A stretch of DNA of 63,680 nt, counting the filler, from Reticulomyxa filosa (Eukaryota > Protista > Foraminifera): the NCBI GenBank assembly GCA_000512085.1. It is 27 parts of 27 records of this genome, joined end to end, with 100 filler letters (N's around TTAATTAATTAA, not from the genome) between each part and the next. Parts side by side here need not be neighbours in the genome. Positions count along the whole stretch, not along the records: positions 59,449 to 61,348 come from ASPP01045336.1; positions 61,449 to 63,680 come from ASPP01019013.1; 25 more parts are not named here. The stretch is one strand, 5' to 3'. The notes below the pieces were generated by a model that saw only the letters and a list, made by a program, of their open reading frames with translations, had not been told where the DNA came from and ran no database searches. Both the position numbers and the translations under genes were made by a program. Below, in pieces: positions 1 through 63,680 of this stretch. Every line of letters starts with the position of its first letter. Position 1 is the first letter of the stretch.

Positions 1-80
1 GGGATAGTAGTGCAATATATATACATATATGTACATATATGCATGTGTATGTATACATTTATATGTGTATGCAAAAATAG

Positions 81-1938
81 GGCAAAGACTTGCTGGAAAA
101 TCTAATCAAAATCGATGGCATTGAACCTTTGTCTGATAAGGATAAAATGCTTGTCTATTCAAACAAAGAAAAACTAATGCGAACCCCGAGGCATTACCCA
201 CAGTTAAGATGAAGAAATCTATTGCCAAGCAAGAGAAAAAAAAAAATACTCGTCGATTTTTATTTGTCCCTTTAATTTTTTGGTGGTCTTTGTAGTTTTA
301 AATCGAAATTTCTTGTTTGATGTATGCGATTAGTTTTTACGTTCAGTAGACTGGCTGGACGACGAAGCACGTAAAGTGGCATACGACTACTTGGAAAGAT
401 GGGCTCAGCCAAACAACCCAGAAGACTGCATTGAATTGTTGCGTCACGAATTTGCAGACAACCGTGTGCGATTGTACGCGCTGAACAATCTGAATCGTTT
501 GAACGATTACGCATTGAATCGCTATCTGTTGCAGCTGGTGCAAGCACTAAAATGCGAATTGCAACACAATTCATTTTTATCCCGCTTTTTGGTATATCGT
601 GCAGTCAATAACCCGTGGCAAATCGGACATTATTTGTTCTGGCATTTGAAGTCGGAATATCATAGCGAGGAGTGGTGCGAGCGATTTGGATTGTTGATGG
701 AAGAGTACTTTGTGCATTTGCCGTCGTATCAATTGATGGTGGATCTGTTAGTGCAAAACAATTTGATGAATCGATTGACAAAGATAAGCACAGATATCCA
801 ATATTGGTATCACGAAGCCAAAAAATCGAAAGAGCATTGCACTAGCTTTTTGCGCAAAGAATTGGAATTGATCAATGAGGATATCATCGATGTGTTGACA
901 GTGCCACTCAATCCATGTATCAAAGTGCGCAAGTTAAAAATTGCAAAGTGTCGATTTATGAGTAGTGCAAAAGTTCCTTTGTGGCTATGTTTTCGAAATG
1001 CCGATCCACACAGTTTGAGTGACGATGATGTGAAACACATCTTACGTGCAAATAACTCAGGATCAAATGGGACGAAAGACATTGCAGTGGATGGCTATAC
1101 CGACATTTGTCACGATGCCCAAGTCTTATTCAAATCGGGAGATGACTTGCGACAAGACATTTTGACATTGCAAATGCTTTACATTATGGACGAATTGTGG
1201 CTTCGCAAAAACTTGGATTTACGTATGAAGCCATATGGTGTCATTGCGACGGCCGAAAATGTCGGATTGGTCGAACTCATTTTGAATTGCAAAACTGCAA
1301 ATGACATCCACACCGATGCCGGCACCTATCGCGGCTCCTTTGATAAGAAAACTCACTTGCAATATTTGGAACGGTGTCATCCACCGAAAAATGATTTGCA
1401 TGCTTATCATAAGGCGCGTGAATATTATGCACGTTCTTGCGCTGGCTACAGCGTCAGCACTTGGATTTTGGGAATTGGTGACAGGCATCCGTCCAATATC
1501 ATGATCCACTTCAATGGCAGTTTATTCCACATTGATTTTGGACACTTTTTGGGCAATTTCAAATCCAAGAAAATTGCTGGGTACAAATTCGAGCGCGAGA
1601 AAACTCCTTTTGTTTTCACACCCATGATGAAGTATGCCATTGATGAAGGAAAAGAACCTTCTCCAGAATACAGAGATTTCATCAAATGGTTCTTTCAAGC
1701 CTTCACTGAAGTTCGTGTTCGCTACAAAATGTTCAGTAACTTGTTTTTACTAATGATACCCTCGCATATGCCCGAACTTGTACGCGAGCATGATGTCTCC
1801 TACGTACGTCGGCAGCTGCGCTTGGACTTGGATAATATCAATGACTTGGCTGCCCACATTGAGGTCACTATCAATGATTGTTTAAACGATAAAAATAGAT
1901 TGTGGGATAATGCCGCGCATGCCGCAAAACATGCATAA
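81..1938 (+). CDS. Phosphatidylinositol 3-kinase (class I/II-like), helical (PIK) and catalytic domains, 5'-partial, spliced
   Basis: YLLQLVQALKCE, GHYLFWHLKSE, MSSAKVPLWL, FKSGDDLRQD, GIGDRHPSN and HIDFG motifs; upstream exon at ~81-203 encodes the start of the helical domain. Confidence 0.93.
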
Positions 1939-2299
1939 TACAATACATTTTCCAAATGTTGTTTTTTCTTTGTTCTTTTTTCCCATTCAAATCTTTTTTT
2001 AGTTGTGGTCGTTCCACGATGTTTTTTTCTGACAGTCGTCACGTGGGTTTAAAGCAAGATAAATGTAAATCAAAGAAAGTTTTTTAGTATGACCGCATTG
2101 TCGATAATATTGTTTTGGGTGTTTTTTTCTTTCTTTTCCATTTCATGAAATGCTCCAACTACGAATTAAACTTTCCTACAAATTTAAGTATAAAGAAATT
2201 ACTCTACATTGCGTAGAAGTCAACAATTTTTGTAATTATTAGATATCACTCTTGTTTTTCATAAAGCTAATCAAATGTATATTTATTCAAATTCTTTTT

Positions 2300-2487
2300 T
2301 AAATTATCTGCGCATCCTGGATAATCCAAAAAATATTTGGTTTTAAAAGTGAGAAAACCATGGAAAAATGTTATGTTTCATTTAATAATTTTCAAAAAAT
2401 CAAGAAATATTAATTGTTTTTTCATTGCTTTCTCATTTTTATTAAATTAAATTTTTTTTGAATTCTCCAGGATGCGTAGATAATTTA
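2300..2487. mobile_element. Palindromic MITE-like element
   Basis: Left arm AAATTATCTGCGCATCCTGGATAATCCAAAAAA vs reverse complement of right arm AAATTATCTACGCATCCTGGAGAATTCAAAAAA (3 mismatches in 33); imperfect pairing continues inward; TA at both outer ends. Confidence 0.55.
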
Positions 2488-2759
2488 CAATATATTTTAC
2501 GATATTTATTGCGTATTGAACGAAGAAAATTGGAAAATTTGAAAGATTTAAAAGATATCATTTTGAAAATTTAAATTAGTTGGTTTTGCGAAATTTTTTG
2601 ATTTAGTTGTTTTGTTATGGATGCTATTTCTTAAGAAAACAAGGCAATCTGAAATACTTCCCCCAACAACAATTAGGTTTCGTTCACAATGCACCATTTT
2701 AATTCAAATATTTATGTGAGCAGAATCAATGCTACTCCTTTCACTTGCTCGAAGTAAGC

Positions 2760-3450
2760 ATCAAATGTGCAATTTAGGTGTAAATTTGATTTTATAAGCC
2801 TCAACAAGCTCATCACCTCTCGATCCACCAGCGTGTTTAAGAATTGTCATAGAAACAAAATCAGTTAATTGCTCTGAGCTTTGATCGAGTTAATTTGTAA
2901 TTCTGCACATTTACCATCTGAAATACGGGCTATTTTTTCAAAATGTTTTTGCTTGTCTCCTAATAGAAGGCATGCACATCGATGTTCTTTTTTTCAAAAA
3001 ACCAAGTTCTTTTTTATAGTGGATGGGAATAGAGAATTCTGTGTCTTTCCAATAGTTTTCTCCTTTGATCTGTTTCTCTTTTTCACTTCTTTTTTTCATT
3101 TGGTGGCATGTCTCCAATCAAAATAACTTGTCCATTTTTTTGGCTTGTGTATTGACATAAGCCCAATTTCAATAGCTTCATTTCCCAGTCATAATTTACA
3201 CAAATGTCCATAACTTACGCAAATTATCAGTTTTGATTCCAGGGAGAAGCTTGCAAAATCATATCTTCAGGTGCATCGTAATTGCGATCATCACAAACTG
3301 CATCTCAAAGCAATTGGGAGGTAATCAATGTTCTTTCAAAATTATTAAATTCGGTCAAACACAGTACAAACTGTGTTTTTTGCTTTTTACAATAACCATG
3401 GCCAGTTGCATCCATAAGCACTCTGTACGCGAAGTTTTTCTCTCTTGTGG
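2760..3450 (-). pseudogene. von Willebrand factor A (vWA) domain pseudogene
   Basis: Joining minus-strand frames gives VLMDATG (MIDAS remnant), KAKNTVCTVFDRI, RNYDAPEDMILQASPW, GNEAIEIGL and QVILIGDMPPN, broken by several stops and frameshifts. Confidence 0.7.
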
Positions 3451-3642
3451 TCCTTTGTTTCGCTCACATAACATTTTTTTCACGGTATTTACATCTTTTT
3501 TTTTACTGATAATTCTTCACTCGCTTTATGCTTTTTGCAGCATATTTTATATTTTTATTCTCAATGTCTCCATAATGTGAATTGCTTATCAAACACGTCC
3601 GATGTTTTCACACTCACTCCATTTATCGCTTGCAAATTTTCT

Positions 3643-3742
3643 NNNNNNNNNNNNNNNNNNNNNNNNNNNNNNNNNNNNNNNNNNNNTTAATTAATTAANN
3701 NNNNNNNNNNNNNNNNNNNNNNNNNNNNNNNNNNNNNNNNNN
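3643..3742. other. Artificial contig-joining linker (44 N + TTAATTAATTAA + 44 N); first of 26, the others starting at 5834, 9125, 10658, 17034, 18375, 24577, 25936, 29091, 31616, 32768, 34123, 36500, 37992, 40001, 42440, 43552, 44716, 47062, 49980, 51112, 55377, 56493, 57632, 59349 and 61349
   Basis: Identical 100-bp spacer each time; TTAATTAATTAA puts stops in all six frames; GC content and gene content change abruptly across it. Confidence 0.98.
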
Positions 3743-4361
3743 TGTAATGATTTTGATGTTTCAACATCCCATAAACGAATTTTTTTATCCCATGATCCAG
3801 AACACAAATATCTACAACCATTAAATGGTGAAAATTCAATACAAACACTATTAGTGCGTCCATTGAATATTTGTATTTGTTTATTATGTTTGAAATCCCA
3901 AAAACGAATGGTTTTGTCAGTTGATGAAGAACAAATGACATTTTGACGATGATAATGGTAATGATACGATGAAAATTTCACACAACACACATAACTTGAA
4001 TGTTTATTAAATGATGGAATTTGTTTGTTGTTATCAACATCCCATACACGGACTGTCATATCATCTGATCCAGAACAAATGAGTTGACAATCATTAAATG
4101 TTGAATAATCAATACTCAACACAGCATTTGTATGTCCAGTGAATGTATTGATTAATTTGGATGATGAAAGAAATGTGTCAAACATGAAGAAAGTAAACGC
4201 CTATGTTAAATAAATAATTATTTTGATTGATCAAATGAAAAAAAACCAAATAAACTAACATAATTGAAGACGAGTTTATCAAAATTTTCGATCCATCCTA
4301 GTTCAATGTGGAATATTCGAATCCAATGACGAATAATTATTTGGACCTCTTCTTCTTTTGA
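3743..4361 (-). CDS. WD40-repeat protein of a lineage-expanded family, partial, spliced
   Basis: GHTNAVLSIDYS...SGSDDMTVRVWD, TDKTIRFWD and SGSWDKKIRLWD repeats; upstream exon at 4260-4361. Confidence 0.9.
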
Positions 4362-4942
4362 CTGTTTCAATTACAAATTCAACAATAAGTAAAATAAAGA
4401 ATAAAAACTTAAAGATAAGCTGGACTCACTTTGATTGATAAGTTTAAGTTCATTCTTGTAACTTTTTTGGTCTTCTGTTGAGATGTTCTTTGATGATGCA
4501 AGATAAAAAAAATGCTTGAGCTTTTGTTTATAAAAGGAAAACCTGAACTAAGATTTACACAACAAACATTTGAAATGGAAGATGAATGTTATATTTTTTG
4601 TATCACAATAATCAGTAACAATAATTCTACAATGCAAAAATCTTCATAGAAGGGCAATATAATTTACTTATTCTGTGAATTTTTTATTAGCAGAAATGCC
4701 TTTCTTTGAGCAATCAATTGTTCAAAAGCAGAATAAATTGTAGGATAAGTATTCATATTTATGATTATTCACTTAATGTAAAATAGCTGTTAGATATTAC
4801 ACGCCTGTCTTCCTTGTGATCAAAATAATTGATTGAATCTATTGGATATTCCAAATATTTGAGACTTAGAAACATAAATAACTCAACGCAAAATAAAAAA
4901 GAACAAAAGTCTTAAATGACTACTTGGACTTGACAACCTTTG

Positions 4943-5280
4943 TCAACAATGAAAAATTAACAATTTGATGTCCTTGAGTAGTTGACCAAATGGTCTATCT
5001 TTGTTTATATTTATTCTTCTTGTTGTTGTTTGATGAGAAATTGGATTATTTTCACCACGACAAACATCAACAACAAATATTTTTGGAAAATCTTTGAAAG
5101 ATTCCATTTCATGACAATTAAATGTTGTGCGTATTTCGTCAATTGATAAAGAACTTTCTTTCAATGTACACAAATTATTATTATCAATCCATCATATTTT
5201 TTAGTATTTTCGTGAAATTGCTTTGGTCAGAAATGCTTGCGCATCTTGTTTTGTCATTTGTGGAAATTGATTGCGTTACA
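4943..5280 (-). pseudogene. Caspase-like (peptidase C14) pseudogene fragment
   Basis: FPKIFVVDVCRG catalytic-Cys motif; upstream KYDGLIIIICVH* marks the catalytic His site, followed by a stop and frameshift. Confidence 0.7.
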
Positions 5281-5710
5281 AAGAAGTTCTTCAAATGTCA
5301 GTTTTTCTTTTATCAACTTTCACATATGCTGTCAACTATTTTATTATTGTAATTCAGATGAAAAAACAAAAGTAAAATAATACACAATTTATTAACTTCT
5401 TTTTTCTGCAAAACAATAATTTAAATGAGAGAGAAGCAGTTACAAGTGGTGAAAATGAAGGATACATTACCAATAATTGATAATAGTTTATACTTGCGTT
5501 ATGTATCAGTTATAATCAACTTCTTTCTGTTTATTAAACATCTTAAATAAGGTTTGCGAGAGAAAGATGATCAATCTCGTATTTGATAACTCAAATAATA
5601 AAATAATTTGAAATCTTTCAAATAGATAGTTGTTATTTGGAAAACTTATTCAAATAAAGATATTTTAATTACTGTCATTATAACAATACAACTAAAATAT
5701 GAAAGAAATT

Positions 5711-5833
5711 TAATACAGTAGGTTGCAAAGAAAACTGAACGCCTAAAACGATATCCTATGATGATAATTGATTTTCTCCATGAAAAATAAACATTTAGAC
5801 ATAATTTTTTTTTATTTTAAAAAAAATATCTAC
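5711..5833 (+). repeat. Dispersed ~100-120 bp non-coding repeat, copy 1
   Basis: GTTGCAAAGAAAACTGAACGC-TAAAACGATATC-TATGATGATAATTGATTTTCTCCATGAAA is near-identical to 39913-40000; a diverged inverted copy lies at 40187-40284. Confidence 0.85.
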
Positions 5834-8207
5834 NNNNNNNNNNNNNNNNNNNNNNNNNNNNNNNNNNNNNNNNNNNNTTAATTAATTAANNNNNNNNNNN
5901 NNNNNNNNNNNNNNNNNNNNNNNNNNNNNNNNNAAAAAAAAACTATTTGACACTACTTTGAGTATGGAAGGAAAAAGAAAAACAAAAAAAAACTTTCTTT
6001 TTTGGTTGTTACAACAAAGAATGTGTTTCTTTTAGCAAATGAATAATCAAAATTGAGACACTAACTTGCTGTCCTTACGTAAAATCGAAACAACACAGTG
6101 AAATTGTGTTAAATGAACATGGAAACACTGAATTTGTGTGTTTAACGATAGAAAGGAATTTGAGATTCTAAAACAAAACAATACGAAATATTCAATTGTG
6201 AAAAATGGCATGCGTATATGTCTTAATTTCAGTTATTATTTAACAGATGTCTTTTTTAATTTGACATTGCAAAATCACTTAAATTTTTTTCGGAAAATAA
6301 AATAAAATAAGCGAGTGAAGTAATGAAAAAAACATCGAACATATCACAGTAAAGAGAAGAATAATATGTATTTATTTTTATAGTAGTGTAATGTGAACGC
6401 ACATCAATTAATTTGACAACAGCAGTGCTGTTGATATACTAAGAATTGTACTCATTATTATGCAGGTTGCAAAATGCTTAAAAGTTACGTTGGTGCATTT
6501 CATAAATGGAAAAAAACTTATAACGCAATATGAAATGTTGAAAGAAAACTTGGATCAGTAAGAAAAGGTAGTATTTCATACAGAATCAAACGATGTATAG
6601 TTATATGGATTGTTGCAGATAAATGTGAAATTAAATCGTATGATGTACAAAATGAAGATAACGTCGTTGTTTCCAGACAAATAATCAGAATAGCTATTAA
6701 AACTATAGTGATTAGTTATAACAAAGAAAAAGAAGAAGCACTTATATGATACTATAAAAAACTTAGATTAGAATTTGCAAGATCGCATAAAGATTGGACA
6801 GAAGCAGACTGGAGAATTATATTGTTATATGACATGCCAAGATGAATATACATTACAGTGACAGTGTTCGATATGTTTGAAAAAGGCATGAATACTATTC
6901 GGATGGAAGAACAATACATATATATAAGATTCAGTAGATGATTAATTACGATTTGGACTTGTATTAGGTTTCGATAGTTGTCTGGACATGCAGAGTTGAT
7001 TGATGCTTGCTTCTTCATTATATCATGATATACTTGGCGGTGAAATACTTGATAGTGTATAGTCTTGCTTATGCGACACATATGTTGGATTTTTCAGCGA
7101 ATAATGCGTCATGTCACAAATCGATATCTACGCAAAGATTGTTTGAATAGAATGAAATAAATGTAATTGAATTTCATGCAAAAAATACCGATCTAAATCA
7201 TATTAAGAACATATTGTTGATCGTAAAGTGTAAAGTTTATCATAAATGACATTTTTCTACAAATGAAGATCTTTTTGATGATTTTGTTAAGTAACTTTTA
7301 AATAAACTGATTTTTCGGTTGTGTTCACTAACTAATATGTTGTTGTCAGCCAAAGTACAATATTAAAATAATATTACAAAAATTTAAACAACTTCTGAAA
7401 ATGAGTCAAAAAATCAGTTTGACCTTAAATATTTGTATTTTTTTAGTCAAGGATAATATGCGAAGTTGCTATAAAAAAAGCTAAATCAGATTTAAACCCA
7501 TAAATCATATCAAATAAAAAAATTGTTACGATCTAAAAAAAAAAATTTTGATTCATGCAACATGTGATATCTCAATCATAAACACTAAAAACACACAAAA
7601 AACAAACAATATTTTCAAAAATCAAACACTTCACTAAAAAAATCAAAAAAATAAAAGTAAATCATTTTTAAAATGATGACACAAATAGTCACTCGCACAA
7701 AAAAAAACACCAACTGAAAACATAACAAACACAATTCTGAAATCAAACGTTTCTAGATGAATAGATAGCGAGCATTACTTAATTTAACATGAACATATAA
7801 AGTGTCTATTTTTTTAATTAATTTTTTTAGTGTTGCAAAGTTTTACTGTTTATTGAATTATCTTTGTAATTTTTTGTTGAATTGGAAAAGGTTATTACTT
7901 TTTATTTGGTTTTTTTTGTAATTTAGCATTTTAATTTAACACAAATCTGTTTATCAATTGCAAAAAATTCTTTAATGAAATATGGATATCGGGATGCACA
8001 AAATTTGATATTACAATATGAAAATGTGCTTGTGTGTTTATTTAGAGTTGAATGTGTTTTAGTTTGTATGTAAATTGTGGTGATAAAATTTTTTTTGAAT
8101 GAAATGATTCAGAAATATTTCACATAATAAAAAATAAAACGATTTTTATTAACAAAATTATGAATTGACACACTAATGTAATTTTTGAGCACTTGGTGCT
8201 TACCTTT

Positions 8208-9093
8208 TCAAATCTCAGGTGTAAATGAAGCAGAGAAAGAAAAAGTAATAACAGAAAAAAAAAATTTTATTTTGCAATTAAGTGGCATCATGATCGAGTT
8301 CACTGGAATCATAATCTGGTTGTCGATTTGTAGATAAGTGCAGCAAAAGCGCATCACGTGGAGCAGTTGATTGGCTTTCGACACCTGATTTGAGGGTTGC
8401 AGCTTGTGACTCTTTGAAGGCGTCCTTGTCGGTGATGGGAAGTTCAACATCTGTATTGCCAGCTTGTATCGGAGAAGGTCTATCTTTAGAAGTTCTAGTG
8501 TCAATTTCTGTCGTTTTGGTTTATTTTTTAATTTTATATTCATTTCATATTCTTCAAAGAAGGAGACAAAAAAAAAAACAAAAAAACTTGAGCGCCGTAG
8601 GGGGACAATTTCAAAGCCAAAGGGTTGTAAGTATTCTTTCATTAGCGTCATATCGTCGTGAAAACTGTTTTTGTTTTGTCGATCAATAATCAGATACCTC
8701 CATGGTTCAAGCCCGTGACTGGTATGCATTTCCAAATTGGTGGTTCGAGGAGATGCTGTCGTTTGTGGCGATTCCAAGCCATCAGTAAGTTCCAAAGGTA
8801 TCGATTTTCTCTTTTGGATATTCGATTGAATTGTGACCGCTCTGAACAGCTTCGGAAGGATATATAAAGACATATTCGTAGCAGTGACGGAAATTACAGT
8901 CACACTAATACAAGCAAATTGAGTTTCTGGGCTCGCAAATTTCATTATGTTAAACAGCATCCAAAGTACAATCGCAAGCAATACATTGTGACTAATTATC
9001 ACCACCCACTTGTTGTCATTGTATTTTGGAGTCTTGCCTTTTGACCTTAGATGCCATTCTTTAGTCACTCGACGTAAACTGTATGCCAATCGA
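8208..9093 (-). CDS. Class C (GABA-B-like) GPCR, TM6-TM7 and C-terminal tail, partial, probably spliced
   Basis: KYNDNKWVVIISHN (like FNESK.I...YN), two hydrophobic helices, SPETQF and LYILPKL (like LF.PK at the end of TM7). Confidence 0.65.
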
Positions 9094-10757
9094 CCTTTTT
9101 TTTTTTTTTTTTTGGAAGCAAGGANNNNNNNNNNNNNNNNNNNNNNNNNNNNNNNNNNNNNNNNNNNNTTAATTAATTAANNNNNNNNNNNNNNNNNNNN
9201 NNNNNNNNNNNNNNNNNNNNNNNNGAAAAATGAAAGGGGAAAAATGAAATGAGAAAATGAAAGGGGAAAAATGAAGGGGAAAAAGTGAATTGGAAAAATT
9301 AATGGGAAAAAATGAATATGAAAAAAAGGTAGGGAAGACAAATGGAAAAAATGTGGGGTTGAGATTTTTTTAGAAAATGAAAAAAAATTTAAAAAATGAG
9401 AAAGAATGTTGGAAAATAGAAAAAAAAAGATGACAAAGTAAAAAGGAAAAGAAAAATTAAAAAGAGAAAAAATGAAAAAAGAGAAAAGTATAAAAAATAA
9501 TAGAAAAAGAGAAAAAAAGAGAAAAAGAGAAAAAAATAAAAGGGAAAAGGGGAGTAAATGAAAAAGAAGAAGAATGAAAATAAGAAAAAAAAGAAGAAGA
9601 ACAACAGCCGATTCGCAAAGACTAGTAGCTATAATTGTGATAGCAGGTCAAGTTGGTGGAACAGTCAGGCAAGAAGATGAACAAAGTGGGAAGGCAGACT
9701 GGTCGCTTATATCGAAAACATCGTATACGTGCGCATAGGCGCAACTTTGGATTTGTCGTTGGTTTGGATATAGAAACAAATACCCTAAGAATGAAAAAAA
9801 GATTATTAATACTTCTTTCGTTAGATCTCAAATTGAATCGTTTGATTTATTGGAAATGATCGCACAAAATATGTCTATAATCACAATGGAGACAATGTTT
9901 TTCAAATCAGATCTCGTGGAACAATTGGACAAGATTTTTACAGATTAATTCCAGACAATCTGAATGTTGGTGCTGACAGATGAAAGCAAGCTCACCAAGA
10001 AGAAGAAAAAAGAGAGAATTGGTGATGTCGCGCAAAGTAAATGATACAGTTATTGTAGTGTCTCGACTGGGCAAAGAAGTGGAGGGCGAAGAAGAAAAGA
10101 ACGCGGAAGTTGTTAGAAAACATCTACGCATGGCGATCGAGAAAATCACACATTGGGAGAATCGTTCAGTGTGAAAGTGGCTTAATTTGGTGGGGCGGTC
10201 GCGAAACTTCGTCAAAATATTGTAATCAAGAAGAGAATATTAGAAGGGGTACGAATAGAAGAAAGAGAACAAAGAATACATAAGTGTTGGATTTGTTTTA
10301 AAAAAAAAGAACAAACTCGTCTGTCAGTTTGCTGAACTTGGTTATGTACTATTCGCGAACGAAGACTGCAAGTTTTTAGACATACATAGAGCGCCAATCA
10401 ATGAACGGGTGCGTGGCAATGTTAAGAAGTGACAATTCGAACAATTGAAAGGAACTTGTTTGTCATCAACGTAGGCGCAAACAAGTCTCTGAGAATAATT
10501 GTTGGTGTGGCAAAGCGCCAAAGATGTTGTCAAACTTCGGTCTATCGGTGCCAACGAACAAGTGAAACTTGGTTTTATGGAAATGGTGTTAAGTTTATCG
10601 ACACATGGCAACAATAGAAACGCAGATATCGTAAATTAGTGTAGAAACTAGTGGTATNNNNNNNNNNNNNNNNNNNNNNNNNNNNNNNNNNNNNNNNNNN
10701 NTTAATTAATTAANNNNNNNNNNNNNNNNNNNNNNNNNNNNNNNNNNNNNNNNNNNN

Positions 10758-10997
10758 TCCATCTTCACGAGGAAACCTTCTTCCATCTTCACGAGGAAAC
10801 CTTCTTCCATCTTCACGAGGAAACCCTCTGCCATCTTCACGAGGAAATCTTCTTCCATCTTCACGAGGAAACCTTCTGCCATCTTCACGAGGAAATTTTC
10901 TGCCATCTTCACGAGGAAACCTTCTACCATCTTCACGAGGAAATCTTCTACCATCTTCACGAGGAAATCTTACACCATCTTCACGAGGAAATCTTAC
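10758..10997. repeat. 24-bp coding tandem repeat, 10 copies, running into the contig end
   Basis: Units of CCATCTTCACGAGGAAA plus 7 variable nt, back to back with no spacers. Confidence 0.95.
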
Positions 10998-11270
10998 ACT
11001 TGAAAATTGTCGTCTATTTTCATAATTTGGATTTATGTTTCGATTTGGCAGTCTTCCTCGAATTCCAAATTGAATGTCATTTCCACGACGACCACGATCA
11101 CCTCCACGTCCTTGTTCACGACCCCGACCTCGTCCTCGACCTCGTCCGCGTCCACGTCCGCGCCCACGCCCTTGGTCACTTTCTTGGTTACGTTCTTGAT
11201 CTTGATCACGATCACGTCTTCTCTCTTCAAAGTCGCCACGGAACTCTCTTGGTCTCTGAGAATTCATCAT
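10758..11270 (-). CDS. Arg/Gly-rich low-complexity protein with 10 FPREDG octapeptide repeats, partial
   Basis: (GR)n tract followed by xxFPREDG repeats in one open frame. Confidence 0.6.
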
Positions 11271-11686
11271 TTTTTGTTTTCACTTGCTTTTTTTCCCTCT
11301 TTAATGAACTGGTTTTGTCTTTGATTGCAATTTCACTTGGCTGTGATGGTTCTTTATAACTCCTAATACAGGAAATTAGTGGAGGTTAGATTGTTTTGAG
11401 GTGTTATCAATAAGATTTTAATTTCTAAAAAATAAATTCAGTTGCAAATACTGCAGTCCCCTTTTTTTAGAACATTTCCAACAAAGAAAAACTGACTTTT
11501 ATAAACACTTGTGCTCTTGAACAAGTTTACATTGGAATAAAAAGCAAGTAATATTTTTTGTTTATTTGTTATCTGCTATGAATTACTATCCCACGATTAT
11601 GAGCGCATTAAAGATAACAGTTTAATTGTCGTTTGTATTGCAGAGGAAATTGTTTGTTTGCGAGGAAAAAAAAACAACAAACAATA

Positions 11687-13695
11687 ATGCAACAAAATCA
11701 TTTGTCAAATACACCGTCGCGATCTAATAGCAACAGTAACAGTGCCAAAGCTTCGAAACGGAGCTGCTCTTGTTCACCAGTCAGCGACGTATCTTCAACC
11801 TCTTACCTATCTGTTAATGAGCCTCGCCTCGTCCCTGCAGAGAATATTGCACATACGTTCATTGCATCTTGCACCTCGCCTAATATTTTTTCGCAGCACA
11901 GTACAATAGTTTCAACCAATCTAATTGTGAATGCTTCCACCAACGACAATACCAAACCAGTGTATAAAAAGTCGTTATTGCATCATTCCCAGTTCAGAGA
12001 GCGTAGCAATTCGATAAATGCCAAACAAAAAAAATCGTCAACGTGTTCAAAAACCAGCCCAAAAAAACAGAAACAAAGTCCGAAGCGAAAGCAAAGACAT
12101 GCCGAAAAACGGACTCATAGCATTAGTCCAGCCAAGCGCCCAAAAGGCCAAAATCCTAGTCATTATTTCAACAGCAAAAAAAAATGTAAAAAAAGAAGAC
12201 ACAGCTACACAGAAGAGTCCCACCCGAAACACTTTGACCACACAAAACACAAGGATTTTCACGAACATATGAAGCACCACACCAAGTATTTGGCACCATT
12301 TCCACACACTATCCGTCGGTTGCTAACAACATTTTTGTGGAGGCCATTCCCGCAGTCAAAAACATTCGAAATGTCCAAACGGACAATATTGTAAGTGACC
12401 CAATGAGGCACAATGGCAACGATCTTGTCAATCTGGCTGCACCTCCTCCGTTCAATCCACAATATTCAACTCCGCAGCGAGAAAGTAAAGATAATGCTTT
12501 GCAAAGACTTGAGGTAGCTGCGTTTAGGGAGTGTCAAGACGACAACACCTACGGCAGCGTTCGACTCTCTCTTTTACATTTACCACAGTTTTCTCCCAAG
12601 TTTTGTGTTCTTCAGCGATCGATGGATCTGCTGTTGCACAAAGAGTTGAGCGAGATTGCCTTTCATCGCTTTTCTGTGAAAAACAAACTGGAGGTAATCC
12701 ACGAGCTGGACAGAGCACGTGTCGAGTTGTTGTTACTTAAGACAAACATCCCAGTTTTGTCACAAATAATTGTCCATTTGGAAGAACAACACAAGCAATT
12801 GCAAGCTCAAGATGAAAAGTTGATCGAAGCGTTAAAAAAGAGACAAAATATGGACGGTCAAATTTCCAACGACAAACTCGCTGAAAAATGTCCACTCAAA
12901 AGTAATACTGCAAACGACTCGAAAAAAGGAGATGTCCCTTGTGAAAATCTAAATGATTGCGACGGTGGTGCTGTTCCAAGCCCTGTCAGGCGTGACAATT
13001 TGTTACAATCAAGTTAATTAAGAGAGAGAGAGAGTGCTTCTTTTACCATGTGCAAGGTTGCTGTGGCAGTATACGTTTATACGTATACTGCATCCACTTT
13101 ATACAAAATAAATAAACACAAACAAAACAAAATAAAAAATTTGCTTTTGTTAATAGCTGATATTAATAAGTACTTTGACAAGTTACATTCTCTTACGCAG
13201 AATCAAGGATCGGAAAATTTGCATGCTGTACTGACAGAAATACAGAGACGTGATGCAAAAAACCGTGAACAAAAGCTGTTGCATCAGAGACAACTAGAAG
13301 AACGTCTTCAACATAAATCCTTCATCAAGGAAACGATCGTTGAATTAGAAAATGATTGCGAAAGATGGGATCGTGTAATATCACAAACAAACAACTTGTG
13401 TCAAGAGCTTGCAAAATGCAAGCGACAAGTATGGCACGAAATGGAGAACTATGCCAAAAATTATGGCAGCCGTTTGTCCGGCCGCCAATTACAGTATTTT
13501 GAACAATTGGAACATAGTATGAGTGTTAGAACTCCTGAACCGTCGTCGCGCCCCCCCAGACGAACCAAAATCCAGCCCTTGTCACACAAACAAGGACAGT
13601 GGAAATTTGAACAATCAAGAAAACATTGCACAAGCTATAAATACGTGCACTGTAAACGAGCACACGTATGTCAATTACAAAGATACATTTTTTGA
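11687..13695 (+). CDS. Hypothetical protein with a Ser/Lys-rich N-terminus and coiled-coil C-terminus; spliced or frameshifted
   Basis: Consecutive long same-strand ORFs 11633-12394, 12337-13017 and 13048-13695; no recognisable domain. Confidence 0.45.
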
Positions 13696-15018
13696 ATACT
13701 TAATCTTTTCAAAAAAATTTTATAATTTTTTTTTGTAAACTAAAAATGTCAAAAATATTTGTTTTATTTTGTTGGTTGATTAACCAAATAGTAATATTCA
13801 AGAGGAAGAAGACAAGTCATTGTCAGACAAATCAAGCAAAGAAAAAAAGATCAAGAAAGGATTATTCGCAAAATTTTTGGCGTTTTCACCAATTACTACA
13901 TCCAAAAGCAGACTCAAAAGCAAAAACAAGAAATTCGAACAAAAATATCAGCAAGGTTTTGATCCTACAATTTAAATCCCTGATTTTTAATCTCGAACAC
14001 TTTTCAATTTTATTAATTTTCGTAAACCAAATGGAGTATTTTGCTGAACTTCTCTTTTGGTTTGCGCCTTGTCAAATTAAGGAGTGATCTGCATGAAAAA
14101 TTAATTTGTTTGAGAAATTGTCCAATACTTCAATCAATTGGAAATGGCCATGGGGGTCTAAACTGACTATTTTTGTTTAGCAAAAGATATATTTCCAAAT
14201 TTACAGTACTTTTTTAAATTTAAATAAAATTAAAATACTTAAGGAAAAGCCAAACTATTGACATAACTTTTGTTCAATTATTTTATTTTAGAGCATAAAA
14301 CTTGCTAAAATGAAAAATAGTTGCGAAAATATGTAGGACTCCAAAAAAAGTAATTTTTAATTATTGAAAATATGCAAGTTATTTAAAATAAATTATTTTT
14401 TAATCTAATTTTAAACTAAATTTTTCTTAAAAAATTTCCAAAAAAAAAAGAAACCACTTAAACAAAAAGTACTCAAAAGCTATCATTTGCATGTAATTTT
14501 GCTGAATTATTCACTACCTCTTTTGACTTCGGCTTAAACCACTTCGAGATTGGTAAAACATGCTTTTCCAACGCAAAACACGCACTTGGAATTTTTTAGA
14601 AAATAAAAGACCAAACTGCTTCAAAAACATTGCTGACCAAAAAATGTTTACAATATCATGACTTCACTTGTATTTTTTTTCTCTTGGTGCAAATAACGAG
14701 AAGCTCTTGCAGGCATACGCATAATTATTATTTGATAATTCTTACATAAATTTTTTTTCATTTATTTCAAATTAACTAAAAAAAATTCTTTTAAAAAACT
14801 TCAATTATCACATTTTGCGGTTTATGATGAAAAATAAATCAATACAAAATTTATTTTTAAAATCAAAGAGCATAGAGTTGTTTATTTCTCCTTTTGACAT
14901 AACAATACTTCTTTTCATGAATTCTGTTTCTGGATCATATGGTATACATTGTCAATTTGTCTTAAGTCCTTTTTCAAAGGAACATTTAAAAAAATTTTAC
15001 TTGCTTAATTTTTTGATA

Positions 15019-17000
15019 ATGTCCGATGAAGAACTTCAGAGAGGAGAGCGAAAACCAAAAGAAAAAAATAAGAGATCAAGAGAAGCCAGCATACAAGATC
15101 AAGATGAATCAGGACGTCGTAAATTTGAGTATATCCGAAAAGAAGACCGCAAAACAGTAAGAAAAGAGGCAGAAAGAGAAAAGGACGGCACAAATGAGCC
15201 TCCAAATAAGAAAAGAAAGACAATAAGTTCAACATTTTTTTTTTTAAAAAAGGAAGAGGATAAAAAGAGGCATCCAACATGAAAAAAAATGAAAAGGTAC
15301 TGAGGATCAATTGGAACTGGAACGATTGAAAGATCAAAATGAAAAAGAAGAATATGAATCTCGTCTGCGCAAAAAAAAGTTGGAAGAAAAAATGGCCACA
15401 TTAAAAAAAGAAAACAAATGGACAGAAGACCAGGCAGAAGAGGTGAAGCGTCAAACAATGTTGTATAAAAGTAACGAGTTGCGAGAGGAAGCAGACAAAA
15501 ACATAATGTTTGGAGAGGCCAGAAGGATATCTCGACAAAAGTATTTGAAAGAGCGTGTGCTGAAGCAAACACAATTGAAAGAGCGCGAGTTGCAAGACAA
15601 CCGAACGATGTTTTCCAAAGGAGAGTTGACTGAGGAAGAAAAGAAGGGGATGGAATTGGATGAAATCATTTATAGCAATGCCAAGAAGTCGATTGAGATC
15701 AGAGAAGACGACACAAAGGGTGGCTTTTACATTGCCGGCGAGAGTGTTGACTGGAATGAGACCCCTCGAATTGACAAAGAAAAACATGCTGAAATTCTGC
15801 AGAAAAGATACGAAAATGACGGAATTGATCGAACGGATCAGGTGAGACAAATTTGGTGAGTCAATTATTTATTTATGCACTTTTTTTTTTAAAGGGTTTT
15901 CGCATTAAAATTTTTTTTTGCAATTTTCAATTACAAACTCTCCCCCTTTTTTTTTTTTTGTTTTTTATATAAAAAAAAAAAAAAGCAATTTTGGGAAGAA
16001 CAAAGACTTGAACAAGCATACCAAAAGAATGACGGATGGGAAGAAAAAGCGGAAAAAGAAAAAGAAACATATGAGCCATTGCTCCAGGACCAAATCGTGT
16101 TTATCATGGACGCAATGGAAAAAGGCAAAGATTTGGAAAGCGAATTGAAAGAAGCTTTGGAGTCTTCGGAAAAAACATCGTTGAAACAGAAGGAACAGAC
16201 CATTGCCGAACAAAGAAAAAATTTGCCTATATTCAAAGACAAGGAGAAGATCATCGATGCTTTGAAACAATTTCAAACTCTTATTGTCGTTGCTGAAACT
16301 GGTTCGTTTGTTTATTTATTTATGTAAGCGTATATGTGTATGTGTATGTGTGTACATGTTCCATCATCTTAACCTTTCCTATTATTAGCCTTATGTATTT
16401 ATTTCGAGTTCTTTAAAGATGTTTGAAAATAATTTGTCATTTATATTTGTAACTGCTGCCACAGGGTCAGGGAAAACGACACAAATTCCCCAGTACGTAT
16501 ACGAACACAAAGACCTGTTTTTACCGCGCAATCAAAAAATGGCGATAACTCAGCCGCGAAGAGTGGCCGCGATGAGTGTAGCAACGCGTGTGAGTGAGGA
16601 AATGGGATGTCGGTTGGGATCATTGGTCGGATACAATGTGAGATTTGAAGATCGCACGTCCGAAGAAACAGTGTTGACTTATTTGACCGATGGTATGCTG
16701 TTGCAACAATTGTTAACGGAACCAGACTTGCGTTCATATAGTGTAATAATGATCGACGAAGCACACGAAAGAACATTACACACCGACATTCTCTTTGGCT
16801 TGGTGAAGGACATAAGCCGCTTTCGTGACGATATCAAACTAATCGTCTCTTCTGCTACGCTGCAAGCCTATAAATTCAGTGAGTTTTTTGACGGAGCTCC
16901 AATTTATAGTGTCAGAGGTAGAACACATCCCGTCGACACATATTACTTGAAATTGCCCGAATCCGATTACTTGGAGGCTGCGGTTATGTCAGTGCTTCAG
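15019..17000 (+). CDS. DHX16: Pre-mRNA splicing DEAH-box helicase DHX16/Prp2, 3'-partial, multi-exon
   Basis: RKNLPI, ETG|[10 protein letters not shown] (split by an intron), [36 protein letters not shown]; N-terminal [10 protein letters not shown] typical of DHX16. Confidence 0.88.
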
Positions 17001-17133
17001 GTAAAGACAATTCATTCCTAAAAAAAAAAAAAANNNNNNNNNNNNNNNNNNNNNNNNNNNNNNNNNNNNNNNNNNNNTTAATTAATTAANNNNNNNNNNN
17101 NNNNNNNNNNNNNNNNNNNNNNNNNNNNNNNNN

Positions 17134-17476
17134 AAAAAAAAAATCTTTTTTTGTAAAGTTATATAAAAAAAAAAAAAGAAAATTAAACACGTATACATAT
17201 TTATAAAAAAAAAAAAAAACTTGGTGTTGATGCTGTTTCTCGTTGACAGTATTGGAGAAAGGTTCTTGCACGGGATGCGAGGTTGGTGAGTTGTGGGCAG
17301 AAGGTACAATGCCGGTCAACAATTCTGAGGCGTGTTGAATATTGTGTTGACTCGATTTGAGACGATGCCGTCTCTTTTCACTGCGCGACAATTTGCGTAA
17401 TTGTTCTTCGGATTGCTGTTCCTTTGCTTCTGGATTGCGAACAAGATAATCGCGATCTTCATCCTCATCTTCGGTC

Positions 17477-17520
<44 letters not shown>

Positions 17521-18374
17521 CTTTGGCTCGTTTGCATGCACTTGCGAAGAAAGCGGAAATTTGGCGTCCATATCGTACTTTGCACTGTAATCGCGGTTAT
17601 GATGAGTTCCCCGACGTAGTCGAGATTGCTGTTCAGTAATGATTTGTTTCAATAGCTCCTCTTCTTTTTCCAACTGCAATAACAGTGAGTCTTTTCGGTT
17701 TCGTTCGATTGTCGTCTTATTCGGGAGTTCCTTTCCGACTTCATTCCCATTGCCGTTCACTTTGACTTGCTGTACTGCCTCGTTACCTTTCGTCTCCGGC
17801 TTGTCCTCGAGTGCGATCATTTGCGCTATATTCCAGTCATTCTTTGTTTCCAATCCATCGACATTGCCCTTTTTTATTTTTATTTTATTCAAGTGATCCA
17901 CACATACGCATACTTTGGACGTTGAAACAGGGTATTGCAAGACTCATTAATTTCTTAAAAAAAAAAAAAAAAAAAAAAAGACAAACAGATATATCAAACA
18001 TGATATTTGCTGACAAATTCATCGACTTTTCCACTCAAAATCTTGTCCAAGTCTTTGAAAAACTCGTCCTGCTTTTCGTCGCGTTTGTTCCATTTGGAGC
18101 CATCACTGGAATGACCGTCGATGTCGCTCGTGCTTGTGCTGGACGTATCACTATCACTGCCCTTCTTCTTCTTATTCTTCTTCTTCTTCTGTTTCTTCTT
18201 CTTTCTATCCTCCTTTTCTTTTTCCTTCTTCTTTCTCTTTTTCTGTTTCTTCTTCTCCTTGTCGTCTTCCTTACTCTTTTCATTGCCTTTATTGTTACTT
18301 TCGTCCTTAGGTTTTGCATCCATGTGTATGACGGACGTAGATGCAGATGCAGACGCAGATGCAGATGTAGATGT
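17134..18374 (-). CDS. Hypothetical charged low-complexity protein fragment, spliced
   Basis: ORFs 17994-18323 and 17086-17940 on the same strand, separated by a poly-T intron-like stretch; (GCA)n poly-Ala tract. Confidence 0.4.
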
Positions 18375-18474
18375 NNNNNNNNNNNNNNNNNNNNNNNNNN
18401 NNNNNNNNNNNNNNNNNNTTAATTAATTAANNNNNNNNNNNNNNNNNNNNNNNNNNNNNNNNNNNNNNNNNNNN

Positions 18475-18506
<32 letters not shown>

Positions 18507-20173
18507 AAATACAAACTGAAATCGGCGGAGTGGTGCAAAAGGAACAAAATTTTTTCATTGCAAAAGAATAAGTATATTTGCATTGAATACAAAATGGCTC
18601 AGTCAAATCACGGATAGAACGAATATCAATGGCAACTCGATATCGATGATTTTCTTTATCGGTCATATCCAATGTCAATTCCCGTTTTGTAGAGGGAAGA
18701 GTTATATCTGTATCTTTTGCTGCATGTGTTTCATTGCCATTATCATTATTATTGTCATTATTATTGTCATTATTATTGTCATTATTATTGTCATTATTAT
18801 TATCATTATCATTATAATATTCCTCATCTTCATAATTGACAATAGGACTTGACCATCCGAGTTTCGATTTGGATTTGCGTCCCATGTCATTATTTTGATC
18901 CTTTTGATTTTCAAACTGATTGTCATTGATAGCGCATTGTGGAGTGAGTTTCCATTGGACATTGACTTGCAATTGGGCCACGCACACTTGTTGATGATTC
19001 CACAATTGAATCGCGAAGCATTGCAAAGAATTGATATCACAATGCATTCCATTATTACCGCAATAATGTAACAGTTCATTGATGGAATACGCATTTGACG
19101 CAATTGTTTCCCATACTTTGTTTTTCGTTTTCGTTTTTGTATTCGTATTTTGTTCATTTCGATCATTTTCAGCTGCTTTTTCTTTGTCGCTACTGCTGCA
19201 CGCTTGCAATGAGAATGTAATGTTATCACTGGTTCCTTCAAATTGCACACACTCACTCAATGGCAAGCTGCACACATACTCGTGAGGAGGACTCATCACA
19301 TGCAAACGAAGTGGTTGGATATCCACATATCTCTCCTCTCCTTGAATACTACAAATCCATTGCTCCAATATTCCCACACGTTGTCGCATTTCACTCTTCT
19401 CATCTTCATTTCCTGTTCCACTCCACAGTCTCTTTGCACTCTTTTTCTTAGTCTTCATCGAGTTTGGAGCTTGTTTCAATGTTTATTATAATATTTCAAC
19501 AACACACACAAATATACACACTTTTAAATTCCAATGGAAATCATACAACAAAACAAAAATTTGGAGTCCACGACTTTTGCAAGATACACCAATAGCATAT
19601 ATTGATCTGCGGATGCACTCCATGCTTGGCTTGTTTGGCATTGCGCAGCTTCATAAATGTAGACGATACATTTGGCAGTCTTTTACCATTTGATAATGCA
19701 TTTCGCAAATCCAAAACGATGTATCCAGCGAGTTGGATGTGCTTATGTTTAGTCATTAGTTGAAATTTTTTCAAATCGATTGGAATTTCTGTCAATTCAT
19801 TGCTTGGTGAAAAGAAATTAGGAATTATGTAAAATTCCAGTTTTATGTTTGAACCTTGCCGTTTTAGATCTTGTAATGTTTTCCCATCAAATTGCCATTC
19901 TAATGCTTCATTCCATGTCGGACATTTCTTGTTCTCTTCAATTCTACCACTGCTCTCCTCTTCCGACAAAGTTGACATCTTCACCACAGACGTCTGGTTT
20001 ACACAATTGTTGAAACTGCAACGGAAAAATCCTCCGGCGTGTTCTTCTTGTCCATAACTAAGTCCAAAGTGTTGACTGTCTTCTATCTGAACAGTTTGTT
20101 TTACACCATTTCTTTTATGAGCGAAATTTTTTTTTTCTTGCTCTAAAAAAGTACCTGCACTCGCAATGTCCAT
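18475..20173 (-). CDS. CEP120: CEP120-like centriolar C2-domain protein, 3'-partial, spliced
   Basis: PTWNEALEWQFDGKTLQDLKRQGSNIKLEFY...GYIVLDLR matches the CEP120 C2A pattern; YRVAIDIRSIRDL...CKYTYSF...TTPPISV matches C2C. Confidence 0.72.
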
Positions 20174-21296
20174 GACAAGGACATTGTTTTTTCCTTAACC
20201 GGCTTTGTTTCTTTCCCTTTTTTTTTCCAGTGGCTCCAGCCTTTTTTTTGCAACTGTAAGAACGAAAACGTGAGAAGTGAACATCTATCTTTATGAATTG
20301 CTCTCACAAAGAGAAGATAAAAAATAAAGGTAATATGAAATAGAATAAATAATCACTTTTGAAACAATTTGTAATGTTTTCAGATCACTAATTTTGAAAG
20401 TGCAACAAAATTTTTTGGAAGTAGAAAACAATACAAAATATTGACAATCTTCATTTCACTGTTATAGACACGTATTAAAATTAAAATGAGAATGACAGTA
20501 GTTCTTAATTCGAAAGCGGCACGAATCAATAGATAATCTTTTCCGCAGACAACAATATTACAAATTAGAACTGTTCAAAAAAAGCAAAAGTTCGTGACTA
20601 AGGATCGTAACAAGATTTTTTTTGTTAAAAAGAAACTTGTTTGTTTGCGATAGTGCGGGTGTTTAAAAATATAATGGTAATTTCTTTTTTGTAAAACTGT
20701 TTGAAAGGAGAAAAAGGGCGTATCGTATTCGGAGAGATAAATCAGCGAACCCACTGTGAAAACGTAAAGTACAGTGTGTTTCTAGTTGTATACGCCAGAA
20801 CAAAATTCACTGAGGTGTTTTGTGCATTGTTGTTTTGACAGCTTCTTTTCAATGGGTTCACAAAACAAACAAATGCACACATAAATTGTTTGACGAAAAA
20901 TCAATTTTTTTGTAACAGAATACAATTTTTTTTTTGTGTCCACAGAATTATCAACAAATTTGAATTGATAAAGATCGCCCGCAAAGTGATATACATTTTT
21001 TAATTTTTTACATGGCTCAACTGGGTTGTTCTCGTTAAAAAGCTGTTATTGAATTACTAAAAAGAAAAAATAGTGTTATAATACACCTTTTAATTAAAAG
21101 AAAAAATATTTAATTATAATCTAATGATTTTTAAAAAACTATAATTTTAAAGAAAAAAGTATTTTATATCATTGATTTTTGAAGCATTTAAACTTTGTGA
21201 AAGAAAATGTAAATTAAGAAGTTTTTTTAAAAAAAGTTTGAAGACAAAAGGGACTGTTAAAAAATCTCTTTTGGTGTAGTATAATTTTGGAGGAAA

Positions 21297-23077
21297 ATGT
21301 TGAGTGGAAATTTTATGTGGTTGACACTATTGTGTGTCTTCACGTTTGCTGCCGCTTTCACAAAAGAAGAGCTTGCATCAAAGCTTCGAAAGAGAAGCAC
21401 GGGAGAAGACAAAATCGTTGGAGGAACAGTAACATCAACTGATGAGTATGAATGGATGGTTTCATTCTGTGGTAATTCAAAGAATTATGAAGTAGAATTG
21501 TTTTGTGGTGGTACTCTCCTTCGTAACGTCAACCCCCCTGTTATACTGGTAAGAAAAACATGTGTTGCGTTGGAAATGAGAAGAAAACATGTCTAATTTA
21601 ATATAAATGAACTGCCGTTTGCTTGTAGACTGCAGCACACTGTATTGATGGAATAAAAGAGACATTTGAAGAACAATCAGGAGAAGTTTAGTCCCCTTTT
21701 TTAAATGTATATATGCGGAGAAGGGTTTGAAAACGACGTACACGTAGTCAACTACAAAAAATAAAAAAGACATTTACGTTATACGCGATGCTTAGCAGAA
21801 ACAACGTTAGCAACCCTAAGGAAAAGGGGTATATTAAAGTTCCTTGGGTGTCAACAAAAATCCACAAATACTACAACAAATCGAGCCATGCCAACGATGT
21901 CGGTGTTGTATTGACAGGCTACAACAAAAAAGTGCCAAATCAAGATGCAATTGATCTTTACATAAGTTAAAATGACAACAAAATAAATCAAATGAAAAAC
22001 GTTTTGATTAAATATATCGCGTGTGATGTCGACAGACAATTCGAGATGCTGCAATAGTTCGGACACTTTACGAGTACTGGGATATGGCTCGCTAAAGTCA
22101 GGAGAAAAGAAAATAACAGGACAGTTGGAGTATGCGGACTTGACATTCGTGCCAGCAGGTTGTTTATTTTTGTTTTTCGACTTTTGGAATTGAAAAAAAA
22201 AAGATACTCTCTTTCTGTGTGACACATGTTTCGATTTTTGCGACATTGAACTAAACAAAATGCATCACAGACATATGCAACAAGTGGTTCTATTTGTGGG
22301 GCACCCTAAACCAAAGTGGAATAAACCCACTTACTTATGACTTTTCAAGCCAAGATTGGAGTACAGTTCATGTCAGTCCAGGCTTCGATGTGATAAAGCC
22401 TGGGATGATTTGTGCAATTGCTCCTGGAAAAGATTCATGCCAAGGTAATCTTATTAAGCTAAATAAATATTACCTATGTCAAATTTGTACTTTTGCTTTG
22501 TTGTTATTGTTTTTCTCATTTTGCAAAGTAAAAAAATTCATAAAACGAAAGGTGACAGTGGAGGACCATTATTGAAGGGAACACTACCGAGCAATCCACA
22601 AGTTGGAATTGTGAGCTGGGGTGTAGGGTATGTTTTTTTTGTGGCTTATTTGTGTCGTTTTATGTGAATCCAGACCTCTGTACACTTGCTATTATTTGAT
22701 GGCTTGTTACAGATGTGCGTATAACATTCCAGGCGTTTATTCCTCTGTTGGATATTATTCAGGTATAGAAGATTAAATCAAAACACATAGTTAAAAATTA
22801 AGAAAATCAATGATTGATTTTTGTTTTTGCTGCGTGTAAATTTGTAGACTGGATACGAGCGGCTGGTTCCTGTTTGTTGGAAGATTATGGTGATACCACT
22901 TTCCATGAATACTGCAATGAATTGTCATGTGCAGAGGCTGAAAAAAATAGATCAGACTGTTTCCCATATTATTGGAACTTTGACCAGTCTCCAATGCCTT
23001 ACAGTGCAGCATCAATCCAAACGTCGACTTGGTTTGTCCTTTGTATCATCCTCAACTTAATCGCTTTTATACGATAG
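21297..23077 (+). CDS. Trypsin-like serine protease (S1A) with signal peptide and hydrophobic C-terminal (GPI-type) tail, multi-exon
   Basis: Signal peptide, K|IVGG activation site, FCGGTL, TAAHC, NDVGV, GKDSCQ|GDSGGP, GIVSWG and PGVYS across exons. Confidence 0.9.
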
Positions 23078-23786
23078 AAATTGAACAAATGCATTTCTTG
23101 TAAAAAAAAGGCTTATTGTGATACTCTTGAGGAATATTTTTGTTTCTTCAATTTTTTCCCTTGAGTGTAAGCGAACAATGCAGGAGGAATTATTGAATTT
23201 CATGGTTAAAACAAAACGTCAATCATATTCATTTTTTCTTTTGCATTTTGAGCCTCTTTAACGTGCACTCTATTTACTTGTGCGTATGAAAAACTTATGC
23301 TACACTTTTTTGATTTTAATAATTGGTTGGCATTGCATTTTTTTCATTTTTGCTTTACTTAAGAAGCTTTTCTCGTTTAGATTTCAATTAGCTCTAATGA
23401 GTTCATACTATTGTTAAATTTTCTCAAAAATAGAGTTCTCTTCCAAACAATTAACATTTAAGTTTGTTATGTGGACGGATTGGATGTAGAGATATTGTCA
23501 AATAATATTACAAATTATATGTATCATACTTTTGAATCAGTACAATTCTTTGAGTTATTTTTTGCTTTTTATATTTCCTTCTAATTGACAAAAAATAAAA
23601 TGAAAAAGTTTTGAGTTAATAGTCAAAAACATAAATCTAGTAAACATTTTTGTGAGATTGAAAATGAAAAATCAAAATATAAATGTAAAATTTGTGTGTA
23701 AGTGTGCTAGCTTTACTGAAGAACTTTTGAAAAAGTAAAGGATTTTTTTGTTGAAATTATACTGCAATCTTAGCAATTACAAATCA

Positions 23787-24191
23787 ATGGCTATAAATCT
23801 TGGGCAGAAGAGAACAGCGGAAGAGGCCTTTGAAGAAAGTGCCTGCTCTGTTTTGGACCCTCCAGCAAAGCGAAGAAAACTAGCAGAAGAAGAAAGTAAA
23901 GAATTAAAACCAGCAGAAACAGCAGAAACAATATCGCCCGTTCGGGTGCATAAGCCAGATCCATGGAAAGAGCGCTTTTGCCATAATGTGAACAATAAAT
24001 GTTCACGTGTCGGTAATGAATATCAAGCACACATACCAAAGGTAATAATTTCAATAGCAGAAGAACTGGACAAAATCGGAGGTGTTCGTGTAGAAGTGGA
24101 TGATATTGAAAAATATATTTGCGTCACATCTTCTCCATTGTATCAACATCTGGAATCAATTCAACACTCTCATACGTTGAGATTTGTGTAA
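23787..24191 (+). CDS. ELM2-motif nuclear protein, probably continuing into an acidic exon at 24284-24576
   Basis: RVGNEYQAHIP resembles the ELM2 start IRVG..YQA.IP; PPAKRRK NLS. Confidence 0.55.
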   Translation: MAINLGQKRTAEEAFEESACSVLDPPAKRRKLAEEESKELKPAETAETISPVRVHKPDPWKERFCHNVNNKCSRVGNEYQAHIPKVIISIAEELDKIGGVRVEVDDIEKYICVTSSPLYQHLESIQHSHTLRFV

Positions 24192-26219
24192 AGACAAAAC
24201 ATGAGCCAACACAATACGTCTGAAATACATACAAAAATAAAATAAATAAACAAATGTTTACATTGACGGAATAAAAGAATAGTTTGGGAAATGAGGGTAT
24301 CGTCACAATTGATAATGGCAATGTCGCAACCAATCAAAATCATCTTCATCGTTACGACAACTGTGGCCCTCGAAATATAACACAGCCGACAATGGCTAGT
24401 ATTGAGGTGAATAATGATAATCAAGACAATAACATAATTACGAATGAAAATGAAAATGAAGATGATGAAGATGAAGACAATGAAAATGGATATGAGCACA
24501 AAGAAGATGTGATCGAGAGCGAAGACGACAATGGAAATGAGAAGAAAAATGAAGGTAAAGACAATAGCAATGACAANNNNNNNNNNNNNNNNNNNNNNNN
24601 NNNNNNNNNNNNNNNNNNNNTTAATTAATTAANNNNNNNNNNNNNNNNNNNNNNNNNNNNNNNNNNNNNNNNNNNNTTTTTTTTTTTTCTTTTTTATCTT
24701 TTTTTCTCATTTTTTCTACTTTTTAAATATTTTTTATCATTTTTTTCCTCATTTTTCTCATTTTTTTCTCATTTTTTTCTCATTTTTTTCTCATTTTTAT
24801 CTAATTTTTCTCTAATTTTTCTATCATTTTTCTCATTGTTATCTTTTTTTCTTTAAATTTTTCAACATTTTTTCATCATTTTTATATTTTTCTTCATTTT
24901 TCTAAAAAAAATAATTTTTAAACCCCCTTTCCCCCCTTTTCACAATCTTTTCACCCCCTTTTCCATTTCTTTTTCCCAAATTTATTTTCACCCATTTTCA
25001 AATTATTTTATTTTCCCTTCATTTTTTTCACTTATTTTTTCCCAATTTTCTTTTTACCCTTTTTCCCTCCAAATATTCAATATCCCCTAATTTCATAGAA
25101 ATAAAAAAAAAAATAAAAAATTAAAATATAAAAAACTTTACAATCTTTTTCTTCGATCTTTGAACACTATAAGCACATGCAAAAATTTTAATAGTTTTTT
25201 CATTTTTAACAAAAATAAACAAAAACATACTTTTGACGTAGAGCTTAAAGCTCTAATTCCAATCACCTATTTTTTTTTTATTTTGCTACGGGGAGGGGGT
25301 AAAAATTTATTGTTGATGGGGGCATGCCTATTCACAAACATACAAACATTTAATAAAAAAAATAAAAAATAAAAAAAAAAATCTAAACTCTTTCATTTGT
25401 TTTGCAACGTGGGGTGGCTTCAACCCCGAAATTGTTCTTTGTGGGAAATTTGGATGGGGACGTATACACTTATTTTTTTTTTTGAACAGACGGGTTGCGG
25501 CTGTTAAAAAAAAAAAGACTTGAATTATGTCAAAAAAAAAAACAACGTATAAATGTAGCACAAACCATTAGTACTCCTTGCGGAGACGGGGGGCCTTACC
25601 CCATATTCAATTATTATTTTTCTCTTGGAGAAGGATGTAAAGCATCCAAACAAAAAAAACATCTTTTAAAAATTTTTTTCAGAGTTTGCGAACTGTTCAA
25701 ACAAAACAAAACAAAATCACTTTTTAAGTTGAAAAATAATTGAAAAAAGAAAAGAGACATACTAGTATTGCGAAGATTGCGAAGACCACACTAATTACGA
25801 ACCGGTGCGAGAAGGACAACCAAAGAAAAAAAAAAAGACCTTTTTCTTGAATAAGACGTAGATACACAACTCATAAATGTTGATAAAAAAGATGTAAATT
25901 TGCAATTTTTGGTAATATTTTGACATTTTTGACAANNNNNNNNNNNNNNNNNNNNNNNNNNNNNNNNNNNNNNNNNNNNTTAATTAATTAANNNNNNNNN
26001 NNNNNNNNNNNNNNNNNNNNNNNNNNNNNNNNNNNTAATGTATTAAGATAACTTAAATTTATGCTTTCACTATTTGTACAGGCAAAACAAGGACTTCCAA
26101 GAAGTTTACGCAAGGTACAAGAAGGGATCAACAAGATTTAAGTTGAAAATGACTTTTTTTTGCTTTTTGTTTTTATTTGAAATAAAAATTTAGTTCTCTA
26201 ATCGTAAAGAAGCAAGCAT

Positions 26220-39912: not shown

Positions 39913-40000
39913 AATACAGTATGTTGCAAAGAAAACTGAACGCATAAAACGATATCTTATGATGATAATTGATTTTCTCCATGAAAGATCAACATTTACA
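39913..40000 (+). repeat. Dispersed non-coding repeat, copy 2 (at contig end)
   Basis: Near-identical to 5712-5800. Confidence 0.85.
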
Positions 40001-40186
40001 NNNNNNNNNNNNNNNNNNNNNNNNNNNNNNNNNNNNNNNNNNNNTTAATTAATTAANNNNNNNNNNNNNNNNNNNNNNNNNNNNNNNNNNNNNNNNNNNN
40101 AAAATCATTTGAAATAATGTTGATTTCATCCAACAAAAAAAAATGTTATTAAAAAATCAATATCATATTTAAAAACTACAAGATTT

Positions 40187-40284
40187 GTAGATATTTTTTA
40201 AATCTTTATTTTTCATGGAGAAAATCGATTCTCTTCATATAATGCCATTTAGGTATGTCAGTTTTTTCTGCAATCTATTGTATT
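40187..40284 (-). repeat. Dispersed non-coding repeat, copy 3 (diverged, inverted)
   Basis: Reverse complement TAATACAATAGATTGCAGAAAAAACTGA...GATTTTCTCCATGAAA...AAAAAATATCTAC aligns with 5711-5833, including the terminal ATATCTAC. Confidence 0.75.
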
Positions 40285-40968
40285 AGTGTGTTTAACTTAA
40301 ATACATTTCAATTTGTTAAACATGATAATTTACCAATTAATTATATTGAATATAATTGTCTTGTATCAAATCCAAAAAATGTACAACGACAAGAAATGAA
40401 ATAAAATTATCAAATGCTGTTATTTGAATGTAATGTAGGATTATCGATTGAATATGATGAGGATAATAACACTTTTCAATTCTTCAACAACCTGTTTGTA
40501 AGGGTATTGCGCCATTCCATAGATATGCATATGTATGTATCAATGATATCATCTTGTTCTTTAGTGGATGGAATTGGATTAGTGGTGCTTTTTCAAAATC
40601 AGTGCACAAGTATTCAATTCGAAAAAACAAATGGACGATATTTCCAAACATTTTTCCCAGTCCATTATATGATTGTATTGCAATATTGAGTGAAGGAGAC
40701 AATGATATACACATTACTGGAGGAAAAGATGATAAACATAAATCAGTATCAACTCACATGAAGAATAAAGTGCGTGTATGGAATCCTTCACAATTGGTAA
40801 TAATTTGTTTATTTATTTTGATGTAATACAAATATATTTGATAAATAATAAATAACAAAAGTCAAAAAATGAAATAAAATTGATTATTGAATATTGGATT
40901 CGAATTTCACAAATAAAATTTGGATGGACAGATGATTTTGATAAATTATTATGAAATACAGTATATGA
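40281..40968 (+). pseudogene. Kelch-like beta-propeller gene fragment, 5'-truncated and frameshifted
   Basis: ISVFNLNTFQF, SVHKYSIRKNKW, PSPLYDCIAIL, IHITGG; paralog of 41356-42439. Confidence 0.8.
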
Positions 40969-41355
40969 AATAAATTTCAGCACAATTAAAATATCTGTTA
41001 AATATGATTTGGTTTTATTTCATAATGTTTTTCAAAACGGAATACTGATAATTAAATGGAGAATGATTTGTTTTTTTTTAAATACAAAAGTCAATTATTA
41101 TTACTACTGTGAGAAACTTGCAAACATCGAATCCTCTATTGATGCAGTAATGTAGATATATCACTCTTGTTCTTATTTATGTTTACTGATAAATCAAAAA
41201 GTTACTGAAGATTGGAAGACTATGTGTGAAGCAAGTTCATATGATAAAATAATCTTTTTGTGAATTTAAAAAAGTATTTTTGGAATGCAATGCAAAAAAA
41301 TGGTCATATATCACAGTTATTTTATTATGCTTCTTCGTCAAAAAATAAATTAACT

Positions 41356-42439
41356 TTATTTCATTCTGCTGTATTTCATAATAATTTTATTAAAATCATC
41401 TGTCCATCCAAATTTTATTTGTAAAGTTCGAATCCAATATTCAATAATATATTTCAGTTCATTTTTTGACTGTTCATAATTTATTATTTGTTAATAACAT
41501 TTATTTGTGTTTTAATCAAAATAAATAAATAAACAAATTATTACCAACTGTGAAGGATCCCATATACGCACTTTAGTCTTCATGTGAATCGATAATATGT
41601 TATCTTTATCATTTCTTCCTCCAATAATGTATATATCATTGTTTTCCTCATTCAATATTGCAACACAATCATGCAATGGACTTGGTAAAGCGTTTTCAAA
41701 TATCATCCATTTGTTTTCTCGAATTGAATACTTGCATACTGATGTTGAAATAATCAATTGATTATTAATACAACAATATCCACCAAAGAACAAGATGATG
41801 TCATTGATACACAAATATGAATAATAATTAAATGATGCAATATGATCACAAACAGTTAATTTATGAAATTGAAAAGTGTTTTTATCTTCATTATATTCAA
41901 CTGATAATCCTGTATCTTTACAAAACAACATCATTTTATAATTTCTTTTTTTATTTTTTTCTTGTTCTTGTTCATTTTCTGATTTTAATACAAAGCAATG
42001 ATAAAATATATTGTTACAAATTGGTAAATTATGATGTTGAATAAATTGAAATGTATTTAAATCAAATACACTGATATCATTTTTTGGATAAGTGATAAAT
42101 AACAAATTATTATTGATTCCACCAATCACTGCACGCACTCCTTGATAATCATCATAATATCTTCCAATAATAATTGGATTATTGTGATTATCTGTAAAGG
42201 AATCCATTGGTTATGATTGTCTGATATATTACTCCAAACACTTATATATTTCATCACCAATGTATGTTTAAATGCTCCACCAAAAGATAACAAAGTGATT
42301 TCATTATTGTCTTTGTTGTTGTTATCTACCAGTTTTACTACACAATGTCCCATTAATTGGACATCATTTGGATAGTCACAGATAAGCTTGTATTCGTTTT
42401 TGAGTATATGATAAGAATAGCAAGCTCTTTCATAATTAC
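41356..42439 (-). CDS. Kelch-like beta-propeller protein, partial, one frameshift near 42207, terminal exon 41356-41469
   Basis: GHCVVK, LLSFGG, RAVIGG, ILFFGG, YSIRENKW, IYIIGG repeats. Confidence 0.8.
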
Positions 42440-43651
42440 NNNNNNNNNNNNNNNNNNNNNNNNNNNNNNNNNNNNNNNNNNNNTTAATTAATTAANNNNN
42501 NNNNNNNNNNNNNNNNNNNNNNNNNNNNNNNNNNNNNNNGTCAAACCCCCCTTGCAAATCCCAAATGAGGTTCACACGTACTTGAAATACAGACCTGAAC
42601 CCTTTGTCAAAGGCGAGGTCAGGGTTGGCTTTCATCCGGCTGATGACACCACCAATATGATCTTAACTGCTATACAGTAATGCCAAGAGGAAATAAAGTC
42701 GAAGGAAAAAAACAACTTGCAAACACCTTTTTTTTCTTTTGTTCGCAAAAATATCTGGCTACTTTTATTCTTTTTGTGATCAAAAACACTTTCTTTTATT
42801 CTCGCTCTTTGGAAAAATAACAAATGTTTAATTTCGATGATAAGTGTGATTTTTTTTCAACAAATACATAATGCAGTCTCCAGTAAAATAACTCATTCCA
42901 ATAACTACCTACTTGCTAATTATGCCCCCCTGTGCTGTTTCTTTTCCAGCAAAGTTATTATTGAGGTTTAGTGGTCTGGAAGGGTTGAAGGCTTTGTTAT
43001 TTTTTCTAAAAATTTCTTATAAAAAAAGTTGTATGCTTGACATGTTCCGGTAACGCTCACTGCAATATATATTACATACAAACATGCACCCATTATCATT
43101 CAAAATAAATGGTCACCCCAACAATTATAATATTTTAGAAAAAATGTGTAATTATTAATAACGCAATGATTATATATTTATTCTTGGTTTAGGTAGATTA
43201 TGTAAAGTAAAGAATTAGCACTATCATTGTTTAAAAAAGCTAAAGCCATTGCTACCAAATAAAAAAATAGCAAAATTTACGTAAAATGCATTATAGGACA
43301 AATTAAAATTGTGGGGACAAGATAATGAAAATATTCTCAAATAAAAGTAAATTTAAAAAGTTGTTTAAAAATAGCAAAGACCAGAGTGTTTTATGGAATG
43401 ACATCAATTAAGACAAAAAAGATATTGTGACAAAAATTTATTTTTGGATAAAAACATAGCAATAATTTTGTTAAAAAAAGTAACAATAAATAATTCATTT
43501 TGTTATAAGTATGTATTTGTAAAAAATTAATTAACTAAAATTACAAACAATNNNNNNNNNNNNNNNNNNNNNNNNNNNNNNNNNNNNNNNNNNNNTTAAT
43601 TAATTAANNNNNNNNNNNNNNNNNNNNNNNNNNNNNNNNNNNNNNNNNNNN

Positions 43652-44715
43652 ACCACCGCGCCGTCGCGCCGGCTGGCGGTAAAAACCTTTGTCAGCCCGA
43701 TCAGCAACGGTGTCATCCGCGAGGCGATGCTGCGCGAGTTCAAGCGCGGCGGCCAGGTGTTCTTTCCTGCACAACGAGGTGGACACCATCGAGAACATGC
43801 GCGAAAAGCTGGCCGAGCTGGTGCCGGAGGCGCGCATCGGCGTGGCGCACGGCCAGTTGCGCGAGCGTGAGCTGGAACAGGTAATGTGCGACTTCCTGCA
43901 AGTACGCTTTAACGTGCTGCTGTGCTCCACCATCATCGAAACCGGCATCGACATCCCCAACGCCAACACTATCCTGATCAACCGTGCCGACAAGTTCGGC
44001 CTGGCCCAGCTGCACCAGCTGCGCGGCCGGGTTGGCCGCAGCCACCACCAGGCTTACGCCTACCTGCTGACCGGTGAAGGCATGACCCGCGACGCGCAGA
44101 AGCGACTGGAGGCGATCCAGGCCTCCGAAGAACTGGGCGCCGGCTTCTACCTGGCCATGCACGACCTGGAAATCCGTGGCGCCGGCGAAGTGCTGGGCAG
44201 GGGCAATCCGGCGAGATGCAGGAAGTCGGCTTCAGCCTGTTTACCGAAATGCTGAAGCAAGCGGTACGCGACCTCAAAAAGGGCCGCGAGCCGGACCTGG
44301 ACGCGCCGCTGGGCGTGACCACCGAAATCAACCTGCACAGCCCGGCGCTGCTGCCGGACGAGTACTGCCCCGGTGTGCACGAGCGGCTGGTGATCTACAA
44401 GCGGCTGGCCACCTGCGACAGCGAAGACGAGATCGACACCATCCACGAAGAGCTGATCGATCGCTTCGGCCTGCCGCCGCAAACCGTGAAGACGCTGATC
44501 GAAAGCCATCGGCTGAGGTTGGCCGCACGCGAGATGGGTATCCAGAAGCTGGACGCCAGCGAGGTGGCCATCCAGCTTACCTTCGTCCCCACCCCCCCGA
44601 TCGACCCGATGAAGATCATCCAGCTGATCCAGAGCAAGCGGAACTCAAGCTGGCGGGCCAGGACAAGCTGCGGGTGAAAGCCCGATACCGGAAGTAGCCA
44701 TGCGCATCGTGCGGG
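43652..44715 (+). CDS. mfd: Transcription-repair coupling factor Mfd, helicase C-terminus and TRCF domain, bacterial, partial with frameshifts
   Basis: [64 protein letters not shown]. Confidence 0.95.
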
Positions 44716-44815
44716 NNNNNNNNNNNNNNNNNNNNNNNNNNNNNNNNNNNNNNNNNNNNTTAATTAATTAANNNNNNNNNNNNNNNNNNNNNNNNNNNNN
44801 NNNNNNNNNNNNNNN

Positions 44816-45580
44816 TTCAAACATAATAAACAATTACAAATATTCAATGGACATACAGAAGGTGTTTGTGGTATTGAGTTTTCACCATTTGGTGGTGGTA
44901 AATGTTTATGTTCTGGATCATATGATAACACTATTCGTTTATGGGATGTCGAAACATCCAAATCGTTACATGTTTTCAATGGACATACAGGTTGTGTTCG
45001 GTGTGTTGATATTTCACCATTGCAAAGCAATAATAATGGCAATAAAAGTAATAATGTTGGTGGCAATGGATATACAATCTGTTCTGGATCATGGGATGAG
45101 ACCATTCGAATATGGGATATTGAAACAACAAGACAATTGAATGTATTCAAAGGACATAAAGATTATGTGAATAGTGTAAGATATGGATCAAATGAATTAG
45201 TAAATACAATATTATCTGGATCAAGAGATAAAAGTATTCGTTTGTGGGATATTCGATTTAGTCAACAAATTCAAGTGTTCAGTGGACATACAGATTATGT
45301 GAATGCTGTTGAATATTCACCGCTTGCAATAAAGAATGGTGAATTTGGTGGTAATTCGAATGTAATATGTTCTGGATCATATGATAATACAATTCGTTTT
45401 TGGGATATTCGATCAAATAAGAGTGAGCTGCTTGTGATTAAAGAAGATAATAAAATAACATGTCTTAAGTTTATTGGATTGAAAAAGAAAGAGAAAAACA
45501 TCAAAAATGCAAAGAATGGTACATATGACATAAGTCTGTGTTATGGTTCAGGTGCAGGCCTCATTCGTATTTGGGGATAA
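44816..45580 (+). CDS. WD40-repeat protein of the expanded family, 5'-partial
   Basis: Several GH...SGS.D.TIR.WD repeats; paralog of 3743-4361. Confidence 0.92.
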   Translation, partial: FKHNKQLQIFNGHTEGVCGIEFSPFGGGKCLCSGSYDNTIRLWDVETSKSLHVFNGHTGCVRCVDISPLQSNNNGNKSNNVGGNGYTICSGSWDETIRIWDIETTRQLNVFKGHKDYVNSVRYGSNELVNTILSGSRDKSIRLWDIRFSQQIQVFSGHTDYVNAVEYSPLAIKNGEFGGNSNVICSGSYDNTIRFWDIRSNKSELLVIKEDNKITCLKFIGLKKKEKNIKNAKNGTYDISLCYGSGAGLIRIWG

Positions 45581-46354
45581 TTTTGCTGTCTTACTTTACT
45601 GCTCAAAAAATTCAAAAGTTGCGTTCAATCTTTTGTTGAGGTTGCCTTAGATATAAGATGAAAAAATGTTTGAAATTTTTCTCTTAATCAATGAAAGATA
45701 ATCAAAACACTTAAAAGCGGAAAGCAAATTGGGAGTCAGTTCATTTCAAAAGATTAACTTTTGAAAACAATTCAAAATAAAAATATAGTAATTGTTACAT
45801 TTTATATAACAAGCATATTCTGTTCAATCTCATAAATGGAAAACCTATTATGCTACCTTATAAACTTGTTCAATATTTCCGATGATTGGATTGGTTATTT
45901 TAACTCGTTTATTTGTTTTTCGATTATTTTTTGAATTTAATTTGAATTTCTTTGTGCAATTTAATTATTTTTAAAAAAATACTAAAAAGAGAGATTGTCT
46001 CTTATGCAAATAGTCAATTACCTTTGCCTATACCCCAACAAAAAAAAAACAAAATACTGGAAAACAAATTTCTCTTTTTTGTTTGCTTATCACAGATTTT
46101 TTTGTTTTTTGATATTACCAATATTTGTTGTTATAAAAAACATAGTTGATTGAATTCTCAAACCAATTTGTTTGTTTGTAATCAAATACGAATTGGTACA
46201 ACTGCTTGCTTTAATATTTCGTCAACGATTACATTTTCTGTAACAAACATTTGGGTTGCAATGTTTACTTTCTCTTGGCATTGAATTTCACAATTGATAA
46301 CATATATATTCCATCAATTCACATTTCCATTCAAGATTATTAATTTGCTTTTTA

Positions 46355-46840
46355 TCACACAACATGATGATAACATATCTGATCGCTGCCAATTGGTAAA
46401 GTACTGTTGATATATTGCAATGTGTTCAAATCAAATATACTTATGTTATTTGGTTGATAGGTGATAAATAATAAATTACTATTACTTCCGCTAATCACTG
46501 CATGTGCTCCTTCACAATTATCCTCTCTAATAATTACTGGCCCATTATCACTTCCAATGAAAGGAATCCATTCGTTGCAATGCTTTGTATTTTCAATTGT
46601 CAGTCCATCTTCGTCACTCCAAACACTCACATAATTCATTCAACGTATGTTTAGGGTATCCACCAAATGATAACAAAGTGGTCCATTGCAATCACTTTCG
46701 CATTTACTCGTTTCACTACACAATGTCCACAATAGGACTTCTTTTGGATAAGAACAAATAAGTTTATATTGATTTTGAATTGTATGATAAGAATATCATT
46801 CGTTCATTTCATTACCCCCACAAATGAGAATTTCATTTTC
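46355..46840 (-). pseudogene. Kelch-like gene remnant
   Basis: ILICGG, GHCVVK, LLSFGG and HAVISG fragments with stops and frameshifts. Confidence 0.7.
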
Positions 46841-47233
46841 GTGAGCCCCTCTGCCTATTGTATATTTTAACGGCCAATGTGATTATTGCTGTCAGCCATC
46901 AAATCCAATTCTTTTTCACTTGGATTTATCTTTTTAATATTGTGGATTGTATGCCAAAGGATATTATTATCTTTTGTTGGAAAAATCCTTTTTGAATATT
47001 TAAGAGCATTTTAGTGATTTTTTTTCCGTAAGAGATTCAGAAAGAAAAAACTTCACAACAANNNNNNNNNNNNNNNNNNNNNNNNNNNNNNNNNNNNNNN
47101 NNNNNTTAATTAATTAANNNNNNNNNNNNNNNNNNNNNNNNNNNNNNNNNNNNNNNNNNNNTCTTGTTATTGTTTATATTAACACGCAAAAAAAAAAAAA
47201 AAAAACAAAAAAAAACAAATAAACAAAACAAAC

Positions 47234-47754
47234 TTTGCCTGCTCCGGACTCACCACACACAATAATCGATTGATTGCATCTGCGTTGGACCAGTCGCATA
47301 TAAGACCTTGCGGAGACACCGTATGGGTGTGGCCGTCCTTGAGGCAGCTTGCCTTGTTTGGAAGCTTCATGGAACTCATCAATTACATCTTGTCCGTATA
47401 TTGGCAATCTTTCATAAGGATTAACTGCCACCTGTTTTTTTTGAAAATAAATAAATAAAACAAAAAATATGTGATAATTAATATTAATCACTTTTTGCAC
47501 ATAATAATAGTGAAACAACAGAAGCACTTTTTTTGTTCTTTGTGTGCTGATTTTCTCACCAATATTGTTGACAAGCTAGTGTAACAGTTTTTGCGGGGCA
47601 TGCACTTGAACCGGTAATGCAAATTATGTAACACATGTGGCATTTCCAAATACACCAACATTGATAGGTCAGGCACACCATCCAATTCTTTTGAATTTGC
47701 TACAAAGTTTGACTCAGCTTTTTTTGATGATCGTTTCTCTTCTTTCTCAGACAT
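47234..47754 (-). CDS. Myosin heavy chain motor domain, N-terminal exons, 3'-partial
   Basis: DLSMLVYLE..VLHNL..RF, IL|VAVNPYERLPIY, PHPYGV, QSIIVCGESGAGK. Confidence 0.93.
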
Positions 47755-48441
47755 TTTTCAATCTTGTAATGAATAGTAAGTAAGAAATTATTTAAAATTA
47801 ATTATTTTCCAATACTAACCACAAGCAAAAATGTTACCAAATAAAGAACGAGGAAAACAACTGACTAACGACAAAAAAAAAAAAAACTTCGTTCAAAAGC
47901 CCTTTTTACGAACAAAAAAAGCAGTTTTGGAAACAGTACTTTGGTTAGAACTGAAAAAACACATATATCTTTTATTAATGCTAAAACTATTTTTTCAGCT
48001 AAAAGTTTTGCTTTAAAATTTTTAAAAATGCAAACATTTGGTAACTAATATAAAATTTTAGCACGTCCCTGTGGTACTAAAAAAAAATACAAAGCGAGCT
48101 CATAAGCACTTATAAAAGTTGTTTTGGCACCCCATCTTTCTATCTAACGAACAATTTCTCTCTTTTAAAGTCATTTGATGATGTGAACAAAAATGCAAGA
48201 CAAATCAGCCTCAACATGACAAAGAGATAGCAAAATACAAGATCCTTTAGTTTGTTAAAAAAAAAGGGAGGATGAACTGTAGAAAAAAAGGAATACAAAA
48301 TGAGGTTTTGCTTTTCATTATTCATTAGGACTGCAACAACTCTCGTGCACTTGTGATGAATATGCAAAAGGCGCATATAAACACAAAGGGATATAAAAAA
48401 AAAAGAAAATACGACAAAAACAAAAATAACATGAAAAATGT

Positions 48442-49968
48442 TTATTTGTATTGCCAGCATCGAGTAAACCAATCAGTAATGAATTCTTCATTTTCTTCCA
48501 GTTTAACCAGGATATCTACGCCCATCAATTTCCATGTAAGTGAATGAACCACATCACCGAAGTTGACTACGTAGTCCCATGAATTGTATTCGTTTATACT
48601 CGTGGCAATAGATAATTTGTCGCTTTTGTGAGAAAAAAAAACAACAAACAAATAAACAAATAAACAAATAATAAAAACAATGACCAGACAAACAAACACA
48701 TACCTTCTTCCTCCTCCAAGACGATCTTCCATTGTGACGGCAGCAGCTCCGTGAATAGACTGCTCATGATCATCGTGATCAGTATGACTGGCGTAAGCAG
48801 ACGAATGGAAGTTTTTACGAACAGGTATGTACAAATTTTGGAAAAATTCCATCAAAAATCGGTACATGGAGGTGGAAATGATGCGATTGGAGTACGTGGC
48901 AATTTCAAACTGATGCATCTCATTATCGGATTCAAACAAATGTTTGAAGCCAATGGGCGGAGGACAGCTTTTTAGCATATTTACCAACGTTGTCGCGGGC
49001 AAAAAGGTTTCAAACAAGTTTGTGCCATCAATATAGTCCCTCCACATACTCAACGAGCCAGAGGAAAACAAACGATTTTGCGTGTGTTTCCGGAAGTATT
49101 CGTCCCTTCTCTCGTCAATCTCTTGTTTCCATTGTAGCTTCAAATCGTTCAATGTGAATAGCATTTTTTCGATTTCTTCGGCTTTTGTGAAATCTCGATG
49201 ACTAATATGTACATATATAAATAAATGAATAAATATATACATACATATATATATACATATATATATATGTATATGTACATATATATATATACAAAAGAAA
49301 CATAACTAATCGATCAATGTCGCCGCAAACAAACTCGCGATAATAATGACCATAACAACCCAATAAATGACGAAATAAAAAATGATGGTGGTTCGAAAGA
49401 ATTGATGATCGAAGCTGTTTAAGATGCCAAACAAGGCGGGCGTCCAGCCATCCCCTCCGCCTGCAAGTCCCAGATAAAGAAGCATCCACGCGTGGAGCAC
49501 GTCTCGGAAGAACAGAGTCGGTGTCTGCAGCAGGTCAAGATAGCCGTCCAGGTCTTCCACGAAATTGTAGGAGTGGACGTGTGACTCTTGGTTGACAATG
49601 CTGACTCCAAAGATGGCGAACATGAACAAGATCAAAAATGCAAAAATGATCAAATGGAATAGCTTGGGCGCACACCACGTCAGCACTTCCCAAATTTGGC
49701 GAAACTCCTCAATCACGAGAACAAACCGGAACACCATTAGCACTCCAAACGGCAATATGACTCCATTGTTCCAAATCGTCGACGCCCAGCCCAGTAAAAC
49801 CACGACCACACAGAGTCGATACGAGTTCAAGGAAAAGTAATAGCGATATCCAAACGCGATGATTTTCAGCACGCACTCCACGGTGAATATTCCCATTAAA
49901 CATATGCAGCAATAGTTTATCGGAGCAAACGAATTATCGCCAGGTCTAAATAATAGACATATATACAT
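48442..49968 (-). CDS. Four-domain voltage-gated-type cation channel, last repeat and C-terminal tail, 5'-partial, spliced
   Basis: IFTVECVLKIIAFG, FMFAIFGV, pore ...GDGW, S6 ending IIASLFAATLID; tail LKSCPPPIGF resembles the Cav PPLGF motif. Confidence 0.78.
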
Positions 49969-50079
49969 TTACAAAAAAANNNNNNNNNNNNNNNNNNNNN
50001 NNNNNNNNNNNNNNNNNNNNNNNTTAATTAATTAANNNNNNNNNNNNNNNNNNNNNNNNNNNNNNNNNNNNNNNNNNNN

Positions 50080-50340
50080 AAAAAAAAAAAAAGAGTCTTT
50101 ATTTATTTTTTTTTCTCTTTCGTAACATGGTGCATGATATGAATATCCCCAAGTTGTTGGGTAATAACAATAAGGGGTATTGTCGTTCGTTTCCACCGGA
50201 TCCCAAATACACCCACGCTGAGTGCACGCCGCTTCACTTGCTGAGGGCTCCGGATAACAATCAAAACGGGCGACATTTTCACTTGTCCAACCTACTGCCA
50301 CCCAAAACGCTGTGGCCAAAGACCATTTGAGAAATTTCAT
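50080..50340 (-). CDS. Secreted protein with an N-terminal P-type trefoil domain, probably a GH31 alpha-glucosidase, 3'-partial
   Basis: Signal peptide then RFDCYPE..ASEAACTQRGCIW...TPYCYYP...GY, as at the start of GAA/maltase-type GH31 enzymes. Confidence 0.72.
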
Positions 50341-50565
50341 TGTAATTCACAACAGGAAACAAACCAACAAAAAAAAGACTGACTTTGTTAAAATACGTTG
50401 CTTGTTTTTTACTATTACTATGCAACTTGATTGTTATCAATGTTCCTATGAAAGAAAAAATGCTTAAAGATATTAGACGTTTTTGGTTTATGATAAATAC
50501 AGCAAAAAAAAAAATATGTTCTTTTTTTTCTTTTCCCCTCTTTCTTTGAAGTTCTGATCCAACCA

Positions 50566-51007
50566 ATGACTAATCACTTTTTGCTCGCCAACTTGTGTCA
50601 TTTGGTGTTGTTTTCACCATTTGCAAGTGCATTCAATCGCTATGCGTCTCTTTCGGCAGCGGAAGTGGCAAGCGAGCTAGTGCAAGAGTTTGTGTACGGA
50701 TATAGCGCATATCAAAAGTACGCATGGGGACACGACGAATTGTTACCATTAACATCGTCATACGTGGACTACTCTTCGGGGTACTCTACGTTGTGGACCC
50801 CAATTGACGCACTGGATACAATTTATATAATGAATCTGACGGACTTGGCGGAGCAAACCAAAAACTTGATTTGTAATTTCAGTTTCGACATAAACGCCGA
50901 CGTGGCCGAGTTCGACATGACCATCCGTTTGTTGGGCGGGTTGTTGTCAGCATATCATTTCTCAGGAGAAACAGAGCGATGTTTATTGACAAAGCAATTG
51001 AATTGGG
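50566..51007 (+). CDS. GH47 class I alpha-1,2-mannosidase, 3'-partial
   Basis: YQKYAWGHDELLP, IDALDTIYIM, IRLLGGLLSAY; signal peptide. Confidence 0.9.
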
Positions 51008-51077
51008 TAACAACAATAAAAAAAAAAGGGACCGAATTTTTTTTTTTTTTTTTGAAAAAAGAAACTCATATCTTTTT

Positions 51078-51111
<34 letters not shown>

Positions 51112-52182
51112 NNNNNNNNNNNNNNNNNNNNNNNNNNNNNNNNNNNNNNNNNNNNTTAATTAATTAANNNNNNNNNNNNNNNNNNNNNNNNNNNNNNNNN
51201 NNNNNNNNNNNTTTTTTTTTTTTTTAATGCAGCAAGGGCGAAATTATAACGTTATTATGTACACATACAAACATTTATGTTCATATATATAGCACAACAA
51301 CGAACAAGTGCACAGAAAGATCTTGACGCTCTGAGGAGCCGAGCTGCAAATCAAACGAGGGAAATACGAGACTTGACTGCTCAAAATGGAAGAGTAAAAG
51401 ATCAAAAAAACACATTAAATAACCAACTGTCGACTGCTCAACGTAAAATCCAACATCCTACATTACACCTTTTTGTTTATTCATTCAGAGAGTGAGGACA
51501 GGAAGAGGGAGCAGGGGGGAAAAAAATGCGTTAGGGTTGACAACACAATATCATGAGCGTGCATGCAATGAATAGGAGAAAATGAAACGCGTATTTACGC
51601 GCTGGAAAGCCAACTGGAAAATGTGCGAACAAAGTTGTCTGCTGAAAAAACCGAAAATCAAACCTTACAAGAACAACTCCGTACTGGTACCTATTAAAAA
51701 AACAACAACCAAACAGCTTGGCCTAATTACTTTGTTTGTTGAACAAACAAATAAAACTGCTGAAAATGTCTGTCTTATATGTATTGGCCAATTGAAATAA
51801 TTTTGTGATGTTCACAACTGGTCCAGCACTCAAATCCTATTGAAATTTGTTCGTTTGTTTTTTTTTATTTTTGGTACTCAAACAATATTCTTTACATTCA
51901 ACAATGATTATTTTACATATTATCCAAACAAGCGCAAAAGGGTTTGTATTACACAACCAATGAAAACGAAAAATTTTCTTCAAGCTTCACAACGCTTGTA
52001 CATTTTTTCAATATTACATTCTATCTTTTTGAAAAAATTATGCTTAAACATGCAGATTACGAATTTTATTCGCGTTGGAAAAGAAAGAGTTGATGAAACA
52101 CTTTTTTTTGAAGACAACGTGTTTTTTCAAAAAAAAAACCAGCATATGTGCAAGATTGAACATTAAAAAAAGACTGACAGAC

Positions 52183-53882
52183 ATGACCGAAGTGAACATG
52201 ACAACAAAAGATTTTGTGACAAATACAAAATCAAGAAAAAATCCTGATTCAACGGCAACAGAGCAGGTTGGTAGTGTTGTAAATGTCAGTGAATAAACGT
52301 CTTGTGCGGTACCCGTTTAGATCAGAAACGCATATCTTTGTGTTTGTTTGGGGAACATAGCACTCCTCTGTAATGAGTCCACGAAAAACAAATCCAATGC
52401 GTTTTAGTGGAAAGGATATCGATCGCAGCGCGTCAAAGCGAGCACAGCTGCGATTACGCATAAAGAATGCATTTCGAAAAGCGATCACCGGGGACTCAAA
52501 CCGTTCTCTGAGGTTACAAATTCGTTCAACATAGCAACGCAAAAAAAATGAACATGGATAGGAAAGGAGGGTGGGGGGGAGGAGGGGGGAGGAAAGAGAC
52601 AGTTATAAAAAGCAAGACTAAACGTTGATTCACAACACTATACAAAGGCGACATATTCAAGAAATCCCTCAAGTAAAACTAATCGATAAGTGGTGTTTCA
52701 CACTTTCCATAGTTCATCTATTGTTATCGGAAATGATTTTATTAACAAAGCCACAGTTATCAAAAAAAAAAAAAAAAAATGGGTGAACATCGTGGTCCCT
52801 AAAAAAAATTTAAAAAAATAGATATTTCAAATGGTATTACTTGGTAATGTTGTTTGCATTATTGACAGTGAGAGTGCTTCAGTATTATCCGAAAGGCTGG
52901 CATTACTTTATGTTTGACTTTTGTTATTATGTCAATGGATTGGCGTTAATCCACATGTTCATTTGCCCACAAAATACGGAAGTTATAGAATTGTCACATC
53001 TTTTTTTTTTTCTTTTAGTATGTTGCAATATTGATTGAAGTTTTTTTTTTTAAAAAAAAAAAAGGGGAGAGGAGGAGATTGAAAAAAAAAAAAAAACTTA
53101 ACATATGCGTCACACGGAAATAAAAATAAGCTATTTCAAATGATATTCGTGTTCGCGAATGGGCCAGTGTTATTAGCCATTGTGGTATGGCGTAACTCAA
53201 TGGTGTTTCATTCGGTGGACAAAATGACCTCGTTGTTTATCCATTGCTTCCCTCCGCTGTACACCTTTTCGCACGAGTGGCTCGATCCAACCACCTCCCG
53301 TTCACAGCTGAGAGACTCCTCTTCGTTGACTTGGGGGGTGCGTGATGATCTGTCATTCCGTGGATGGATTGTGTGGCCGACAATATTCTATTGGATTTGG
53401 CAGTGTTTGTACTTGTGGAAGACGGAATACATGGACAAAGAGTATCTCAGCACACACTCGAACATCACCACGTCAATGCGTTGGTTTGTCAATGATCACA
53501 ATAACTTTTTGAATAAATTCGCCACCAAACTTTGTCGCAAATTGCATCTCCTCTCACCCATCGAAAAATTTGATGCGTCTAATCTCAAAACCAAAATCAT
53601 TTTTGTCCTTTTCAACTTTATTTATTTTTTGGTATGGGTCCTCCCCTCCTCTTTTTTTCATTTTTTGTTCAAATAGTAATGTGGGAAATGTGTCAACTTT
53701 TACAACAATAATACTAAAAGGTTACAATTTTGCCCACCAGATGGATGTTTCGATCGTGTGTCTTAAATTTAATTTGCATATCAGTAGCCTTTGTCATGTC
53801 TATGTACAATGGAGCCAATTATTATATCGAAGTGTTTAGTGAAAAGTACAATGCCGAACTGAAGGGAAAATCTACCCTTTAA
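52183..53882 (+). CDS. GPC1: Glycerophosphocholine acyltransferase (GPC1/DUF2838 family), multi-exon
   Basis: KGWHYFMFDFCYYVN, ANGPVLLAIVVWRNSMVFHSVDKMTSLFIH, YWIWQCLY, TSMRW, YNGANYYIEVFS. Confidence 0.85.
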
Positions 53883-54673
53883 ATCTTTAAACAACTATCC
53901 TTTCATTCTTAAAGTCATTTTTTTCCCCCTCCCCCCACAAGTGTTTTTGTTTTATCTTTATGGAACTCTTTTCACAGTAAACCTCAAACTATCAGTATCA
54001 CTTTTTTTATTGGGGACTGTGATAACACCTTTTTTTTGTTTCGTTTTATCTTCTAAATTGTCTTCGACCTTCTTTTGTGATTTGGACCTCTTCCTTGCTG
54101 TCGTTTCCGTATTGTTGACAAATGCTGCTTGACAATTGCTCATATATTTTTTTTAAACCGAAATGATTGACATTCAAAATCAACGCAATACTAAGACCAA
54201 AATAGGCCTACTGGGCTAAGCCTATCGAGGTCTTAGTGACTAATTATTAACAGCTTTAGGAGTAGAGATTTATCAAAGCAGTTCAAAATAAAAAGACTCA
54301 AATTGAGCCATTTAGAACATTCTTATAGAAGAACGAATCGTTTTGAAAATTCAGGAGATGTGCTATTTTCCTATTGAATGGATCAGGTTCAAAAAATTTA
54401 GTCGTATGATTCATTGAAAGAAATTTCGATTAGTTTGATTTTGCATTAGAAATAAGTACGATCCAATTCATAAAATCAGTTGATAATATATCATATACAG
54501 AAGATTATCCTGTCTTCTATCATTAGATTGGTCATGTCCTACTCGAAGAGATGCCAAACAAAAATTGTAAGTGAAGCAAAAGGGACGTTTGCCAGGATCA
54601 TTCCAAAAAAGTTTGAACAGAATTATATATATATATAATTATTGTCACAACTTTGCAATCTCTCAAATACTAA

Positions 54674-55376
54674 ATGTCTCGGAAAAGAGCTCGTGCAAGT
54701 GATGATGACTATGAACCAGACGATGATGAAGATTGGGTACCTGGAGGACGTCGTTCAACAGTTCCGAAGCCTCGTCCAGCGAAGGGCAGTAACAACGTGG
54801 TGTGTAGAAACTGCAGGTTGTGACCAATTGTGAAACAAGAGAAGGGGGGGGGGGGAAAAAAAATGTGTTGTTCGATGTGTTGTGAGACAGGGCTTAGGTG
54901 GACATACGCCTCGGTTACGAATGATCCACGAGCATTCGAATTCGCAGACGCCATCGGGGACACCCCGTCAATCTCCACTTTCCACGTCGGCGTCATCGGG
55001 GATGATGGGCACAGAAGGTTCCGGACAATCCGGAGGAGTTTTAAGTAATAGTCACCCGCATGGTGCGAGCATGACGCCATTTCGCAACATGTCGACGCAC
55101 CCTAGTCCAGCAATGCGCGCACATCCACCTTCCTCGGCGCCCTTATCGCTGGCATCGCACCACGCCAATTCCAACACAGCGACACAATCAGGAGGAGGAG
55201 GAGGAGGAGGAGGAGGTATTGGTGCAGGGGTAGGTTTAAAGACAAACCCAGTGACAAAAAAGGGTAACGTGATGACATTGAATAAGCCTAAGTCGTTACA
55301 AATGATAGAAGGGTCAGGAACGACAAGTGATGGTAATGGAATGAATAACTTAGTAACAGCATCGACGACGACGACG
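54674..55376 (+). CDS. Hypothetical Ser/Gly-rich protein N-terminus, spliced, partial
   Basis: ATG at 54674, intron-like stretch at ~54817-54890, then an open frame to the contig end. Confidence 0.35.
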
Positions 55377-55476
55377 NNNNNNNNNNNNNNNNNNNNNNNN
55401 NNNNNNNNNNNNNNNNNNNNTTAATTAATTAANNNNNNNNNNNNNNNNNNNNNNNNNNNNNNNNNNNNNNNNNNNN

Positions 55477-55559
55477 CCGCACTGATGCAGCTGGTCAACG
55501 AACGCCGCCTGCCGGCGCCACTGCTGGGGCCACTGGAGCGCGACAAGACAGACCACTGA
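55477..55559 (+). CDS. 3' end of an unidentified bacterial gene convergent with adk
   Basis: GC-rich frame ALMQLVNERRLPAPLLGPLERDKTDH*, ending just before a terminator. Confidence 0.5.
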
Positions 55560-55574
55560 GCCCGTATCGGCCAC

Positions 55575-55605
55575 AAAAAAGCCTGCCAGTGTGGCAGGCT
55601 TTTTT
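55575..55605. terminator. Bidirectional intrinsic terminator 1
   Basis: AAAAAA-GCCTGCCA-GTG-TGGCAGGC-TTTTTT. Confidence 0.88.
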
Positions 55606-55624
55606 ATTTAGCAGGCAGGCAGCT

Positions 55625-55663
55625 GCAAACGAAAAAAGCGGGGTTGCCCCCGCTTTTGTTTGC
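55625..55663. terminator. Intrinsic terminator 2, downstream of adk
   Basis: AAAAAAGCGGGG-TTGC-CCCCGCTTTT hairpin with A/T tails. Confidence 0.8.
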
Positions 55664-55676
55664 CGTTTGGCTACGC

Positions 55677-56336
<660 letters not shown>

Positions 56337-56345
56337 TTACTCCCA

Positions 56346-56492
56346 TCATTCACTTGTTGTGTTATCGGAAAGCTTGGCCGCCACGATGGCGCGCACACGG
56401 GCCAGGTCTTCCGGTGTGTCCACACCGGCCGGCGGCGCGTCTGCCACGCATTCGACAGCAATATCGAAACCGTGCCACAGCATGCGCAGCTG
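56346..56492 (-). CDS. kdsB: CMP-KDO synthetase (3-deoxy-manno-octulosonate cytidylyltransferase), C-terminus
   Basis: [11 protein letters not shown]...[12 protein letters not shown]; kdsB-adk adjacency is common in Betaproteobacteria. Confidence 0.88.
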
Positions 56493-56592
56493 NNNNNNNN
56501 NNNNNNNNNNNNNNNNNNNNNNNNNNNNNNNNNNNNTTAATTAATTAANNNNNNNNNNNNNNNNNNNNNNNNNNNNNNNNNNNNNNNNNNNN

Positions 56593-57631
56593 TAAATTAA
56601 TCATCATAAATGCAAAACGCGCAGCAGTATTGAGCTCTCTTTGATTAACAACACCTGTCCCCGGAAAACGTGATTGAATGTTTTGAAGAGCTTGGGGGAC
56701 AGAAGAAGCACCAGGAGCAAGAACAGGGCTTGGGCTTTGACTCAAAGGGGAATAATGGGGAGAATGTAAGAATTGAACAATAGAAGGATCAGTTGGAAGT
56801 GTTGAAGGTGGAGGGGGAACATGAGATGCATTGGGTGCAGGGGGTATTTCGCCCTCTGTGGAAGAAGGAGGGGTGGAAGAAACACGAACAGTGGGAGGAC
56901 GAGGATTACAGTGGGTGACAACATCCAACGTCCTAAAGAATCTGTGTCTTCGTTATTGTTGTCGTTGTTGTTATTTGTCGAGTCTTGTTGTAAACGAATA
57001 GCATAGCCAAACGACCTAAACCATCAAATTCGTCCTCCAAACTCTCTATCTGAGAACGAAGATCATTGACCTGTTGACGAATCTACACCCGTCGATATGT
57101 TATTCCCCCTAGCTTCCTTGTCTCATTTGAACATAAATCACAATAACAAGGCAAGTAACTACGACAATTGGGGCAGGTTTGGGGTTGATTGGTAATCAAA
57201 CAACGATGACACCAACCCGAAGCACAAGTGGTGCAAATGGTATGTTTGCAAAAACCAGGGTTTTGATGGTCCAACGACACATGCTTCCGACAAACACAAC
57301 AGAAAAAGAAGCATTCAGTTATGTTGTCTTATGTCTCACGGAATTCGACCTTCTTCTACTCTTTTTCATCTTTCTTTTCATCCTCTTTCTTTTTATCTAT
57401 CTTTTCGTCTTTATCTTATTTTCCTTCGCATTATCTGACGAGGACTGCTGGAGGAGCAACGGGGTCAAGAGCAATGGGTCAGGAGCAACGTGGTCAGTTG
57501 CAATGGGGGAAGGAAACTCTGTCAACGTTGAAAGGTCAATTGCCATGGTGGATAGTGGGTGAGTGGAAGAAGCAACCATGTGATGTGAAGCACTTACCTT
57601 CTTACTATGTCACGTTGTTCCTCTAACGGTG
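56593..57631 (-). pseudogene. Degenerate RING-finger (C3HC4) gene with coiled-coil and Pro-rich tail
   Basis: CCVC-x11-CKH-x2-CTTC...CPNC at ~57150-57305; in-frame stops and a frameshift on either side. Confidence 0.55.
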
Positions 57632-57731
57632 NNNNNNNNNNNNNNNNNNNNNNNNNNNNNNNNNNNNNNNNNNNNTTAATTAATTAANNNNNNNNNNNNN
57701 NNNNNNNNNNNNNNNNNNNNNNNNNNNNNNN

Positions 57732-58920
57732 ATTGTCGGATTTTTTGTGCAGTGTTCATTGCATAAAGCACAAATTGATTGACTTCCATTTGAACTGCCC
57801 CTACTGTTTTCGCTGAAGGAGAATCATCCGCGGAGACTTGTTCGCCATCAACGTATGTATATACAAGTCTTTCCAATGCTTTGGGTGCCACTGTCTTGAT
57901 ATTGCCACGCTCGTCCAGCAATTCCATTGTGGTGAACTATGGAAGTTCGTCCATATTTGAGAACGCGCAAAACCGCCACCCGTGTTCATAACGAGCAATT
58001 TCATAATTAAACGTAGCAAAACCTACAACTTTTTTTTTAAAAAAAATAAAAACAAATCCAACGCGGTACAGCCTCCGGACTCTTAAAATATCCTTTATTT
58101 GCTTCTTCTTCTCCTTTTTTGCCAGTGATCTTGGCTTCGTTTCGTATTATTCCTGGCCATTCCCACATATCGAAAGATCACCACAAGTCTTGGTTTTCAT
58201 TTATCTTGGCAGCTTGATTTTGTGATCATGAGGCGCCAAGATCCAGTTTGTCTTGGACAAACTTTATCAAATTAATCCAATTATTTCAACTCTATCCCCA
58301 AAGCCAATTCACACTGGCCGCCCTTGTGAATAGAGCACTTCCAATAACGAAATGTCCAACGTTTGGACTGGCGATCAGAGTGAGTAGACAGCTTGTTGGA
58401 TGCGACGCGATGCTTGTATCCACCGCATTACCCGACACTTCAAGAACAACGAAATGCATGTCGCCGATGAGACAATCAGCAAAGGTAATCAGACCGACTC
58501 TTGCAATCTCCACAACAATAATATTTTCTTGTTCTTGTTCGTCGGCGGTCGGAGGTCGTCTTGCTGTTCCGATTCCAATCTCGATATTTTATTAGCTCTT
58601 TCTTTCGGCGCCGTTAGAATTGCCACTTTTTCCACTTTTTGAGCCCATAGAGGATGTCTTCGTCTTGGATGTGCCTGTTGTTGTTGTTGAACGTTCGATA
58701 TCACATTCAAAAATAGAGACATTGTCAACAAACATTTACTTACGATCAGTACCATTGCATATGAAGTCAACACGCAAAATCGCCATTTGCTAGTCTTTAC
58801 GCATACAAAGCCTAGAATTATTTTTTTTTAAAAAAACAAAAACCAACGAATTATCCCCGACTATTTTGATCCACTTTCTTCGAGCATTCATCTTCATTTT
58901 TGCCAGCATCTTGGCTTGAG
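57732..58920 (-). CDS. Hypothetical multi-exon protein fragment
   Basis: Several minus-strand ORF pieces separated by poly-T intron-like stretches; no confident domain. Confidence 0.3.
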
Positions 58921-59448
58921 TTTCTCACATTACTCCAACAAATTGAGCCAAACTCATACGATAGTTCTTCAACTAACACCAAATAAATTTCACTTGTCAC
59001 ATTTGCCACTTCGATTAAACTTTCTTGGTCGTTGCAGCAATAAAAATAGCGCTTATTCTAGCGCTTTTGCTGGTATTTTCCAGTCTTTTTCCCAATACTT
59101 TTCCCCCCTTTTTTATCTTTTTTCAAATTATTTTCTTTTTTTTACAATCGTTATCTTTTTTTTCTTTTTTTAATTTTCTATAATATAATTTTTTTCAAAT
59201 TTTTCTTAAACAAAATTTTCACAATCTTAATTGATATTTTCCCCATTTTTTATTTATTTTTTTCCATTTTCTATAAATTTTCCCTTTATTTTCCCCTATT
59301 TTCCATTTCATTTTCCCTTTATTTTTCCCCAATTTCCCCAATTTCCCCNNNNNNNNNNNNNNNNNNNNNNNNNNNNNNNNNNNNNNNNNNNNTTAATTAA
59401 TTAANNNNNNNNNNNNNNNNNNNNNNNNNNNNNNNNNNNNNNNNNNNN

Positions 59449-61300
59449 GTGCGGATCACTTGTATGTAAGCGCGTCGCAGATGAGATATCACTATTTCGC
59501 GCAGAGACAAATCAACGAATACATGAGTGCAATGACAGCGGTGATGTATTCGCTATTTAACAATGCCAATGGATTTGAACAAGTGTTCAACATGTCTGAG
59601 CTGCCGACGCAAGCGTCGTTTGATGCAGATACGAGTTGGTATGTGAATTGGATGAATGAAATGATATTTTGGTATGAACATGCGGAGATGAAGAGGATCG
59701 ACGACATTGCCAATTACATTGAAGCATTGGCGAATATGGCACGGTTATATTTTTTACAATGTGAACACAGACAGCTCGACGTTGGATGTGGACCAAGGTG
59801 CAAATGATTATTGATGCATTGACCAAAATGCATTGCAATTGTATTCGTTACAATTTAGCAAGTATAAAAATGCAAGAATCGATCATGTGCAAGGCATTAT
59901 AGACACCGTGTCCATCTTGTTGCAACAATATGTGAATGTCCAGAAGGTGGACTCCAAAAACTCGCAGTACGTTCACTTGATCAGCACCGTCTACTCCTTA
60001 TTGCAAAGTTGCGTGTGCAGTTTGATTTCCTTGTCAGTAATGCCAATTGGCCTTGTTCAAGGCAAAGTGGCCAAAGCGAGTGGGGATTATTTGTCGACCA
60101 TGTCACTCATATACAGACGACGACGACAACAACAACAGCAATAACATCTTATAGCTGAATGTGGGTTTCTCATGGCCACAATCCTGGATCTTTGCTGAAG
60201 ACACGTCTGTCAGTGGCACTAATGTAAGTGCTATTGGCATAGAGCAAGTCTCTTGTGTCATTTTTAATATGTCAGGTCACGCAATTGATCCAGCCATTAC
60301 GTCGATCATTTTGTCATTGGAATTGTTTCAAACTACGGTTTGTTGTTTTTTTAAATTAAAAAAAAAAAAGTGTTGCATAACATATACACACATATATACG
60401 TATATATATATTTCAGAGTGAAAGATATTCGTCCACAATTCCAATCGCCACGACTGATGGCTGTGACGCATTTGCGATGAATCTGACCACGATATTAAAC
60501 ATTGGAGTAGTCGTACACCGTTCTCAAATGTGTGGATTATTACTTTGACAATTCTTTCCAATAGAGCAGTGTGGTCATTTACAATGAAAGTCGTGTCAAG
60601 TACGCGTGCACTCAATTCAATCTGTTTGCTGTCGAAGTGAACCAGTTCAAAACCACCGCCCGAGTCCATCAGCTTCCGATACAACTTGCTACATATCGAC
60701 CCAATTCCATTGATCGTGTCGCTATCACACTTGCTGGCTCACTCATTGTCGGATGGTTTTTCTTTCAATTCGTATGCAATCAGGATTCACTTCCAATATT
60801 AGCGTATGCTGCAATATTTTTTCGTTTTGTTTTTTTTCCAATGCATATACGAGTTCAAATAAACAATGTGTTTGTACGTATATACATATGCAGATACATT
60901 TGTATGTATATTATTAAAGAATACCAAAATAGCGAAACACGAGATGGCATGTTCAAACACACGACTCTGTATCAATCGCTGTGGATGGTGATCATTGCCA
61001 GTTTTGTGGCCTGCGTCCCAGTATTTTGGGTGATGGGCTATTTCTTATTTAAACTGTGTTCCAGAAAGACAGGCCACGCAATGGGAGGAAGCGTCGACGA
61101 TTTTGTCTCTGGCTCGCCTGCTCTGGGATACTTCTCGGTCCTTGAGACATGAGTTCTTCTTGGACCACTTGAATAATGAACTAGTTGAACCTAATGAAAG
61201 CAGCTATCTCATTACCACACCAAGTGCCCGAAGAACAGCACAGGAGGATGACTACAGTGTTACCAAATATCTCCTCTTTCTCTCTCCAAATCAAACATAA
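59449..61300 (+). CDS. Membrane protein fragment with a degenerate GAIN/GPS-like motif (PKD1/adhesion-GPCR-like); has stops or frameshifts
   Basis: Helical region, then CVDYYF...YACTQFNLFAV (like C.HLT.FAV) just before hydrophobic helices. Confidence 0.35.
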
Positions 61301-61974
61301 CAACCACAACAAATTCAACAACCATCTGCTGTTTCGTTTGTATATACGNNNNNNNNNNNNNNNNNNNNNNNNNNNNNNNNNNNNNNNNNNNNTTAATTAA
61401 TTAANNNNNNNNNNNNNNNNNNNNNNNNNNNNNNNNNNNNNNNNNNNNATCACGTAAGCTATAATGAACTGCAATAAAAGAATATAATTTTTTTCAAAAA
61501 CTAAGAAAGATACAAGCCTAATTTTTTTTGAAAGATATCTGCGTGACTTTGGAAATCTGTCGGATATTTGATCGTGATACAATCATTGCTATCAGTATAA
61601 AGCTTTTAGTCATATGGTATTTTTAATTGTGCCAATAAATTGTGTAGTCTTTGTAACCAAGACTGTGTTCAACATTGTATTCAGCATTTTGAAGTTATTG
61701 TTATAATTGATTAGTCAACCCTTAACAATGTTATCAATGTGTAACTTTACAAGTAGTTACAGAATATTAAATACATAAAAAATCTATGAAAAAAGTTATA
61801 TATTATCGAATGAATTTCGAAATTTGAAGTTGTTGAAAGCAAGAACCTGTTTTTGTATTATGTTTTTAACTAATTGTCACTGAATGACAAAGCAGTAAGT
61901 GGTTAAACATATTTACATTCTCCAAATGCAAAAGCTTAAAAAAAAAATAGTTAGTTGTTTTATTTCATTTAATA

Positions 61975-63525
61975 TTAGTCTTCGCTTTCAAAAACTGAAT
62001 CAGGTATTTCACAGCTGTTGCTTTTTTCTGGTTCGTTCTCACTAATATCCCTTATATCATCATCTATTTTAATGTATCTTATTCTTCTTTTTATTGAAGG
62101 GTCATTTGTGAAAATCCTGTTATTACTTGTAAACACTCTCGGTAACCCTTTTTTTATTTCGACATGACCATGTTTTACGTTGACTGCTGTAGTTTCCTCA
62201 ACGTCTACTATATGGATTTGCTCTTCTCTTTTCCAATACGAAAAGTTCATATCATCAAACACAATACCATCATATGAATTATCCAATTTTTTTAACTGGT
62301 CAATATGACGTACTAATAGTGGATTTTTAAAAAGCGATAGTGCAAATTGTGTTTTTCCAGTATTAGTCTTTCCATGTAGCCATAACACATGTTTTGAGCG
62401 GTTCCAATTTAATACATTATTTACATTTTTAAATTTATAATTTTTAATTATTTCATCATTACTTTTTGCTAATCTTTTTATACTTTGTTCGATGCGTAAA
62501 CTATCTCTTATGTAATCCCTAGCCAAGTTTGCATCATTTATAATTATATTAATTGCACTGTTTACATCACCTTCTATCGCTAATTTTACTGCAGCTACTG
62601 CTGGTGCCGTTATAGCAAAATTATATATGTTTGTTATGTAATTTTTTTCCTTGGTGCAGTATTTTTTGACTGCTGTTAAGCTACGACAACCTTGATAATT
62701 TCCATGAAATCCATCCAAGTCTAGTCGATGTGCTGAACGTATATCCACTTTCTTTTTGCAATTAATATAGCAATGAAGATGTCTTCCTTTTTGTATATGA
62801 TTTTCCACAGCAATCAAATATTCATTGATTTGAAGTTTTGTTTCCAATATTGCAAGCGCTTCTTCCGGTTGTAACGTACACTGTGGGTATGTTAGAAACA
62901 AATTTTTTGCTTGTAGGCGAAAATTTTGGTTTTCGACTTCTTGTTCAATTTGTTCGTCAATTTGTTCTTCGCCACTTTTATCAATGTCACTGTGTTCATT
63001 GTTACTTGGTACATCTTCTTGTTGCATCACACTTAAACTTCGTTTTTCTTTTTTTTTATTTTTCAAGCTTGCGTCATGTAAATCACTTGTTGCAATAATT
63101 ATTTTATTTATTGATGAATCAGTTTTTTTTTCAAATTCGTCAAAATCACTATTTTCCAAAATTTTGGATTTTAATCGCAAAGATCGTTTCTTTTTTTGTT
63201 TGTGATCACTTTTTTGATCATCACCTTGTTTGTCATTTTGGTTGTCATTTTGTGTGGCACCTTGTTCGTCGCTTTTTGCGTCACTTAGTAAGTCACTTTG
63301 TGAGTTACATTGTTCGTCGCTTTGTGAGTCACTTAGTACGTTGTCTTCCTTGTCGCTTAGTACGTCATTTTCTACCTCACTTTGTACGTCACTTCGTACG
63401 TCACTTTGTAAATCACTTTCCACGATATTTTGTCTGTCACTTTGTACACCATTTTGTACAAACCTTTGTTTGTCACTTTGTACTTTACATTGTGCAGGAC
63501 ATTGTTTGTAATCACGTAATTCCAT
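61975..63525 (-). CDS. rep: CRESS-DNA (geminivirus/genomovirus-like) replication initiator Rep, HUH endonuclease + SF3 helicase, with a ~200-aa N-terminal repeat extension
   Basis: FRLQAKNLFLTYPQC (motif I), HLHCYI (II), GRS-like RLDLDGFHGNYQGCRS, KKYCTKE (III), GKTNTGKT (Walker A), IVFDD (Walker B), VKHG (B'), VFTSN (C), IKRR (Arg finger); intronless, uninterrupted; first ATG at 63525. Confidence 0.93.
   Translation of the reverse strand: MELRDYKQCPAQCKVQSDKQRFVQNGVQSDRQNIVESDLQSDVRSDVQSEVENDVLSDKEDNVLSDSQSDEQCNSQSDLLSDAKSDEQGATQNDNQNDKQGDDQKSDHKQKKKRSLRLKSKILENSDFDEFEKKTDSSINKIIIATSDLHDASLKNKKKEKRSLSVMQQEDVPSNNEHSDIDKSGEEQIDEQIEQEVENQNFRLQAKNLFLTYPQCTLQPEEALAILETKLQINEYLIAVENHIQKGRHLHCYINCKKKVDIRSAHRLDLDGFHGNYQGCRSLTAVKKYCTKEKNYITNIYNFAITAPAVAAVKLAIEGDVNSAINIIINDANLARDYIRDSLRIEQSIKRLAKSNDEIIKNYKFKNVNNVLNWNRSKHVLWLHGKTNTGKTQFALSLFKNPLLVRHIDQLKKLDNSYDGIVFDDMNFSYWKREEQIHIVDVEETTAVNVKHGHVEIKKGLPRVFTSNNRIFTNDPSIKRRIRYIKIDDDIRDISENEPEKSNSCEIPDSVFESED
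63210..63490 (-). repeat. Degenerate 12-bp coding tandem repeat (x-Q-S-D tetrapeptide) in the Rep N-terminal arm
   Basis: GTCACTTTG/GTCGCTTTG recurring with 12-nt period; protein VQSD..LQSD VRSD VQSE VEND VLSD... Confidence 0.85.
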
Positions 63526-63636
63526 TTTCAAAAGTGTCACTAAGAGTTTAGCAAATCACAAAAAAAAGTAACAAAAAATTTGTTTTTCATTATACAAATA
63601 CATACACGATGGTAATGACAATGGCGATGTATAAAA

Positions 63637-63680
63637 GATATTGAGATGACAAGATGATATTGAGATGACAAGATGATATT
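63637..63680. repeat. 19-bp perfect direct repeat (2 copies plus a partial third), cut by the window end
   Basis: GATATTGAGATGACAAGAT at 63637-63655 and 63656-63674, then GATATT. Confidence 0.9.

Follow-up and report, generated by a model that had tools for sequence, protein, structure and literature searches.

Our data indicate that an intact Rep gene lies on a small stand-alone contig of the foraminiferan Reticulomyxa filosa (GenBank assembly GCA_000512085.1). Its predicted product is a Repensiviricetes-type Rep, placed within the group of CRESSV6 viruses (now largely Geplanaviridae) and Pyropia pulchra-plasmid-like elements. We tentatively read this gene as a chromosomal (endogenised) copy of a capsid-less or capsid-losing rolling-circle element of that group in the foraminiferan and not as a virus genome, a reading to which we give somewhat less than an even chance. 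The sequence of the Rep has been published before, and probably the gene has as well, as a nuclear one. New in this analysis are a 199-aa N-terminal extension that is partly made of 12-bp repeats and the absence of a canonical origin.

The stretch of DNA analyzed here, referred to as the window, is 63,680 nucleotides long and consists of 27 contigs of 1.0-6.3 kb each, joined via N-TTAATTAATTAA-N linkers. The median contig in the R. filosa assembly is 1.9 kb, and a contig of 2.2 kb is thus normal, so absent flanks are expected whether the element is chromosomal or free. The Rep contig begins at one end with a 19-bp tandem repeat, followed by approximately 110 bp, the ATG, approximately 20 12-bp repeats, an acidic and basic linker, the 317-aa Rep proper, and finally 526 bp of non-coding DNA. 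The features, in window coordinates, are as follows.

61449..63680, no strand: the entire contig, which stands alone; 2232 bp with GC 0.305, carrying a single gene and 681 bp of non-coding DNA
63637..63680, no strand: perfect 19-bp tandem repeat, 2.3 copies; the contig ends inside it
61975..63525, minus strand: 516-aa Rep ORF, uninterrupted from the ATG at 63525 to the stop at 61975
62929..63525, minus strand: predicted 199-aa N-terminal extension, acidic, low-complexity, with basic clusters KQKKKRSLR and KNKKKEKR
63220..63490, minus strand: approximately 19-23 degenerate 12-bp tandem repeats encoding S/N-D-x-Q tetrapeptides
62635..62922, minus strand: HUH endonuclease domain, Gemini_AL1, aa 202-297, Pfam E 8e-18, above cut-off
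62898-62881, minus strand: motif I, FLTYPQ, aa 210
62781-62773, minus strand: motif II, HLH, aa 249
62739-62683, minus strand: short GRS-like segment, aa 263-281
62661-62650, minus strand: motif III, YCTK, aa 289
62083..62373, minus strand: SF3 helicase motifs
62373-62350, minus strand: Walker A, GKTNTGKT, aa 385
62268-62245, minus strand: Walker B, IVFDD, aa 421-425
62139-62119, minus strand: motif C, VFTSNN, aa 464-469
62088-62083, minus strand: Arg finger, RR, aa 480-481, in the context SIKRRIR
61449..61974, no strand: 3' flank, non-coding, 526 bp, lacking a capsid gene, a canonical nonanucleotide and an Rfam match

The first-pass annotation had described an intronless 516-aa ORF with all rolling-circle and helicase motifs intact, and both claims held up: the frame runs uninterrupted, its nuclease domain is recognized by Gemini_AL1, and every Rep motif aligns with the seven nearest relatives shown. 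With motifs I-III in an HUH nuclease domain and an SF3 domain bearing Walker A and B along with motif C, the protein has the make-up of a CRESS-type Rep. The two arginines at positions 480-481 are invariant in 18 of 18 aligned sequences, while the GRS-like segment is approximately 7 residues shorter than that of the wheat dwarf virus Rep. The best relatives of solved structure, by sequence, are Rep domains. Furthermore, the Rep part as modelled by AlphaFold (pLDDT 83.8) overlays the Rep nuclease domains of TYLCV and wheat dwarf virus at 2.0-3.1 Å; a single-sequence fold of the full 516 aa gave a pLDDT of 34. From what is known of CRESS Reps, the HUH domain of the R. filosa Rep would be expected to use its motif III tyrosine to nick and rejoin single-stranded DNA at an origin, with the SF3 domain unwinding the DNA. 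We found no second copy of the Rep within the window, and at E<=1e-3 neither the Rep nor the ORFs of related loci gave window matches beyond the Rep domain.

Neither Pfam nor the Atlas gave a match to the N-terminal extension. Residues 103-167 remain open in a fraction of only 0.0008 of shuffles, the other two frames hold 6 and 10 stops, and the extension is thus probably coding. Initiation at a second methionine at aa 167 (63027) would give a Rep of 350 aa, a normal size among its relatives. None of 7995 candidates was a longer fused form of the Rep, a weak negative result. Two antisense ORFs, at 63111-63551 and 63230-63511, were rejected as genes since they are shadows of the 12-bp repeat.

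The proteins nearest to the Rep are environmental Reps with 46-52% identity, and the best viral contigs are 33-39% identical to it. A Rep phylogeny had been proposed as a check by the first-pass annotation. In our IQ-TREE tree of 61 rows, hand-picked from approximately 330 proteins plus related loci and rooted on two phytoplasma plasmid Reps, the R. filosa Rep is sister (94/81, a node not starred) to a clade of 10 environmental Reps (99/96). Five Reps from Smittium form their own clade (97/96), which is not the sister of the R. filosa Rep; the deeper forks are open, including the one that the R. filosa Rep shares with the Smittium Reps, apart from the phytoplasma outgroup. The phytoplasma plasmid Reps align to the nuclease domain only, with 29-42% identity, and the named eukaryote relatives of the Rep are fungal, red algal and oomycete. 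Two other sets of sequences were observed among the proteins and loci. P0137 and its cluster members P0333-P0337 represent a 967-aa protein with seven tandem HUH nuclease-like domains in which no helicase was seen, on contigs of up to 42.7 kb. The metagenome loci L080-L089, L082 and L083 among them, carry ORFs of approximately 475-520 aa with weak helicase-region matches to the Rep on contigs of up to 13.6 kb, and are probably bacterial pCRESS-type elements.

Group placement and motifs agree on the CRESSV6 / P. pulchra-like assignment. The P. pulchra-like group emerges from CRESSV6 and keeps both the GRS and the Arg finger, according to the accessible part of Kazlauskas 2019 (PMC6668415), and the R. 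filosa Rep keeps both. Since its Arg finger is retained in SIKRRIR, it is not a Rep of geminiviruses or genomoviruses proper, in which Asn replaces Arg (PMC6668415, same part); the Asn of Geminiviridae, Genomoviridae and pCRESS9 is lacking here. The geminivirus/genomovirus-related branch named by the first-pass annotation is right as to the Repensiviricetes type of the Rep, which belongs more precisely to the CRESSV6 / P. pulchra-like group. CRESSV6 viruses have the Rep type, the short GRS and the Arg finger in common with the R. filosa Rep but differ in carrying a capsid gene beside the Rep and often a TAATATTAC-type stem-loop, both of which the R. filosa contig lacks.

The protein has been printed before. 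In the accessible part of Kazlauskas 2019 (PMC6668415) it appears as 'PpulchraPlasmids|ETO15557.1', one of 12 rows that also include Smittium Reps and Pyropia plasmid Reps, and in the printed columns this row equals the Rep part residue for residue; there it is an alignment row only, with no mention of contig, extension, capsid or integration. The Craig Replitron preprint (10.1101/2022.12.15.520654) names Reticulomyxa filosa in the P. pulchra-like group, again in the portion available. Lee 2016 (PMC4814812, Fig. S9), as far as accessible, shows two sister R. filosa Reps with 100% support, labelled nucleus and given by GI numbers, and regards the R. filosa replicases as nuclear genes of virus-related plasmid origin. 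These come from the same organism and the same Rep group, and one of the two is likely the Rep analyzed here, while the pair implies that the assembly holds a second Rep. No junction evidence behind the 'nucleus' label was found in the accessible part of that paper. The three sources agree with the foraminiferan host that the first-pass annotation had guessed. R. filosa is not named in the text-readable supplements of PMC7493932 and PMC10193959, and the accessible parts of PMC7468197, PMC11128263, PMC13689118, PMC11945456 and PMC10821283 contain nothing further on the Rep element. Among papers outside subscription we found none that tests integration of the Rep or describes Rep-only circles in its sister clade.

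We asked whether the flanks of the Rep contain a capsid gene or an origin. The 526-bp flank holds no long frame in genetic codes 1, 4 and 6 (longest listed, 72 aa in table 4 and 101 aa in table 6), in keeping with the earlier claim that no capsid-sized ORF lies downstream. No jelly-roll capsid gene was found on the Rep contig and no capsid-like match elsewhere in the window. Our census of related loci comprised 32 with a full Rep, of which the 20 with end overlaps were counted and the 12 non-circular ones left out. In 19 of these 20 circles a second ORF, 200 aa or longer, sits -10 to 408 bp from the Rep stop; since this site is empty for 526 bp here, the contig is not an ordinary Rep+capsid genome. 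We consider it very improbable that the Rep comes from a capsid-encoding CRESS virus sequenced along with the foraminiferan, its genome being larger or in two parts and its capsid gene having failed to assemble together with the Rep. Such a virus would be in line with the 1.9-2.6 kb Rep+capsid circles of the wider group, some with sub-cut-off STNV- or geminivirus-like coat matches, and with an upstream view limited to 155 bp, but the contig is already larger than most Rep+capsid circles.

By strict scan, the Rep contig contains neither NANTATTAC nor an origin stem-loop, while the same scan found an origin stem-loop in 7 of 14 related loci. We did not accept the one 7-bp hairpin of the 3' flank (61740-61761) as an origin, since such a stem occurs in 229 of 300 shuffles, which is chance level. 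The 19-bp repeat has no other copies in the window at up to 3 mismatches and no exact match in viral contigs. Terminal repeats were not found on the Rep contig. A 9-bp match between the left end of the contig and 63511-63519 was taken as chance, as it is not co-linear with other matches.

We considered it somewhat unlikely, though a serious alternative to a chromosomal copy, that the contig represents a plasmid- or satellite-like circle of approximately 2.2-2.5 kb, capsid-less and Rep-only, that replicates freely in the foraminiferan and was broken by the assembly within the 19-bp array and with an origin that is non-canonical or lies in the gap. The intact frame and motifs suit a free circle. 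Against it, our circularity check found no overlap between the two ends of the 2232-bp contig, which do not join, and only one end lies within a tandem array. Precedents are the P. pulchra plasmids (PMC6668415) and HthCRESSV1 ('Mitodnaviridae', bioRxiv 10.64898/2026.04.22.720165), both from the accessible parts of their sources. HthCRESSV1, which we liken by description only, is a protist replicon of Gemini_AL1 type that lacks a capsid and has tandem repeats as well as a non-canonical origin; it differs in that it resides in the mitochondria of an oomycete, has been demonstrated to be episomal and carries a second, membrane-protein gene.

The sister clade (P0002-P0008 and P0258-P0260) also bears on a free circle. 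Eight of the ten sister Reps lie on contigs of 1.47-1.77 kb with 515-702 bp beside the Rep, a range into which the 681 bp of the R. filosa contig falls. None of 18 members of the capsid-bearing clade showed this range (Fisher p 1.4e-5), in a comparison whose size range was set after viewing the data, whose rows are related and in which the sizes of the capsid-bearing clade are known for part only. The remaining two sisters are on contigs of 2059 and 2198 bp, one cluster has a length of 2198 bp in one assembly but 1793 bp in a second one, and the sister Reps (313-355 aa) have no N-terminal extension, all of which weighs against a free circle; moreover, the sister contigs may owe their sizes to being transcripts, to having been truncated at repeats or to a small capsid. 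Scans of viral contigs with the R. filosa Rep, P0003, P0259 and P0117 as queries recovered no sister-clade DNA, and in profile scans for it the identity over the full Rep peaked at 39%, or at 35% in a scan that covered 12 of 64 parts.

A similar layout was found in L044:1-2077, a metagenome locus with a 355-aa Rep and no other ORF of at least 200 aa, the lone exception among the 20 circles. Near 461-477, L044 has TAGTATTAC within a small stem; upstream of the Rep, at 674-725, it carries four 11-bp repeats, and both of its ends lie in a 59-bp tandem array. As support for a free circle it is weakened by the absence of TAGTATTAC from the R. filosa contig and by its Rep being only 31% identical to that of R. 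filosa. L044 belongs to the wider assemblage and is more distant than the sisters.

The contig sizes hint that the sister Reps are candidate capsid-less Rep-only circles. On this basis the R. filosa contig could be a near-complete member, together with the 10 sisters, of an undescribed lineage of capsid-less Rep-only plasmids of approximately 1.5-2.3 kb in protists, its Rep having grown by a 12-bp array drawn into the frame; we regard this as unlikely. The 12-bp repeats would then perhaps be former Rep-binding repeats, and if such a lineage exists, the R. filosa contig would be its sole member with a named host.

We counted in favor of a chromosomal copy the second Rep reported in the assembly, the missing origin, the departure from an ordinary Rep+capsid circle, a composition that leans weakly toward the host, and the Smittium Reps, which lie on 3.5-33 kb contigs and in two cases have long N-termini. 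The five Smittium Reps are on contigs of 32733, 26640, 27457, 8687 and 3531 bp, and two of them have low-complexity N-terminal extensions of approximately 180-220 aa. Smittium Reps (OLY79389.1, OLY79699.1, OMJ21113.1 and PVV03168.1) belong to the same assemblage and likewise come from eukaryote assemblies. They differ from the R. filosa Rep in forming a separate clade and in lying mostly on long contigs, and their extensions look unrelated in sequence to that of R. filosa. Counted against a chromosomal copy were the absence of host DNA or a junction, a weak composition signal, and 681 bp of non-coding DNA that fits a near-complete Rep-only molecule. Indeed, no host gene, intron, host repeat or integration junction was seen on the Rep contig, and what it has in common with the rest of the window is low-complexity matches only.

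The composition of the Rep contig leans weakly toward the host. Its trinucleotide score of 0.148 is within the range of the 23 AT-rich window contigs and above 78 of 79 virus-like loci, and it has 2.2 A/T runs per kb, compared with medians of 2.1 in the AT-rich window contigs and 0.36 in the virus-like loci. The signal is weak: the contig correlates with the host centroid at 0.64, compared with a median of 0.81 for the host. Viruses drift toward the composition of their host.

If the copy is chromosomal, we propose that a small Rep-bearing circle that replicated in the host nucleus became integrated, its origin either having been lost or lying beyond the contig. The Rep gene would have acquired or retained a repeat-built N-terminal extension, as in the two Smittium copies on long contigs, and either a recent insertion or continued use would account for the intact frame. 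The first-pass annotation had set the intact Rep against decayed host paralogs nearby. That contrast fell away, since the neighbors are separate contigs with no physical link to the Rep, and the comparison is thus uninformative on selection or integration. Among those contigs are ones with genes of eukaryotes, namely PI3K, WD40, Kelch, an ion channel and GH47. On one window contig, positions 6500-6900 hold broken frames upstream of an intron-bearing gene, which we take to resemble a decayed Tc1/mariner transposase; the one stretch scanned had no Pfam match. The contig holding them is the nearest to the Rep contig by dinucleotide signature. An open frame of 818 codons at window 26635-29088 gave P-loop matches only, weak and below cut-off.

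Three window contigs are GC-rich (0.60-0.65; 34223-36499, 43652-44715 and 55477-56492), two of them with Mfd/TRCF and adenylate kinase, and are likely bacterial contamination of the assembly. Such a mixed assembly makes a foreign origin possible and counts against a chromosomal copy in the foraminiferan. If the element came from a different organism present in the culture, be it a food organism, a fungus, an alga or a protist other than the foraminiferan, and was inserted or episomal there, the fungal, red algal and oomycete affiliations of the named relatives would fit as well. Further, the contig is found in no independent sequencing run: among the three listed, an identical 264-bp piece occurs in two and not in the third, and all belong to one 'synthetic metagenome' study. 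No RNA run was listed as containing it, and the three runs do not bear on expression, habitat or junctions. We hold such an origin to be improbable, since the composition matches AT-rich eukaryotic contigs, no bacterial genome match covers the Rep (37 weak partial matches, 5 of 64 parts scanned) and the phytoplasma plasmid Reps match its nuclease domain only.

The least probable of the readings considered treats the Rep as a gene domesticated by the host, or as the transposase of a Rep+SF3 transposon present in multiple copies. The extension, open beyond chance, and the second Rep reported in the accessible part of Lee 2016 (PMC4814812) speak for it. Against it are the lack of introns, of terminal repeats and of a second window copy, a protein cluster of one member on one contig, and the absence of any other named rhizarian Rep from searches in which most matches are nameless. 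The domesticated Rep or transposon offered by the first-pass annotation is thus unsupported. Replitrons and Helitrons are eukaryotic mobile elements with HUH enzymes, as the R. filosa Rep carries an HUH domain. Replitrons, however, have a Rep without a fused helicase, while SF3 motifs are present here, and Helitrons combine Y2 with SF1, whereas the R. filosa Rep combines Y1 with SF3. Neither the contig nor the window showed a multi-copy pattern or short terminal direct repeats.

Nearly all that is known of CRESSV6-type viruses comes from metagenomes, and any copy tied to a cell therefore points to a host group. The R. filosa Rep points to Rhizaria, a link that is already in print, with no junction evidence found in the accessible parts of those sources. 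If the element is chromosomal, it would be one more endogenous Rep. If it is a Rep-only circle, it would be a natural small replicon for foraminifera, and if the sisters are Rep-only circles as well, they would together represent one more transition from virus to plasmid, in addition to the plasmids of red algae and the mitochondrial element of the oomycete. The remaining interest thus lies in the physical form of the element and in the hint of a capsid-less sister lineage.
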